A stretch of 64,000 nucleotides of DNA from a virus. The DNA lies in the IMG/VR virus record IMGVR_UViG_3300027759_000002, positions 64,001-128,000 of that record; one strand, written 5' to 3'. The notes beneath the pieces were generated by a model. It had not been told where the DNA came from and ran no database searches. It saw nothing but the letters and a program-made list of their open reading frames with translations. Position numbers and translations under genes: made by a program. Within the stretch, counting starts at the first letter, position 1. The number at the start of each line of letters is the position of its first letter. Positions 1 to 64,000 of the stretch are shown piece after piece.

Positions 1-317
1 ACAAAGTTTTAGGACAATCAAACCCGCTGGCAACAACAGCAACAACACTTTATACGGTGCCAGCAGCAACAAGTGCAATAGCTTCAACTATTACTATTTG
101 TAATCAATCGGCTAGTAATGATTTTTATAGAATTGCAATACGACCAGCAGGTGCAACATTGGATCCAAAACACTATATTGCATACAATGGTGCTATTCCA
201 TCTTACGATAGTATCAGTTTAACAATTGGTATCACACTAGCTAGTACTGATATAGTTACAGTATATGCAGGTACTGCAAATCTAAGTTTCAACTTGTTTG
301 GTTCGGAGATTAGTTAA
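1..317 (+). CDS. 5'-truncated ~110-aa small beta-rich virion/appendage protein (paralog of 3074-3403 and 15842-16171)
   Basis: Frame open from position 3 reads KVLGQSNPLATTATTLYTVPAA...LFGSEIS, matching the two paralogs; the ORF-track start at 57 is internal. Confidence 0.75.
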   Translation, partial: KVLGQSNPLATTATTLYTVPAATSAIASTITICNQSASNDFYRIAIRPAGATLDPKHYIAYNGAIPSYDSISLTIGITLASTDIVTVYAGTANLSFNLFGSEIS

Positions 318-1282
318 TGGTGGTAAAAACGCACAGCACAGAAAAACTTAGTGCTAAGGTTTTTAATAGCACAAGTATATCTAATCCATCAATACCAACA
401 GCAAACGCAATTGAATATCTTGTCGTTGCTGGTGGTGGTGGCGGTGGTGCTTGGCTTGGTGGTGGCGGTGGTGCTGGTGGTTTTAAAACTGCAGCTGGTT
501 TTGCAGTATCTCCTGGTGTATCATTAACAGTAACAATTGGTGCAGGTGGTGCTGGTGCAGCTGCATCAACAAACCTTGCAGGTGCGAACGGCACAAATTC
601 ATCATTCTCAACAATTACATCTTTAGGCGGTGGTTATGGAGGATCGGGCATTGCAGGTAAAGGCGCATCAGGTGGTTCTGGCGGTGGAGGTTCTGATTCA
701 GGAAGTGCTAGCGTAGCATCAGGTGGTGGTGCGGGCACCGCAGGACAAGGCAACAACGGTGGCGGTGGACTTGATGGATCAGGCGGCGCAGGCGGAGGTG
801 GCGGTGGTGCTGGCGCTGCAGGTTCTAATGCTATAGCAGCATCTTTCCCTTCTGGTGGAAACGGCGGAGCTGGATTATCTTCATCAATAACCGGAACATC
901 ATTGTATTATGCAGGCGGTGGTGGTGGCGGTTGTTATAATACTGGTGTAAAAGGTGGTGACGGCGGCGCAGGCGGTGGCGGTGGCGGTAGTACGTGGTCA
1001 GGCACAACTGCCGGCACTGGCGGTAGTAATGGTGGCGGCAACGGTAATGTAGGTGCTGTTGCAGGCGCAGGTGGTATTAATTCTGGCGGTGGCGGCGGAG
1101 GTTCTAATGGTACTGCAGGATATACTTCAAGTGGTGCAGGTACAGGTGGTTCAGGCATAGTTGTTATTCGTTATGCAGTTGATTATAAAGCAGCAACAGC
1201 AATTACCGGTTCACCAACAGTTACAGTTGCCGATGGTTACAGAGTTTATAAATGGACCAGTTCAGGTTCTATTACATTCTAA
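317..1282 (+). CDS. Glycine-rich tail fibre/appendage protein
   Basis: EYLVVAGGGGGG...GGGAGG...GGSGIVVIRY architecture, C-terminal GYRVYKWTSSGSITF. Confidence 0.75.
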   Translation: MVVKTHSTEKLSAKVFNSTSISNPSIPTANAIEYLVVAGGGGGGAWLGGGGGAGGFKTAAGFAVSPGVSLTVTIGAGGAGAAASTNLAGANGTNSSFSTITSLGGGYGGSGIAGKGASGGSGGGGSDSGSASVASGGGAGTAGQGNNGGGGLDGSGGAGGGGGGAGAAGSNAIAASFPSGGNGGAGLSSSITGTSLYYAGGGGGGCYNTGVKGGDGGAGGGGGGSTWSGTTAGTGGSNGGGNGNVGAVAGAGGINSGGGGGGSNGTAGYTSSGAGTGGSGIVVIRYAVDYKAATAITGSPTVTVADGYRVYKWTSSGSITF

Positions 1283-1291
1283 GAAAATAAT

Positions 1292-2527
1292 ATGACACTC
1301 AAAATTACAACAGATAACATAGCAACAGCAGCACTAAATTCTTTAGGTGGTGGTATTAAGATATCATCTGTAACTTTTACAGGTAGTGCTACTGCTGCAA
1401 GGATAACCGGTGGTGAAACTGTAACAGTTAATGGTTCTGGTTTTAAAGCTGCTTCAATCGTTTATGTAAACGAAACTAGTTGTAACACCACCTATGTAAG
1501 TGGTGCAAGTTTAACATTTATAAGTCCAGCCAAAACTGCTGGTACATATAATGTCTATGTTTATAATGATGATGGTTCTTCTGGAATTAAACCTGCTGGT
1601 ATATCCTTTAGTGATGTGCCTATATGGTCAACTGCAAGTGGTTCTTTAGGTTCTTCATTTGTCGATGCAAGCACATCAATTACAATAAGTGCAAACAGTG
1701 ATACCACAATTGCTTACAGTGTTACATCAGGCAGTTTGCCAACAGGATTAAGTTTAAATTCAAGTACGGGTGTAATCTCTGGTACTACTACAGGTTCAGC
1801 TGCTACTTATAATTTTACAATTACAGCTACTGATGCTGAGTTACAAACAACTAGTAGAAGTTTTAGTATAAATGCTGTTACTGGTGTTGAATTAAAAACG
1901 CCAGCTGGCAAAACAAAACTACTAGGATTACAATTTAATGCTAGTGGTTTAACAGTAACAGGTTCTTACACAGTTACAACAGTAGGAACATTATCCTATC
2001 AATCAACTGGTGGTGTTAGTAATTCTGGTTTTGCAACTGGATGGGGAACAGGTACCTACTTAACAATAGACCAATTAACTGACAACTCATCAACAAGAAG
2101 TAAAACTTATGTTGCTTGGTATAAAGGCACGCAAAGTAATACTGGAGGTTCTTATTCACCTAGTGTTGGAATCTTTGCTAACACCGGAAATGCCACTTAT
2201 TGGGGTTTAGGTATGAGTAACGGAAAAATCACAGTAGCAAATGGAACAGATAATCAAGGAACAACTAGTGTTAACACAGGCAGCTGGGTTATGTTAGCAT
2301 GGGTTGTTAAATCCACTCTAAGAGTAGATTCTTATGTCAATGGAGTTAAAGAAACTTCTGCTAGTAATATTTTAGTTAATAGTAATTACATGGGAACAAA
2401 TTATATAGGAACACAATACCCTTATCCAGGTGTAGCATCTCCTACATCACTAGATGCAATTCAGATTATAGATGGTGAATTGACTGATTCAGAAATTCTT
2501 TCCATATATACCGGCACAGCGATTTAA
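1292..2527 (+). CDS. Virion protein with IPT/TIG, Ig-like and C-terminal LamG/ConA-like domains
   Basis: GGETVTVNGSGF (TIG), YSVTSGSLPTGLSLNSSTGVISGT (Ig-like), WVMLAWV...YVNGV...IGT (LamG). Confidence 0.65.
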   Translation: MTLKITTDNIATAALNSLGGGIKISSVTFTGSATAARITGGETVTVNGSGFKAASIVYVNETSCNTTYVSGASLTFISPAKTAGTYNVYVYNDDGSSGIKPAGISFSDVPIWSTASGSLGSSFVDASTSITISANSDTTIAYSVTSGSLPTGLSLNSSTGVISGTTTGSAATYNFTITATDAELQTTSRSFSINAVTGVELKTPAGKTKLLGLQFNASGLTVTGSYTVTTVGTLSYQSTGGVSNSGFATGWGTGTYLTIDQLTDNSSTRSKTYVAWYKGTQSNTGGSYSPSVGIFANTGNATYWGLGMSNGKITVANGTDNQGTTSVNTGSWVMLAWVVKSTLRVDSYVNGVKETSASNILVNSNYMGTNYIGTQYPYPGVASPTSLDAIQIIDGELTDSEILSIYTGTAI

Positions 2528-2538
2528 AGGATTAAAAA

Positions 2539-2778
2539 ATGGCAACAAAAATCAACAGAAGAAACATAGACAACCAAACATTAATTGATTTAGGATATAC
2601 AAGTTCAGACACATTTACTCAGGTTAAATTTCCTTTGGGTGATTACGGTTCAGTAGCACAAGAAATTTTTGGTGGATTAGGTCTAGAACAGTATGGTAGA
2701 ATTTGGGATAATAAAACAACAATATCAGTTTTTTATCCAGATAGTTTAATCCCACTCGATGCGGGTTATTTAACATAA
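2539..2778 (+). CDS. Hypothetical protein of the fibre module
   Basis: ORF with AAGGA RBS; N-terminal TKI motif shared with neighbours. Confidence 0.55.
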   Translation: MATKINRRNIDNQTLIDLGYTSSDTFTQVKFPLGDYGSVAQEIFGGLGLEQYGRIWDNKTTISVFYPDSLIPLDAGYLT

Positions 2779-2800
2779 ATACTTATATTAAGGAATATAA

Positions 2801-3070
2801 ATGGCTACACAACTACAATTTAGGCGAGGAACTACTGCACAGACCATAATCTTTACCGGAGCAACCGGAGAAGTTACTGTTGACACAACTAAAGGTGTGG
2901 TAGTCGTGCATGATGGTACAACTGTAGGTGGTACACCATCAGTCACCGAAGCATTTGCAAGGTCTTCCGCAAATACAGCAAATTCTTCATACGCAACCGC
3001 TAATGTTGCATTAGTAAACGCTAATGTTGCATTAACATATACAAACACTTTTTTATTAATGGGAGCTTAA
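2801..3070 (+). CDS. Small protein with Mtd N-terminal-like domain and short ANxA stalk
   Basis: LQFRRGTTAQ...FTGATGEVTVDTTKGVVVVHDGTTVGG resembles the major tropism determinant N-terminal domain; ends FLLMGA. Confidence 0.65.
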   Translation: MATQLQFRRGTTAQTIIFTGATGEVTVDTTKGVVVVHDGTTVGGTPSVTEAFARSSANTANSSYATANVALVNANVALTYTNTFLLMGA

Positions 3071-3073
3071 CAA

Positions 3074-3403
3074 ATGCCATCGGTCTTAAAAATTTTAGGT
3101 CAATCTAATCCAGCACCAAATACTGCAACAACTCTTTACACAGTGCCAGCAGCAAACAGCACAGTAATTTCTACAATTTCAATTGCAAATTTGTCAGCAA
3201 ATACCACAGGTTTTAGAATTGCTTGTCGTCCAGCTGGTGCATCATTGGCCAATTCACAATACATTTCATACGACACAGTTTTAGGTGCAAGTGATACTGT
3301 TGCTTTGACATTAGGTTTAACACTAGCAGCAACTGATGTTCTTACTGTTTATGCTAACACAGGCAACGTTACCTTTAGTGCGTTTGGTTCGGAGAATTAC
3401 TAA
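3074..3403 (+). CDS. Small beta-rich appendage/adaptor protein
   Basis: LKILGQSNPAPNTATTLYTVPAA...FGSENY; paralog family. Confidence 0.7.
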   Translation: MPSVLKILGQSNPAPNTATTLYTVPAANSTVISTISIANLSANTTGFRIACRPAGASLANSQYISYDTVLGASDTVALTLGLTLAATDVLTVYANTGNVTFSAFGSENY

Positions 3404-4296
3404 TGGCAATTAAAAAATCTTCCTTAAGTGGATTAGCTTTTAATAGGACTATATCTTACCAGCAACCAGTCGCTTCAGCTGGCGGTGGTGGCGGTGCTGT
3501 CACAGTTGGACCTACGGCCACAGGTGGTACAGTTACTACATTTATAGATGCAAATAATGCAACTTACAAAGTACATACATTCACATCAAGTGGTTCATTT
3601 GTAGTAAGTTCTTTAGGTGCATCCAATAATAGTATTGAATTGTTAGTTGTGGGTGCTGGTAGTGGTGGCCATACGAGTACAACCGGTGGTGCTGGTGGCC
3701 AAGTAAAATATTATGGTGCAGAAAATTCAAATCTTTTTACTAGAGATATAGCTGTTGAGGGTTCAGCACTAGCAACTTTAGCAGCAGCAACATACACAGT
3801 AACAATTGGTGGTGGCCAAGCAGCTGGGACTGTTGGTACTGCAACATCATCTTCTTTTATCGGAACAGGCATAAGTGTAACATCGACTGGTGGATCAAAT
3901 CCACAAAGCGGACAAACCAGTTGGATATATTCTATCAGTGGCAATGGTTTCCAAACAGGTACATCAGGTAGCAATTATTATTCACACGGTGGTTCTGGTG
4001 CAGCAGGCCGAGGAAGTCCCCTTGGTGGTGATGTAGGTGGTGGAGGTGGACCTCCACAATATTTTATGATAAAAGGAAACACAGTTACATTTGTTGGTGG
4101 CGGCGGCGGTATTGGAATTAATAGTGGATATGGACAAAACTATGAAAGATACAGAGGAATTGGTGGCCAAGGTGCCGGTAGAGCAGATGAAACTGGTGTA
4201 GCTAACATGGGTGGCGGTGGCGGCGCAGGCTGGAATGGCAGCGGTGCAAAAGCTGGTGGTTCAGGTATTGTAATTGTTAAATATAGAATTTCTTAA
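3403..4296 (+). CDS. Glycine-rich tail fibre/appendage protein
   Basis: ATGGTVTT...YKVHTFTSSGSF, LLVVGAG, GGSGIVIVKY. Confidence 0.75.
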   Translation: MAIKKSSLSGLAFNRTISYQQPVASAGGGGGAVTVGPTATGGTVTTFIDANNATYKVHTFTSSGSFVVSSLGASNNSIELLVVGAGSGGHTSTTGGAGGQVKYYGAENSNLFTRDIAVEGSALATLAAATYTVTIGGGQAAGTVGTATSSSFIGTGISVTSTGGSNPQSGQTSWIYSISGNGFQTGTSGSNYYSHGGSGAAGRGSPLGGDVGGGGGPPQYFMIKGNTVTFVGGGGGIGINSGYGQNYERYRGIGGQGAGRADETGVANMGGGGGAGWNGSGAKAGGSGIVIVKYRIS

Positions 4297-4305
4297 GAGG
4301 TAAAA

Positions 4306-4686
4306 ATGGCACATTTCGCACAAATAGATGAAAACAACATCGTAACAAAAGTTCTAGTAATAGAACAAGATGTGATTGATACAGGTTTATTCGGAGAACC
4401 TAGTTCTTTCGTACAAACAAGTTACAACACACATGCCGGTGTACACACATTAGGTGGAACACCATTGAGAAAGAATTATGCTGGTACAGGATATACTTAT
4501 GACTCAGGTCGTGATGCATTCATACCACCTAAACCATATAATAGTTGGACATTAGTAGAAGACACTTGTTTGTGGACTGCGCCAGTCGCTATGCCTACAG
4601 ATGGTAAAGTGTATAGTTGGGATGAAGAAACACTTTCATGGAAAGATATCTCTGACGGAGAATCAACACCAGTAGTAACTGTTTAA
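4306..4686 (+). CDS. Fibre-associated small protein (possible assembly chaperone)
   Basis: MAHFAQIDENNIV...QTSYN...RKNYAGTGYTYD...FIPPKPYNSW, a motif set typical downstream of Gly-rich fibre genes. Confidence 0.6.
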   Translation: MAHFAQIDENNIVTKVLVIEQDVIDTGLFGEPSSFVQTSYNTHAGVHTLGGTPLRKNYAGTGYTYDSGRDAFIPPKPYNSWTLVEDTCLWTAPVAMPTDGKVYSWDEETLSWKDISDGESTPVVTV

Positions 4687-4701
4687 AAGGTTTATATTAT
4701 T

Positions 4702-5079
4702 ATGTCATCGCATGAACTTGGTTATTTTGGAAACATTTGGGTTAGACAACATGTTTTGGAAAGAAAGGAAGATAAAGCTCCTGGCCACAAACATTTTTTT
4801 GACCATGTAACGTTACTAACAAAAGGTAAAGTAGAAGTTACTGTTGAAGGTAAAGAACCAAAACAATTCACCGCACCAACTTTTATTATTATTAAAAAAG
4901 AACAAGAACATAAAATTGTTGCTTTAGAAGATGACACAATTTATTATTGTGTATTTGCTTTAAGAAATATTGATGGGGAAGTGGTTGAAGATATTTATGG
5001 AGAACAGCATGATCCCAATTCAGCACAAACATGTCCAGAAGATTATTGGGAAAAAGTAAAAAAGATTGAAAACATTTAA
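4702..5079 (+). CDS. Cupin-fold protein
   Basis: GHKHFFDHVTLLTKGKVEV...FTAPTFIII...EHKIVALEDDT; paralog of 20554-20922. Confidence 0.7.
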   Translation: MSSHELGYFGNIWVRQHVLERKEDKAPGHKHFFDHVTLLTKGKVEVTVEGKEPKQFTAPTFIIIKKEQEHKIVALEDDTIYYCVFALRNIDGEVVEDIYGEQHDPNSAQTCPEDYWEKVKKIENI

Positions 5080-5100
5080 GAGATATCACTTCAATAAAAA

Positions 5101-6033
5101 ATGTCACTATTAAAAATAAAACCATTTATTATAGATGATACAACTGCAAGTGATGCATTTGTACGGGCTAATGCAGCCTTTGGCCAAGCAAACACGGCAG
5201 CTGCATTTGCAAATGGTTCCTTTGATAGAGCTAATGCGGCATTCAATACAGCCAATAATGCAACCGACAGCTGGGTTAGAACACAGGCCAACAACGCATT
5301 TAATTCAGCCAACTCCGGTGCAACATTTGCTAATGCATCATTTACAACCGCAAACTCCGGTGCAACATTTGCTAACGGTGCTTTCTTAAGAGCAAATTCA
5401 AGTTACGAACAATCAAACAATGCAGCCTCATTTGCTAATGGTGCCTTTGCTTCTGTTAATTCTAGTGCCTCATTTGCGAACAGTTCTTTCATAACAGCCA
5501 ATGCAGCTGCATCGTTTGCTAACGGTGCTTTCGATAGGGCTAATTCCAGTTATGGAGTTGCAAACACAGGTTCTTCTTTTGCAAATGGTGCTTTCTTACA
5601 AGCAAACAATGCAGGTTCATTTGCTAACGGTGCTTTTGTAACTGCAAATGCTGCGGCCAGTTTTGCTAATGGTGCTTTTGATAGGGCTAATGCTGCCTAT
5701 GCTCAGGCAAATACAGGTTCCACAGATACATGGGTGAGAAACCAAGCCAACAATGCATACAGTACTGCTAATGCAGCCTTCTTAAAAGCAAATACTGGTG
5801 GAGCAGGCATCACCTATACTGCATCAAACACTGCACCAACAAGTCCGAAAGTGGGAGACCAATGGTACATAATTGCAACAGACATTCTTTATGAATATAT
5901 AAACGATGGCACAAGTAACAATTGGGTAGATATAGTATCACCAACATTTTCAAACACAACTACTGCATCTTCAACAACAAGTTCCACAAATAATGCCAGG
6001 GTTGTTGGGTATTCATTAGTATTCGGAGGATAA
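5101..6033 (+). CDS. ANxAF-repeat (14-aa periodic) fibre stalk protein
   Basis: Many ANGAFxxANxAASF repeats, DTWVR motifs, APTSPKVGDQWY domain, ends YSLVFGG. Confidence 0.7.
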   Translation: MSLLKIKPFIIDDTTASDAFVRANAAFGQANTAAAFANGSFDRANAAFNTANNATDSWVRTQANNAFNSANSGATFANASFTTANSGATFANGAFLRANSSYEQSNNAASFANGAFASVNSSASFANSSFITANAAASFANGAFDRANSSYGVANTGSSFANGAFLQANNAGSFANGAFVTANAAASFANGAFDRANAAYAQANTGSTDTWVRNQANNAYSTANAAFLKANTGGAGITYTASNTAPTSPKVGDQWYIIATDILYEYINDGTSNNWVDIVSPTFSNTTTASSTTSSTNNARVVGYSLVFGG

Positions 6034-6034
6034 A

Positions 6035-6391
6035 ATGGCCGCACCAAATTTAATCAGTGCAAATACAATAACAGGCAAGACTGCCACAGCAAACTGTACA
6101 ACCGTATCATCAAATGTTATTACTGTTTCAGCTAATACAGTTGTAAAATTAAATTCAATAATTTTTACAAACTATAATAACTCAGATGTGGTTTCTGCTA
6201 ATGCAATAATCAATCGTAGTGGCACAACATATTTCTTAGGTGCAAAAGTTAACGTACCTCCAAATTCAACATTAGTTTTATTAGGTAAAGATAGTCCAAT
6301 TTATTTGGAAGAAAATGATGTGTTGCAAACTGTTGTGAGCGCAAACTCAGCAATACACATGTCAGCGGGTTATGAATTAATTACTATCTAA
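6035..6391 (+). CDS. Small beta-rich appendage/adaptor protein (divergent member)
   Basis: MAAPNL...VPPNSTLVLL...IYLEENDVL...GYELI; same cassette position as the 110-aa paralogs. Confidence 0.6.
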   Translation: MAAPNLISANTITGKTATANCTTVSSNVITVSANTVVKLNSIIFTNYNNSDVVSANAIINRSGTTYFLGAKVNVPPNSTLVLLGKDSPIYLEENDVLQTVVSANSAIHMSAGYELITI

Positions 6392-6392
6392 A

Positions 6393-7346
6393 ATGAGAAC
6401 AAGAAGTAATTTTGGTATCATAGGTACAACACAAACAATATTAGGTAGTTCTAGTGGTGGTGTATACTCTGCTGATGACCAAAGAATAGCTAAAGCTGCA
6501 GGCAATTGGCCTGCGCCAAGAATCAACATACAAGCACTTATTGTTGCAGGTGGTGGAGGTGGTGGAGGTTCCGTTAATTATTCGGGAGGCGGCGGTGCTG
6601 GTGGATTACTGTATGGTACCATAATAGTTTCAGCTGGAGCATATACTGTTACAGTTGGTGCTGGCGGAGGCACAAATGCAAGCGGTTCAAACAGTTTAAT
6701 TACATGTCCATCATCAGTTTCTTTTGTTGCATCTGATGGATCAATTGTCGGCACATCAATTACTGCAATAGGTGGTGGTCGTGGTGGTTATTATGCCACT
6801 TACAGTGGTCTTGGTGGCGATGGTGGTTCTGGTGGTGGCGGTGGTCATGGGTCAAATGCAGGTGGCGCAGGTACTGTTGGTCCTCCTAGACAAGGATATG
6901 GTGGCGGTACAGGATTCAACGCAGCATCTGCAAGTGCTGGTGCAGGTGGTGGTGCAGGTGGTGCTGGTGCATCAGGTACAGTAAATAGTAATGGCGCAGC
7001 TGGCGGTGTTGGATTATCTTTTAATATATCAGGAACATCAACCTATTATGCAGGCGGTGGTGGTGGCGGTGTAGAAAATATTAGCGCTTACGCAGGTGGT
7101 GCAGGTGGTCTTGGTGGTGGCGGACGTGGCGCTGGTAACAATGGCGGTCAACAAAATGGCACAGTTAATACAGGCGGTGGTGCCGGTGGCGGTGGTAGTG
7201 CCACTACAGGTGGTTCTGGTATTGTAATCATACGGTTTGCAGATTCTAATCCGGCAGTTACAGCAACATCAGGTTCACCAACATACACAGTAGCAGGTGG
7301 TTATAGAGTTTATGTATTTAATGCTTCAGGCTCCATTACGTTCTAA
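6393..7346 (+). CDS. Glycine-rich tail fibre/appendage protein
   Basis: ALIVAGGGGGG, GGSGIVIIRF, C-terminal GYRVYVFNASGSITF as in 317-1282. Confidence 0.75.
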   Translation: MRTRSNFGIIGTTQTILGSSSGGVYSADDQRIAKAAGNWPAPRINIQALIVAGGGGGGGSVNYSGGGGAGGLLYGTIIVSAGAYTVTVGAGGGTNASGSNSLITCPSSVSFVASDGSIVGTSITAIGGGRGGYYATYSGLGGDGGSGGGGGHGSNAGGAGTVGPPRQGYGGGTGFNAASASAGAGGGAGGAGASGTVNSNGAAGGVGLSFNISGTSTYYAGGGGGGVENISAYAGGAGGLGGGGRGAGNNGGQQNGTVNTGGGAGGGGSATTGGSGIVIIRFADSNPAVTATSGSPTYTVAGGYRVYVFNASGSITF

Positions 7347-7378
7347 TAAATATTCATAATACAACAGAGATATTTTAA

Positions 7379-8266
7379 ATGGCATTTCCAACCAGTCCAA
7401 CAAATGGCCAACAGGCCACAGTAAATGGTATAACATATACCTATAGTACCACTTATGGTACATGGACAAGAGTTCCTACCGATGCAGGACAAGCATCAGC
7501 AACAGCAAATGCAGCTTTCATACAGGCAAACGCAGCATTTTCTCAAGCAAACAATTCTACAGACACATGGGTAAGAGGTCAAGCCAACAATGCATATAAC
7601 ACTGCAAACTCAGCAGGTTCATTTGCTAATGGTTCTTTTACTGTGGCCAATTCGGCAGCCAGTTTTGCTAATGGTGCCTTCACAACATCCAATTCAGCTG
7701 CAAGTTTTGCTAATGGTTCTTTTATAACTGCCAACTCAGCAGCCAGTTTTGCCAATGGTTCCTTTGTAACAGCCAATTCTGGTGCAATCTTTGCTAATGG
7801 TTCTTTTATAACTGCCAACTCAGCAGCCAGTTTTGCCAATGGTTCCTTTGTAACAGCCAATTCTGGTGCAATCTTTGCTAACGCAGCTTTTGCTAGAGCA
7901 AATTCGGCTTACAATGCTGCCAATACTGGCGGCGGTTCATCTGTAGATACATATATAAGTTTGACAATGACAGGTGCAATCACTTCACCATACACAGGCA
8001 CAAGTAGGTTTTATCCACCTAGAGCAATGTCATTAACTACAGTATATGCCAATTTATCAACTGCGGCCACTTCTGGTAATTTCACGTACATTATTAAGAA
8101 AAATGGAACAAGTATAGGTAATACATTTACCATTACTCAGAATCAAACTGTTATGACTCCGGCAAATATAAGTGTAAGTTTGGCGACTACCGACTATCTA
8201 ACTTTAGATGTGAACGGTGCATCCGCAACAGACTTATTTGTTAGAATTAAATATACAAACACCTAA
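7379..8266 (+). CDS. ANxAF-repeat stalk protein with C-terminal beta domain
   Basis: FPTSPTNG N-terminus, repeats, C-terminal IKKNG...DYLTLDV...DLFVRIKY domain shared with 17146-17790. Confidence 0.7.
   Translation: MAFPTSPTNGQQATVNGITYTYSTTYGTWTRVPTDAGQASATANAAFIQANAAFSQANNSTDTWVRGQANNAYNTANSAGSFANGSFTVANSAASFANGAFTTSNSAASFANGSFITANSAASFANGSFVTANSGAIFANGSFITANSAASFANGSFVTANSGAIFANAAFARANSAYNAANTGGGSSVDTYISLTMTGAITSPYTGTSRFYPPRAMSLTTVYANLSTAATSGNFTYIIKKNGTSIGNTFTITQNQTVMTPANISVSLATTDYLTLDVNGASATDLFVRIKYTNT
7706..7881 (+). repeat. Exact 84-bp tandem duplication (2.1 copies) inside the stalk gene
   Basis: tttgctaatggttcttttataactgcc...ggtgcaatc repeated at 7706 and 7790. Confidence 0.9.
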
Positions 8267-8276
8267 ATATAAGACT

Positions 8277-8591
8277 ATGACAAATTACTATTTCAAACAA
8301 ATTTTTTCAATTTATTCGGGTTATGTCTATGAATTTACAGGTAATGTTCCTGATGGTGAATCACCTTTATCATATATTACCGAACAATTTGTGGCCGAAC
8401 ACGGTAACGGACAAATTCAAACTGCTGTTACTCAAGTACCAGCTGGTACATATTACTTTCATAGTTTTGAAAATTTAGAGTCTGTAAAATTTATTCAGGT
8501 CGCAGATTTAAGCTATCAAGAACCAATAATTCCTGATCCAGTACCTGATGCAAATACAGAAGTACAATCAGTATCACAAGGAGACCAGTAA
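8277..8591 (+). CDS. Small acidic protein
   Basis: Likely start ATG 8277 (MTNYYFKQ), after a CTAAATA late-promoter-like motif; positional equivalent of 17794-18078. Confidence 0.55.
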   Translation: MTNYYFKQIFSIYSGYVYEFTGNVPDGESPLSYITEQFVAEHGNGQIQTAVTQVPAGTYYFHSFENLESVKFIQVADLSYQEPIIPDPVPDANTEVQSVSQGDQ

Positions 8592-9793
8592 TGTTAGTTA
8601 GATATAGAATGAACAGTACGGCTAACGTTACCACCATGAGAACTGATATAGATAATATCATTAGAGGTTTGGCCAATACGACAGCACATTTAAGTGTAGG
8701 TTGCGATACAGCAAACACAGTATTCTATGGAACATATCCTTCTGCAAAATATGCTCGAGTAGGAACTGCTGCAGGTTCAGACACTTACAGTAAAATACAT
8801 AACGATTATGGCGACCTCGATTACATCAGATTATCTTATGATGCAACAAAATTAACAACCATAACACTTGCAAACACATACACATCTGGTACCGATACTC
8901 TAGTTAATTCCAGAGAAGTAGTAAAGTATGAATCTATTGGATACATACAAGCAAAATTTTCTGGTACAACAATGACAGTTAATGCTGTTGGCAATTTAAA
9001 ACTTGGATACACACTGGCTGTTGGTGATATAATCGGTCCAAATTATGATAGATATTATTCTACTGGAACCGCAGGCGCCAACTTCAGTGGCGCCATGTGT
9101 TTGATGTTTCCAAAAGCTGGCGAATTTGCATTAGGAAATAGTGGCGCAAATTCTTATGATCCAAATAGTGTTTCTCCATCTACAACAATTTCATCACAAA
9201 TAACTGGCACAACTGGATCAACCGGCACTTATGTTACGTCAACAACAAACGAGATGAACTCAGTATTTGGATTTACTTACTGGCAAGTTTTTAGACCTGT
9301 AAGTGCCAACATATTACCAAACACATTTAATGCTTATGGTCTACAACACGGTATCGACATTGTTATAAGTAGTAAAATGCTTGTTATAAGTAGTCCATAC
9401 AATGCAACATCTATTGGTATTTTTGACATTGGTAAAAATGGTGTGTCAAGAATATATACAGGCGAATCATTAATGGTAGGCATTGATTTAGAATCTGAAT
9501 ATTTCGGTGGAACCAACGCCTATAGATATAAGTTTACAACTAATTCTTATGGCCCACAGGCCGCCATGAGCCTGGTCAGTACACCACCATTAAGAAAATA
9601 TAATGAAAATGGTTCTGTAGTTGTAATAGAAAATCCAGTGTTTATTAATCACGAAGATAACGGCAACGTATTGTCTGTAATTTATGGATTATATAAAATT
9701 CCTGAAAATATATACGGAGCACACACAACTTACGTTGACGGAAGCAGTGTTCGAAGATTCACAATTAATGATTATTCATTACTAACGGAGTAA
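8591..9793 (+). CDS. Hypothetical virion protein (Thr/Gly/Tyr-rich)
   Basis: 400-aa ORF, first of a tandem pair; N-terminal LVRYRM motif. Confidence 0.6.
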   Translation: MLVRYRMNSTANVTTMRTDIDNIIRGLANTTAHLSVGCDTANTVFYGTYPSAKYARVGTAAGSDTYSKIHNDYGDLDYIRLSYDATKLTTITLANTYTSGTDTLVNSREVVKYESIGYIQAKFSGTTMTVNAVGNLKLGYTLAVGDIIGPNYDRYYSTGTAGANFSGAMCLMFPKAGEFALGNSGANSYDPNSVSPSTTISSQITGTTGSTGTYVTSTTNEMNSVFGFTYWQVFRPVSANILPNTFNAYGLQHGIDIVISSKMLVISSPYNATSIGIFDIGKNGVSRIYTGESLMVGIDLESEYFGGTNAYRYKFTTNSYGPQAAMSLVSTPPLRKYNENGSVVVIENPVFINHEDNGNVLSVIYGLYKIPENIYGAHTTYVDGSSVRRFTINDYSLLTE

Positions 9794-9798
9794 AAAAT

Positions 9799-11106
9799 AT
9801 GTTATGTAGAATTAACCCATCAGTTAACGGTACAGTAACCGACCAAAAAGCAGTTGCTATAAATTTTTTACGAGCAATACGAGCTATAACTACTGCAGCT
9901 GCAAACTCAACACCAAGTGCTTTATCACAAACTGCACCGGCAGTTACACCTGCTGGAGCAGATGTAATCACACAGGTTATCAGTAATGCTGAAGGTGGTG
10001 GTTGGGCGAACACCGCTAATACAAACATAACTTCAGACTATAGTACAAGTTTTGCTTCGCCTTATACATTAGACCTATCTAGAGATAGTGGTAAGGGTGC
10101 ATATCCGTTTCGCAAGTTGAGTTTTAGAACTAATGTGAATCATCTTTTCAATGGAGCATATACAACTTATCCTCACATATTAGTTTCACACGGTTTCAAT
10201 ACAACTGCTAATGCGGGTGGAAATTATTTGTTAGGTACAGCTCAATATATGCCTAGTTATGGTGGAGAATATACTAGTAACCGATTTGATGTTAATAGAA
10301 CAGATACTTCAACCACTGCATATAATTATACTCCATGGGGACCAGGAGTACAAGGAGGTGAATGGTTGGTGGCTAGCACTGAACGATATTTTATATTAAT
10401 GTCAGGCGGCCTATCATCAACGGCAGGTTATGGACCTGGTGGTATGATGTATGTCGGACTAAGAACTACTCAAGCTTGGGAAGATTCATATAACGATAAT
10501 CCACCGATAGCAAGTGTTTGTTATGATGCCTCGGCCTATTACGACCAATCTTGTGGATCAAATGCAAGTATGTGGACAAGAACTCTTTCAAGTTCAGGCA
10601 CAGTAAACAATTCACCATTTTGGTATCGAATAAACAACCAAGTCAACAACGCCACATCTGCCGCTGTGCTTGACCTATCAGGCAACTATATCGATCCACT
10701 TTCAGCTTATTCCTATTCAACATCACAGTGGAATACTTACATCAGAGATCCTAGATACCATTGGGCAAATGAGATGCAAGTACCAATGTGTCCTTCATCA
10801 GGATTTTCCAATTTTAAATCAAAAATCAGAGGAAATTATCAAGTAACTGGTCCAACAATGGATCCATCGACAGGCACTTTTGTTCCTCCTGCATTTCCAA
10901 TTGTATTTGCAAAGAACACACAAGGCGCAACAACTGCTGGCGGTACAGCAATAGGATTATATAAGAGTATGAGTGGATCAGATACTTTCTTACAACAATA
11001 CTACACACCAGGTCAAACATTCGTGGTTAATAATGAAGCATATTATGCATACGTAATAGGAAATGACAGTCTATATAGAGACATGTTCTTGGTAAGAAAA
11101 GCTTAA
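9799..11106 (+). CDS. Hypothetical virion protein (Thr/Gly/Tyr-rich)
   Basis: 435-aa ORF, second of the pair; C-terminal GQTFVVNNEAYY resembles GDxFxYxxKxY of 18078 and 19331. Confidence 0.6.
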   Translation: MLCRINPSVNGTVTDQKAVAINFLRAIRAITTAAANSTPSALSQTAPAVTPAGADVITQVISNAEGGGWANTANTNITSDYSTSFASPYTLDLSRDSGKGAYPFRKLSFRTNVNHLFNGAYTTYPHILVSHGFNTTANAGGNYLLGTAQYMPSYGGEYTSNRFDVNRTDTSTTAYNYTPWGPGVQGGEWLVASTERYFILMSGGLSSTAGYGPGGMMYVGLRTTQAWEDSYNDNPPIASVCYDASAYYDQSCGSNASMWTRTLSSSGTVNNSPFWYRINNQVNNATSAAVLDLSGNYIDPLSAYSYSTSQWNTYIRDPRYHWANEMQVPMCPSSGFSNFKSKIRGNYQVTGPTMDPSTGTFVPPAFPIVFAKNTQGATTAGGTAIGLYKSMSGSDTFLQQYYTPGQTFVVNNEAYYAYVIGNDSLYRDMFLVRKA

Positions 11107-11148
11107 CAGGAGTTTTTTTGAAAACTCATGTGGTTGATTAAAAAATAA

Positions 11149-14100
11149 ATGGCAAATGTATTAGCGACTTATGGATTTCCAGATAGTTACGAGTTAATCG
11201 TAGCTGGTTCAGCATCGGTAAAATATGTAAGTGCTTCGGGTAGTGACAGTAATAACGGCAATACGGTAAGCACACCGTACTTGACCATTGCAGCGGCATT
11301 AAGTGCAACAAGCGGTACAGCAACATCAGTAACCATTGTCATTCTTGCTGGCACATATAATATATCAGCAACCGCATTAGCTAATGGTTATGGCGCAGCA
11401 TGTATAAGTGACGGTGGGAATCCTAGAATATTTGTTTGTTCTGCCGGTCAAGTAATCATAAACTGTACTGATGCAACCGCAGTACGAGATTTTGCGCCAC
11501 TCAATTTTGTAAATTCTAGTTCGGCCATTTATGGCGCCATATTAAAGCGCAACAACAGTGGACGAACAACCAGTTATACAGTATCAGTTTTAAATGATGA
11601 GTCTGTAAACTTCAGAGGTTCGGCATATAATACAATATTCCAAGAAGTAAATTCCAACAATGCTTGGTCAGTACAATATGATAACGGTGGTAATCCAACA
11701 GGTAAAGTATATAACTCTACGTTCTATAATGGAGCAAATGCCGCTGCTGATTATTCTGGCGGTGCAGGTTTAGTAATAACCGACACAGTATTCAATACGA
11801 CAACATCAAGTTCTGCAACATTTACTGGTTGTTTGACCAGCCAAACAGTTAATGCAACAACTTATGTAACAACAGGCGTAACAACTAAGGGTGTTTATTC
11901 TGGTACATACGCATGGAATGGTACCACCACACCATTGGTCAATGGATTTTTAAATCCAGCAAACACAGTTTTTAGTGGAACAACTATCAATTTCACTTTG
12001 TATGATAGTAATTCAGCAAATGTATCTTATACAATAACTGGCGTAACAACAGCAGATTTAAACGGCACTTCTTTAACAGGTTACTTTACTTCAGCATCAG
12101 GTGCTTTCACACTTAGTGTACCAACAAAAGTCAAAGTTGCTGAAACAAAAACACTATCAATCACAACAGGAACATATTCAGCAAATGTTGTAATCACTCC
12201 GGGACTTAGTTTTGAAGCACTAATTGTAGCTGGCGGTGGTAGTGGTGGTAACCACAATACTACTAATGCGAACGGCGGCGGCGGCGCTGGTGGTGTTCTT
12301 AGAGGATCCATTTCAACGGCCGGCGGTGTTTTTGCTGTGGCTGTTGGCGCAGGCGGTGCAGCAATTGCTAATGCTACTGCTCTCAATGGAGTTAAAGGTA
12401 CTGATTCTGGTCTAGGTAGTTATGTTGCAGAAGGTGGTGGCGGTGGTGGTAGTTCAGGTGTAGGTTTTTCATCGTCAAGTCAGAACGGTGGTTCAGGCGG
12501 CGGTAATGCTTACTATCAATCTGGTGGCGGCCTAGCGAACAATAACCTTACAGCAGGAACATTAACTGTACTAGGTAATAACGGCGGATCAACATCAACA
12601 ACTTGGACTGGCGCAGGCGGTGGTGGTGCTGGAGCAGTCGGTCAAGCCGGAACAGGATCAAGTCCTGGTGGCAATGGCGGCATTGGTATTACTAATGATT
12701 GGACAGGAACCACTCGTTATCTGGCTGGCGGCGGTGGCGGTGGCGGTAACAGTAGTGAACGAGCAGGTGATGGATTTTATGGTGGCGGCCGAGGTTCTGG
12801 TACAACCACATATTACAGTTATAATGTCTATACCAATGAAATAAATGCTACTACTAAAGGTAGCGGAATACCAACTGCTGTAGTCAATACAGGTGGCGGC
12901 GGAGGCGGCGGATCTTATTGGGCATCTAACGGCGGATGGTCTACTGGTTCTGGAGCAGGTGGTTCTGGTATAGTAATTATACAGTATGCAGGAAGTCAAA
13001 AAGCGACAGGCGGTACTGTCACAACAGTTGGATCAAATACAGTTCATACATTCACTACTAGTGGAACATTTACAGTTCTTGGTGGTGGTTTATCAGCAAG
13101 CGCAAACACTTTATATTGGGGTGATAGTTTAACACTTACATATTCTGATGACTTAGCTGATGGAAGTAATGCTGCATACACAATATCCGGAGTAAGTAGT
13201 TCACAAATTAATAATGCATCACTTACTGGCAATTTTACTTTTGCTAACAGTACATCACAATTAATTATACAAACGACACCAACAACTGCTACAGCAAACA
13301 CATTAACTATTACTGTTGGTTCTTACACACTAAACATACCTATAACATTTTTAATATCTTTTACAGGACCAATTGGTGGATACTGGGGTGCAAATTTAAC
13401 ATACACAGCTGCGACAAGAGGTCTAAGTAATAACACATTGATTCCTTATGCCATCACAGGTAGTAATGTTACTAGTTCACAGTTAAATAGTTTGCCTTTG
13501 ACTGGAACAATTACGAATATTGTTTCCGCACTACCATTGGGTAGTAATTATTTTGATGGTACTACCGATTATCTAAGTGTTACCAACGGTTCTGGTTTTC
13601 AGTTTGGCACAGGTGATTTTACTATTGAATGTTGGATTAAAACTACAGACCAAGCATTTGATATTATTAGTCAGCATGCATCAGGTGGAACTAATTGGAA
13701 TTGGTTGATTATCAATGGTAATATATATTGGCAATATTCAAATGCTGGTGCTAATCTATTTTCTATTGCACTCAGTTCTTTGACTTCAAATCCAACTAAT
13801 GGTTCTTGGACACATATTGCTGTTACTAGAACATCTGGCACAATGAAATTTTGGATTAATGGAACAGGTCAATCTACAACTGCTGCAGATAGTACTAATT
13901 ATGCTGGTGCAGCTGCATTGGTTAGAATAGGTGGTTCTCAATATGCTGATTTTCAAGGAAACATTTCTAATTTAAGAGTCGTTAAAGGTCTTGCAGTTTA
14001 TACATCAAACTTTACTCCTTCTGTAACACCATTATTTGCAACACAAAGTTCTGGAACAGGTATCGCTGCAATCACAGGTACACAAACAAGTTTATTAACA

Positions 14101-14727
14101 TGTAAGAGTCAAACTACTCTTACTGATTATAGTACAAATGCATTTGTTGTTACAGGTAACGGAAACGTTGCGGCCAATACAGAATATCCAGGAACATTTA
14201 CTTCCGCTGGGCCAACTACAAACTTAGGAACAGGCACACTAATAATTACCACAAACACCTCGGCTCCTTTGTTATCTTCAGCCAATGGATTTGTTACTGT
14301 TGGCGCAAACACAATAGCTATTACAGTTAGAACTTCAACTGCTGTTGTTACGAATAGTTTTTCAACAACAGTAGATTCTTTTACACCAATTAACACCATC
14401 ACAACAGATATACATTCACAGAATGTTGAAGCAATATTAAGTTCCAATGGATCAGTGGCATTGACAGTGTTGGATGGAAATACTACTCAAAATACATTAA
14501 CGTTTATTAATACCATTACAACAGATATACATTCACAAAATGTTGAAGGTATTGTAACTGTTAGCACAAATTCATTTAATTCGGTAGTAACTTCTAACAC
14601 AATAGATCCATCAATATCAACGATTGTTCCTCTACCAACATACGCATACAGTTCAGGTACGGAACTATCAGCAAACGGAAATGCAATAGCCGCAACACCT
14701 ACTGTCACTCAAACCTGGTACATCTAA
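11149..14727 (+). CDS. Large fibre/spike protein: beta-helix-like N-terminus, Gly-rich domain, LamG domain
   Basis: KYVSASGSDSNNG..VSTPYLTIAAA (DUF1565/pectate-lyase-like start), Gly-rich block, FGTGDFTIECWIK (LamG), duplicated INTITTDIHSQNVE. Confidence 0.7.
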   Translation: MANVLATYGFPDSYELIVAGSASVKYVSASGSDSNNGNTVSTPYLTIAAALSATSGTATSVTIVILAGTYNISATALANGYGAACISDGGNPRIFVCSAGQVIINCTDATAVRDFAPLNFVNSSSAIYGAILKRNNSGRTTSYTVSVLNDESVNFRGSAYNTIFQEVNSNNAWSVQYDNGGNPTGKVYNSTFYNGANAAADYSGGAGLVITDTVFNTTTSSSATFTGCLTSQTVNATTYVTTGVTTKGVYSGTYAWNGTTTPLVNGFLNPANTVFSGTTINFTLYDSNSANVSYTITGVTTADLNGTSLTGYFTSASGAFTLSVPTKVKVAETKTLSITTGTYSANVVITPGLSFEALIVAGGGSGGNHNTTNANGGGGAGGVLRGSISTAGGVFAVAVGAGGAAIANATALNGVKGTDSGLGSYVAEGGGGGGSSGVGFSSSSQNGGSGGGNAYYQSGGGLANNNLTAGTLTVLGNNGGSTSTTWTGAGGGGAGAVGQAGTGSSPGGNGGIGITNDWTGTTRYLAGGGGGGGNSSERAGDGFYGGGRGSGTTTYYSYNVYTNEINATTKGSGIPTAVVNTGGGGGGGSYWASNGGWSTGSGAGGSGIVIIQYAGSQKATGGTVTTVGSNTVHTFTTSGTFTVLGGGLSASANTLYWGDSLTLTYSDDLADGSNAAYTISGVSSSQINNASLTGNFTFANSTSQLIIQTTPTTATANTLTITVGSYTLNIPITFLISFTGPIGGYWGANLTYTAATRGLSNNTLIPYAITGSNVTSSQLNSLPLTGTITNIVSALPLGSNYFDGTTDYLSVTNGSGFQFGTGDFTIECWIKTTDQAFDIISQHASGGTNWNWLIINGNIYWQYSNAGANLFSIALSSLTSNPTNGSWTHIAVTRTSGTMKFWINGTGQSTTAADSTNYAGAAALVRIGGSQYADFQGNISNLRVVKGLAVYTSNFTPSVTPLFATQSSGTGIAAITGTQTSLLTCKSQTTLTDYSTNAFVVTGNGNVAANTEYPGTFTSAGPTTNLGTGTLIITTNTSAPLLSSANGFVTVGANTIAITVRTSTAVVTNSFSTTVDSFTPINTITTDIHSQNVEAILSSNGSVALTVLDGNTTQNTLTFINTITTDIHSQNVEGIVTVSTNSFNSVVTSNTIDPSISTIVPLPTYAYSSGTELSANGNAIAATPTVTQTWYI

Positions 14728-14776
14728 AATTTTCAACAAAAAAAGTGAAATAAATAGAATGAAAAGGTTATAAAGA

Positions 14777-15832
14777 ATGTCAACTCAAGTCCCACCGTCA
14801 AGATTAGATTCAACCAAAGACTTTTCATCTTTGGTTCCTTCTGCGTTCGCTCGTGCTAATGCTGCGTTCGCACAAGCAAATAATTCTACTGACACTTGGG
14901 TAAGAGGTCAGGCTAATAACGCATACAATACAGCTAATGCTGCATTTCTGCAAGCGAACAATTCTACCGATTCATGGGTAAGAACACAAGCTAATAATTC
15001 TTTTAATAAAGCAAACTCAGCCGCAGAGTTTGCTAATGCATCCTTTTTGGTTGCCAACTCGGCATATGCTTGGGGCAACCACGCTACAGTTGGTTATGCA
15101 ACAACAACTTATGTTGGTACAGCTGTTGCCAATCTAGTAAATTCAGCACCAAGCACATTAGATACATTAAATGAATTGGCAACCGCATTAGGTAATGATG
15201 CCAATTTTAGTGCCACGATTACTAACATGGTTGGCACAGCAAACTCTTTTGCTAATGGTGCTTTCACACAAGCAAACTCAGCAGCATCATTTGCTAACGG
15301 TGCATTTGGTGTTGCTAATACATCAGCTAGTTTTGCCAATGGTGCTTTCCTACAAGCTAATGCTGTATTCAGCCAATCAAATACGTATGTTTGGCCAACA
15401 GCCAACTCAGCCGCAAGTTTTGCTAATAGTGCCTTTGCTCGTGCAAATGCGGCTTATGCTCAAGCCAATACGGGTTCTACCGATACATGGGTTAGAACTC
15501 AGGCTAACAATGCGTACACACAGGCCAATGCGGCTCTCATTCAAGCAAACTCATCACAATTATCAGCAAACGTAGATTCATTTATCGGTAATGGTTCAAA
15601 CACAACATTCTTATTAACTGTAACACCAGCAGATAAGAAATTTACCATGTTAGTTGTTGATGGTGTTGCACAACCAAAGAGTGCTTACACAATATCTGGT
15701 ACAACACTTGCATTATCTTCAGCGGCACCTAACAATGCCATTGTAGAAATAACAACATTTGGTGGTAATGCATCCGCACCAACTCAAACATTACCTGACA
15801 TTTTAAGTCCCTTCTTATTTTTAGGGATATAA
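14777..15832 (+). CDS. Tail fibre stalk protein
   Basis: APSTLDTLNELATALGNDANF tail-fibre motif, ANxAF repeats, GNGSNTTF...VDGVAQP Ig-like domain, ends PFLFLGI. Confidence 0.75.
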   Translation: MSTQVPPSRLDSTKDFSSLVPSAFARANAAFAQANNSTDTWVRGQANNAYNTANAAFLQANNSTDSWVRTQANNSFNKANSAAEFANASFLVANSAYAWGNHATVGYATTTYVGTAVANLVNSAPSTLDTLNELATALGNDANFSATITNMVGTANSFANGAFTQANSAASFANGAFGVANTSASFANGAFLQANAVFSQSNTYVWPTANSAASFANSAFARANAAYAQANTGSTDTWVRTQANNAYTQANAALIQANSSQLSANVDSFIGNGSNTTFLLTVTPADKKFTMLVVDGVAQPKSAYTISGTTLALSSAAPNNAIVEITTFGGNASAPTQTLPDILSPFLFLGI

Positions 15833-15841
15833 GGAAAAAAT

Positions 15842-16171
15842 ATGGCAGCTTTATATAAAATTTTAGGTCAAGCAAATCCAGCAGCAACAACAGCAACGAC
15901 TGTATATACTGTGCCTGCTTTAACAAATACAGTATGTTCCACAATCTCAGTCTGTAATACTGGTGCAACATCCGCAACTTTCAGAATTGCCTTTAGACCA
16001 ACAGGTGAATCTTTGGCACTAAAACATTATATCAATTATGATACAACTGTGGCAGGCAACGATTCAATGTACATTTCATTAGGTGTCACTCTAGCAACAA
16101 CCGATGTTGTTACTGTGTATGCAAGTAATGCCAATTTATGTTTCTCTATGTTTGGTACGGAGATTGTTTAA
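15842..16171 (+). CDS. Small beta-rich appendage/adaptor protein
   Basis: YKILGQANPAATTATTVYTVPA...FGTEIV paralog. Confidence 0.7.
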   Translation: MAALYKILGQANPAATTATTVYTVPALTNTVCSTISVCNTGATSATFRIAFRPTGESLALKHYINYDTTVAGNDSMYISLGVTLATTDVVTVYASNANLCFSMFGTEIV

Positions 16172-17127
16172 TGGGTATTAAGAGTGCCAGTCAACTGTCT
16201 GTTAGTAAGGGAAGATTCTTCTCATCAACCACCAGTGGTGGTTCGACTTCAGCAGCATTGGCAACAAGTACTGGTGGAACAATCTATTTGGGTAATAGAG
16301 TAGTACCAGTATCAAACACATACGTTGAAAACGGATACAGATATCATTTATATAAATCAAACGGAACATTTACCGCATCAGGAACAGGCACAGTTGATAT
16401 ACTACTAGTAGGTGGTGGCGGTGGCGGTGGCCAAGGCGGTGGCGGTAGCGGAGCAAATGTAATTATATTAACTGGTGTTACAGTAACAGCACAAACTTAT
16501 ACTGTAACAGTTGGTTCCGGTGGTGTTGCTGGTCGTAATGGTGGTTATGGTAGTACCAATCCAACAGCAGGCACACCTTCTTCTGTTACAGGTATTGCCG
16601 GTGCTACTGCAAATGGTGGTGCATCCGGCGATAACGCTAGTTATGCTGGTAATGGTTTTCCGGCCGGATCCGGAGCAGGCGCAAGCACCACATCACCAAT
16701 AGGTCCATCTTCAAACGTTTATGTTGCATATGGTATATCAGCAGGTTATAGTTCACCTGGATCAAGTGGTGCAACAGGCCAAAATGGTGCATCAGACAAT
16801 GGTTTTTTAAGTTCCATCTCACAAAATTTTCCCGCAGTTGGTGAAAGATTGGGAACAAATACATATTTTGGAGCAGGCGGTGGAGGAGGTTGTAGTCAAG
16901 GAAACAACAATACTAACAGAGGTTACATAGGATGGGGTGGATTAGGTAAGGGTGGTGGATCAAAATATGGTGGTTATGGTGGTACTGATGTAGTAACCAC
17001 AGCAGGACAAAGTGGTGCCGATAATACCGGATCGGGTGGATCAGGTGGTACGGTAATTGATAGTAACCAATATCCTGGCGGTGGTTCTGGTGGTTCTGGT
17101 GTTGTAGTCATAAGGTATGCCATTTAA
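16171..17127 (+). CDS. Glycine-rich tail fibre/appendage protein
   Basis: Start ATG 16171 overlaps the upstream TAA; ILLVGGGGGGG and GGSGVVVIRY motifs. Confidence 0.72.
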   Translation: MGIKSASQLSVSKGRFFSSTTSGGSTSAALATSTGGTIYLGNRVVPVSNTYVENGYRYHLYKSNGTFTASGTGTVDILLVGGGGGGGQGGGGSGANVIILTGVTVTAQTYTVTVGSGGVAGRNGGYGSTNPTAGTPSSVTGIAGATANGGASGDNASYAGNGFPAGSGAGASTTSPIGPSSNVYVAYGISAGYSSPGSSGATGQNGASDNGFLSSISQNFPAVGERLGTNTYFGAGGGGGCSQGNNNTNRGYIGWGGLGKGGGSKYGGYGGTDVVTTAGQSGADNTGSGGSGGTVIDSNQYPGGGSGGSGVVVIRYAI

Positions 17128-17145
17128 CTCATCTAAATAAATATT

Positions 17146-17790
17146 ATGCCATTACAAAAAATTAATCCAACCAGTTTAGATATATCAAAAGATTTTTCTT
17201 TTGCGAATATCAACGTCACTGGAAGTTTGATAGTCAATACTGTTAATATTGGCCAAACAATTCTTTCAGGAACAGTTGCATCTAATGCAGCCTTTGACCG
17301 TGCCAATGCGGCTTATAATGCAGCTAACACAGCAACAGATACTTGGGTAAGAGGTCAGGCTAATAATGCATTTTCTGCGGCAAATTCTGGTGCAACTTTT
17401 GCCAATGCGGCTTTTGCTAGGGCCAACGCAGCCTATGCACAAGCAAATACTGGTGGTAGTGGTGGCACTACCGCAGCTTATGTGAAAACATATTATTGGA
17501 AAGGTGCATTAACGGAAAACGTTGGCACACTAAGACACTATATACCTCTTGTAACAGCAAACGTAACATCAATTACTTCCTATTTGGCTTCTCCAGGTTT
17601 AACACAAAGTACAGTTGTTGTTAAAAAGAACGGTACTGTTATAAACACAATAAGATTTGCGGCTGCTGGAACATCAAACACACAAACTGGTTTATCAATT
17701 CCAGTAACTTCATCAGACTACTTAACAGTTGATATTACACAAAGTAGCAGTGGTTCAGATTTATACATTAACTTCATATATCAAGGATAA
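17146..17790 (+). CDS. Short ANxAF stalk protein with C-terminal beta domain
   Basis: TDTWVRGQANNAF motif; VKKNG...DYLTVDI...DLYINFIY paralogous to the 7379 C-terminus. Confidence 0.7.
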   Translation: MPLQKINPTSLDISKDFSFANINVTGSLIVNTVNIGQTILSGTVASNAAFDRANAAYNAANTATDTWVRGQANNAFSAANSGATFANAAFARANAAYAQANTGGSGGTTAAYVKTYYWKGALTENVGTLRHYIPLVTANVTSITSYLASPGLTQSTVVVKKNGTVINTIRFAAAGTSNTQTGLSIPVTSSDYLTVDITQSSSGSDLYINFIYQG

Positions 17791-17793
17791 GTT

Positions 17794-18078
17794 ATGAGAT
17801 TCGAAGAAATACAAAACATCTTTCAAACTCCATGGTTGGCACCGTGGCAACATGATTATTATGCAGCAACATTTTTGGAACCAAAAACAGGCCAAGAATT
17901 CTTAGACTATGCATATAGTAAGATTGAAAATCTTTCAGGCATTTGGTATGAAGTGGCTGGTCCAATGGCATATTTTGTTGTGGTCAAAGGCACTGTAATA
18001 CCAGAAGATTTTGCTTATGCATTAGCGCAGGTTGATGATGCGCCGGAACAACCTGCACCGGAAGAAGGAACAGAATAA
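17794..18078 (+). CDS. Small acidic protein
   Basis: 94-aa ORF coupled to neighbours, acidic Pro-rich tail as in 8277-8591. Confidence 0.55.
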   Translation: MRFEEIQNIFQTPWLAPWQHDYYAATFLEPKTGQEFLDYAYSKIENLSGIWYEVAGPMAYFVVVKGTVIPEDFAYALAQVDDAPEQPAPEEGTE

Positions 18079-19328
18079 TGTATATTAAATTAAACTTTAC
18101 CTCAGACAAATATTTAAATCATATATTTCGTATAGTTAACGAAGTTATCAATACACCTGCAATTGCTAACGTTGCGTCTTTACAAAGTACTGCAACATCG
18201 GGCAATTGGTGGGCAACTTTGTTAACTGGTCTTGATGCAAATACGAGTGAAATTATTAGAACAGGCACTGGTACTACAGGACTAACATCAAACACAGTTT
18301 CACGATATGCTAAAAATGGAGGTGGTACAAGTTATGCGGACGAACATGCATGGACACTTGAGTTCTCCAATTATGATGATAACACTAAAAAATATTATAT
18401 TCAACATGTTAATGCTTCTGAAGGTGGTTACACATCAACTGTTAGGACAGCCAATGGATTGTCTAGTGGAACATTATCAAGTTTAACAAGTCAAGCGATT
18501 TCACAATCTGGTACCATAAACACCACTCCAGGCACAGCACCCACATTCAATAATTCAGTAAATTCAGGATCATCAGGATCTGCTGGTAGTAGCACTAGTG
18601 GTTTTTTAAATGTAAGATGTTTCACTATGTATCTAAGTGATAATGCTCTTGTCTGGTGTGCCACAAATGGCAACACATATAACGTTGGATTTGGAAACAC
18701 TTATTCTGCCAGTACATCATATATTGGTCCATTCATTTATAGTCAATACAACAGATTTGATTACACAAATACCAATGCAACATTTATAACTCCATTGATG
18801 TTTACAAATTATAATAGAGGTGTAGGTATTGGGTTTGGTGGTGTAGCTGATTGGAATAGAATAGAAAATACTCAGTATAATACTACCAGTAATTCACATG
18901 CATTTAGAGTGTTCAACTTATATAACGCTTATCCATCAACAACTCCTAGTTGGCCAATGGTGTTGCAACCGTATGTCAGCTGGGGCGTAGGTTCTAGATA
19001 CTCACAAGATTCCGCTCTAACAGCCGCAGCAACCGGTGGTGGCACCGTTTCTAATCCAACATACGGTGCAGTTGTTTTCACAACAACAGCTACACGTTAT
19101 CCTAGCGCAGATTTAAAAACACAAACATATGGCATGTTACCAATTTCATGGAGAAATTCATACTATTATAATGCTGGTGGTGATGCCGGAACACAAGGTG
19201 GTTGGTATTTATTTAATGGCGATTATTATCCAGGAGATGAATTTTCATATGGTGGAAAAACATACAAAATTTTGCCGACTTGGACTGGATATACAGACCG
19301 TGTTGGTATAGCAATTCCAAAGGAATAA
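18078..19328 (+). CDS. Hypothetical virion protein, paralog of 19331-20551
   Basis: MYIKLNFT...QYNRFDY...GWYLFNGDYYPGDEFSYGGKTYKI. Confidence 0.65.
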   Translation: MYIKLNFTSDKYLNHIFRIVNEVINTPAIANVASLQSTATSGNWWATLLTGLDANTSEIIRTGTGTTGLTSNTVSRYAKNGGGTSYADEHAWTLEFSNYDDNTKKYYIQHVNASEGGYTSTVRTANGLSSGTLSSLTSQAISQSGTINTTPGTAPTFNNSVNSGSSGSAGSSTSGFLNVRCFTMYLSDNALVWCATNGNTYNVGFGNTYSASTSYIGPFIYSQYNRFDYTNTNATFITPLMFTNYNRGVGIGFGGVADWNRIENTQYNTTSNSHAFRVFNLYNAYPSTTPSWPMVLQPYVSWGVGSRYSQDSALTAAATGGGTVSNPTYGAVVFTTTATRYPSADLKTQTYGMLPISWRNSYYYNAGGDAGTQGGWYLFNGDYYPGDEFSYGGKTYKILPTWTGYTDRVGIAIPKE

Positions 19329-19330
19329 TC

Positions 19331-20551
19331 ATGTTTATTAAATTAAGTTTTACAACAAATACTAGAGTTACAATTCCATTAAGGATGTTAGCTGATATCA
19401 TTAATACTAGTTCTATTACAAGTGTAAGTACATTACAAAGTAGATTTACTTCTGCTAGTTATTCGGCTCCAATATATGCAAACTTTGATGCAACAAACAG
19501 CACAATTATTAGAACTGTTAATCCAGCAAATACAATTTCTCATATAATGTCCGGTGAAATGGGTTCTAATTACATAACATTAACATTAGAACAACCGGTA
19601 TATGATGCATCTTCTAGTAAAATTTATACACAAATTAGGTCTACTTCGGGAGCAACCCCATATTTTGATATTGGTACTGCAATTTCAGGTGGAACTATAA
19701 CGGCTTCGGGAATGCCGGTAACATTTCCTGAAGCTGGCAACGGTAACGCATCAGGTACAACATTGACATTAGGTGGAAACAATTATGGTTCTAGCGCTGT
19801 TTGTTTGTCGGGATCCAATGGTTTTGATAACATTAGAACATTTTGGGCTTATGTAACAGATAAATGTTTCTTTTGGGCTGTTACTAACAATAATAGTTAT
19901 AATGCTGGTTGGGGTTCGACATATTCAAACTCAACACTTCAAGGCGGGCCGTTTTTCCAAACACAATACACTCGTTATGATTATCACAACCTTGACAGTA
20001 ACGGAATTTATCCAGTAATATATACAAACCAAAGAGGTACAGGTATTGGATATGGAACAACAAATGATTTAACTACTGTTCAAAATTTAAATTATGTCAC
20101 CACGAGCATTTTGACACCTTTGCGAGCTCACAGTATGGTGTCAGCGTTACCACAAGTTGGTACATCATGGCCAAAAATTTATAATCAACAGGTTCATATG
20201 ACTATGGCAGGTAGAAGTTCAAGTCATTATGCCTTGAATGCTGGCCAAACTCTCGGAACGGTAACTACTGCTACAGCAGCGACATACGCAGGTGCCATCA
20301 ACACCACGGCAAGTTATCGTTTTCCAAGTGCCAATTTGGGAGGAACAGGTTTTGGTTTAATGCCATTTGGTTGGGAAGCAAATTATTATGGCAATCACGG
20401 CGGTAATGCTAGTGACCAAAATGGTGTATACATCTTCAATGGTGAGTATACACCTGGAGATACATTCACATATAACAATAAAATTTATATGATTTGGCCT
20501 ATGTATAGTGGTTACAGTAATCGTGTAGGTTTTGCGGTTCCAATGGAATAA
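19331..20551 (+). CDS. Hypothetical virion protein, paralog of 18078-19328
   Basis: Likely start ATG 19331; MFIKLSFT...QYTRYDY...GVYIFNGEYTPGDTFTYNNKIY. Confidence 0.65.
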   Translation: MFIKLSFTTNTRVTIPLRMLADIINTSSITSVSTLQSRFTSASYSAPIYANFDATNSTIIRTVNPANTISHIMSGEMGSNYITLTLEQPVYDASSSKIYTQIRSTSGATPYFDIGTAISGGTITASGMPVTFPEAGNGNASGTTLTLGGNNYGSSAVCLSGSNGFDNIRTFWAYVTDKCFFWAVTNNNSYNAGWGSTYSNSTLQGGPFFQTQYTRYDYHNLDSNGIYPVIYTNQRGTGIGYGTTNDLTTVQNLNYVTTSILTPLRAHSMVSALPQVGTSWPKIYNQQVHMTMAGRSSSHYALNAGQTLGTVTTATAATYAGAINTTASYRFPSANLGGTGFGLMPFGWEANYYGNHGGNASDQNGVYIFNGEYTPGDTFTYNNKIYMIWPMYSGYSNRVGFAVPME

Positions 20552-20553
20552 CA

Positions 20554-20922
20554 ATGGCACAACCCAAGATAAAAATTGCATGTGTTGCAAATCTCTATAC
20601 TAGAGAAATGAAATTTGAAAAGGTAGGCGACACTGAATTGGGTCACAAACATCCTTTCAATCACATTACATTTTTATCTTCAGGTAAATTAAAAGTAGAA
20701 ACTGAACTTGGTATATCCGAATTTACTGCACCACAAATGATTTTTATTCATAAAGATTATATGCATGAATTAACTGCGTTAGAAGATAATACCATGGCCT
20801 ATTGCATACACGCACTAAGAAACGGTGATGGTGTGGATGATATCATTGACGAAGATATGATTCCAAAAGGCATAAATGTTCCAGAAATTTTTGATATTGC
20901 CAAACTGGTTGTTACGGGATAA
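20554..20922 (+). CDS. Cupin-fold protein
   Basis: GHKHPFNHITFLSSGKLKV...FTAPQMIFI...HELTALEDNT. Confidence 0.7.
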   Translation: MAQPKIKIACVANLYTREMKFEKVGDTELGHKHPFNHITFLSSGKLKVETELGISEFTAPQMIFIHKDYMHELTALEDNTMAYCIHALRNGDGVDDIIDEDMIPKGINVPEIFDIAKLVVTG

Positions 20923-20924
20923 TC

Positions 20925-23219
20925 ATGGCAAATCAATTAGCCTCATATAATTTTCCAGACACATATTCTACCCTAGTCAGCGACTTCGTTGGCACGGTAA
21001 AATATGTTGCTAGCACAGGAAGTAATTCAAATGATGGAAGTTCAGTATCAACTCCATATTTGACTATTGATTATGCATACAGTCAGACAAGTGCTACCGC
21101 AAACGTGATGTTTGTTGTGCTGCAAGGCACATATACAATGACGGCTTTATCTGTATCAGGTAGCAATTCAGGTGTATTACGAGATGGTGGAAATAAAAGA
21201 GTTTTTGTTTGTTGTCCAGGTAGAACAATCATTCAATGGACTGCCAGTACGGCTGACCGTGATTGCTCGATGGCACAATTTACTAATGCCGGTAGTGCGG
21301 TTTATGGTGCCATTCTAAAAAGAAATAATAACGGCAGAACAACAAGTTACACAGTAGCATATTTCAGAAGTTATGATGGTGCATTAAAAGGTAACTTCTA
21401 TAATTGTGTATTCTCAGAAACAAACGCAAATAATGCTTGGACTTACCAATACGACAACTATGGTGCGGCAAACTTTGCAATAAGAAACTGTACATTTTAT
21501 AACGGCGCCGCAGCCGGAGCTAGTTATAGCGGTGGCACCGGCGCTTTAACAATTGATTCTGTCTTTAATACCACATGTGCGACTGTTGGGACAGAAACCA
21601 GCGTTTTAAAATCACAAACAGTTAATGCAACTACGTATGTAACAACAGGTGTATCTACTGCTGGTGTATATTCCGGTACATATTCATGGAGTGCAACCAC
21701 AACATTTGACGCAGTTATAGTAACCGGAACAACAGGTTCACCAACTGTAATAAGGTCAGGATCATACACATACTATAAATTCGCAAATTCAGGTGGCATA
21801 ACTTTTGGTAATTCTGGCGCACCTATTGAGGTTCTAACAGTTGCTGGTGGCGGTGGTGGTGTTGGTGCTTATGGCGGTAATGCTGTCCCTTCAGGTGGTG
21901 GAGGTGCAGGTGGTGTAAATTATCATCCGTCATTTTCAATATCTGCGGCCACATATGCAATTACAGTTGGTGCAGGTGGTGCCAAAGTGGCCACAGCAGG
22001 TTCCGCAATAACTGGTGGAACAGGTAGTGATTCTATCTTTGGTGCTAATACTATTATTGCAAAAGGTGGCGGAGGTGGTGGTTGGTACACAACAGGTGGC
22101 ACGGGTGGTTCTGGCGGTGGCGGTGGTTACAATGGTGCTGCTGGTGGTAGCACTAATCAATCCAGTTCCGGTGTAAACCCAGCAGGCAGTATATATTATG
22201 GAACTGCTGGTGGCACAGGTGCTACCATCAGTACAGGTTCTGGTGGCGGTGGCGGTGCAGGTGGCGCAGGTATTGCGGCATCAGGTACATCAGGAAGTGC
22301 TGGCGGTGTTGGTGCAAGTAACAATTCAACATTATTGGCGGTAGTAAGTGCTGGTGAATTATCAGGCGGAGTAAGATACATTGCTGGCGGTGGTGGCGGT
22401 GGTGGTTCATATGCTAATGGTGGAACTGGTGGCGCTGGCGGCCTAGGTGGCGGTGGTATAGGTGGATACAATGGCGCTAACGCTGGTGCAGGTGTTGTTA
22501 ATACAGGTGGCGGTGGTGGTGGTTCACCAAACACATACTTGGGTGGTGATGGTGGTTCTGGTATTGTTATTCTTAAAGTTTATACTGGTATACCAACAGA
22601 CCCCGGATTATATTTGAGTGATTCATCTGGTAGTATCAACTCAGGCAATTCAATAACAGCTACACTAAGAACATCCGGTATTGCAAATAGTGTAACAGTT
22701 CCTTACACCATTAGTGGTGTAACGTCTGCACAAATTAATGGTGGTTCATTGACTGGTAATTTTACAATAACCAGTAATACCGGCACACTAACAATAAACA
22801 CCAATCCAAATATTGTTTCGGCCAATTTGGTTATTTCTGCAAATGGATATACAACAAATACCTTAATATCATACGCTGTATCAATAATTACAGAAACTAT
22901 ATTGATTGGGACTACATCAAATACGGCCAACTATACTAATCCAATTGCAGGACAAATGAATGTGATTCAAAGTCTTGTTACTTCAAACATAGTTTCTGAT
23001 GCAAATATATACACAGTTTCTGGCCAGATGAATATCAATCAAAGTGTAGTCACCTCAAATATAGTTTCTGATGCAAATCTGTTATTGGTAGCTACCAATG
23101 GTATGCAAAACGCCGCAAGCAAATCATATACGACAATGACAAACAGTTTTAATGGCAGAATAGACTCTGATATTATCAAAGTCTTCGGAGAAATCGCACA
23201 AAGAGAATATTGGATGTAA
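20925..23219 (+). CDS. Large fibre/spike protein, paralog of 11149-14727
   Basis: Same beta-helix-like N-terminal ~270 aa (KRNNNGRTTSYTV, QTVNATTYVTTGV), Gly-rich domain, duplicated GQMNxxQSxVTSNIVSDAN. Confidence 0.7.
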   Translation: MANQLASYNFPDTYSTLVSDFVGTVKYVASTGSNSNDGSSVSTPYLTIDYAYSQTSATANVMFVVLQGTYTMTALSVSGSNSGVLRDGGNKRVFVCCPGRTIIQWTASTADRDCSMAQFTNAGSAVYGAILKRNNNGRTTSYTVAYFRSYDGALKGNFYNCVFSETNANNAWTYQYDNYGAANFAIRNCTFYNGAAAGASYSGGTGALTIDSVFNTTCATVGTETSVLKSQTVNATTYVTTGVSTAGVYSGTYSWSATTTFDAVIVTGTTGSPTVIRSGSYTYYKFANSGGITFGNSGAPIEVLTVAGGGGGVGAYGGNAVPSGGGGAGGVNYHPSFSISAATYAITVGAGGAKVATAGSAITGGTGSDSIFGANTIIAKGGGGGGWYTTGGTGGSGGGGGYNGAAGGSTNQSSSGVNPAGSIYYGTAGGTGATISTGSGGGGGAGGAGIAASGTSGSAGGVGASNNSTLLAVVSAGELSGGVRYIAGGGGGGGSYANGGTGGAGGLGGGGIGGYNGANAGAGVVNTGGGGGGSPNTYLGGDGGSGIVILKVYTGIPTDPGLYLSDSSGSINSGNSITATLRTSGIANSVTVPYTISGVTSAQINGGSLTGNFTITSNTGTLTINTNPNIVSANLVISANGYTTNTLISYAVSIITETILIGTTSNTANYTNPIAGQMNVIQSLVTSNIVSDANIYTVSGQMNINQSVVTSNIVSDANLLLVATNGMQNAASKSYTTMTNSFNGRIDSDIIKVFGEIAQREYWM

Positions 23220-23238
23220 TTTGGGTGGAAACCTGAAG

Positions 23239-23246
23239 CATAAATA
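23239..23246 (+). promoter_or_regulatory. T4-type late promoter-like motif CATAAATA
   Basis: One mismatch to TATAAATA, just upstream of gp13; the same variant occurs at 2774 and 29835. Confidence 0.55.
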
Positions 23247-23264
23247 TCCTTATAGGGGGATATA

Positions 23265-24041
23265 ATGGCAAAAACTATCACAACAAGAACGGCATTCAAA
23301 GATTATTGCCTGCGTAGACTAGGGTTTCCAGTAATCGAAATCAACGTTGATGACGACCAGGTAGAAGACCGTATTGATGATGCACTTCAATATTGGCAAG
23401 ACTATCATTTTGATGGTCTGCAAAAAGTCTATTACATAAAAAAAATAGACCAAACAGATATCAACAATAGATACTTGAACATTTCTCAGGCCAAAGATTC
23501 ATCAAACAACGTACTACAAATTGCTGGTATCACCAGAATATTTCCCGTTTCTGATTCACAATCACAGGTCAATATGTTTGACTTGAGATACCAACTACGT
23601 CTGAATGAGTTGTATGACTTCACCTCTGCATCCTACATCAACTACACCATGACACTACAACATCTGCGTATGTTGGAACAACTGTTCTCTGGTGAAGTTC
23701 CTATTAGGTTCCAAAGACACATGCAAAGACTATACATTGACTGGGGTTGGGGCCACGGAGAAGCACCAGTTGGTACAACTGTTATTGCCGAATGTTATGC
23801 AGTGATTGATCCTGATGTGTACACACAGGCATGGAATGACCGTTGGTTAAAAGAATATGCAACAGCACTTATCAAACGTTCTTGGGGTAACAACCTTAAA
23901 AAGTTCGAAGGCATTCAATTGCCAGGTGGCGTCAAGTTAAATGGTGACAAAATCTATAGTGAAGCCAAAGAAGAAATTGATGCACTACACGCAGAAATTG
24001 GCGACAAGTACGGTGCACCACTAGAAATGTTCATGAACTAA
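23265..24041 (+). CDS. gp13: Neck protein gp13
   Basis: YCLRRLGFPVIEINVDDDQVEDRIDDALQ; WLKEYATALIKRSWG.NL.KF; synteny. Confidence 0.93.
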   Translation: MAKTITTRTAFKDYCLRRLGFPVIEINVDDDQVEDRIDDALQYWQDYHFDGLQKVYYIKKIDQTDINNRYLNISQAKDSSNNVLQIAGITRIFPVSDSQSQVNMFDLRYQLRLNELYDFTSASYINYTMTLQHLRMLEQLFSGEVPIRFQRHMQRLYIDWGWGHGEAPVGTTVIAECYAVIDPDVYTQAWNDRWLKEYATALIKRSWGNNLKKFEGIQLPGGVKLNGDKIYSEAKEEIDALHAEIGDKYGAPLEMFMN

Positions 24042-24042
24042 T

Positions 24043-24924
24043 ATGGCAACCTCGGTTTATTTCAATAACTATAACTCTCTTGCTGAGCAAAGGGTAGTTG
24101 AAGACTTGATTGTTGAGTCAATCAAGATTATGGGTTTTGATGCCTACTATTTACCTATTGAAAATGAAACCGATAGAGACATTTTATACGGTGAAGATCC
24201 AATTAAAAGATTCAGTGCGGCCTTTCCAATTGAATTCTACCTGTCAAGTTCTATGGAATATGGTGGTGAAAAAGAATTCTTTTCTAAATTTGGCCTTGAA
24301 ATTAAGAACACTGTCAACATCATATTATCAAAACGTTCTTTCTCTCAACGTGTACCGCAAGATATATTCACAAGACCAAGAGAAGGTGATTTGATTTATG
24401 TACCGTTCTTAAATGGTACTGGTGAGTTGTTTGAAATTAAATTTACAAACCAAACAAAAGACTTCTTCATGTTGGGACGTAAGATACCATTCTTCTATGA
24501 ATTGGAACTAGAGAAATTCAAGTACTCACAAGAAGTTATCGACACTGGTGTGGAAGACATTGATGATGTAATGATTCAATCAAGTTACACACTAGACTTG
24601 ACTACTGGTACTGGTACTGGAACATATGAAGCTAGAGAAGTTGTATTTCAGTCTACAGATAATACACAAGCAAATGCATGGGTTGTGGCTTTAGTACAAG
24701 AATGGATCAAACCAGATGACTCACTAAAGGTCACAAATATTGCAGGCGAATTCCGTGACAACGTTGCAATCATTGGTGCAACAAGTAATGCAAGATACTA
24801 TTTGGCATCTTATGATCCATTAAAAGATAGTACAAAAAATGAAAGTTATGACAATTCTTACTTCTTTGATACTGCCAATAATATTATTGACTTCACCGAA
24901 ACCAATCCGTTTGGAAAAATTTAA
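24043..24924 (+). CDS. gp14: Neck protein gp14
   Basis: EQRVVEDLIVESIKIMG, SKFGLEIK, RPREGDLIY; synteny. Confidence 0.92.
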   Translation: MATSVYFNNYNSLAEQRVVEDLIVESIKIMGFDAYYLPIENETDRDILYGEDPIKRFSAAFPIEFYLSSSMEYGGEKEFFSKFGLEIKNTVNIILSKRSFSQRVPQDIFTRPREGDLIYVPFLNGTGELFEIKFTNQTKDFFMLGRKIPFFYELELEKFKYSQEVIDTGVEDIDDVMIQSSYTLDLTTGTGTGTYEAREVVFQSTDNTQANAWVVALVQEWIKPDDSLKVTNIAGEFRDNVAIIGATSNARYYLASYDPLKDSTKNESYDNSYFFDTANNIIDFTETNPFGKI

Positions 24925-25940
24925 TGTCAACATATAATCGTGTCATAAGAAAACTGGTTGTAGGATTTGGTAATCTATTTGATAGCATTACTTTGTATAG
25001 ATTTAAACCAGACAATACCGAATCAGAAAGATTTATTGTTCCTATTGCGTATGCAAGTAAAGAACGTTATGTCATGCGCCTTGAGGAAGATTTAAACCTA
25101 GATAAAAAAGTTCAATTGACTTTACCACGTATGTCATTTGAGATGGCCGGATTATCATACGATTCAAGTAGAAAACAAAACACAAACATTAAAAACTTTT
25201 CGGGAACTCCACCCACAGGAATACTTTCGCAATACAATCCAGTACCATACAATTTTGATTTTAATCTTTACATCTATGTACGTAACATAGAAGATGGTAC
25301 ACAAATCATTGAACACATTTTACCATTCTTCACACCAGATTATACGATTAAATTAAACCTTATTCCTGAGATGGGAATTATCAAAGAAGTTCCTGTTATT
25401 TTAAACTCCACACAACATGAAATTACTTATGAGGGTGGTAGAGATAATGAAACTAGAATGATTGTTTGGACATTAAACTTTACAGTCAAAGGTTTTATAT
25501 TCGGTAAGGTTACAGAGACTAGTGTTATCAATCGTGCCTTTGTTTCTGTATACAACCTAGTGTCACAAGAAGAAGTAATTGAATTTTACATGAACTTAGA
25601 TTCCGGTTACGGAACATATAAAGTGGGTGAAAAAGTATATCAAGGTTACACCTCAGATGATGCAACAGCAACAGGCATGGTTGTTCAATTTACAGATAAT
25701 GTATTGAGACTAAAAGAACTAACAGGAAACTTCGTGTCAGACAAACCTATATACGGAATTAACACATTGGCAAATTATAACTTTACATCATACAACTTGA
25801 ACCCATTGAAATTCGTTGAAGTCGATTCGATTGGTAGAGTTAGTACAGATATTGACTATATGTCAGTTGATAAAGAAGACGCTAAGGCTGATAACACATT
25901 GGCTGAAGTTACTACAATCAATAAAGCTGCAAATCAGTAA
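24924..25940 (+). CDS. gp15: Tail sheath stabiliser/terminator gp15 with C-terminal extension
   Basis: IRKLVVGFGNLF, VPIAYASKE, LPRMSFE, PVPYNFDFNL, QIIEHILPFFTP. Confidence 0.92.
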   Translation: MSTYNRVIRKLVVGFGNLFDSITLYRFKPDNTESERFIVPIAYASKERYVMRLEEDLNLDKKVQLTLPRMSFEMAGLSYDSSRKQNTNIKNFSGTPPTGILSQYNPVPYNFDFNLYIYVRNIEDGTQIIEHILPFFTPDYTIKLNLIPEMGIIKEVPVILNSTQHEITYEGGRDNETRMIVWTLNFTVKGFIFGKVTETSVINRAFVSVYNLVSQEEVIEFYMNLDSGYGTYKVGEKVYQGYTSDDATATGMVVQFTDNVLRLKELTGNFVSDKPIYGINTLANYNFTSYNLNPLKFVEVDSIGRVSTDIDYMSVDKEDAKADNTLAEVTTINKAANQ

Positions 25941-25958
25941 ACAAAACGAGAGAAATAA

Positions 25959-27701
25959 ATGGCTAAACAAACTATCAATATTGGTATTAGAGCAAATGAT
26001 GGCAAAGGCGATTCATTAAGAACGGCTTTTACTAAAACAAATAACAACTTTACTGAGTTGTATACTACAGTTGCTTTGCGTTCCAATACATCAAATACGT
26101 ATTATGAAACCAACCAAGAGTTGGCACAAAATGCTTTCAACAAAGCAAACACTGCTTCGTTGGGTGATATTTTATTTGATAAAACCACAATGTATAGTAA
26201 TACAAAGGTTGAAATTGCTACAGACCCAAATGAACGTAGAGCTTGGGGTATGTTGTTTGGCCAAATAGATACACAAGCCAACAATGCATATGGCCACAGT
26301 GTTGCATTTGATTCTGCAAATAATATTGTAGTATCAATGACAACACAGAATGAAGTTACTGGTTTACCACAGGCAACAGTTATTAAATTTGATCCATATG
26401 GTTCAATATATTGGAGAAAATCTGTTCCTGCGGCCAACGTGAGTGGAACACTAGTAGCAAGTTATGGTGACTCTGTAACAGTTGACGGAAATAACAACAT
26501 ATACCTATTGACAAACATTCCTTCCGACAGGTCAACCCGTGTTACAAAATTCAATTATCTTGGACAAAATGTTTGGAACACTTTAGTTACGGATTCAATT
26601 GGTTCTAAAGATATATGTGTTGATGATGAAGATTTTCCTTATTATACTGGTGAACACAACTTAATTACAGGCCTCGATATTACAGGCGAATTGTATTTTA
26701 CATTTTACAATGCAGGCACTGCGGCAAACGCATCAGTTATTATTGCTTTACCTAATCGTGGTGGTTTGTTAGTTGGCTCAGCAAACGGCCAAGTCCATAA
26801 GTTTGATACAGAAGGTGTTTACATTAGAACAAGTAATGTTAACAAATATGGAAACACAATCATTGGGCTAAGTTACGATTCTTCAAACAATTGGTATGCT
26901 GCAACGAATACAAACATCTATATGTTTAGAGCAAACAACCAATTGGTTTGGGAAAAAGAAATAACTGGTGTAACATCACCAAAAATTAATTGGATTAAGT
27001 ATAGTAATAATTATCTATATGTAAACGGAACAACCACAGACCCTAACAGTAAAACTGGATTCATTAATTACAAGGTGCTTGCATCTAATGGTTATCTTGC
27101 TTGGGCAAATTCACTTCAGGTTCCAGGTGCAGGTCAAAGTATTAGACTTGGTCATAGACAGATGGATGTGAAAGGTGATTTTCTTGTTGGTACTGGATAT
27201 GCGTATCCAAATGGCAGTACAAAAGCAATTGCAATTACCTATGAATTACCAATAGACGGAACTTTACCTGGTCTGTATGCATATTCAAGTTCAACCAAAT
27301 GGGGCGACTTTACATATGTGAAAGTACCATCTGCAGCAACCACAACAAGTACAACAGTTGGTAGTGGAAACACAACAGTAACGCTTGCTATCAATACAAC
27401 ATATTCATATACAATGAATGCTGTTACTTATCAAAATCCTAGTCCAGAAAATGAACAAACAGTTGATTATTTTAATGAACAATGGGAATTTACAAGCAAC
27501 GGAACAATTGTTATACCTTCTTCAGGTTCAAGCAATGTAGCTTTGGATCTAAGTGGAAAATCTTTTGCGAATGTTGCAAGTATTCAATTCGCAAACAATA
27601 CAATTCAAGTTGGTGCTTCTGTACCTTTGGCTAATCTAAAGGTACTGGTTGCAGCATCATCTGACTTCAATGACTTTAAGAGTAGAATCGCAGCATTATA
27701 A
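25959..27701 (+). CDS. Virion protein with gp9/gp10-like N-terminus and probable beta-propeller
   Basis: KQTINIGIRANDGKGDSLRTAFTKTNNNFTELY; repeated DSxNNxY/W blades. Confidence 0.65.
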   Translation: MAKQTINIGIRANDGKGDSLRTAFTKTNNNFTELYTTVALRSNTSNTYYETNQELAQNAFNKANTASLGDILFDKTTMYSNTKVEIATDPNERRAWGMLFGQIDTQANNAYGHSVAFDSANNIVVSMTTQNEVTGLPQATVIKFDPYGSIYWRKSVPAANVSGTLVASYGDSVTVDGNNNIYLLTNIPSDRSTRVTKFNYLGQNVWNTLVTDSIGSKDICVDDEDFPYYTGEHNLITGLDITGELYFTFYNAGTAANASVIIALPNRGGLLVGSANGQVHKFDTEGVYIRTSNVNKYGNTIIGLSYDSSNNWYAATNTNIYMFRANNQLVWEKEITGVTSPKINWIKYSNNYLYVNGTTTDPNSKTGFINYKVLASNGYLAWANSLQVPGAGQSIRLGHRQMDVKGDFLVGTGYAYPNGSTKAIAITYELPIDGTLPGLYAYSSSTKWGDFTYVKVPSAATTTSTTVGSGNTTVTLAINTTYSYTMNAVTYQNPSPENEQTVDYFNEQWEFTSNGTIVIPSSGSSNVALDLSGKSFANVASIQFANNTIQVGASVPLANLKVLVAASSDFNDFKSRIAAL

Positions 27702-27715
27702 ACTAAGTTAAAAAT

Positions 27716-28129
27716 ATGAATACATTTGACAAAAACATGGAAAAATTATTTGATGTAACACCGGTAGAACAAGAAGTAAAACCTCTGTTACCGGTAGTTA
27801 CTAAGACTGAAGAAGGTCCAGATTTAAAAACAGATTTACAAGATGCCTATGAACAAACAAAGGACAATCTACAAGAGTTGATTGATAATGGCAAAGATGC
27901 AATGGAAGAACTACGAAACATTGCATCTGCGGGACAACATCCACGGGCATTTGAGGTCTATGCAACACTACTAAAGAATGTTGTTGATGCGAACAAAGAA
28001 CTTCTGGCGGTACAAAAACAAATGCGTACAATGGATGGTAAACAAAAAGAAGGTGATACCAAAATTGATAAAGCCATTTTCGTTGGTTCAACCGCTGAAT
28101 TAAATAAACTTTTAAAAAGTAAAGAATGA
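27716..28129 (+). CDS. gp16: Terminase small subunit gp16
   Basis: HPRAFEVYATL, IFVGSTAELNKLLK; precedes gp17. Confidence 0.9.
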   Translation: MNTFDKNMEKLFDVTPVEQEVKPLLPVVTKTEEGPDLKTDLQDAYEQTKDNLQELIDNGKDAMEELRNIASAGQHPRAFEVYATLLKNVVDANKELLAVQKQMRTMDGKQKEGDTKIDKAIFVGSTAELNKLLKSKE

Positions 28130-29823
28130 TTGATAATGTCGATTTAAAATTTGGTGAAGCATACCGAGATAATCCATTACTTAAAAAGGCCGGTGTTAAG
28201 GTAGAGTATACACAGGAACAAGTTGATGAATATATAAAATGTGCTAAAGACCCTGTTTATTTTTCAAAAAATTATATCAAGATTGTTAACGTTGATGAAG
28301 GTCTAATCAACTTTAAGATGTGGCCATTCCAAGAAAAGATGTTAAAACTTTTCAAAGACAACCGGTTCGTTATCACTAAATGTCCTCGACAGGTTGGTAA
28401 AACTACAACCACGGTAGCGTATATGTTATGGGCAACCATATTTACCGACCAACAAAACTGTGCAGTTCTAGCAAACAAGGGTGCTTTGGCTCGTGATATT
28501 TTGTCCAAATACCAACTTGCATATGAAAATTTACCAATGTGGTTACAACAAGGTATCGTTACATGGAACAAAGGTAACGTAGAACTTGAAAATGGTTCCA
28601 AAATTGTTGCTGCATCCACTTCATCATCTGCAATTCGTGGAGGTTCTTTTAACATTGTATTCTTGGATGAATTTGCTTTCGTACCAAACAATATTGCGGA
28701 AGAATTCTTCAACTCTGTTTACCCTGTAATTTCATCAGGTAAAAAGACAAAGATTATTATTGTGTCTACACCTAATGGTATGAATCTATTTTACAAGTTA
28801 TGGATGGACTCAATCAATAAGAAGAATAATTATATTAATTTTGAAATACATTGGTCACAAGTACCTGGTCGAGATGAAAAATGGAAAGAAGAAACAATTC
28901 GCAACACTTCTCAACGACAATTCTCACAAGAGTTTGAGACTGAGTTTTTAGGTTCCTCAAACACTTTGGTTTCTGGTTACAAACTGCAACAGTTGGTATA
29001 TACCGACCCAATTGCGAATCACGACTTGTTAAAAATATATGAACATCCGGTTAAAGAAGGTGTAAATGAATCTAAATCCGACCACCTATATGCAATCACG
29101 GTTGATGTTTCAGAAGGTAGAAATCTTGATAGTTCGGCCTTCTCTGTAATTGATATCTCACAGACACCATATAAACAAGTGGCAACCTATAAGAGTTCAT
29201 CAATTACACCTATATTATTTCCAACAGTCATCTATAATGCAGCGAGATATTATAACGATGCTTATGTTTTGGTGGAAATTAATAACAATCCTCAGGTAGC
29301 AGACTCATTACATTCAGATTTTGAGTATGAGAATCTTTGGAAGATATTTACAGGCAATAAGAAACCGCAACAATTGTCGGCTGGATTTGCCCGTGGTGTT
29401 CAAATGGGATTAAAAATGTCTCCTCAGGTCAAGGCAATTGGTTGTTCAAACCTTAAGACTTTGATTGAAGGTGACAAATTGTTGATTCAAGATTTTGATA
29501 CATACTCCGAGTTGACCACTTTTATTCAGCAAAAGAATTCCTTTAGTGCAGAAGATGGTGCAAATGACGATATGGTCATGTCTCTGGTCATGTTTTCTTG
29601 GGTAACAACCCAACAGTATTTTAAAGAGATTGTTAACCACGACATACGTAAACAGATTCAGTTAGAAAATATGAATCAAATGGATGATGACGTTTTGCCA
29701 GCTCCAATCATCGAAGATGGTTTGGAACATGATTTTGAGATTATGGGTGGTGACATGTGGGAAGTTGCAGACGGTGGAGAAACGTATGCAAAGTTTATGA
29801 GAAACAGATTGGAAAGGTTATAA
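28126..29823 (+). CDS. gp17: Terminase large subunit gp17
   Basis: PRQVGKTT Walker A, IVFLDEFAF Walker B, STPNGMN, DVSEGRNLDSS, NDDMVMSL. Confidence 0.97.
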   Translation: MIDNVDLKFGEAYRDNPLLKKAGVKVEYTQEQVDEYIKCAKDPVYFSKNYIKIVNVDEGLINFKMWPFQEKMLKLFKDNRFVITKCPRQVGKTTTTVAYMLWATIFTDQQNCAVLANKGALARDILSKYQLAYENLPMWLQQGIVTWNKGNVELENGSKIVAASTSSSAIRGGSFNIVFLDEFAFVPNNIAEEFFNSVYPVISSGKKTKIIIVSTPNGMNLFYKLWMDSINKKNNYINFEIHWSQVPGRDEKWKEETIRNTSQRQFSQEFETEFLGSSNTLVSGYKLQQLVYTDPIANHDLLKIYEHPVKEGVNESKSDHLYAITVDVSEGRNLDSSAFSVIDISQTPYKQVATYKSSSITPILFPTVIYNAARYYNDAYVLVEINNNPQVADSLHSDFEYENLWKIFTGNKKPQQLSAGFARGVQMGLKMSPQVKAIGCSNLKTLIEGDKLLIQDFDTYSELTTFIQQKNSFSAEDGANDDMVMSLVMFSWVTTQQYFKEIVNHDIRKQIQLENMNQMDDDVLPAPIIEDGLEHDFEIMGGDMWEVADGGETYAKFMRNRLERL

Positions 29824-29834
29824 AACCAGCCTTT

Positions 29835-29842
29835 CATAAATA
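29835..29842 (+). promoter_or_regulatory. Late promoter-like motif CATAAATA upstream of gp18
   Basis: Position upstream of the sheath gene, as in T4-like phages. Confidence 0.55.
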
Positions 29843-29890
29843 CTCTTATGGTATTTTGCCAAAAGAACATAATAATTCAAGGAGAATAAA

Positions 29891-31582
29891 ATGGCATTTC
29901 AAATCTCTCCAGGCGTAAATGTAGCTGAGGTGGACGCAACAACAGTTGTACCCGCAGTTCAACAGACCGCTGGTGCATTTGCTGGAACATTTCAATGGGG
30001 TCCGGCAGACAAGGTAAAACAGATAGATAGTGAAATAACACTAGTAAGCACATATGGTAAACCTAATTCGGATTCAGCAGTATCATTCTTTACTGCTGCA
30101 AACTTTCTGTCTTATGGTAATAACTTAAGTATTGTACGTGCGGTTGGTGCATTAGCAAACAATGCAACCGATGGTAGTACATTGAATGTACAAATTAAAA
30201 ACGAAGATGTTTACGAGTCTACTTATTTAAATACCAACAACGGCAATAATTATGGTCCATTTGCGGCCAGATATCCGGGTGTTTTAGGAAACTCTATCAC
30301 TGTTGCTGTTTGTGCAAACAATCAAACATATAGCACATGGGCATACAAAAATTATTTCACATCTGCACCAGGCACATCAGATTTTGCTGATTCTGTTAAT
30401 GGTGTAAAAGATGAAATGCACATTGTTGTTATTGACCAAGACGGATTGTTTACAGGTTCTGCCGGTTCAATCTTAGAAACATATGGTTTCGTTTCAGCCG
30501 CATCAGATGCGGTTATCAACGGTGTCACAAACTACTACAAACAAGTTATTTTTAATAACTCAAAGTATGTTTATGCAATGGATCCTGTTAATTATGCAAC
30601 AACAAGTGCTACATGGGGTCAAAGTGCAGCAGGTAGAACTTTTGCAAATCCAGCAACCAACCAAGTAATTAATTTAGCTACGGGTTCTTCTGTTGCACCT
30701 ACTGATGGAAACTTACAACTAGCTTACGATTTGTTTGCTAACAAAGAATCTATTGACGTTGCATTGGTACTAACAGGCGGACATTCAATTACAGTTCAAC
30801 AATATGTTATTGATAACATTGCTGTTGGTCGTGCAGACTGTGTGGCTTTTATATCTCCAAGATATGCAGACGTAGTTAATAAAGCAGGCAACGAAACAAC
30901 TAATATACAAGATTGGTTAACAACACTATCAAGAAGTTCTTCTTATGTTGTTGCTGATTCTGGATGGAAATATCAATTCGACAAATACAACAATACATAT
31001 CGTTGGATACCATTAAACGGTGATATTGCTGGATTGTGCGTATACACAGATAACATTCGTGACCCATGGTTCTCACCAGCTGGTTTCAACCGTGGTGCAA
31101 TTAAGAACTCTATCAAATTGGCATGGAATCCAAACAAGTCATTCCGTGATACATTGTATGCAGCGGGTGTTAATCCAGTTGTATCATTCCCAGGTCAAGG
31201 CACAGTATTGTTTGGTGACAAAACATTGTTAAACAAACCATCAGCATTCGACCGTATCAATGTTCGCCGTTTGTTTATTACACTTGAAAAAGCAATTGCA
31301 CAAGCTGCCAAGTTCTCAATGTTTGAATTGAATGATGAATTTACAAGAGCACAATTTATTGCTTTAGTATCACCATTCTTACGTGACATTCAAGGACGCC
31401 GTGGTTTGACAGACTTTAGAGTTGTTTGTGATTCAACAAACAACACACAACAAGTTATTGATAGCAACCAATTCGTTGGAGATATCTACCTTAAACCCGC
31501 ACGTTCAGTAAATTACATTCAGTTGAACTTTATTGCTGTTGGTACTGGTGTTGACTTCGTAACAATCGTTGGCGCAGCTTAA
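29891..31582 (+). CDS. gp18: Tail sheath protein gp18
   Basis: MAFQISPGVNVAEVD, WFSPAGFNRG, FDRINVRRLF, IYLKPARSVNYIQLNF. Confidence 0.97.
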   Translation: MAFQISPGVNVAEVDATTVVPAVQQTAGAFAGTFQWGPADKVKQIDSEITLVSTYGKPNSDSAVSFFTAANFLSYGNNLSIVRAVGALANNATDGSTLNVQIKNEDVYESTYLNTNNGNNYGPFAARYPGVLGNSITVAVCANNQTYSTWAYKNYFTSAPGTSDFADSVNGVKDEMHIVVIDQDGLFTGSAGSILETYGFVSAASDAVINGVTNYYKQVIFNNSKYVYAMDPVNYATTSATWGQSAAGRTFANPATNQVINLATGSSVAPTDGNLQLAYDLFANKESIDVALVLTGGHSITVQQYVIDNIAVGRADCVAFISPRYADVVNKAGNETTNIQDWLTTLSRSSSYVVADSGWKYQFDKYNNTYRWIPLNGDIAGLCVYTDNIRDPWFSPAGFNRGAIKNSIKLAWNPNKSFRDTLYAAGVNPVVSFPGQGTVLFGDKTLLNKPSAFDRINVRRLFITLEKAIAQAAKFSMFELNDEFTRAQFIALVSPFLRDIQGRRGLTDFRVVCDSTNNTQQVIDSNQFVGDIYLKPARSVNYIQLNFIAVGTGVDFVTIVGAA

Positions 31583-31607
31583 TAAATAAACGATATAGGA
31601 GAAAACA

Positions 31608-32150
31608 ATGGCATTTAATGTATCAGAATTCAGAGCTAATATGATTGGAGACGGAGCACGTCCTAATTTATTCTCTGTCTCTTTAATATTTCCATCAAAC
31701 GTAACAAACTCAACATCTGCTGGCCAAAAACTAACCTTTATGGCCAAAACAGCACAACTACCAGGTTCTTCAATCGGTACAGTTCCAGTATTTTACTTTG
31801 GACGTGAGATGAAGTTTCCAGGTAACAGAACTTTTGCTGACTGGACATTGACAATCATTAACGATGAAGATTTTGCAATCAGAAATTCTTTAGAAAACTG
31901 GATGAACTCTATCAATAGTCACTCAGGTAACATAAGAAGCGGTGCAGCAAGAAATTCTAATGGTTATTCTGTTGATGCAAACGTTATTCAATATGGTAAA
32001 ACAGGCAACGAATTAAAGAAATATAATTTCGTTGGTTTATTTCCATTAGATTTGGCACCAATCGACCTTGATTGGGGTTCAAATGACGCAATTGAAGAAT
32101 TTACATGTACGTTTGCTTACCAATTCTGGGAAACAGACACAACATCTTGA
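31608..32150 (+). CDS. gp19: Tail tube protein gp19
   Basis: GARPNLFSV, LPGSSIG, GNRTFADWTLTIINDEDF, IEEFTCTFAYQFWE. Confidence 0.96.
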   Translation: MAFNVSEFRANMIGDGARPNLFSVSLIFPSNVTNSTSAGQKLTFMAKTAQLPGSSIGTVPVFYFGREMKFPGNRTFADWTLTIINDEDFAIRNSLENWMNSINSHSGNIRSGAARNSNGYSVDANVIQYGKTGNELKKYNFVGLFPLDLAPIDLDWGSNDAIEEFTCTFAYQFWETDTTS

Positions 32151-32158
32151 TATATAGC

Positions 32159-32190
32159 GGGAGGCCCAATAGGGTCTCCCATGATTTTTT
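32159..32190 (+). terminator. Probable intrinsic terminator after gp19
   Basis: GGGAGGCCC-AATA-GGGTCTCCC followed by a T-rich tract. Confidence 0.55.
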
Positions 32191-32213
32191 GATTTTATAA
32201 TTACACACAAACT

Positions 32214-33959
32214 ATGGCAAACAACACAAACAAATTCTCACTGTTCGGTTTTACAATTTCTCGCCAAAAGGATGAGGAAGATTCTACTGCACAACAATCA
32301 TTTGCGCCACCAACGCAAGATGATGGAGCATTAACTATTACATCTGCCGCTTACTACGGCACTTATGTTGACCTTGACGGTACCGCAAAGAATGAGGTAG
32401 AACTAATCTCTCGTTACCGTGAAATGGCTATGCAACCTGAAATTGAATCTGCGATAGATGATATAGTTAATGAGGCTATTGTTCAAGATGATGATGGTAA
32501 AATAACACAAATTATTTTAGATGATTTAAAAGTTGCCGACAAAATTAAAAAAGCCATTAAAGAAGAATTCAATACCGTTTTGCGTATGTTGAGTTATCAG
32601 AACATGGCACAAGATATCTTCCGCCGTTACTATGTTGATGGTAGAATGTACTATCACATCATTATTGACCGTGAGAAACCACAAGAAGGTATTAAAGAAC
32701 TTCGTTACATCGACCCACGTAGATTACGTAAGGTTCGTGAGATGAAAAAACAAAAAGATGAAAGAACTGGTGCAGATGTTATGCAACCAGTGAATGAATA
32801 CTACATATACAACGACAAGGTTGTTAGCGGTAGTGCATCCAATTTTGGTCCTGTTGGTGTTCGCATTACAACAGACTCTATTATTTCGGTGGTATCGGGT
32901 CTTATGGACTCCCGCCGTGCGGTTGTTCTGAGTTATCTACATAAAGCAATTAAGCCTCTAAATCAATTACGTATGATAGAGGATGCAACGGTCATTTACC
33001 GTATTTCGAGAGCTCCAGAACGCCGTATCTTTTACATTGACGTTGGCAATTTACCAAAATTAAAGGCCGAACAATACATGCGTGATATTATGGTCAAGTA
33101 TAAAAATAAACTTGTCTATGATGCCAATACAGGTGAAGTACGTGATGACCGCAAGTTTATGTCCATGATGGAAGACTTCTGGTTACCACGTAGAGAAGGC
33201 GGCAAAGGCACAGAGATTACCACACTACCAGGTGGACAGAACCTAGGTGAGCTGGAAGACGTTAAATACTTTCAGAAGAAACTATATGGTGCCTTGTGTG
33301 TTCCAATCTCCAGGTTAGAACCTAACCAAGGATTCTCACTTGGTCGTTCATCAGAGATTACTAGAGATGAATTGAAATTCTCTAAATTTGTGGATAGATT
33401 AAGAAGTAAATTTTCCGAAGTATTCAATCAAGCCTTACGTGTACAGTGTGTACTAAAAGGCATTTGTACAGATGAAGAATGGGAATTGTTTAAAGAAGAT
33501 ATTCATTATGACTTCATTAAAGATAATAATTTCTCCGAATTAAAAGAAGCGGAATTAATGTCACAAAGATTAACGTTGTTACAATCGGTTGATCCATATA
33601 CTGGTCGTTATTTCTCACAAAAATGGATTCAACAAAATGTGTTGCGTCTAACAGATGATGAGATTGCAGACATGGATAAAGAAATTGAAACAGAAAAAGA
33701 AATGGGTCTTGGATTGCCTGTTGGTGTAACAAATGATGTTGCACAACAACAGATGTTAGGACAAGTTCAAACCGACCAAATGGTACAACAGGCACAATTG
33801 ATGCCTGATCCTGCACCAGCTGGTGGTTCCAGTTCTGGTGGTGGTAGTTCATCATCAAGTAGTAAATCAAAAAGTTCCAGTGGTTCGAAATCAGTTAAAG
33901 GTGACCTCAGCTTAGAAGAAGTTGAAACAACATTTACCAGATTGAAACGCATTTTATAA
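32214..33959 (+). CDS. gp20: Portal protein gp20
   Basis: YRISRAPERRIFYIDVGNLPK.KAEQY, EDFWLPRREGGKGTEITTLPGGQNLGE. Confidence 0.97.
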   Translation: MANNTNKFSLFGFTISRQKDEEDSTAQQSFAPPTQDDGALTITSAAYYGTYVDLDGTAKNEVELISRYREMAMQPEIESAIDDIVNEAIVQDDDGKITQIILDDLKVADKIKKAIKEEFNTVLRMLSYQNMAQDIFRRYYVDGRMYYHIIIDREKPQEGIKELRYIDPRRLRKVREMKKQKDERTGADVMQPVNEYYIYNDKVVSGSASNFGPVGVRITTDSIISVVSGLMDSRRAVVLSYLHKAIKPLNQLRMIEDATVIYRISRAPERRIFYIDVGNLPKLKAEQYMRDIMVKYKNKLVYDANTGEVRDDRKFMSMMEDFWLPRREGGKGTEITTLPGGQNLGELEDVKYFQKKLYGALCVPISRLEPNQGFSLGRSSEITRDELKFSKFVDRLRSKFSEVFNQALRVQCVLKGICTDEEWELFKEDIHYDFIKDNNFSELKEAELMSQRLTLLQSVDPYTGRYFSQKWIQQNVLRLTDDEIADMDKEIETEKEMGLGLPVGVTNDVAQQQMLGQVQTDQMVQQAQLMPDPAPAGGSSSGGGSSSSSSKSKSSSGSKSVKGDLSLEEVETTFTRLKRIL

Positions 33960-33972
33960 TTAGGAGATAACA

Positions 33973-34185
33973 ATGGATAAAGCAAGAGAAATAGTAGACT
34001 ACGCAGAAACAGATAACGCAATCGAAATGCGTAATGCATTATATTCTGCACTACACGATAGAGTTAGAGCTCATATCGAAACACATAAGGTAGAAGTTGC
34101 AAAGCAGTTAATGAATCCAGATGATGCAACGACCGAAGATGAAGTTGTACACACAGGTGAACCTGTTACAACTGAAACTGAATAA
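33973..34185 (+). CDS. Small acidic prohead core protein (gp67 position)
   Basis: Size, acidity and position between portal and protease. Confidence 0.55.
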   Translation: MDKAREIVDYAETDNAIEMRNALYSALHDRVRAHIETHKVEVAKQLMNPDDATTEDEVVHTGEPVTTETE

Positions 34186-34197
34186 TTTTGACACTGG

Positions 34198-34205
34198 TAT
34201 AAATA
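34198..34205 (+). promoter_or_regulatory. T4 late promoter TATAAATA
   Basis: Exact gp55 consensus upstream of 34232. Confidence 0.7.
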
Positions 34206-34231
34206 TTATTCAAACATAACAGGAATTATAA

Positions 34232-34753
34232 ATGGCAAATTCATTTTCATATCAAGTCATTAAAGACACAACAGAACATGCAGTTATTAAACTAACTGCT
34301 TCTTTTGATGGTACAGGTCAAGAATCAAACACTATACGTATTCAAGCAAATACTTTATATGGTGCAATGGACACTTCCAAAGGTAATTTACTTTCAAGTG
34401 CAGCTAATACTGGCGCATTAGGTTTCTACGGTTTGTCTATATATCGTTTGTGGTATGATTGTGCTGCTGGCGGTGATGTAACATTATCTTGGAATGCATC
34501 CACGCCTTTGCCTATATTTGTTATGAACGGTAACGGAGAATATGATTCGGCCGGTAACTGGGTAACAATACCAAACAATGCAAAAGGAACTTCAGGTTGC
34601 AAAGGTGATATTGCTGTGTCCACCAGAGGTATGGCAGCAAATGATAGTTACACAATGATTTTAGAATTACGTAAAGACAATGAACACTATCAACGTGGCC
34701 AATTAAGTGATCCTGCCGCATTTAATTATGGTGGTTATTCACTTAGACCTTAA
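34232..34753 (+). CDS. Hypothetical head-module protein (gp68 position)
   Basis: 173-aa ORF with RBS and late promoter. Confidence 0.6.
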   Translation: MANSFSYQVIKDTTEHAVIKLTASFDGTGQESNTIRIQANTLYGAMDTSKGNLLSSAANTGALGFYGLSIYRLWYDCAAGGDVTLSWNASTPLPIFVMNGNGEYDSAGNWVTIPNNAKGTSGCKGDIAVSTRGMAANDSYTMILELRKDNEHYQRGQLSDPAAFNYGGYSLRP

Positions 34754-34761
34754 GGATTAAA

Positions 34762-35406
34762 ATGAAACTCATTAGAGAACTTACCGAATCGGTACAATAC
34801 TTAACGGAAGAAAAAGATGGAAAGAAAACTCTTTTCATTGAAGGTCCGTTTCTAGTTGCAGAATCAGTTAACAAAAATAAACGCATGTACAGAGAAGAAA
34901 CAATGCGTAATGAAGTTAACCGTTACAGCGAAGAATACATTAATAAAAATCGTGCCTTTGGTGAACTGGGACATCCAGACACCCCATCCATTAATCTTGA
35001 CCGTGTGTCTCACTTAATTGTGGGTCTACGTCAAGAGGGAAATGCTTGGATAGGCAAAGCAAAAATTCTTGAAACCCCTATGGGTAACATTGCAAGAAAC
35101 CTTATTGAAGGCGGCGCACAACTTGGTGTGTCATCTAGAGGTATGGGTTCTCTTAAAATGGAAAACGGCATCAATGTCGTTCAAGGAGACTTTCATCTGG
35201 CCACAGCGGCAGATATTGTAGCAGATCCTTCTGCACCTGGTGCTTTTGTACAGGGAATTATGGAAGGTAAGGAATGGATGTTGGTTAACGGTATATGGAC
35301 CGAAGAACAACACGAAGTTGCAAAGCAAGAAATTAAGCAAGCATCTAGCAAAGAGATTGAAGCCGTAAGCTTAAAAATCTTTGAAAACTTCCTTAAAAAA
35401 CTTTAA
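34762..35406 (+). CDS. gp21: Prohead protease gp21
   Basis: NKNKRMY, GELGHP, GVSSRGMGSL, DIVADPSAPGAFV. Confidence 0.96.
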   Translation: MKLIRELTESVQYLTEEKDGKKTLFIEGPFLVAESVNKNKRMYREETMRNEVNRYSEEYINKNRAFGELGHPDTPSINLDRVSHLIVGLRQEGNAWIGKAKILETPMGNIARNLIEGGAQLGVSSRGMGSLKMENGINVVQGDFHLATAADIVADPSAPGAFVQGIMEGKEWMLVNGIWTEEQHEVAKQEIKQASSKEIEAVSLKIFENFLKKL

Positions 35407-35407
35407 A

Positions 35408-35415
35408 TATAAATA
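35408..35415 (+). promoter_or_regulatory. T4 late promoter TATAAATA
   Basis: Exact consensus upstream of gp22. Confidence 0.7.
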
Positions 35416-35443
35416 TCCAATATAAATCAAGGAGATTCTCAAA

Positions 35444-36703
35444 ATGGGAAAATTTAATCTGACAGACGCCGCTAAATCAATTCTTACAGAAGGCGCAAAA
35501 GAAAACTTTGAAGCTTCTGTAGCTCGTGGCCACAAAGAAGGTTCATCTAAACTACCTACGTCTGTTGCTTATGGCACAAAAGATGTTGGTGAAGTTGCTG
35601 GTGAAATCAAAAAACAAGATGATGAAACTGGTGACTACACAAAAGGTACACCAACAGCAACACCACCAGGCGCAACACCACCAGTTGGTTCAATGCCTGC
35701 ACAGAAGTTGACTGGTCCTGCTGACTCACAAGGTTCTGAACACAAAGCTGTTCAAGCTGCAGCAACCGATTACAACGCAATCCGTGACCGTATCAAAGCT
35801 AAACTTGCACCACAAATGATGCAAGCAAATCCAGGTGCAACATTCCAGTCTTATGCTGAAGAAAAAGTAGAAGCAGAAGAAGTTGTTGCAGAAGAAAAAG
35901 AAGGTCATGAAGATGCAGCAGAAGACAAAAAAATGATTAAGTCTATGATGAAGAAACAAAAAATGAAAGAACAAATGGACCAAGACGTAGGTGCATTGCT
36001 TTCAGGTGAAGACCTTTCAGAAGAATTCAAAACAAAAGCAACCACAATTTTTGAATCTGCCGTTATTGCTCGTTCACAATCCATTATGGAAGAAGTTGAA
36101 GAAGCATTGTACGAAGAATTCGAAGTGGCTGTTGAATCAGTTAAAGAAGATTTGGCTAAAAAGTTGGATGATTACATCAACTATATGGCCGAAGAATGGT
36201 TCAAAGAAAACCAATTGGCAATCGAAAAAGGTCTACGTTCTGAAATCGTTGAAGATTTCATTCGTGGTCTAAAAGGTCTATTCGAAGAACATTACATCGA
36301 CATTCCAGATGAAAAAGTGGATGTTGTGGAAGAATTGACCACAAAGGTTGAAGAATTAGAAACTTCAGTCAACGAAGAAATTTCACGTAACGTTGAAATG
36401 AAGAAACAAATTAACGAACACAAAAAGACAGAGGCTATACATGCAGTATGTGAAGGCCTGACGCAGACACAAGTAGAGAAACTAAAATCACTCGCAGAGA
36501 GTGTTGAGTTTACTACTGAAGAAGAATTTGGTCGCAAACTAGAAACATTGGTAGATTCATACTTCCAACAAACAGTTAAAGCACCAGTTAGTTCTGCTCT
36601 ACATGAAGCTGTAGAAGTTGAAGATGAGAAGAAGCCAATGGCATCTACTGATCCTGCAATCGCTCAGTACGCACAAACAATCTCTAAATCATTGGTTAAA
36701 TAA
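35444..36703 (+). CDS. gp22: Prohead scaffolding protein gp22
   Basis: LSEEFKTKATTIFESAV, EEWFKENQLAIEKGLRSEIVEDF; Glu-rich coiled coil. Confidence 0.93.
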   Translation: MGKFNLTDAAKSILTEGAKENFEASVARGHKEGSSKLPTSVAYGTKDVGEVAGEIKKQDDETGDYTKGTPTATPPGATPPVGSMPAQKLTGPADSQGSEHKAVQAAATDYNAIRDRIKAKLAPQMMQANPGATFQSYAEEKVEAEEVVAEEKEGHEDAAEDKKMIKSMMKKQKMKEQMDQDVGALLSGEDLSEEFKTKATTIFESAVIARSQSIMEEVEEALYEEFEVAVESVKEDLAKKLDDYINYMAEEWFKENQLAIEKGLRSEIVEDFIRGLKGLFEEHYIDIPDEKVDVVEELTTKVEELETSVNEEISRNVEMKKQINEHKKTEAIHAVCEGLTQTQVEKLKSLAESVEFTTEEEFGRKLETLVDSYFQQTVKAPVSSALHEAVEVEDEKKPMASTDPAIAQYAQTISKSLVK

Positions 36704-36744
36704 ATAAACTTTACCAATAAAAGATACTAATAAGGAGAACATTA

Positions 36745-38091
36745 ATGTATCTAACCGAAGAATTACAAAAAAAATGGGCACCAGTCCTTGAACACGAAGG
36801 TCTAGAGTCTATCAAAGATCCGTACAGAAAAGCTGTTACAGCACTTGTATTGGAAAACCAACAACGTGAAATGGCTACAGCATCACAACAGTTGAATGAA
36901 ACTGCTGTGTCTTCTGCACCAACAAACGTTACAGGTTCTGGCATTTCTAACTACGACCCAATCTTAATCAGTTTGGTTCGCCGTGCATTGCCTAACTTGA
37001 TTGCTTATGATGTTGCAGGCGTTCAGCCAATGACTGGACCTACTGGTCTAATCTTTGCAATGCGTGCTCGTTACGACACACAATCTGGTTCACCAAGCAA
37101 CACAAACGAAGCGTTCTTCAACGAAGCAAACACAGAGTTCTCTGGTGCATTGTCTACTTCTAATCCATACGGATTCCGTGGTAACAACGCAACAGATATC
37201 CGTACAAACCCTGTTGCAGATTTGACTGCTAACCACTACACAACTGGTATTGCATTTTCAACAGCAACTGCTGAAGCACTAGGTGCCGACACAGATAGTC
37301 CTTTCAAACAAATGGCATTCTCAATTGAGAAAGTTACTGTTACTGCACAAAGCCGTGCATTGAAAGCTGAATACTCACTAGAACTTGCACAAGACTTGAA
37401 AGCAATCCATGGTTTGGATGCTGAAACAGAATTGAGCAACATTCTTTCTACTGAGATTCTTGCTGAAATCAACCGTGAAGTTATCCGTACTATCTACACA
37501 TGTGCTGTTGCAGGCGCTCAGTATGGTACTACAACTGCTGGTTCTTTCGACTTGGACACAGACTCTAACGGTCGTTGGTCTGTTGAACGTTTCAAAGGTT
37601 TGATTTTCCAAATCGAACGTGATGCTAACGTTATTGCAAAACAAACTCGTAGAGGTAAAGGCAACGTGATGATTGTATCATCTGATGTTGCTTCTGCTAT
37701 GGCTATGGCTGGCGTGTTGCAATATACACCTAACCTAAACGCTGACCTACAAGTTGATGACACAGGCAATACATTTGCTGGTATGTTACACGGTCGTATC
37801 AAGGTCTATATTGACCCATACTTCGGTGGTTACACATCTAACCAAGAATTGGTGACAATCGGTTATAAGGGTACTTCTCCTTATGACGCTGGTATCTTCT
37901 ATTGCCCATACGTACCGTTGCAAATGGTTCGTGCAATTGACCAGTACACATTCCAACCAAAGATTGGTTTCAAAACACGTTACGGCATGGTTGCAAACCC
38001 ATTCGCAACTGGTTTGACAAGTGGCAATGGCGCATTGAACGCACGTTCAAACGTTTACTACCGTATCTTCCAAGTTAAAAACTTGATGTAA
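36745..38091 (+). CDS. gp23: Major capsid protein gp23
   Basis: KWAPVLEH, GVQPMTGPTGLIFAMR, SRALKAEYSLELAQDLKAIHGLDAE, FQPKIGFKTRYG. Confidence 0.98.
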   Translation: MYLTEELQKKWAPVLEHEGLESIKDPYRKAVTALVLENQQREMATASQQLNETAVSSAPTNVTGSGISNYDPILISLVRRALPNLIAYDVAGVQPMTGPTGLIFAMRARYDTQSGSPSNTNEAFFNEANTEFSGALSTSNPYGFRGNNATDIRTNPVADLTANHYTTGIAFSTATAEALGADTDSPFKQMAFSIEKVTVTAQSRALKAEYSLELAQDLKAIHGLDAETELSNILSTEILAEINREVIRTIYTCAVAGAQYGTTTAGSFDLDTDSNGRWSVERFKGLIFQIERDANVIAKQTRRGKGNVMIVSSDVASAMAMAGVLQYTPNLNADLQVDDTGNTFAGMLHGRIKVYIDPYFGGYTSNQELVTIGYKGTSPYDAGIFYCPYVPLQMVRAIDQYTFQPKIGFKTRYGMVANPFATGLTSGNGALNARSNVYYRIFQVKNLM

Positions 38092-38120
38092 GACCAGAGT
38101 CACCGCAGAGTGACACTTTA

Positions 38121-38148
38121 AAGACCACCTTCGGGTGGTCTTTTTTTT
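38121..38148 (+). terminator. Intrinsic terminator after gp23
   Basis: AAGACCACC-TTCG-GGTGGTCTT then T run. Confidence 0.9.
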
Positions 38149-38177
38149 GGCTCCTAAATACTGATAGAGGAGATAAA

Positions 38178-38690
38178 ATGACAGCAATAAACAGAAGTCC
38201 TGAGAACACAAACCTATTACAGTCAACGAAGTTTTTATTAACGTTTGATAGAATTAGAACCACACAATATTTCTGTCAAACTGTTAACCTTCCTGGTGTA
38301 ACTTTAGGTGAAGTAAGCCGAGCAACACCATTCTTGGACATGTATTCACCTGGTACCAAGTTAACATATGATCCATTGGTTGTAGAATTCATATTAGATG
38401 AAGAACTACAAGGATGGAAAAACATGTACGATTGGTTTTTGTCAATGGCTGATCCAGATGGATTTGAGAAACGTGATGGCAGTAGAGAACTACAAACCAA
38501 TAAACACTTCTCAGATGCCACATTAAGTATACTAAGTGGACTAAACAATCCTTTGGTTAGAATACACTACACCAACTTATTTCCTTTGAGTATTAGTGAT
38601 ATTAGATTTGACACCACACAATCTGCGGATACAATATTGACCGCAACGGCAACATTTAGATATCAATCGTATACCTACTTGACAGTGTAA
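38178..38690 (+). CDS. gp3: Tail completion protein gp3
   Basis: QYFCQTVNLPGVTLGE, PGTKLTYDPL.VEFILDEEL, SDATLSIL. Confidence 0.85.
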   Translation: MTAINRSPENTNLLQSTKFLLTFDRIRTTQYFCQTVNLPGVTLGEVSRATPFLDMYSPGTKLTYDPLVVEFILDEELQGWKNMYDWFLSMADPDGFEKRDGSRELQTNKHFSDATLSILSGLNNPLVRIHYTNLFPLSISDIRFDTTQSADTILTATATFRYQSYTYLTV

Positions 38691-38707
38691 TCATTTTGTG
38701 TTATAAT
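38679..38707 (+). promoter_or_regulatory. Sigma70-type promoter
   Basis: TTGACA-17-TATAAT with extended -10 TG. Confidence 0.8.
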
Positions 38708-38747
38708 GTTTTTATTGCATTTTAATATATTCTTTAAATAAAGTCAT

Positions 38748-39245
38748 ATGAAATTATATACTTGTACCGATTGTAAAATACCAAAATTGGCTACAACCGA
38801 AAACTTTTATGATAATCAAATTAAAAAGACAATTAAAAATAAAGAAATAACTTCAATAGGTAAATGTATTTCTTGTGCCAAAACATATCAATTAAATTAC
38901 ACCAAACAATTAAAAGAAAAAAGATTATCTATTAGAAGTAGAAAATCAATTGATATAAAAAATACAGGAACTTTATATGTTATGGGGCCAAAAAATAACA
39001 CAAACCTTCCATATAAAATTGGTATTACAGTTGGTAAAGATGTTTCCAATAGATTAAGAGCAATGCAAACATCACATTGGATGGAAATTGAAGTTTATTA
39101 TAAATCACCATTGTTGAAAGATGTAAATAAAGTTGAAAAACATTTACACAAAAAATATGCCGATAAAAAAGTAAAAGGTGAATGGTTTAATATAAACCAA
39201 GAAGATATAAAAAATATTATAATAGAATGTGAAAATTTTAATTAA
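38748..39245 (+). CDS. Free-standing GIY-YIG-like (T5orf172-type) endonuclease with N-terminal Cys motif
   Basis: LYVMG...YKIGIT...RL..MQT...E..LH.KY..K.VKGEWF; CTDC...CISC; very AT-rich. Confidence 0.75.
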   Translation: MKLYTCTDCKIPKLATTENFYDNQIKKTIKNKEITSIGKCISCAKTYQLNYTKQLKEKRLSIRSRKSIDIKNTGTLYVMGPKNNTNLPYKIGITVGKDVSNRLRAMQTSHWMEIEVYYKSPLLKDVNKVEKHLHKKYADKKVKGEWFNINQEDIKNIIIECENFN

Positions 39246-39263
39246 TTTATAAGTTGAGATATT

Positions 39264-39698
39264 ATGGAAACACTTGAACAAATATTAAAAATGTGGGAAA
39301 GCGATGCGGTTATAGACCAAACCGAGCCGTCTAAAGAATTATTAAACATTCCCAAATATCACAGCAAGTATCTTGGTATTTTAACCAAGCATAAGATTGC
39401 GTCCAAAAAAGCCCACTTTGATTATCTACGTATGCGTAAGGTCAAATGGGAATACTTTACTGGCAAAATGTCCGAAGAAGAATTGGAACAATATGGTTGG
39501 GATCCATTTCAATTTGCACTCAAATCGGATATCAACACCTACCTAGAAGCAGATAAAGACCTCATCAAGTTACTTGAAAAGAAAGTATACCATGAAGAAG
39601 TCACATCCGTGGTTGAATCAATTATGGCCGAACTTAAACAAAGAACATGGCAGTTAAGAGATTTTATATCTTGGGAGAAATTCATTGGCGGTCAATGA
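39264..39698 (+). CDS. uvsY: Recombination mediator UvsY
   Basis: IPKYHSKYL, WEYFTGK, INTYLEADKDL, RTWQLRDFISWEKFIGG. Confidence 0.9.
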   Translation: METLEQILKMWESDAVIDQTEPSKELLNIPKYHSKYLGILTKHKIASKKAHFDYLRMRKVKWEYFTGKMSEEELEQYGWDPFQFALKSDINTYLEADKDLIKLLEKKVYHEEVTSVVESIMAELKQRTWQLRDFISWEKFIGGQ

Positions 39699-41178
39699 AC
39701 ACATCACAATAACCAAAGTAAACGAAGTTTACGGCAAAGTGGAATGCGAACGCCACGTTGCACGGGAACTATCAGAGTACTTCACATTCTTTGTACCCGG
39801 TTATCAGTTCGTTCCAGCCTATCGGAATCGCATTTGGGATGGTAAGATTCGTCTATTCAATCTACAGACCAGTCAATTATATCTTGGACTAGTTACATAT
39901 CTTACAGAATTTTGTGATGAACGTGAATATGCCTACTCACATGACCTAATTGAAGATGAATATTCTGTGTATCATGCACATAAATTCTTTGATACTTTGA
40001 ATCTACATTCACAAGGCAAACCAATTGGTGTCAGAGAACACCAAGAACATGCGTTCATTGAAGCAATACAAAAACGTAGAACCTTGTTGTTGTCACCAAC
40101 CGCATCAGGCAAGTCACTAATCATCTATTTGATTTGTCGCCAGTTGTTAGATTATCAAAATCTAAAAGGTCTTATTATTGTGCCAACCACCTCATTGGTT
40201 GAACAGTTGTATGGAGATTTTGGAGATTATGCAAGTGAATCTGGTTTTAAAAACTACATGCACGTACACAGAATCTACCAAGGTAAAGAAAAAACAACAG
40301 ACAAAGCAATAACAATCTCCACATGGCAATCACTTTACAAGATGCCGCCAGAATACTTTCATCAATTTGATTACGTCATTGGTGACGAAGCCCATCTATT
40401 CAAAGCACAGTCTTTGACTTCCATATTAACATCATGTGTCAATGCCAAGTACCGTATTGGTCTTACTGGAACTTTGGATGGAACAAAGACACATAAGTTG
40501 GTACTAGAAGGTTTGTTTGGACCAACTAAAAAAGTTGTAACAACCAAAGAGTTGATTGACAAGAAACAACTGTCATTTTTCAACATCAAGTGTTTGGTAC
40601 TAAAACACTCTGAGGAGATTTGTCAACAAATGAAAGACAAGTCTTATCCAGATGAACTGAAGTACTTAATAGAATCTGAAAACCGCAATCGTTTCATCCG
40701 TAATTTGGCAGTAAGTTTAACCAAAAATACATTGGTATTGTTTCAAATGAAGAAACACGGTAAAATACTGTACGAAATGATTAAAGAAAAGGCCGTTGGT
40801 CGTAAGGTATTCTTTGTTGATGGTGACGTTGAAACAGAAGTCAGAGAAGAAATACGTAGAATTATGGAATTAGAAAATGATGCAATTTTTGTGGCATCAT
40901 TTGGTACAACAAGTACTGGTACAAACATTAGAAATCTGCACAACATTATATTCACATCACCATCTAAGTCTAGGGTTAGGAATCTACAGTCTATTGGCCG
41001 TGGTTTAAGACAGTCTGATGGCAAAGAGATTGCAACTCTTTATGATATTGCAGACGACCTTAGAATCAAAAAACATACAAACTTTACTCTGCAACACTTC
41101 GTAGAAAGAGTGAAGATATATAATGAAGAACAGTTCTCTTTTAAAATTTACAATATAGGACTAAAAAATGGCAGTTAA
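39685..41178 (+). CDS. uvsW: DNA helicase UvsW
   Basis: WDGKIRLF, SPTASGKS, GDEAHLFKA, RNLQSIGRGLR. Confidence 0.96.
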   Translation: MAVNEHITITKVNEVYGKVECERHVARELSEYFTFFVPGYQFVPAYRNRIWDGKIRLFNLQTSQLYLGLVTYLTEFCDEREYAYSHDLIEDEYSVYHAHKFFDTLNLHSQGKPIGVREHQEHAFIEAIQKRRTLLLSPTASGKSLIIYLICRQLLDYQNLKGLIIVPTTSLVEQLYGDFGDYASESGFKNYMHVHRIYQGKEKTTDKAITISTWQSLYKMPPEYFHQFDYVIGDEAHLFKAQSLTSILTSCVNAKYRIGLTGTLDGTKTHKLVLEGLFGPTKKVVTTKELIDKKQLSFFNIKCLVLKHSEEICQQMKDKSYPDELKYLIESENRNRFIRNLAVSLTKNTLVLFQMKKHGKILYEMIKEKAVGRKVFFVDGDVETEVREEIRRIMELENDAIFVASFGTTSTGTNIRNLHNIIFTSPSKSRVRNLQSIGRGLRQSDGKEIATLYDIADDLRIKKHTNFTLQHFVERVKIYNEEQFSFKIYNIGLKNGS

Positions 41179-41518
41179 AATTTTACGATTTAAAGACGGT
41201 CTAGATGTAATCTGTGACTGCATTTTTGAGAAAAATAACAAATTGGTGATTGACAATCCCATGTTGTTTGAACTCAGAGGAACAAACCTTATGTTACAAC
41301 ACTGGTTACCGGTGTTCGTAATGAAAGGTGAGTCTGTTGAGGTTGGCATAGATAACATACTATGCACAATGGATCCAACCGATGATTTTGAAGAATATTA
41401 TTCATCAGCTATCACCAAGTTGAAAGACTCTGAGAGGAAAGAAAGAGAAGTGGAACTCAACGATGAGGTACTAGCTGCTTTCGAAGAAAAGGAAATTGGT
41501 AAATCCTTAATACATTAA
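41168..41518 (+). CDS. Conserved hypothetical protein (Sm-like start motif)
   Basis: VKILRFKDGLDVICD; similar start to 62755-63084. Confidence 0.55.
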   Translation: MAVKILRFKDGLDVICDCIFEKNNKLVIDNPMLFELRGTNLMLQHWLPVFVMKGESVEVGIDNILCTMDPTDDFEEYYSSAITKLKDSERKEREVELNDEVLAAFEEKEIGKSLIH

Positions 41519-41539
41519 CATCATAGGGGAACACCGAGG

Positions 41540-41568
41540 ACTATATCACATGTCAAGCCCCTTGTCAA
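41540..41568 (-). promoter_or_regulatory. Leftward sigma70-type promoter
   Basis: Minus strand reads TTGACA-17-TATAGT with extended -10 TG. Confidence 0.55.
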
Positions 41569-41590
41569 CAACTTTTTATGGTACATTTGA

Positions 41591-42355
41591 ATGAGTAAAC
41601 AACTTCCCAGAGAATATTATACCTGCCATTATACTGGCCAGACCTTGCACTACACAGAATTCGTTCTTGCTGGTTCAGGTTGGTTGGCTGTAGATGGTAC
41701 CAAAAGACATCCAATCTCAAGGTCTGGTAAAACAATCAACCAATCTTTGGTAAATGGATTGAGACTTTCAGTTAATGGTAAACTGACAGGCATTTCACAC
41801 CCTAATCATCCAAACCATCTGGTATACAAACAAATTGTTAATGATGTTAGGCAAGAAAACAATTACAAGGGAACTTGGTTACGAGTTGATTTGTCGAAAC
41901 AAGCCTACATTAGAACATATGAAGCATTGAACATTCAAATGCCTAATTTAGGTAATCTCAATCTCAAAGGCAATAGAAAGAGTAACAATTCAGATGCTTG
42001 TTTAGATTACTTAGATATACCAAATGATAGAAATCATCGTGAAGTCAAAATAGGTAAATATTTTGTTGACGGTTTGAAAGACAACTTTGTGGTAGAATTT
42101 TTTGGAGATTACTTTCATGCCAATCCTGAGTTTTATGTTAGTGACCAAAAATTACTTGGCGGAACAGCCGAATCTAAATGGCAAAAGGATGCTGCACGTT
42201 TAAAATGCATACAAGAAAATGGTTATCATATCGTAAAGGTATGGGAAAATGATTGGAACAAATTTAAACAAAAGAATACAGACAAGTTAAAGGTTGAATT
42301 CAATGACAAACAATTTTTTATAAACAATTTAAAGGAACTAAGTGATATATTATGA
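41591..42355 (+). CDS. Free-standing Vsr/DUF559-like endonuclease (putative homing endonuclease)
   Basis: VDG....VVEFFGDYFHANP...W.KD..R...IQENGY.IVKVWENDW. Confidence 0.75.
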   Translation: MSKQLPREYYTCHYTGQTLHYTEFVLAGSGWLAVDGTKRHPISRSGKTINQSLVNGLRLSVNGKLTGISHPNHPNHLVYKQIVNDVRQENNYKGTWLRVDLSKQAYIRTYEALNIQMPNLGNLNLKGNRKSNNSDACLDYLDIPNDRNHREVKIGKYFVDGLKDNFVVEFFGDYFHANPEFYVSDQKLLGGTAESKWQKDAARLKCIQENGYHIVKVWENDWNKFKQKNTDKLKVEFNDKQFFINNLKELSDIL

Positions 42356-42897
42356 GTAAACAAAAACATTATATAAACAATGCAGACTTCTTAAAGGCAC
42401 TTGTCGATTACAAGACCAGATGCGTAGAGGCCGAGGCCGCAGGTAAACCAAATCCAAACATTCCAAATTACATTGGTGAATGCTGGATGAAAATTGCCGA
42501 AGGTCTGTCACATAAACCAAACTTCATTAACTACACGTACCGAGATGAAATGGTTTCGGATGGTATTGAGAATTGTTTAATGTACTTTGCAAACTTTGAT
42601 CCAACAAAGTCTTCCAATCCATTTGCATACTTCACTCAAATCATTTACTTTGCCTTTCTAAGACGCATACAGAAAGAAAAGAAACAGTTGTATGTGAAGT
42701 ATAAAGCCACAGAGATGTATGGTATTCTGGATGAGTTTGAAATGTTGGAAGGTGAAGATGGTAGTACCAAACAATTTGAACTATATGACAACATTGCCGA
42801 GTTTATCGGAACATATGAGGATGCCAGAAAAGCAAAGAAAGCCGAAAAAGATGCGGCAAAGAAACCAAAAGGGCTTGAAAAATTTATTGAGGAGTGA
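42352..42897 (+). CDS. gp55: Late sigma factor gp55
   Basis: HYINNADFL, YIGECWMKIAEGLSHKPNFINYTYRDEMVSDGIENC, NPFAYFTQI. Confidence 0.96.
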   Translation: MSKQKHYINNADFLKALVDYKTRCVEAEAAGKPNPNIPNYIGECWMKIAEGLSHKPNFINYTYRDEMVSDGIENCLMYFANFDPTKSSNPFAYFTQIIYFAFLRRIQKEKKQLYVKYKATEMYGILDEFEMLEGEDGSTKQFELYDNIAEFIGTYEDARKAKKAEKDAAKKPKGLEKFIEE

Positions 42898-42901
42898 TAT
42901 A

Positions 42902-43363
42902 ATGAAGATTGGTTTTAATTGTAGTACGTTGGATTTATTTCATGCGGGACATGTCACAATGTTAAAAATTGAAAAACAACATTGTGACCATTTGATTGTT
43001 GCAGTGCAATCCGATCCAACTATTGATAGGCCAGATAGTAAAAACAAACCAGTACAGTCTTTGTATGAAAGGTTTGTTCAAGTGTCTGGATGCAAATATG
43101 TTGATGAAGTATTGGTGTATGAAACGGAAGAAGATTTGGAAAACATTTTCAAAACACAAACTATTCATATACGATTTTTAGGTGATGAATACAAATCAAA
43201 ACCTTTTACCGCAAAACAGTATTGTCTTGATAACGGTATAGAATTGTTTTTCCATGATAGACAACATCCATACAGTAGTTCTAAATTGAGACAAAGAGTA
43301 TATAATGCTGAGGTTGAAAGATTGAAAAAATTAAACGTGGAATATGATGAATGTCAAAAGTAG
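42902..43363 (+). CDS. Cytidylyltransferase (TagD-like HxGH nucleotidyltransferase)
   Basis: Likely start ATG 42902; STLDLFHAGHV, ERFVQVSGCKYVDEV, YSSSKLR. Confidence 0.85.
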   Translation: MKIGFNCSTLDLFHAGHVTMLKIEKQHCDHLIVAVQSDPTIDRPDSKNKPVQSLYERFVQVSGCKYVDEVLVYETEEDLENIFKTQTIHIRFLGDEYKSKPFTAKQYCLDNGIELFFHDRQHPYSSSKLRQRVYNAEVERLKKLNVEYDECQK

Positions 43364-44421
43364 CAATAATTACAGACCAACATTTTGGTGCCAGAAATGA
43401 CTCAACACTTTTTTTAGACTTCTATGAGAAGTTTTATAAGGACACGTTCTTTCCCACCTTGATAAAAGAAAAGATTGATACTGTACTTATTCTTGGCGAT
43501 ACATTTGACCGTAGAAAGTATATCAATTTCTTTTCACTGAAACGTGCAAAGCAAATGTTCTTTGACCCATTGTTTGAAATGGGTATTCAAGTTCACATGT
43601 TGGCTGGTAATCATGATACTTATTTTAAGAACACCAACGATGTTAACTCAGCAGATTTATTGTTAGGTGAATATGGTATCACCTTAAATGTTATTGACCA
43701 TCCAACCGAAATATATGTTGGACCACATAAGATTTGTATGATGCCTTGGATATGTCCAGAGAATTATGAAGATTCTTTAAAGACATTAAAAGACACCGAT
43801 GCAAAGTTTTGTATGGGTCATTTTGAAATTGCTGGTTTTGCCATGTATCGTGGTATGCCATCTGAAGGAGGGTTAGACAGAAATGTTTTTAGCAAGTTTA
43901 ATTACACTTTTAGTGGTCATTACCATCACAAATCTTCTAGTGATGATATCTACTATTTGGGAAATCCGTACGAACTTACTTGGCAAGATTATAATGACAG
44001 TCGGGGTTTTCACTTGTTTGATTTGGATACTCACCAACTTGAATTCATAGAAAATCCAAACAAGATGTTTCATCGCATCATTTATGATGATAAAGAACAA
44101 TCAATCAAAGAAATTGACGGCAAAGATTTAAAACCATATACGAATACCTATGTCAAAGTGGTTGTAATCAATAAAAATAATCCATATTTGTTTGACAAAT
44201 TCATGAATAACCTGTATAATGTAAACCCAGCAGACATTACAATTGCTGAAGATATTACAGAATTGGAAGATGGTGATGAAGTAATTGATGAAGCTGAAGA
44301 TACAATCACTATATTAAACAAGTATGTTGATGGCATTACGGAAGAAAGTATTGACAACGACAGGTTAAAAACATTATTGAAAGAACTCTACGTAGAGGCA
44401 CTGAATACTGAACAAGCATGA
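43351..44421 (+). CDS. gp47: Recombination nuclease subunit gp47 (Mre11/SbcD-like)
   Basis: ITDQHFGAR, LGDTFDRRK, LAGNHD, SGHYHH, YLGNPYELTWQD. Confidence 0.95.
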   Translation: MSKVAIITDQHFGARNDSTLFLDFYEKFYKDTFFPTLIKEKIDTVLILGDTFDRRKYINFFSLKRAKQMFFDPLFEMGIQVHMLAGNHDTYFKNTNDVNSADLLLGEYGITLNVIDHPTEIYVGPHKICMMPWICPENYEDSLKTLKDTDAKFCMGHFEIAGFAMYRGMPSEGGLDRNVFSKFNYTFSGHYHHKSSSDDIYYLGNPYELTWQDYNDSRGFHLFDLDTHQLEFIENPNKMFHRIIYDDKEQSIKEIDGKDLKPYTNTYVKVVVINKNNPYLFDKFMNNLYNVNPADITIAEDITELEDGDEVIDEAEDTITILNKYVDGITEESIDNDRLKTLLKELYVEALNTEQA

Positions 44422-46136
44422 TTTTATTTCAAAAAATTAAGTGGAAGAATTTTCTTTCCACTGGAGCCCATTTTACTGAGATTGATTTTACCAAGTCTAA
44501 CAATACATTAATTATTGGCCACAATGGTGCAGGTAAATCCACAATACTTGATGCATTATGTTTTGGTTTATTTGGTAAACCTTTTCGTAAAATTAATAAA
44601 CCACAGTTACTAAATTCTGTCAACGGCAAAGAGGCTGTTGTTGAAGTGCATTTCAATATTGGCCAAAAGAAATATAAGATTATTCGTGGTATTAAACCGA
44701 ATGTATTTGAGATATACCTGAACGATGTATTGCTGAACCAAGATGCAGCTGCAAAAGACTATCAAGAGATACTAGAGAATAATATTCTCAAATTAAATTA
44801 CAAGTCTTTTACGCAGGTTGTCATTCTTGGTTCAGCATCCTTTGTTCCGTTCATGCAATTGTCGGCATCAGACCGCAGAGCAATCATTGAGGACCTATTA
44901 GACATTCAAATCTTTTCCTCAATGAACAATGTGATTAAAGAAAAGAATTCTGCCATCAAAGAAGAATTAAATAAATCAAAGTATGCCATCTCTCTTACGG
45001 AAGAAAAGATAACCTTACAGAAACAAAACATTGAGGAACATAAAAAAAACCACGATGCGGATATCAAACGCAAGATTGAAGAAATTGAAAAATCAAAAAT
45101 ACAAATGAGTACATTACAGAATGACGTTGTATTGATTAACAAACACATTGCGGTATTACAAAATAAAGTTGGTGATAAGAAAGATAAATTGGATAAAAAA
45201 TCCAAAAGTTTATTTCAAATCAAAGGTAAAGTACAAACTAATATTGGCCGAAATCAAAAGGAGATTGACTTCTATGAAAACAACCACGATTGTCCGACTT
45301 GTAAACAATCCATCACACCCGAATGGAAAGATTCACAAGTACAAGAAAAGTCAGAGAAAATACTTACACAAAAAACTGGATTGTTTGAGATTGAACAGGA
45401 GTTAAACAAGGTAACTACTGAAATGAAATCTATTACAGATATCATTACACACATTAGTGAACATAGTGGTGAAATTATTAAACACACTTCTACTATATCG
45501 GCAATAAGCAATTACATATCTAAGTTGAATAATGAGATTGATGAGTTGACTAATAAACAAACTGGTACAGAGGGTGGTGACCAAAAATTAATCGAATTAA
45601 ATGTTGCATTAAATGATTATAAAAAAGGTTATGAATCTTGTTTGATAGAAAAACATTACCATGAATTTGCAGGTACTTTGTTGAAAGATGGTGGCATTAA
45701 GACACGGATCATCAAACAATACTTACCAATTATGAACAAGTTAATTAACAAGTACCTGAAAGCCATGGACTTTTTTGTTAACTTTAACATCAATGAAAAC
45801 TTTGAAGAAACAATTAAGAGTAGACACCGTGATGATTTCTCTTATGCTAATTTTTCAGAAGGTGAAAAGATGCGTATTGATTTGGCATTATTATTTACTT
45901 GGCGACAAATTGCCAAACTAAAGAATAGTACCAATACAAATTTGTTGATACTTGATGAAGTGTTTGATTCCAGCCTCGACACCGTAGGCACTGAAGAATT
46001 TCTAAAGTTGATACATGAAATGGGTGCAGATACAAACGTATTTGTTATCTCACATAAAGGCGACCAACTGTTCGATAAGTTCCGTTCGGTCATTAAATTT
46101 GAAAAGAAAAATAATTTTTCAAGGATTGCAAAATGA
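44418..46136 (+). CDS. gp46: Recombination ATPase subunit gp46 (Rad50/SbcC-like)
   Basis: GHNGAGKS, CPTC hook, FSEGEKMRIDL, LILDEVFDSSLD. Confidence 0.96.
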   Translation: MILFQKIKWKNFLSTGAHFTEIDFTKSNNTLIIGHNGAGKSTILDALCFGLFGKPFRKINKPQLLNSVNGKEAVVEVHFNIGQKKYKIIRGIKPNVFEIYLNDVLLNQDAAAKDYQEILENNILKLNYKSFTQVVILGSASFVPFMQLSASDRRAIIEDLLDIQIFSSMNNVIKEKNSAIKEELNKSKYAISLTEEKITLQKQNIEEHKKNHDADIKRKIEEIEKSKIQMSTLQNDVVLINKHIAVLQNKVGDKKDKLDKKSKSLFQIKGKVQTNIGRNQKEIDFYENNHDCPTCKQSITPEWKDSQVQEKSEKILTQKTGLFEIEQELNKVTTEMKSITDIITHISEHSGEIIKHTSTISAISNYISKLNNEIDELTNKQTGTEGGDQKLIELNVALNDYKKGYESCLIEKHYHEFAGTLLKDGGIKTRIIKQYLPIMNKLINKYLKAMDFFVNFNINENFEETIKSRHRDDFSYANFSEGEKMRIDLALLFTWRQIAKLKNSTNTNLLILDEVFDSSLDTVGTEEFLKLIHEMGADTNVFVISHKGDQLFDKFRSVIKFEKKNNFSRIAK

Positions 46137-46738
46137 GTACAGAAGATATTGTCTTATACGACACAGTAGAAGCGGTTAAGATTAAACCAACAGCAACACA
46201 AGTTGAAACATTTGATTTGGTACCACCAGACCATCCAGCTCTGTACAAAGTTTTACCAGAGTTTGATTTTGAAAATGCACCAATCAATGCAAATAGTTTT
46301 GCATCAACATTGGTAGAAACTTGCAAGAAACAAAATGGTATTGGTTTATCTGCCAACCAATGTGGTTTCGAATACCGTGTTTTTGTTATGGGTGCCGGCG
46401 AAGAATATGTGGCATACTTTAATCCGAAAATACTTTCCTCAAGTGGAGAAAAACACATGGAAGAAGGATGCCTTTCATTCCCTTTCCTAAATTTACACAT
46501 CACTAGACCAGAAACCGTGGAAGTGGAGTACCAGGATTACAATGGTGAAAAACGTACCAAAACTTTTAATGGTATATCTGCAAGATGTTTTCTCCATGAG
46601 CTTGACCACATGAACGGAATAGTGTATACTAGCCGTGTAAAACCACTTGCGTTACAGTATGGTTTAAAAAGACTAGAAAAAATTAGACGCAAGTATTTTA
46701 ATCCTAAGAAAATGAATCAACTCGCACAAAGAACTTAA
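46133..46738 (+). CDS. def: Peptide deformylase
   Basis: GIGLSANQCG, EEGCLSFP, HELDH. Confidence 0.93.
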   Translation: MSTEDIVLYDTVEAVKIKPTATQVETFDLVPPDHPALYKVLPEFDFENAPINANSFASTLVETCKKQNGIGLSANQCGFEYRVFVMGAGEEYVAYFNPKILSSSGEKHMEEGCLSFPFLNLHITRPETVEVEYQDYNGEKRTKTFNGISARCFLHELDHMNGIVYTSRVKPLALQYGLKRLEKIRRKYFNPKKMNQLAQRT

Positions 46739-48003
46739 TGGCCACACCTATAGATTATGTTGATGCTCAGTGGGAAAAATGGCAGGTACTAAATGAACCT
46801 GAACGTTTTGAACACATTGATACCGAGCAGCTGAAAGAAATATTGATTAAGGACCTTACGTATGCCTCACAGATGGATGTACGTGAGTATACCTTATATC
46901 AAAAATGGTTAGAAGTACATGAGAAGTATCCTACCAGAAACATCGGCACCTTGTTTGGTGAAGATATACAATTGATAGATGTTACACAAAAGAAACTGGT
47001 TGAAAAGGTTAAGAAAAACTTTTGGATGCCAGAAGGTCCAGATGATTATGAAAAATTAAAACCAAGACTAGTACTATCAAATGGACCTTTGGCAGAAACT
47101 TGGAATACAGTACGTACATTTTCTTCTACAATGAAGAACAACTCTAACATTGGTCGTAATCTTTATTACACCGTGGTTGATGAAAACACCGATAAGTATC
47201 TTGGTGTTATGTGTATATCATCCGACTTCTTGGACTTGACTCCAAGAGACACCGCAATCGGTTGGCCTAGAGATGTTAAGACTCAACAAGGTATGATTAA
47301 TCACACTGCCATTGGTTCTACAATTGTTCCGTTACAACCACTTGGTTTCAATTACATGGGTGGTAAGTTGTTGGCACTATTGTGTCTTGCTGATACAGTA
47401 CAAAAAGATTGGAAAAGACAATATGATGATGTTCTCGTTGGCGTCACTACTACTTCTCTCTATGGCAATACTAAGTCTGGTGGTTTATCTCAGTACGATG
47501 GTCTGGATCACTGGAACAAAATGGGTTTCTCCAGTGGGTCGGTTGCCTTTGAACCATCCAGAAAAACTAGAGCGTTGATTTATAACTGGGTAAAAGAAAA
47601 CTATACACGAAAATATTTTGAATGGTGGGAAGCCAAGAATCTAAAAGGTCTTCCTTTGAAACGTGACCATAAAAATCGTACACTAAATTTTGCGTATGGT
47701 AAGTTAGGTATTCCAAAAGAACTTATCCGTACCGAACATCAGAGGGGAATTTACTTCTCTCCTCTATACAACAACACCAATGAATATCTTAGGAAAGAAA
47801 TTGGTGATGAACAACTGGTCAAATCATTTGATACCAGTGAAGAAGCCTTGGTGCAAATTTGGAAAACCAAATATGCCAAAGGTCGTATATCAATGTTGAA
47901 GAAAAAGAATAATGTATCTTATGAATCATTGTTCTATGATGACTTGATATACTTGTCTTGGGAAGAAACCAAGACCAAATATTTGCCACAAGTTGGCAGA
48001 TAA
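46738..48003 (+). CDS. DUF4338-like protein (possible DNA-modifying transferase)
   Basis: PLGFNYMGGKLLALL...VTTTSLYG...SQYDGL..W.KMGFSSG recalled as DUF4338/DruA-like; not verified by search. Confidence 0.55.
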   Translation: MATPIDYVDAQWEKWQVLNEPERFEHIDTEQLKEILIKDLTYASQMDVREYTLYQKWLEVHEKYPTRNIGTLFGEDIQLIDVTQKKLVEKVKKNFWMPEGPDDYEKLKPRLVLSNGPLAETWNTVRTFSSTMKNNSNIGRNLYYTVVDENTDKYLGVMCISSDFLDLTPRDTAIGWPRDVKTQQGMINHTAIGSTIVPLQPLGFNYMGGKLLALLCLADTVQKDWKRQYDDVLVGVTTTSLYGNTKSGGLSQYDGLDHWNKMGFSSGSVAFEPSRKTRALIYNWVKENYTRKYFEWWEAKNLKGLPLKRDHKNRTLNFAYGKLGIPKELIRTEHQRGIYFSPLYNNTNEYLRKEIGDEQLVKSFDTSEEALVQIWKTKYAKGRISMLKKKNNVSYESLFYDDLIYLSWEETKTKYLPQVGR

Positions 48004-48024
48004 AAAAGTATACCGCAAATATAC

Positions 48025-48053
48025 TTGACACACACACTAAGTAGTAGTATAAT
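48025..48053 (+). promoter_or_regulatory. Sigma70-type promoter with overlapping palindrome
   Basis: TTGACA-17-TATAAT; AAGTATA-N7-TATACTT at 48006-48026. Confidence 0.8.
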
Positions 48054-48108
48054 GTAAATTCTTGCACACGCAAGTACTTTGTTTAACTTTGTCATTAGGA
48101 GATTTATC

Positions 48109-48378
48109 TTGACTAAACTATCCGCAAAAACCCGCATCCTCAACTTTTTGAGCAAGACTGAGGGTTATAACACTCTCTCCACAGCACAGGCTCGTGCTCG
48201 TTTCGGAATCCAAAACGTTTCCGCACGTATTGATGAATTGCGCCAAGAAGGCCATGTCATCTACACTAACACCAAATCCCGTGGTGATGGTAGTAAGGTT
48301 GCTGTTTACCGCATGGGCAAACCAACCAAGTCTATGGTTCGTACCGCTATCAATGCAGGTTACAGCTTCAACGCCTAA
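48109..48378 (+). CDS. Small winged-helix DNA-binding protein
   Basis: Probable TTG start after AGGAG; RILNFL...A...FGIQNVSARIDELRQEGHVI...YRMG. Confidence 0.6.
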   Translation: MTKLSAKTRILNFLSKTEGYNTLSTAQARARFGIQNVSARIDELRQEGHVIYTNTKSRGDGSKVAVYRMGKPTKSMVRTAINAGYSFNA

Positions 48379-48389
48379 TTAGGTGAATA

Positions 48390-48430
48390 TGGGGAGACCA
48401 CTTGATGTGGTACTCCCTTTTTTTTTATTT
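48390..48430 (+). terminator. Intrinsic terminator
   Basis: GGGAGACCAC-loop-GTGGTACTCCC followed by a long T run. Confidence 0.75.
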
Positions 48431-48441
48431 TTGGAGAGTAA

Positions 48442-49260
48442 ATGGAAATTTCAATTAAAAAAGAAGAATTAGCAAAGAAAAGTATTTTCGTTGCGACACC
48501 AATGTACGGCGGAATGAATCATGGACTCTATGCCAAAGCATGTCTCGATTTACAAGCCATCTGTATGCAGTATGGTGTGCAAGTGAAATTTTCATTTCTT
48601 TTCAATGAGTCTTTAATTACCCGTGCTAGAAATTATCTTGTTGATGAATTCCTGCATCGTTCTGATTGTACGCACATGTTGTTTATTGATGCTGACGTAC
48701 ACTTTAATCCACAAGATGTTATTGCTTTATTGGCACTAGATAAAGATGTTATTGGTGGTCCTTATCCTAAGAAGGCCATCAAATGGTCATCTGTTAAGAA
48801 AGCTTTGACTAAAAATCCAGCCATGGAAGCAAGTGACTTAGAAAAAGTTACTGGCGATTATGTTTTTAATCCCGTAAAAGGCACAGACAAATTTAGTGTT
48901 TCCGATCCATTAGAAGTTTTGGAAATTGGTACCGGTTTTATGATGGTTAAACGTGAAGTGTTTCCTAAATTTGCAGAAGCATTTCCACATTTGCGTTATA
49001 AACCAGACCATGTTGGCCAAGCCAACTTTGACGGTTCACGATACATCCATGCTTACTTTGATACATTGATTGATACTATAGATTCTCCAACTGGTGGTGG
49101 TTCAGACCGTTACTTGTCAGAAGACTACATGTTCTGTCAACTGTGGCGTAAAATTGGTGGTTCTATTTGGTTGTGTCCTTGGATGCGAGCAGACCACATT
49201 GGTACGTACCACTTTAAAGGTGATATGCCAGCTGTTGCGAATTACGTTGGAGAAATGTAA
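48442..49260 (+). CDS. GT-A fold glycosyltransferase-like protein
   Basis: FVATPMYGG, ESLITRARN, HMLFIDADV (DxD), IGTGFMMVKR, LSEDYMFC. Confidence 0.65.
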   Translation: MEISIKKEELAKKSIFVATPMYGGMNHGLYAKACLDLQAICMQYGVQVKFSFLFNESLITRARNYLVDEFLHRSDCTHMLFIDADVHFNPQDVIALLALDKDVIGGPYPKKAIKWSSVKKALTKNPAMEASDLEKVTGDYVFNPVKGTDKFSVSDPLEVLEIGTGFMMVKREVFPKFAEAFPHLRYKPDHVGQANFDGSRYIHAYFDTLIDTIDSPTGGGSDRYLSEDYMFCQLWRKIGGSIWLCPWMRADHIGTYHFKGDMPAVANYVGEM

Positions 49261-49922
49261 TGCTTGTTGGGTTACTTGGATTCATTGGTTCAGGTAAAGG
49301 TACTGCTGGCGACATACTTAAAGACCTTGGTTTTACTCCTGTGAGTTTTGCCAAAGGTGTTAAAGATGTTGCCGCAGAAATGTTTGGTTGGCCTCGGCAT
49401 TTGTTAGAGGGTGATACCGAACAGTCTAGACAATGGCGTGAACAACCGGATAAATTTTGGACAACCGAATTTGGCCGTGAATTTACACCAAGACTTGCAT
49501 TACAGTTAATGGGTACAGAAGTTGGTCGTGATGTATTTCACCAAGACTTTTGGGTAATTAAACTCAAAAACTATATGCAGAAAAATCCAGACCAAAACTA
49601 TGTAATAACTGATGTACGTTTTCAAAATGAAATTGATTTCGTACATAAACAAAATGGTATCTTAATTGAGATACAACGTGGTGTTACACCACATTGGTAT
49701 GAAATTGCTTCCAAAGCAAATCGTGGTGACTGGAAAGCGGAAGACTTTATGTTGAAACAATCTGGTGTACATGAATCTGAGTGGCGTTGGATTGGTGGTT
49801 ACATCGACCATCAAATTGACAATACCAAATCCTTAGAAGATTTGAAAGTTAATATGATTAAATGCTTGACAACCTCTTACGGACCAAGTATAATGAGTGA
49901 ATTGAAACAAGGAGTATCGTAA
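49260..49922 (+). CDS. gp1: Deoxynucleoside monophosphate kinase gp1
   Basis: GFIGSGKGT, SFAKGVKD, TPRLALQLMGTEVGRD, VITDVRFQNE, HESE. Confidence 0.9.
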   Translation: MLVGLLGFIGSGKGTAGDILKDLGFTPVSFAKGVKDVAAEMFGWPRHLLEGDTEQSRQWREQPDKFWTTEFGREFTPRLALQLMGTEVGRDVFHQDFWVIKLKNYMQKNPDQNYVITDVRFQNEIDFVHKQNGILIEIQRGVTPHWYEIASKANRGDWKAEDFMLKQSGVHESEWRWIGGYIDHQIDNTKSLEDLKVNMIKCLTTSYGPSIMSELKQGVS

Positions 49923-50599
49923 TGAAATTATCTAATGAGACCTTAACGGTTCTTAAAAACTTTGCCAACATTAATCCTGGCATTGAGTTTAAGACAGGTA
50001 AGAAATTGACAACCATTTCCGCAACAAAGACTGTACTGGCCAAGGCCGGAGTTAAAGATGAGTTCCCACAGGACTTCTGTATCTATGATTTGAACCAGTT
50101 CCTATCTGTACAATCATTGTACAAAGACGGCGAGATTGATTTTGATGACAAACATGTTATCTTCAAAGTTGGTCGTAAGAAACTAAATTACCGCAAAACT
50201 GCAAAGAGTATGATTGTAACTCCGCCAGATAAAGAATTGACGTTGCCTTCTATTGATGTGTCTTTTACATTGAAAGAAGAAGAACTTGCTTCTATTCTAA
50301 AGACCGCAAGCATCCTACAATCACCTAACATTGCTATCATGTCTGATGGTGAAAAGATTTCTATCACAACCTGTGATGCAAAAGATAATTCTGCACATAC
50401 CGACTCAACAGAAATTGCTGATGGTAATGGTAAGAAGTTTAAGGCTTTGTTTTTGACAGAGAACTTTAAAATGATTTCTGGTTCTTATGAGGTACAAATC
50501 TCATCTAAAGGTTTGTCATACTTTAAAAATACTAAAGAAGATATGGAATACTGGATTGCTATTGAAGCAAAAGAGTCTGACCTATCGTTTGGAGAATAA
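49922..50599 (+). CDS. gp45: Sliding clamp gp45
   Basis: MKLSNETLTVLKNFANIN, FCIYDLNQFLSV, YWIAIE. Confidence 0.94.
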   Translation: MKLSNETLTVLKNFANINPGIEFKTGKKLTTISATKTVLAKAGVKDEFPQDFCIYDLNQFLSVQSLYKDGEIDFDDKHVIFKVGRKKLNYRKTAKSMIVTPPDKELTLPSIDVSFTLKEEELASILKTASILQSPNIAIMSDGEKISITTCDAKDNSAHTDSTEIADGNGKKFKALFLTENFKMISGSYEVQISSKGLSYFKNTKEDMEYWIAIEAKESDLSFGE

Positions 50600-50600
50600 T

Positions 50601-50783
50601 ATGATTTGGGTTACAGACGCAGCCAACGGCAACAAAGTTTCAATTAATGAAAATTATATCGTAGCGGTATATACTATGAATGACGGTGAACTAAAAGGTA
50701 AAACAGGAATCAAACTCACAAACAGTGATATTATTGTTGAAGAAAGTGATTACGATGTTATTGCACTGATTGGATCCAATTAA
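50601..50783 (+). CDS. Small hypothetical protein (weakly FlbD-like)
   Basis: Likely start ATG 50601 after GGAG; MIWVTD..NG.KVSINENYI...VEES. Confidence 0.5.
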   Translation: MIWVTDAANGNKVSINENYIVAVYTMNDGELKGKTGIKLTNSDIIVEESDYDVIALIGSN

Positions 50784-51058
50784 TGACTAAAGTAAATACA
50801 TTGTTTGGTTCTTTTGACGAAGACCAACTTAAAAAACTCAAAGGTTATATTGATGAAGTGGTACTGCATATGCAGAGAAATCAATCCAATAATGAGGCAA
50901 TTAAAGACATTGTGGATATTACCAATGATGAATTGAAAATCCCTAAGAAGATTGTCAAACGTATGGCAAAAACACAATTCAAAAATTCATTTCAAACTGA
51001 AGTGGCAGAATCAAAAGAGTTTGAAGCTCTATTTGAAAGCATGAATGAGGTGAAATGA
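50783..51058 (+). CDS. DsbA/GapR-like dsDNA-binding protein
   Basis: IKDIV...DELKIPKKIVKRMAK..FK.SF..E..E..EFEALFE pattern. Confidence 0.6.
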   Translation: MTKVNTLFGSFDEDQLKKLKGYIDEVVLHMQRNQSNNEAIKDIVDITNDELKIPKKIVKRMAKTQFKNSFQTEVAESKEFEALFESMNEVK

Positions 51059-51255
51059 TGGGTGAAATTAAAACATGGACTGATAAGACTGAATACATTG
51101 CTGTATTGAATAAAGAAATTAGTGTATTGAAATCCAGATTCGATCCAAACCAAGAAGGCACTGGTCATTACAATACAGCAATAAATGTTTTACAAAGTCG
51201 TGTTGAAGAACTTAAAAAAGATTTAAGTTGGCCTTTCCCACATGCAACAGACTGA
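51055..51255 (+). CDS. Hypothetical protein
   Basis: Overlapping start/stop with neighbours. Confidence 0.55.
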   Translation: MMGEIKTWTDKTEYIAVLNKEISVLKSRFDPNQEGTGHYNTAINVLQSRVEELKKDLSWPFPHATD

Positions 51256-51595
51256 AATTCAATTTTTCTTTCCGTTGATGGAGCAAACCAAACTAGATTT
51301 GGATTTTACTCCATGTGAACAATGGATTGCAGAATGGCGAAACAAACAATTGGCCAATAGTATTGTTACTAACGGCCAATATTTTTCTCCACTTCTTATT
51401 TCTAGTGGTGGTAATGGTTGTTCAATCACATCATCACCAGTAATGAGTTCCTTTGTTATAAAACCTTCTGTGAAAAATGTTGGTAAATGGGAAATCACAG
51501 ACTCTATGTTTGTTTATAGACCCACTAAACCAAATGCCGTCATCAGATTTATGGCCAAGTATCTTCTTGGCTTTAAATGGCACGATGAAATTTAA
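51242..51595 (+). CDS. Hypothetical protein
   Basis: Fills the gap before gp44; start uncertain. Confidence 0.5.
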   Translation: MQQTEIQFFFPLMEQTKLDLDFTPCEQWIAEWRNKQLANSIVTNGQYFSPLLISSGGNGCSITSSPVMSSFVIKPSVKNVGKWEITDSMFVYRPTKPNAVIRFMAKYLLGFKWHDEI

Positions 51596-51615
51596 TTATA
51601 TTATGGAGTATTTGA

Positions 51616-52548
51616 ATGTCACACATTTTATGGGTCGAGAAATATCGTCCTAAGACCATTGAAGAATGTATTCTTCCTGATGGCATCAAGGCCACATTTC
51701 AGGAGTATGTGAACCGCAAAGAGATTCCCAATCTCTTGTTGGCTGGTTCTGCTGGTGTTGGTAAAACCACAATTGCAAAGGCTCTCTGTGAAGAAGTCGG
51801 TTGTGATTACATTATGATTAACGGTTCAGATGAATCAGGTATTGATGTTCTACGGAACAAAATCAAGAACTATGCATCATCTATGTCCTTGTCAGGCGGC
51901 CGCAAGGTTGTCATCATTGACGAAGCAGACTATCTAAATCCAAATTCAACTCAACCTGCGCTGCGTGGTGCTATCGAGGAGTTCTCATCCAACTGTTCAT
52001 TCATCTTCACATGTAACTTTAAGAACAGAATCATTGACCCGATTCATTCACGTTGTACCGTTATTGACTTTAAAATCAATGGTAGTAAACAGAAGATGGC
52101 TGCAGGATTCTTTAAACGTGTTGAATGGATTTTAGAACAAGAAGGTGTTACATACGATAAGCAAGTGGTCGCTGCCGTTATCACCAAACATTTCCCTGAT
52201 AACCGCCGTGTTTTGAACGAACTACAACGTTATAGTGTTAGTGGTACAATCGACAAAGGCATCTTGGCCTCGGTTTCTGATGTACAGATGAGTGAACTGG
52301 TGTCTTCTATTATGAACAAGGACTTCGCTTCTTGTCGAAAATGGACTACAAACAACCTCGACAACGATATCACCAGAATCTTTAGAAACATCTATGATTC
52401 ATTGTATGAGAAGTTGAAACCCAACTCTGTACCACAAATGGTACTAATTTTGGCTAAGTATCAATATCAGTCAGCCTTTGTTGCAGACCACGAAATCAAT
52501 TTGATTGCTTGCCTTACAGAACTGATGGTTGAATGTGAATTCAAATGA
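51616..52548 (+). CDS. gp44: Clamp loader large subunit gp44
   Basis: WVEKYRPKTI, GSAGVGKTT, IIDEADYL, IHSRC. Confidence 0.96.
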   Translation: MSHILWVEKYRPKTIEECILPDGIKATFQEYVNRKEIPNLLLAGSAGVGKTTIAKALCEEVGCDYIMINGSDESGIDVLRNKIKNYASSMSLSGGRKVVIIDEADYLNPNSTQPALRGAIEEFSSNCSFIFTCNFKNRIIDPIHSRCTVIDFKINGSKQKMAAGFFKRVEWILEQEGVTYDKQVVAAVITKHFPDNRRVLNELQRYSVSGTIDKGILASVSDVQMSELVSSIMNKDFASCRKWTTNNLDNDITRIFRNIYDSLYEKLKPNSVPQMVLILAKYQYQSAFVADHEINLIACLTELMVECEFK

Positions 52549-52934
52549 GTCCGTTCGACTATGCCGATTACATCCTGAGAAAGAAGGTGCCGGATGGTGA
52601 ATTGGACTACAAAGATTATGCACCTTTCCTAATCAATAGGTCTCTCTCCAACCACTTAGATTGTGTCTTGTATGTCAATGACATGAACTTGTGGCCAGGT
52701 ATTGATAAAGACATGCAATACCAGTATCTTCTAAATAGTATCAGGCCTATGAAACGTAAATTCGTTCCGTGGCAGAAGGCCGATTCTGATAAGGATATTG
52801 AGTGTGTGAAGACCTATTTTGGTTACTCTAATGCCAAGGCCAAAGAGGCCCTACGTATTCTTACTGATGAACAAATCGCTGATATAAAAACAAAAATAGA
52901 TACAGGCGGAGTGAAGAATAATGATAGACATTAA
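52545..52934 (+). CDS. gp62: Clamp loader small subunit gp62
   Basis: YAPFLINRSLS, MQYQYLLNSIRPMKR, YFGYSNAKAKEAL. Confidence 0.92.
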   Translation: MSPFDYADYILRKKVPDGELDYKDYAPFLINRSLSNHLDCVLYVNDMNLWPGIDKDMQYQYLLNSIRPMKRKFVPWQKADSDKDIECVKTYFGYSNAKAKEALRILTDEQIADIKTKIDTGGVKNNDRH

Positions 52935-53328
52935 AGACCTAGTTGAAGTGACATTGGATGACAAAGATGATTTTTTAAAGGTACGTGAGACACTGACCCG
53001 TATTGGTGTCGCCTCCAAGAAAGACCAAACATTATACCAATCTTGCCACATACTCCACAAACGTGGTCAATACTACGTGGTACATTTCAAAGAACTATTT
53101 GCCTTAGATGGCAAAACAACAGACATTACCGAAAACGACCTATCTCGTAGGAATGCCATTGCAAACCTATTGGAAGATTGGGGCTTGGTAAAGTTAGTCA
53201 ATAAAAAACAAACCGAGGTGCCACCACCTATTTTCTTGTCACAGATTAAAATATTGTCACACAAGGAAAAGAGCGACTGGCAACTTACACCAAAATATAA
53301 TATTGGTAAGAAACCAAATAGTGGTTGA
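52921..53328 (+). CDS. regA: Translational repressor RegA
   Basis: DDFLKVRETLTRIGVAS, LYQSCHILHKRGQYYVVHFKELFALDGK. Confidence 0.96.
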   Translation: MIDIKDLVEVTLDDKDDFLKVRETLTRIGVASKKDQTLYQSCHILHKRGQYYVVHFKELFALDGKTTDITENDLSRRNAIANLLEDWGLVKLVNKKQTEVPPPIFLSQIKILSHKEKSDWQLTPKYNIGKKPNSG

Positions 53329-53353
53329 CAACTGATATAAATATTGTTATAAT
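53325..53353 (+). promoter_or_regulatory. Overlapping sigma70 promoter and T4 late promoter
   Basis: TTGACA(53325)-17-TATAAT(53348); TATAAATA at 53336 inside the spacer. Confidence 0.75.
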
Positions 53354-53553
53354 AGTCCCATCGGGATGGGAAAAGTCAAAGGTGGAACCTGGTCCTACCG
53401 AGACTTAATACTCCAGGAAAAAGGTGCTCCACCTACCTTAGGAGCGTTAGTAAAACGGGCAGACGTAATTGCCGCTGGATAACGTAACCAGTACCTTAAG
53501 CGATACGCCTTCGGGGTATCAATTTTTAATCTCGCTTTCAGGAGAAACTTATG
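53354..53553 (+). promoter_or_regulatory. Structured 5' leader of hsp20 ending in a ROSE-like RNA thermometer
   Basis: Multiple hairpins; last hairpin UCUC(G)CU-UUC-AGGAGA pairs the SD with a bulged G (U-C-G-C-U motif). Confidence 0.6.
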
Positions 53554-53994
53554 ACTAATCTTAAAGATTATTTCGGTGTCGATTTCGGCAAAATTCAACC
53601 ATTCACCGTGGGATTTGATGACACAATGTCAATCATGCGTGAAGCTGCAGCGGCTGCATCTAAAGCCGTATCTTATCCTCCATACAACATCAAACAGGTA
53701 ACTGCAAACAAGTACGTCATTGAAATGGCTGTTGCTGGTTTCGCAAAGTCTGATATTGAGATGACTTTGGAAGGAAACAAACTTGTAATTAAAGCTGCAT
53801 CTAAAGACGCAGAGGAAGAAGAATATTTGTACAAAGGCATTGCCAACCGTGCATTTGAACGTACCTTCACTCTCGCAGACAAAGTTGAAATCAAAGATGC
53901 AGAGTTGATGAATGGTATGTTGAAGATTTGGCTAGAAAACATGGTCAAAGCACAAGATGCTATTAAGAAAATTTCAATCAAGGCCAAAGAATGA
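53551..53994 (+). CDS. hsp20: Small heat shock protein (IbpA-like Hsp20)
   Basis: YPPYNI, IEMAVAGF, YLYKGIANRAFERTFTL, AELMNGMLKI. Confidence 0.95.
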   Translation: MTNLKDYFGVDFGKIQPFTVGFDDTMSIMREAAAAASKAVSYPPYNIKQVTANKYVIEMAVAGFAKSDIEMTLEGNKLVIKAASKDAEEEEYLYKGIANRAFERTFTLADKVEIKDAELMNGMLKIWLENMVKAQDAIKKISIKAKE

Positions 53995-54074
53995 AAAAAT
54001 TTCTACAAAGTATACTTGAAGCCATACAGGCCATCAAAGAACACAGGTCAGACCATACCTTAAAAGGTAGATAA
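53991..54074 (+). CDS. Possible 27-aa peptide coupled to hsp20
   Basis: ATGA overlap with the hsp20 stop; MKKFLQSILEAIQAIKEHRSDHTLKGR. Confidence 0.3.
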   Translation: MKKFLQSILEAIQAIKEHRSDHTLKGR

Positions 54075-54078
54075 TCAT

Positions 54079-54115
54079 AAAGGGTCTTGACAGACCCTTT
54101 TTTTTGTGTTATAAT
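54079..54115 (+). terminator. Terminator with an embedded sigma70 promoter
   Basis: AAAGGGTC-TTGACA-GACCCTTTTTTTT; loop TTGACA is 17 nt from TATAAT at 54110. Confidence 0.75.
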
Positions 54116-54124
54116 ATAGACATT

Positions 54125-54307
54125 ATGAAAACTGAAAAACAATACATCAAAAAAGTTCGTGTTAAAACCACGTTGGAGAATTACTACGTTTGTTCACCAG
54201 AGACTAAAGAGATTGATGGTGTTCAATTTGTTTATGTAATTAAGAACATTGGTATTAGGGAAACACCTAAATTAATGCGAAAAGAATCATTAGAATATAT
54301 CAGATAA
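54125..54307 (+). CDS. Hypothetical protein
   Basis: Likely start ATG 54125 just downstream of the promoter. Confidence 0.5.
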   Translation: MKTEKQYIKKVRVKTTLENYYVCSPETKEIDGVQFVYVIKNIGIRETPKLMRKESLEYIR

Positions 54308-54382
54308 GGGCTGATAGCTTAATGGTAAAGCAGTGAACTCATAATTCATTGAGTCTAGGTTCAATTCCTAGTCAGCCCACCA
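54308..54382 (+). tRNA. tRNA with CAT anticodon (Met or lysidine-Ile2)
   Basis: GGGCTGA/TCAGCCC acceptor, loop CTCATAA, encoded CCA. Confidence 0.9.
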
Positions 54383-54395
54383 ATTTTAAAAAAAT

Positions 54396-54911
54396 ATGAA
54401 AACAAAATTTCGTAATGCATATATGAAAGTGGCCGAGACATTTGCACAATTGTCCTCGGCTCGCAGACTTCATGTTGGTGCTATTGTAGTCAAAGATGAT
54501 AGAATCATTTCAATTGGTTACAATGGTATGCCTTCAGGTTGGGATAATGATTGTGAAGATAAAGAATACATGAGTGTTGATGCTGGCGGTTGGTTGGATT
54601 TGAATGAGATTGAAGAACGCTGGCCAAACAAAGAACAGATGCTTCCAAAGGAAGACAATCGTTGGAGAAGATATGCACTCAAAACTAAACCAGAGGTTTT
54701 ACATGCTGAAACTAATGCGATTGCAAAACTTGCTAAGTCTACCGAATCTGGTATGGGTGCTACTATGTTTGTTACCCACGCTCCATGTTTGGACTGTGCC
54801 AAACTTATCTACCAAAGTGGTATTAGCAGTGTTCTATATCGGAACTCTTATCGGAGTGATGATGGTATCGAATTCCTACAAAAAGCATCAGTCTGGGTAG
54901 AAAAAATCTAA
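54396..54911 (+). CDS. cd: dCMP deaminase
   Basis: VGAIVVKDDRIISIGYNGMPSG, LHAETNAI, THAPCLDCAK. Confidence 0.93.
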   Translation: MKTKFRNAYMKVAETFAQLSSARRLHVGAIVVKDDRIISIGYNGMPSGWDNDCEDKEYMSVDAGGWLDLNEIEERWPNKEQMLPKEDNRWRRYALKTKPEVLHAETNAIAKLAKSTESGMGATMFVTHAPCLDCAKLIYQSGISSVLYRNSYRSDDGIEFLQKASVWVEKI

Positions 54912-54955
54912 TTCTCCTAAATAACTTGGGGTAATTGTGCCCTTAGGAGACCAGG

Positions 54956-55462
54956 ATGATTATTCGTGTGGTTAACTGTCCAGACAAAGATTTTAAGCCC
55001 TTTGTTGAAAGAGCTGCCCAATTCTTCGCTAAAGAATTAATACCTAATACACGAATAAGAAATAATTGTATAACAGAAATTAAATTTTGTACCAAAATAA
55101 CTGAATATGGTTTTGCTAGTATTGAAGATTATAATACAAGAAAACTACCTAGAGAATTCCTAATAGAAATAAATCCAAATATCGGATCCAGAAGAATACT
55201 GGAAACCTTGGCGCATGAAATGGTTCATGTGAAACAATATATTGATGGTGAAACGAATGATGAGTTGACCAGATGGCGAGGTAAGAAGGTTGATCCAGAT
55301 AAGATTGATTATTGGATTCAGCCATGGGAGATAGATGCTTACGGCCGTGAACCTGGACTTATTACAAAGTTTGCTGTATCAGAAAATCTATGGGAAATAC
55401 TTGATGATTTTGTTGATCCATCTGGTCCAATAAATTATAACCCGATTGCCTGGAAAAAATAA
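54956..55462 (+). CDS. Zincin-like metallopeptidase
   Basis: TLAHEMVHVKQY (HEXXH), PWEIDAY. Confidence 0.75.
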   Translation: MIIRVVNCPDKDFKPFVERAAQFFAKELIPNTRIRNNCITEIKFCTKITEYGFASIEDYNTRKLPREFLIEINPNIGSRRILETLAHEMVHVKQYIDGETNDELTRWRGKKVDPDKIDYWIQPWEIDAYGREPGLITKFAVSENLWEILDDFVDPSGPINYNPIAWKK

Positions 55463-55465
55463 AAT

Positions 55466-55999
55466 ATGTCACATCCAACTCAACAAGAGTTTGTAAAAAA
55501 GTTATCATCGGATTTTCCACAAAACTTCAATAACATAAAGATGTTGGAAGTTGGTAGTTTAAATATCAACGGTACCATGAAGATACATTTTAATGAATGT
55601 GAGTATGTTGGTGTTGACGTTGATGCAGGAAAAGATGTTGACTTGGTTTGTGAAGGCCAGCTTGTCGACCATGCAGATGGCACATACGACACCACAGGTT
55701 CTTGTAATTGTTTCGAACACAATCCACATTGGATAGAAACATTTCAAAACATGTATCGTATGACCAAAAAAGATGGATTAGTTTTTATCGTAGTACCAAC
55801 AACAGGTTATCCTGAACATGGTACATCTAATAAAGCACCAAATGATAGTCCTTTAACCATTGCAAAAGGTTGGGAATATTACAGTAATCTTACAGAAGAA
55901 GATTTTTGTAAAAACTTTGATATGGATAGTATGTTTCATACTTACAAGTTTGAAACAAATAATACTCCCGAATTATTTTTTTACGGATTTAAAAAATAA
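55466..55999 (+). CDS. Class I SAM-dependent methyltransferase
   Basis: MLEVGSLNING, YVGVDV..GKDVD, CFEHNPHW, MYRMTKKDG. Confidence 0.8.
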   Translation: MSHPTQQEFVKKLSSDFPQNFNNIKMLEVGSLNINGTMKIHFNECEYVGVDVDAGKDVDLVCEGQLVDHADGTYDTTGSCNCFEHNPHWIETFQNMYRMTKKDGLVFIVVPTTGYPEHGTSNKAPNDSPLTIAKGWEYYSNLTEEDFCKNFDMDSMFHTYKFETNNTPELFFYGFKK

Positions 56000-56012
56000 T
56001 TTTAAAAACCGC

Positions 56013-56041
56013 TTGCCAAGACATAAAAGTTCCTATATAAT
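56013..56041 (+). promoter_or_regulatory. Sigma70-type promoter of the leader ORF
   Basis: TTGCCA-17-TATAAT; predicted +1 coincides with the ATG at 56048. Confidence 0.75.
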
Positions 56042-56047
56042 AACACT

Positions 56048-56158
56048 ATGAAAAATTTTAAACATAAACCCTTTACGTTACAGTCCGAGTATCGCACAAT
56101 TAATTGTGGTGATAGCTCATGGGCGCCGACTGGGTTTTGTGTAAAGAGAGAGAACTAA
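56048..56158 (+). CDS. Putative leaderless attenuator leader peptide (36 aa, all 20 amino acids)
   Basis: MKNFKHKPFTLQSEYRTINCGDSSWAPTGFCVKREN*, translated by hand. Confidence 0.6.
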   Translation: MKNFKHKPFTLQSEYRTINCGDSSWAPTGFCVKREN

Positions 56159-56190
56159 TACATAAGTTCTAAAAAAGACTTCAAACACAA

Positions 56191-56221
56191 GACCCTAGAC
56201 CTAAAAAATCTAGGGTTTTTT
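56191..56221 (+). terminator. Intrinsic terminator (attenuator 3:4 hairpin)
   Basis: GACCCTAGA-loop-TCTAGGGTT followed by T run. Confidence 0.8.
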
Positions 56222-56225
56222 GTTT

Positions 56226-56296
56226 GTTGTTTCAATACAACACAGTGGTTGCCAGGTCATCGAATCTGGTATACAATACACACTGTTCTTTAAAAA
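56226..56296 (+). promoter_or_regulatory. tRNA-array promoter 1 with upstream palindrome and boxA-like site
   Basis: GTTGT-N6-ACAAC, TTGCCA-17-TACAAT, TGTTCTTTAAAAA at 56284. Confidence 0.7.
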
Positions 56297-56311
56297 TTTG
56301 TCGTAGTTTAT

Positions 56312-56385
56312 TGGGGTATAGCATAGTGGTAGTGCTGCGGACTTTGAATCCGTAGGTCCTTGTTCGATTCAAGGTACCCCAGCCA
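56312..56385 (+). tRNA. tRNA-Gln(TTG)
   Basis: Cloverleaf, loop CTTTGAA, CCA. Confidence 0.92.
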
Positions 56386-56455
56386 TATAAAAACACATTA
56401 GAGATAAGCAGGAACTGGTTCGAAACGGGTCGCCTCGTTTAGTGTGTTTCTATAT
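56385..56455 (+). ncRNA. Structured spacer element copy 1
   Basis: ATATAAAAACAC...GTGTTTCTATAT closing stem. Confidence 0.5.
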
Positions 56456-56547
56456 GGAAGATGATGCAGCGGGGTTGGTCCTGCGACTGGCCTTGAAAAC
56501 CAGGTTCTCAGAAATGGGATGGGGTTCGACTCCTCCGTCTTCCGCCA
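56456..56547 (+). tRNA. tRNA-Ser(TGA) with 8/4 acceptor/T-stem fold
   Basis: GGAAGATG/CGTCTTCC 8 bp, 4-bp T stem, long variable arm, G73. Confidence 0.85.
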
Positions 56548-56552
56548 AACAT

Positions 56553-56640
56553 AGAAGGTTGCCCGAGCGGTTAAGGGAGCAGTTTGCTAAACTGTCGTTG
56601 CGAAAGCGGCGCATCGGTTCGAATCCGATACCTTCTGCCA
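56553..56640 (+). tRNA. tRNA-Ser(GCT)
   Basis: Loop TTGCTAA, long variable arm, GCCA. Confidence 0.93.
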
Positions 56641-56646
56641 AAACAT

Positions 56647-56722
56647 GTAGGTGTGACCCGAAAGGCTAGGGAGCAGATTGCAAATCTGTTACATGCAGGT
56701 TCGATTCCTGTCACCTACTCCA
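56647..56722 (+). tRNA. tRNA-Cys(GCA)
   Basis: Loop TTGCAAA, U73 discriminator. Confidence 0.92.
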
Positions 56723-56727
56723 AACAT

Positions 56728-56820
56728 GTTGTAGGAATACAACAGTCTGGTTGACAATGATTCATGGTTGTGTTATACTTCATCTATGAATTGAGAAATC
56801 AATCAAACGTTCTTTAAAAA
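56728..56820 (+). promoter_or_regulatory. tRNA-array promoter 2 with upstream palindrome and boxA-like site
   Basis: GTTGT-N6-ACAAC, TTGACA-17-TATACT, CGTTCTTTAAAAA at 56808. Confidence 0.75.
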
Positions 56821-56835
56821 TTTGTTGTAGTTAAT

Positions 56836-56910
56836 GCTCCGTTCGTCTATCGGTTAGGACGCTGCCCTTTCAAGGCGGAAAGACCAGTTCGATTCTGGTA
56901 CGGAGTACCA
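56836..56910 (+). tRNA. tRNA-Glu(TTC)
   Basis: Loop CTTTCAA, cloverleaf, CCA. Confidence 0.93.
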
Positions 56911-57032
56911 TTTGTTTTGCTGACGTAAGCGCTTGAGTAAACGTCAACTCTAACTAACTATGTGTATAAACGGTAATGCTGCAGCTAAATCCGTTGAGCA
57001 TAGCAAATAGTGCGTCAGCAAAACAAATGGTA
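56906..57032 (+). ncRNA. Long hairpin RNA closed by a perfect 20-bp stem
   Basis: TACCATTTGTTTTGCTGACG / CGTCAGCAAAACAAATGGTA. Confidence 0.55.
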
Positions 57033-57037
57033 GTTAT

Positions 57038-57112
57038 GGGGGTATAACTTAACGGCTAAAGTAGTAGGCTTTTAACCTATTAATCAGAGTTCGATTCTCT
57101 GTACCCCTACCA
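57038..57112 (+). tRNA. tRNA-Lys(TTT)
   Basis: Loop CTTTTAA, cloverleaf, CCA. Confidence 0.92.
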
Positions 57113-57181
57113 TATAAAAACACACTTCCGACAGCAGGCGGAACTCAGGATAAGTCCATTCGGGTGAGTGTGTTTCTATAT
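57112..57181 (+). ncRNA. Structured spacer element copy 2
   Basis: Same closing stem as 56385-56455. Confidence 0.5.
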
Positions 57182-57274
57182 GGAGGCATTGTAGATATGG
57201 CGTGTTCTGCAGCGGACTGTAAATCCGTTCCCCCGTGGTAAACAATGTTGGTTCGACTCCAACTGCCTCCACCA
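57182..57274 (+). tRNA. tRNA-Tyr(GTA)
   Basis: Loop CTGTAAA, long variable region, ACCA. Confidence 0.9.
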
Positions 57275-57466
57275 AATCCCGTTACTACTTCCGTTAAAGT
57301 AGCGTTTGATTAGCGATAGAGATCCGGTGGCAGAAAACCGTTAGCGAGAGAAATCTCAGGCTCTGATAGGCAGTTCCCTCTGCACACAGACATTAGAATA
57401 AAAGGGATGGACAGAGTAACTTCTCAATTAAGGGCTTGTGTGGAAACAAGTAGCTTATCCTAATTT
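57275..57466 (+). ncRNA. Unidentified structured RNA (~190 nt)
   Basis: No ORF; hairpins CTACT/AGTAG, CGGT/ACCG, GAGA-GAAA-TCTC, CTTGT/ACAAG. Confidence 0.45.
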
Positions 57467-57541
57467 GGTCTTAAAGTGTTCATGGACGCACATCAGCCTG
57501 TCACGCTGAAAGAAGGGGATCGTTACCCCTTAAGACCGCCA
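57467..57541 (+). tRNA. tRNA-Asp(GTC), atypical A8/U14 and A54/U58
   Basis: Loop CTGTCAC, T-loop ATCGTTA, GCCA. Confidence 0.85.
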
Positions 57542-57551
57542 AATAATTGTT

Positions 57552-57923
57552 GTGAAGGAAAAGAAAATGAATATAAACGATATGGTTGGAAAAGTATTCA
57601 CATCGGTAACACAAGATGGTTATGAGATGGTATTTGCGAATGAAACTGAAAAATTCAGATTCTTCCATTATCAAGATTGTTGCGAAACAGTTTACATTGA
57701 AAGCATTGTAGGTGAGTTATCGGATTTAGAAGGCGAAACACTTTTGATTGCTGAAGAAGTATCAGGTGAAATACCAGAACCTAAAGAAGATGAATACATT
57801 GAATCTCGCTCATGGACATTTTACAAATTTGCTACACGCAAAGGTTATGTTGATGTTCGTTGGTTGGGAGAATCAAACGGTTACTATTCCGAATCAGTAG
57901 ATTTAGAATACGAGTTAGTATAA
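57552..57923 (+). CDS. Hypothetical acidic protein inside the tRNA array
   Basis: HYQDCCETV.IESIVGELSDL, SWTFYKFATRKGYVDVRWLGESNGYYSESV; start may be a few codons downstream. Confidence 0.75.
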   Translation: MKEKKMNINDMVGKVFTSVTQDGYEMVFANETEKFRFFHYQDCCETVYIESIVGELSDLEGETLLIAEEVSGEIPEPKEDEYIESRSWTFYKFATRKGYVDVRWLGESNGYYSESVDLEYELV

Positions 57924-57930
57924 AGAATAT

Positions 57931-58005
57931 TCCAGAGTAGCACAGCGGTAGTGCAGTTGACTGTTAATCAATTGGTCGTAGGTTCGATCCCTGCCTCTGG
58001 AGCCA
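57931..58005 (+). tRNA. tRNA-Asn(GTT)
   Basis: Loop CTGTTAA, GCCA. Confidence 0.93.
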
Positions 58006-58219
58006 ATACGTTCCGCTTGGTTAGCGGATACTGTGACCCGCAGGATAAGAAGTGAGGTGACTCTCAAGGGTGGTAGTCTTTTTACCGAAAGGCCGCTGGC
58101 AATGCGTTAACGATCCTGGTCGGGAAGCGGGTGGAGGTTATGGGTGTATTCCCCTTGAAAAAGGACATGTTTACAACTATGATATAATTACCGCCGCAGG
58201 ATGCAGAGCACTTAATTTC
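58006..58219 (+). ncRNA. Unidentified structured RNA (~210 nt)
   Basis: GC-richer than flanks, no ORF, several hairpins (TCCGC/GCGGA, GTCTTT/AAAGGC, CGATC/GGTCG). Confidence 0.45.
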
Positions 58220-58293
58220 GCCCTATTAGTATAATGGCATTACACCTGTTTTGTAATCAGGTTACGGCAGTTCGATTCTGTCATGGGGCACCA
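58220..58293 (+). tRNA. tRNA-Thr(TGT)
   Basis: Loop TTTGTAA, ACCA. Confidence 0.9.
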
Positions 58294-58299
58294 GTTTTT

Positions 58300-58375
58300 C
58301 TCTCTGAAGCGTTATCAGGTTGCGTACACGGTTTGGGGCCGTGTGGTCAAGGTTCGAATCCTTGCAGGGAGACCA
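58300..58375 (+). tRNA. tRNA-Pro(TGG), atypical A8/U14
   Basis: C1:G72, loop TTTGGGG, ACCA. Confidence 0.87.
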
Positions 58376-58383
58376 GTTTTTTT

Positions 58384-58458
58384 GGGGGCAGCAGTGGGCT
58401 GCGGCGTTCCCTTGCAAGGATCGTGACTAGAAGGATTCGATTTCCTCGGCCTCCACCA
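58384..58458 (+). tRNA. Atypical tRNA-Ala(TGC)
   Basis: G3:U70, loop CTTGCAA, A73; tiny D-loop, enlarged variable region. Confidence 0.7.
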
Positions 58459-58462
58459 ATTA

Positions 58463-58537
58463 GGTTCAGTAGCATAGTGGCAGTGCAGCATCTTCATACG
58501 GTGCGTTGTGTGAGTTCGATTCTCACCTGAACCACCA
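58463..58537 (+). tRNA. tRNA with CAT anticodon (elongator Met or Ile2)
   Basis: GGTTCAG/CTGAACC, loop TTCATAC. Confidence 0.88.
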
Positions 58538-58543
58538 AATTAT

Positions 58544-58618
58544 GGGCGATTAGTAAAATGAATATTACACAAGGCTACGAACCTTGAAGTGGGAGTTTGA
58601 TTCTCTCATCGCCCTCCA
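58544..58618 (+). tRNA. tRNA-Arg(ACG)
   Basis: Loop CTACGAA, T-loop TTTGATT, CCA. Confidence 0.88.
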
Positions 58619-58622
58619 AAAT

Positions 58623-58697
58623 GCCGAGGTAGCTCAGTGGTAGAGCAGCGTCTTGATAAGGCGTTGGCCAAGAGTTCAATTCTCTTTCTCGGTACCA
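58623..58697 (+). tRNA. tRNA-Ile(GAT)
   Basis: Loop TTGATAA, ACCA. Confidence 0.92.
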
Positions 58698-58700
58698 AAT

Positions 58701-58774
58701 TTCTCGCTGGTGTAATGGCAGCATAGCGGTCTCCAAAACCGTTGGTTGGGGTTCGAGTCCCTAGCGGGATGCCA
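58701..58774 (+). tRNA. tRNA-Trp(CCA)
   Basis: Loop CTCCAAA, G73, 1:72 mismatch. Confidence 0.88.
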
Positions 58775-58795
58775 ATTTTAAAAAAGGTGATTAAT

Positions 58796-59281
58796 ATGAA
58801 AAATTTCAATATAGAAGAAGTCAGACAATACCTTGCAAATCAAGGTCCTGATACCAAGGTTTATCTTGGTGCCGACTCTGAAAGAATCAGGGTAAATGGT
58901 GTTTGGTATGCTGACTATGCTCTAGCAGTTGTAGTTCATATTGATGGCCGACATGGTTGTAAGATTTTCGGATATGTTCACCGTGAATTGGATTACGACC
59001 ATAAGAAAAGTAAACCTGCTATGAGGTTGATGACTGAAGTTTATAAAGTTTCAGAATTGTTCCAATCATTAGCAGAAGTGTTGGAAGATTATCATGTTGA
59101 AGTTCATCTTGATTTAAATAAAGATGATATTCATGGTAGTTCATGTGTTGTTCAGCAAGCGATTGGTTATATCAAAGGTACATGTAATATGACACCAATG
59201 GTTAAACCAGATGCACCTGCTGCAAGTTTTTGTGCTGATAGATTGAAAAGAATCTTGGCAGACCAAGAAGCACTTCAATAA
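58796..59281 (+). CDS. RNase H-like protein (DUF458-type)
   Basis: Likely start ATG 58796; KVYLGADSE, MRLMTEV, VEVHLDLN, AASFCAD. Confidence 0.7.
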   Translation: MKNFNIEEVRQYLANQGPDTKVYLGADSERIRVNGVWYADYALAVVVHIDGRHGCKIFGYVHRELDYDHKKSKPAMRLMTEVYKVSELFQSLAEVLEDYHVEVHLDLNKDDIHGSSCVVQQAIGYIKGTCNMTPMVKPDAPAASFCADRLKRILADQEALQ

Positions 59282-59284
59282 TAT

Positions 59285-59359
59285 GGAGAAATTAGTTTAG
59301 TGGTAAAACCACGGGTTGTGATTCCGTTATCACCAGTTCGATCCTGGTATTTCTCCCCA
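59285..59359 (+). tRNA. tRNA-His(GTG)
   Basis: Encoded G-1:C73, loop TTGTGAT. Confidence 0.92.
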
Positions 59360-59364
59360 AATAT

Positions 59365-59439
59365 GCCCCGTTAGCTCAGTGGTAGAGCAGTGCTTTTACA
59401 CGGCGAAGGTCGGCAGTTCGAAACTGTCACGGGGTACCA
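59365..59439 (+). tRNA. tRNA-Val(TAC)
   Basis: Loop TTTACAC, weak anticodon stem, ACCA. Confidence 0.87.
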
Positions 59440-59443
59440 ACAT

Positions 59444-59519
59444 GCTGCTTTAGCTGATGTGGTCATAGCGGTGGTCTGAAGAACCATTGAAAGAGGTTCG
59501 ATTCCTCTAGGCAGCACCA
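59444..59519 (+). tRNA. tRNA-Phe(GAA) with G37
   Basis: Loop CTGAAGA. Confidence 0.9.
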
Positions 59520-59524
59520 AATAT

Positions 59525-59601
59525 GCCCAAGTGACGGAATAGGTATACGTACTTGATTCAAAATCAAGGTTATGTGGGCTCGAATCCCACCTTGGGTACC
59601 A
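59525..59601 (+). tRNA. tRNA-Leu(CAA), short variable loop
   Basis: Loop TTCAAAA, variable region GTTAT, T-loop CTCGAAT. Confidence 0.85.
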
Positions 59602-59602
59602 T

Positions 59603-59676
59603 GCTCTTATAGGTAAATGGCATACCACATCCATGGTAAGGATGTATCCTAAGTTCGATTCTTAGTAGGAGCACCA
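59603..59676 (+). tRNA. tRNA-Thr(GGT)
   Basis: Loop ATGGTAA; 1-nt spacer from the preceding tRNA. Confidence 0.9.
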
Positions 59677-59873
59677 ACTTGTTTTAATGTTGTTAAGATA
59701 AATTCTTTTTCTTGTGTGATATATAATTCATCATCTTCAAAAGTTTTTATCTTAGTATCATATGATGGAACAAATTCAGAATCAACACAGTAGTAACCAT
59801 TAGGTTCATATGTTTGTTGTGCATACAATCCGTAAAACATTTCTACTGTAGGTCTTTTTGAAGTTGGTATCAT
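59649..59873 (-). CDS. Possible small antisense protein in the tRNA array
   Basis: MIPTSKRPTVEMFYG...; fills the 210-nt gap, stop lies within tRNA-Thr. Confidence 0.35.
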   Translation of the reverse strand: MIPTSKRPTVEMFYGLYAQQTYEPNGYYCVDSEFVPSYDTKIKTFEDDELYITQEKEFILTTLKQVGAPTKNRT

Positions 59874-59886
59874 ATGAGTATTTATT

Positions 59887-59963
59887 GCCCCGGTGACGGA
59901 ATTGGTATACGTGTTGGTCTTAGAAGCCAAATTTTGAGAGTTCGAGTCTCTCCTGGGGCACCA
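59887..59963 (+). tRNA. tRNA-Leu(TAG), short variable loop
   Basis: Loop CTTAGAA, variable region ATTTT. Confidence 0.87.
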
Positions 59964-59968
59964 AATTT

Positions 59969-60043
59969 CTGGCGTTAGTATAATGGATAATACAGTAGGC
60001 TTCTACCCTTCTAATGGGAGTTCGATTCTCTCACGCCGGACCA
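59969..60043 (+). tRNA. tRNA-Arg(TCT)
   Basis: Loop CTTCTAC, ACCA. Confidence 0.9.
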
Positions 60044-60060
60044 TTTTTTAGGAGTTTATT

Positions 60061-60639
60061 ATGCCAGCAGTATTTTTAGTAAGTGACACACACTTTGGTC
60101 ACGCTGGTGTGTGTAGATTTCTTCGTGATGACGGAACAAAACTTCGGCCATGGGATAATCCCGATGAAATGGATGAAGAAATGATTAAGCGTTGGAACGA
60201 AACAGTCAGACCAAACGATAAAGTTTACCATCTTGGTGATGTTGTTATTAATCGTAAAGCAATGAATACTCTATATAGACTTAACGGTGATAAGGTTCTT
60301 ATTCGTGGTAACCATGATATCTTCCGTGATGAGGAATACAGACAACACTTTCGTGAACTACGTGCTTATCATGTAATGAATGGAATGATCCTGTCACATA
60401 TTCCAATTCATACGGAAAGTCTTGGTCGTTTCGGTGTAAACATCCATGGCCATTTACATTCCAATCGTGTTCAGATTCGTGGGTTCAATGGTAAACCAAT
60501 GGGTATTGATAACAGATACCATTGTGTTTGTGTTGAACAAACAGATTTTAGACCGATTCTTTTTGAAGATGTTATCAAACGAATTAAAGAAGAAGGTGGT
60601 GAGGTCGGTTTCAAAAGTGGAAACGACCGTGCTATGTGA
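60061..60639 (+). CDS. Calcineurin-like metallophosphoesterase
   Basis: SDTHFGH, YHLGDV, RGNHD, LSHIP, NIHGHLH. Confidence 0.9.
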   Translation: MPAVFLVSDTHFGHAGVCRFLRDDGTKLRPWDNPDEMDEEMIKRWNETVRPNDKVYHLGDVVINRKAMNTLYRLNGDKVLIRGNHDIFRDEEYRQHFRELRAYHVMNGMILSHIPIHTESLGRFGVNIHGHLHSNRVQIRGFNGKPMGIDNRYHCVCVEQTDFRPILFEDVIKRIKEEGGEVGFKSGNDRAM

Positions 60640-60640
60640 T

Positions 60641-60723
60641 GCGAGTATGGGGGAATTGGTAGACCCATCAGACTTAAAATCTGCCGCCTCGGCGTACCGG
60701 TTCGACTCCGGTTACTCGTACCA
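60641..60723 (+). tRNA. tRNA-Leu(TAA)
   Basis: Loop CTTAAAA, long variable arm, ACCA. Confidence 0.92.
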
Positions 60724-60733
60724 AAAATAATGC

Positions 60734-60762
60734 TTGACTTCTTAATAAGAAGCCTATATAAT
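60734..60762 (+). promoter_or_regulatory. Sigma70-type promoter for the Gly tRNA cluster
   Basis: TTGACT-17-TATAAT; palindromic CTTCTT-AAT-AAGAAG spacer. Confidence 0.7.
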
Positions 60763-60773
60763 ACACACATGAT

Positions 60774-60848
60774 GCGGGTATGGTGCTAGTGGTAACACAA
60801 GACCTTGCCAAGGTTTAGTTGTGAGTTCGATTCTCACTACCCGCTCCA
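60774..60848 (+). tRNA. tRNA-Gly(GCC)
   Basis: Loop TTGCCAA, U73. Confidence 0.93.
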
Positions 60849-60870
60849 AGTTAACTACAACAGATTTTAT

Positions 60871-60944
60871 GCGGGATTAGTTTAGTGGTAAAACAGTAGA
60901 TTTCCAATCTCCGGTTGAGAGTTCGATTCTCTCATCCCGCTCCA
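60871..60944 (+). tRNA. tRNA-Gly(TCC)
   Basis: Loop TTTCCAA, U73. Confidence 0.92.
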
Positions 60945-60950
60945 TTTAAT

Positions 60951-61017
60951 GCGGTTTGTAATAGTACGATACAAGGTACCCCCTTGTGTTAACTGAGCAA
61001 AGCAGTAGACCGCTCCA
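60951..61017 (+). ncRNA. 67-nt miniature tRNA-Gly-like RNA
   Basis: GCGGTTT/AGACCGC-T-CCA acceptor, ACAAG/CTTGT stem with loop GTACCCC, non-canonical D and T arms. Confidence 0.6.
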
Positions 61018-61030
61018 TTTTGAGGACACT

Positions 61031-61276
61031 ATGAATATTAAACCCTTGCATGATAAAGTATTGATTGAACGTATTGAGAATGTCAAAGAGACCGCTTCAG
61101 GCATCATCCTAAAACATTCCGAAGATCCAGATAAAGCAAGAGTACTTGCAGTTGGTCCGGATGTTACAGAAGTCCAGGTCGGTGATGTGGTTCAACCAGA
61201 CTGGGGTAAGGCCGCAGCAGTGCAAGATTATTTCGTGGTGAAGATTGAAGACATAGCTTACATCTACGGAGAGTAA
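61031..61276 (+). CDS. groES: GroES-like co-chaperonin
   Basis: Likely start ATG 61031; IKPLHDKVLIE...ETASGIIL...VLAVGP...VQVGDVV. Confidence 0.88.
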   Translation: MNIKPLHDKVLIERIENVKETASGIILKHSEDPDKARVLAVGPDVTEVQVGDVVQPDWGKAAAVQDYFVVKIEDIAYIYGE

Positions 61277-61278
61277 AC

Positions 61279-61506
61279 ATGTCTGATGGTGGTAAAGGTT
61301 CTAGTCCAAGGCCGTTTAGTGTTTCACAGAAAACATTTGGTAATAACTACGACAATATTTTTAGAAAAAAATCACCAAAAGAAATACAAGAAGACAAATA
61401 CGAACAAGAAGAATTTGATAGAATTTTAGAAGAAAATCGTATGCGCCAAAAGGCTTTAGATGCCATGGTGGCAGAAAATCAAAGATTAGGTTTATACGAC
61501 AACTAA
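61279..61506 (+). CDS. Hypothetical protein
   Basis: MSDGGKGSSPRPFSV; GGAG RBS. Confidence 0.6.
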   Translation: MSDGGKGSSPRPFSVSQKTFGNNYDNIFRKKSPKEIQEDKYEQEEFDRILEENRMRQKALDAMVAENQRLGLYDN

Positions 61507-61509
61507 TAT

Positions 61510-61582
61510 AGCGGGTTGGTGAAATGGTATCACAGTGGGCTCATAATCCTCAGTTCCGGTTCGACTCCGTGACCCGCAACCA
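61510..61582 (+). tRNA. Initiator-like tRNA-fMet(CAT)
   Basis: 1:72 mismatch (A/A), GGG at the base of the anticodon stem, loop CTCATAA. Confidence 0.82.
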
Positions 61583-61596
61583 TTAATCTTTATACA

Positions 61597-61884
61597 TCAC
61601 GGCGATTCAATTTTATCTTTGCAAGAACGTGAATTGTTTACTGAAGTTGTATGTATCAATGTAGAACCATTTCGTTTTACATTTGAACATTTATATTCAC
61701 AGACTTGTAAATCTTTCGGTCCACTTTTTTCAGTAAAACTTCTTGTCAATTTACAATAATCATTATTGTTAGTCGCTTTGGTGTATATGACAGCATCCGG
61801 CATCAAGTTTATATTGATGGTTGGATGAGTGACCATCAGTGTTACACTTGTGGTCAACAACGTAAATAAGAGTTTTTTATTCAT
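61597..61884 (-). CDS. Small exported or membrane-anchored Cys-containing protein
   Basis: Signal-peptide-like N-terminus, four Cys; overlaps the stop of 61881-62657. Confidence 0.55.
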   Translation of the reverse strand: MNKKLLFTLLTTSVTLMVTHPTININLMPDAVIYTKATNNNDYCKLTRSFTEKSGPKDLQVCEYKCSNVKRNGSTLIHTTSVNNSRSCKDKIESP

Positions 61885-62657
61885 CTTCCTACGTAAACTT
61901 TAGGCATTGATTCTTCCCTTCTTTTTTCTTCTGATTTAGGAAATAACCCATCACCATATTGTGGATATTTCTGTTGTCTATCATATGCTACCCACATAAA
62001 CACACCAGCCATAACAAAAATTATAATCACAATAGCAACGCCTGTAGCAAATTCATCTCTGAGTTTTCTCATTCGTGCTAAACGGCGTTTATCTAATATC
62101 GCTTGTTGTTGCATTTGTTTGATAAGAAGAACCTTTTGTTCTTTACCCATCTCTTTCATCATTTCTTCGACTTCGGTATATAAAGCACCGAGCTCTGGAG
62201 GACTTTGATAAATCATCAACTCACGTAAATCAACTGACATTTGTTCAAGTTGTTTACGCATGAGTACACGTTGTAAGGCACGTTTACCTAATGATGCATC
62301 TCCGGTATAAACTTGTGTCTTAGCAATTTTTTCTTCTTCTTCAAAAACAGCCATACATTTATAAAAGTTATCATAGTATGTGCCTAGGTGTTCACCAATC
62401 TCTTGGTAGATGTTGGTAGTTTCTCCACCCTTTTTGTTTAGTTCAATTACACGATTTTTTTCCGTAATGAAGGCATTTCTTTGTGCTACACTTGCAGGTT
62501 TTTCTGGTGGATGGAGCTTTTTGAACTGGTCGTCAAGATCCTTGAGGACGTCCTTGACTTCCCCAGCTGCACCTTTAATATCTTTGTATAGTTTACATCC
62601 GGCTTTGACTGCCGAAACCGCACCATTTGCGAGGGCAAAGAGTGTGAATGGATCCAT
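61881..62657 (-). CDS. Coiled-coil protein with C-terminal transmembrane helix
   Basis: MDPFTLFALANGAVSAVK...; GVAIVIIIFVMAGVFMWVAY. Confidence 0.7.
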   Translation of the reverse strand: MDPFTLFALANGAVSAVKAGCKLYKDIKGAAGEVKDVLKDLDDQFKKLHPPEKPASVAQRNAFITEKNRVIELNKKGGETTNIYQEIGEHLGTYYDNFYKCMAVFEEEEKIAKTQVYTGDASLGKRALQRVLMRKQLEQMSVDLRELMIYQSPPELGALYTEVEEMMKEMGKEQKVLLIKQMQQQAILDKRRLARMRKLRDEFATGVAIVIIIFVMAGVFMWVAYDRQQKYPQYGDGLFPKSEEKRREESMPKVYVGR

Positions 62658-62681
62658 TTCTTTTTATACCATTTTTTTTAC

Positions 62682-62710
62682 TTGACATTATAACAAAAAA
62701 ATGATATAAT
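62682..62710 (+). promoter_or_regulatory. Sigma70-type promoter upstream of the polymerase operon
   Basis: TTGACA-17-TATAAT with extended -10 TG. Confidence 0.8.
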
Positions 62711-62754
62711 CTACGTTCAGGTCACACTATATAATTATTTAGGATAGGATTAAC

Positions 62755-63084
62755 ATGAAAATATATGCAATGAAATTAGTAACTGGTGAAGAACTTATTG
62801 GTGAAGTTGAAACGGAGAATGAAAATATTTTCATTAATGAAAATGAAATGGTGATTAAGAATCCATTAGGAATTGCCATTGTACGTGGTAAAGATGGTCA
62901 ACCTAACGTAGGTTTTGCGCCATTTCCAATCCATGCAGAACAAAAATCAGACTCTACTATTGCCTTAAAACGTGAACATATTGTATACTACTACGTTCCA
63001 GCAGAAGATTTTGTCAAAAACTATGACCAAATTTTCGGCACAGGCATTATTCTTCCAGGTCAACAACAAATCATTACAGGTTAA
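62755..63084 (+). CDS. Conserved hypothetical protein (Sm-like start motif)
   Basis: MKLVTGEELIGEV...IKNPL...GFAPF. Confidence 0.65.
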   Translation: MKIYAMKLVTGEELIGEVETENENIFINENEMVIKNPLGIAIVRGKDGQPNVGFAPFPIHAEQKSDSTIALKREHIVYYYVPAEDFVKNYDQIFGTGIILPGQQQIITG

Positions 63085-64000
63085 TGACAACTTTTTATAC
63101 AAACGTACAGGCACTTGGCGGCCAGATTCTTTATCGTGGCGTCAAAGATGGTAAAAGAATCAAACTGAAGATTGATTATGAACCACAATTGTATCTTCCA
63201 GCCCGTAACGGTAAAGGTACCCATAAATCACTTGATGGCCTAGACCTTGTGCCAAAACGATTTGATGGCATTCGTGAAGCCAGAGAATATGTGAAACAAT
63301 ATGATGGTCTTCCAGGTGCTCCAAAAATCTATGGTAACACAGGATATCAATACGCTTTCATTGCAGAACAACATTCTGAAATGGTTGATTGGGAACAAGA
63401 TAAAGTAAGTGTTGCAATTATCGACATTGAGGTCGGTTCGGAAAATGGTTTTCCTGATCCATACCTTGCAAACGAACCTATCACCGCAATTGCAACGACC
63501 TTTCTGAATGGTCACACTTATGTGTTTGGTTGTGGTGATTTTCGTAATGATGATCCCGACAATATAACCTATCTGAAGTGTAAAGATGAATACACTCTTT
63601 GCAGTAAATTCATTGAGTTTTGGTCCAGAATGTATCCAGATGTTATCACTGGCTGGAACACCAAGTTCTTTGATATACCATATCTTGTCAATCGTTTTCG
63701 TAAGATTCTTGGTGAAGATAAAGCTAAGATGTTATCTCCATGGAATTATATCAGTGAACGTAAAACAAATATCAATGGTCGTTTGTTGATAGCATACAGT
63801 TTTGTTGGTATCGAATCACTTGATTATATTGAGTTATACAAATGGTATGCGCCAGGTGGTAAGTCACAAGAATCCTATCGACTAGATAATATCGCACAAG
63901 TGGAACTTGGTGAAGGCAAGATTTCATATGATGAATATGAGAACTTACACCAACTGTATAGACTGAACTATCAAAAGTTTATCGAATACAACATTAAAGA
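63084..64000 (+). CDS. gp43: DNA polymerase gp43, N-terminal/exonuclease part (3'-truncated by the window; absent from the ORF track)
   Basis: Hand translation MTTFYTNVQ...IIDIEVGSENGFP...PDVITGWNTKFFDIPYL...LDYIELYK...SYRLDNIAQVELGEGK. Confidence 0.96.
   Translation, partial: MTTFYTNVQALGGQILYRGVKDGKRIKLKIDYEPQLYLPARNGKGTHKSLDGLDLVPKRFDGIREAREYVKQYDGLPGAPKIYGNTGYQYAFIAEQHSEMVDWEQDKVSVAIIDIEVGSENGFPDPYLANEPITAIATTFLNGHTYVFGCGDFRNDDPDNITYLKCKDEYTLCSKFIEFWSRMYPDVITGWNTKFFDIPYLVNRFRKILGEDKAKMLSPWNYISERKTNINGRLLIAYSFVGIESLDYIELYKWYAPGGKSQESYRLDNIAQVELGEGKISYDEYENLHQLYRLNYQKFIEYNIK

Follow-up and report, generated by a model that had tools for sequence, protein, structure and literature searches.

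A candidate ribosome-dependent attenuator with an amino-acid-complete leader peptide at the head of a phage tRNA array

At the head of the tRNA array of a T4-like phage, we identified a compact unit that consists of a promoter, a short open reading frame (ORF) encoding all 20 amino acids, a segment pair capable of forming an antiterminator helix, and an intrinsic terminator. Judging from the comparison of sequences across the phage family that carries it, this unit is best explained, with moderate confidence, as a ribosome-dependent transcription attenuator, such that transcription into the tRNA genes probably rises when translation slows. Beyond this architecture, we infer the coupling of transcription to translation, the regulated read-through, and the kind of shortage that is sensed.

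The window analyzed here is a stretch of 64,000 nucleotides that corresponds to bases 64001-128000 of a viral contig of 179,754 bp, with direct terminal repeats and 37% G+C. The portal, terminase, and baseplate genes of this contig are T4-like, and the nearest cultured relatives are cyanomyoviruses, at a portal identity of only 53-56%. The coordinates of the unit and its surroundings are collected in Table 1. Much of this layout had been drawn in a first-pass annotation made from the letters of the window, and a large part of it was borne out: the sigma-70-type promoter, the 36-codon ORF with 20 of the 20 amino acids (19 by codon 26) and 29 distinct codons, the switches between synonymous codons for Thr, Ser, Pro, Gly, and Arg, the 11-bp pairing of segments 2 and 3 with one G-U pair (duplex energy -15.6 kcal/mol), the terminator hairpin (-12.1 kcal/mol) with its T-run, and the second promoter just past the terminator are all present. 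Transcription presumably starts at the A of the ATG of the ORF, which would make the mRNA leaderless. The terminated transcript folds far better than shuffled sequences (z -4.7). Two additional elements are kept in most lineages, namely, a palindrome (TGTTGT, 6 nt, ACAACA) between the terminator and P2, at 56225-56242 of the window, and a boxA-like element, TGTTCTTTAAAAATTTG, between P2 and tRNA-Gln (56284-56300); motifs similar to these occur in G004 and L037 (here and below, L with a number denotes a locus and G with a number denotes a genome, G000 being the phage genome that contains the window).

Table 1. Features of the leader unit and its surroundings, in window coordinates
Feature	Coordinates	Strand	Remarks
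Promoter P1, sigma-70-type	56013..56041	+	TTGCCA, 17 nt, TATAAT; score 11/12
Leader ORF	56048..56158	+	36 codons and stop; all 20 amino acids
Hairpin within the ORF, codons 14-24	56087..56118	+	part of the minimum-energy fold
Segment 2, antiterminator 5' strand	56132..56142	+	codons 29-32; pairs with segment 3
Small hairpin with the stop codon (56156-56158) in its loop	56151..56170	+	predicted fold; 3' strand nearly invariant
Segment 3, antiterminator 3' strand	56185..56195	+	last 5 nt are the start of the terminator 5' arm
Intrinsic terminator	56190..56225	+	stem of ~9-10 bp, 9-nt loop, T-run
Second promoter P2	56249..56277	+	TTGCCA, 17 nt, TACAAT; between the terminator and the first tRNA
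tRNA-Gln(UUG)	56312..56385	+	first gene of the tRNA array, which extends to 61582

Relatives of the unit were collected along five routes, that is, with the neighboring methyltransferase protein as the query, with a motif from the 3' untranslated stretch, by a profile search of the fetched loci, by inspection of the sequence preceding the first tRNA in more divergent relatives, and with two pattern scans, one for the promoter followed by ATG and the other for a T-run followed by a tRNA start, neither of which puts any constraint on the ORF or the antiterminator. With the leader ORFs called by rule, the collection comprises 61 loci, which encode 54 distinct leader peptides with lengths of 23-44 residues; the 36 sequences of the close set make up alignment A1. 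The family that carries the unit consists of uncultured T4-like lake phages. A tblastn search with the leader peptide against 50,697 cultured-phage records produced no credible match, a blastn search with three family members against cultured phages produced none, and no match to the peptide was detected in Pfam or PHROG at E <= 10; an exact 30-mer from the ORF did not occur in the viral contigs searched, and the leader RNA matches no family in Rfam. The leader variants are mosaics of differently combined N-terminal, core, and C-terminal modules (for example, L063 and L069), which suggests recombination among co-occurring phages.

Three features of the comparison indicate that the leader ORF is translated. 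Every one of the 54 distinct variants keeps the reading frame open between a plausible start and a stop that shortly precedes the terminator, and the lengths of indels within the frame are always divisible by three. The ratio of nonsynonymous to synonymous polymorphism (pN/pS) is 0.54 in the ORF frame, compared to 1.22-1.23 in the other two frames. Finally, the architecture of the start codon is conserved: in most lineages, the ATG is located exactly 6 nt past the -10 box, which is the geometry of a leaderless mRNA, and in the other lineages, an insertion of ~25 nt at this place carries a purine-rich, SD-like stretch and a GTG, TTG, or ATG start. The conserved motifs of the peptide itself are few (S-W, G-F/Y-C, and E-Y-R-T) and fall where the nucleotide sequence is invariant even at synonymous sites, implying that the constraint is at least partly on the RNA. 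The C-terminus varies freely, including a frameshift between L033 and L037, with the stop staying in its place relative to segment 2, and both cysteines can be lost. The N-terminus may resemble phage T4 Stp, a resemblance that plays no part in our reading.

The comparison of lineages also identifies the antiterminator and the terminator as mutually exclusive structures, both of which covary, and stem covariation is what the first-pass annotation had proposed to check. An automatic finder recovered the terminator hairpin with the T-run in 18 of the 19 representatives, and in L142, which it missed, the stem and the T-run are visible in the sequence; three pairs of the stem show compensatory changes within A1, and each lineage has its own matching stem, this covariation resting on A1 and the per-lineage folds, with the loops misaligned across divergent lineages in A3. 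In each of the 18 representatives for which the finder recovered a terminator, the last part of the ORF can form a helix with a stretch that shares the first 5-6 nt of the terminator 5' arm. This antiterminator helix (-11.3 to -27.5 kcal/mol) is usually stronger than the terminator (-10.6 to -16.1 kcal/mol), is better than shuffles in 15 of the 18 representatives (p <= 0.007), and, for the leader of this phage, is the strongest among the 23 ORF-terminator pairs of the genome (-18.4, against a mean of -8.1 with a standard deviation of 3.8). Across the 12 lineages that can be aligned, 88.9% of the cells pair and 4 of the 12 pairs show double compensatory changes, compared to 25-58% pairing and 0-1 doubly changed pairs in slid controls. 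The non-alignable lineages L140, L147, L163, and L162 have complementary segment pairs of their own; in L163, GAGG/CCTC replaces GGG/CCC in segment 2, segment 3, and the terminator 3' arm alike. Within A1, segment 2 is invariant, including three synonymous sites, and segment 3 is polymorphic at one base, where G and A can each pair with the opposing U; conservation is higher in the 3' untranslated stretch than in the ORF.

In all lineages but L127, the stop codon is found close to the 3' end of the segment-2 helix, between 12 nt ahead of it and 10 nt past it, so that a terminating ribosome would cover segment 2. In L127 (L127:5931-6046), the stop is displaced, the peptide of 44 residues ending 26 nt past segment 2, and a second short helix further downstream may compensate for this displacement. 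The core of the inner hairpin, comprising 5 pairs, is kept in 36 of the 36 sequences of A1, with one position occupied by G-U, G-C, or A-U, and may be a pause or folding element. The complete set of alternating 1:2, 2:3, and 3:4 pairings that had been ascribed to the unit survives in two of its parts: the 2:3 and 3:4 pairings are conserved and covary, whereas the 1:2 pairing lacks both significance and conservation. Segment 2 can indeed pair with 56062-56071, at -8.9 kcal/mol, but this does not stand out from shuffled sequences (z -1.5), and across the representatives, the pairing of segment 2 with the upstream part of the ORF scores between z -2.2 and +1.4 and varies in position. In the absence of a supported, conserved 1:2 pairing, termination of the untranslated RNA would rest on weaker, lineage-specific structure.

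The consequences of ribosome position were modeled by folding the transcript up to the terminator 3' arm with a 30-nt ribosome footprint masked, an equilibrium treatment of what is, in reality, a kinetic decision. For the window, the model gives the terminator a probability of 0.79-0.83 when the ribosome is absent; the value drops to 0.05-0.5 for most positions of the A site within codons 2-24 and climbs to 0.93-0.96 for positions from codon 26 to the stop. The expected switch is clear in 9 of the 16 representatives and is weak in L026, L162, L163, L075, L033, and L016, among others. The original suggestion that a stall at almost any codon leads to read-through thus appears too broad, given that the model favors the antiterminator only for stalls at about codons 2-24. 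Stalls at codons 26-36 favor termination in the model, which would place the single Val and Ala, and, as a borderline case, Trp, outside the simple sensing window.

The probability that 36 codons include 20 of the 20 amino acids, a calculation that had been called for in the first-pass annotation, is 0.0027 under the base composition of the genome; for the same ORF, it is 0.0011 under the protein composition of the phage itself and 0.013 under perfectly even use. The leader ORF is the shortest all-20 ORF across the 179,754-bp genome. The 29 distinct codons, which had been considered notable, are not unusual (P(>=29) = 0.12). For a single ORF picked post hoc from a scan of great size, such a probability does not settle the matter, which is decided by the comparative data. 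Homologous loci retain the ORF and its amino acid diversity despite deep divergence, with 19-20 kinds of amino acids in 44 of the 54 distinct peptides: all 20 are present in 31 peptides, 19 in 13, 18 in one, 17 in eight, and 14 in one, the least complete members including the 30-aa lineage (17-18 kinds), L119 and L135 (17 kinds each), and L141 (14 kinds in 23 aa). All-20 peptides recur in lineages with a mutual identity of only 8-31%, including the window type, the L140 type, the L162 type, L123 (32 aa), and L147 (43 aa). Rare residues, such as Cys, His, and Tyr, shift position between lineages. The L140 type lacks Cys at the two usual positions and has one near position 12 instead; the His, otherwise at position 6, directly follows the Trp. 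The only Tyr of L123 and of L147 occupies the position of Phe in other lineages.

Even under a deliberately generous null, in which amino acids are used perfectly evenly and the M, S, W, G core is granted as conserved, combining ten lineages by Fisher's method yields p = 5e-6, or p = 0.002 when the poorest member of each lineage is taken, both values being inexact due to the residual homology between lineages. For contrast, an unrelated hydrophobic ORF of 38 residues that follows the same promoter-plus-ATG pattern in L146 and L150 contains 13 kinds. The leader has no single-codon runs, and nearly all 20 amino acids occur one to three times. The modeled sensing window, which comprises the codons preceding segment 2, contains 13-19 kinds of amino acids (in most cases 16-18), and Trp, Val, and Ala, Gly, or His are often found beyond it, in the last codons; the diversity of kinds within this window is modestly raised (Fisher p = 0.018 under even use and 8e-5 under phage-protein composition). 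Whole-ORF completeness, therefore, is a stronger signal than the simple model needs or explains. The amino acid completeness of the leader appears to be selected.

The genes downstream of the unit are tRNA genes wherever the contig is long enough, whereas its upstream neighbors vary by lineage (methyltransferase, tRNA-Met, or other ORFs). ARAGORN and Rfam detect 26-27 tRNAs in this phage, covering 19 amino acids and not the 20 initially counted, with tRNA-Ala not found anywhere in G000 by either tool; tRNA-Ala(TGC) is carried by the relatives G001, G004, L033, and G002. In 40 of the 54 variants, a sigma-70-like promoter followed by tRNA-Gln is located within 85-127 nt of the unit. In 10 others, a tRNA (Ser-UGA, Trp, Gln, or Cys) begins 0-11 nt past the T-run, leaving no room for a promoter, so that transcription of the tRNA must pass through this terminator. 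The reservation that P2 makes the unit a modulator rather than a gate of the array applies, accordingly, to the window and the 40 variants, where read-through can only add to the transcription of the array, and lapses in those where the tRNA abuts the terminator and P2 is absent. The leader amino acid set does not track the array set in reduced arrays: the 30-aa lineage has tRNA-Gly and a leader without Gly, and Gln or Ile match inconsistently. Matching of the leader codons to the anticodons of the phage was uninformative by inspection, the array decoding most codons. One relative, G002, has a tRNA array without a recognizable unit; at G002 (L113) 14880-15175, the first of its 35 tRNAs is preceded by a region of ~270 nt with long inverted repeats and no leader unit.

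Two RNA genes or gene-like elements of this phage family deserve separate mention. Between tRNA-Gln and tRNA-Ser(GCU), at 56456-56543 of the window, there is a tRNA-like element with a long variable arm that is not called by ARAGORN and resembles tRNA-Sec in Rfam at 35 bits, below the gathering score; its anticodon loop, by eye, would read UGA (Ser). Near-identical copies are found in G004, at ~33740-33815, and directly after the terminator in L033, where an uncalled tRNA-like element lies ~5 nt past the T-run. Furthermore, ARAGORN reports a permuted tmRNA-like gene with the tag peptide ANDSQFALAA at G000:C1:18867-19227, outside the window; if a phage carries its own ribosome-rescue RNA, any model based on stall sensing would have to take this into account.

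These observations can be combined in the following scenario. Transcription from P1 would produce a leaderless mRNA, and the 36-codon ORF would be translated while the RNA polymerase moves on. Segment 2, at the end of the ORF, could pair with segment 3, which comprises the 5' flank and the first stem bases of the terminator, and this pairing would block the terminator. A fast ribosome would cover segment 2 as segment 3 emerges, allowing the terminator to form and transcription to stop; if the ribosome is late, segment 2 would remain free, the antiterminator would form, and the polymerase would enter the tRNA genes. With nearly every amino acid present once or twice in the ORF, the time that a ribosome takes to cross it would be set jointly by many tRNA species, which could amount to homeostatic control of the phage tRNA supply. 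More tentatively, with rather less confidence than in the attenuator as such, we propose that the leader has been selected to hold every amino acid, so that the transit time reports on the whole tRNA pool. Under this pan-tRNA homeostat, a shortage of almost any tRNA, caused by the decay of host tRNAs during infection or by anticodon-nuclease defense, would delay the ribosome, favor the antiterminator, and result in increased transcription of the near-complete tRNA set of the phage. A sensor of the whole tRNA pool would be the most economical reason for the completeness of the leader.

Other explanations of the same observations have to be considered. An attenuator of this build might sense the general status of translation (ribosome availability, elongation inhibitors, or host shut-off), with completeness playing no sensing part. 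Such a sensor would fit with the lack of one-codon runs, the source of specificity and sensitivity in classical attenuators, with the finding that completeness is not confined to the modeled sensing window, and with the response of known antibiotic-resistance attenuators to any stall in the leader ORF (PMC4335068). However, it leaves unexplained the 19-20 kinds in 44 of the 54 variants across lineages that are 8-31% identical, the mobile positions of the rare residues, and why the controlled genes encode tRNAs, so that we regard it as unlikely. Slightly further down the scale is the possibility that the ORF is an autonomous small gene, whose peptide of 23-44 residues acts in trans, perhaps on tRNA or translation factors, the helix between the ORF end and the terminator flank serving mRNA stability or translational control. 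The ORF indeed has its own promoter, an efficient-looking terminator, a coding signature (pN/pS 0.54), and a few conserved motifs (S-W, G-F/Y-C, and E-Y-R-T); the second promoter serves the array in most variants, and trans-acting leader peptides are known (peTrpL, PMC7298713). Yet, the motif stretches are invariant at synonymous sites, pointing to constraint that is at least partly on the RNA, the C-terminus is free to vary whereas the stop holds its place with respect to segment 2, the loss of both cysteines is tolerated, the peptide belongs to no Pfam or PHROG family, and in 10 variants, the tRNA genes are reachable only by read-through of this terminator. An autonomous gene is, thus, distinctly unlikely.

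The RNA rather than the peptide could be the product: the terminated transcript of ~175 nt would then be a trans-acting small RNA, possibly with a dual function, and the near-invariant, A-rich single strand at ~56164-56190 would be a seed or an Hfq-type binding module. Although the quality of the fold (z -4.7), the stronger conservation of the 3' untranslated stretch than of the ORF, and the existence of attenuator-derived small RNAs (rnTrpL, PMC6614838) are compatible with such a role, the antiterminator explains the conservation equally well, the stretch differs in divergent lineages, where it covaries with segment 2, and no Rfam family matches; we consider this quite improbable. Last, the ORF might be a chance occurrence between the promoter and the terminator of the upstream methyltransferase gene, with coincidental all-20 content. 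A probability of ~0.003 for one ORF is not rare over many windows, and 29 distinct codons are unremarkable, but the comparative data contradict this explanation, because lineages that have a peptide identity of 8-31% and differ in their upstream neighbors share the frame, the coding signature, the start architecture, the antiterminator covariation, and the completeness. The probability that the ORF is a product of chance appears to be close to negligible.

Large tRNA sets of phages are usually discussed in terms of codon usage or of escape from tRNA-cleaving defenses, and to our knowledge, the control of their expression is largely uncharted. If the attenuator reading is correct, a leader that gates tRNA transcription would mean that phages measure decoding capacity and adjust the tRNA supply, and a leader that samples all amino acids would represent a new design principle for attenuators, a general as opposed to a specific sensor. 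In full-text searches, we found no published account of leader-peptide attenuation before tRNA genes or in phages, nor one of an attenuator leader that samples all amino acids; the claim that pan-tRNA sensing logic has not been described for any attenuator can, as far as we found, be put forward tentatively. The unit is shorter than 200 nt and carries consensus sigma-70 signals, which makes it directly testable in laboratory strains, and translation stress could be monitored with the leader unit as a compact reporter.

Attenuation through leader peptides is a textbook mechanism, and the unit described here shares a short translated leader ORF with trpL, hisL, pheL, thrL, and the multivalent ilvGMEDA leader. 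As in trpL-type attenuators, the 5' arm of the terminator pairs alternatively with a segment at the end of the ORF, and the position of the ribosome would decide which structure forms. Unlike in the attenuators of amino acid operons, the genes downstream are not those for biosynthetic enzymes but phage tRNAs, no conserved 1:2 anti-antiterminator was found, the mRNA would usually be leaderless, and a second promoter often follows the terminator; the main departure is that, in place of a regulatory codon run, 19-20 kinds of amino acids are present in 44 of the 54 leaders. T-box riboswitches likewise make a terminator/antiterminator decision on tRNA status before translation-related genes, but they bind one uncharged tRNA, via a specifier codon and the T-box motif, without translation; the leader here contains a conserved translated ORF and no Rfam T-box match in 53000-62500, where a search at E <= 1 recovered only tRNA-type matches and weak chance hits. 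As in the Trp attenuator of Sinorhizobium, for which the sources outline experimentally shown trans functions of both the RNA, rnTrpL, and the peptide, peTrpL (PMC6614838, PMC7298713), the released RNA and the leader peptide of the phage unit may also act in trans. The mef(E)/mel-type attenuators differ from the phage unit in that drug-bound ribosomes are sensed and efflux or protection genes are controlled, and in that their leader peptides are not enriched for amino acid completeness. Nevertheless, the logic is similar: in the mef(E)/mel leader, as outlined in PMC4335068, a stall of any cause frees the antiterminator, and the sensor proposed here would, in the same manner, report translation trouble and not the level of one metabolite.
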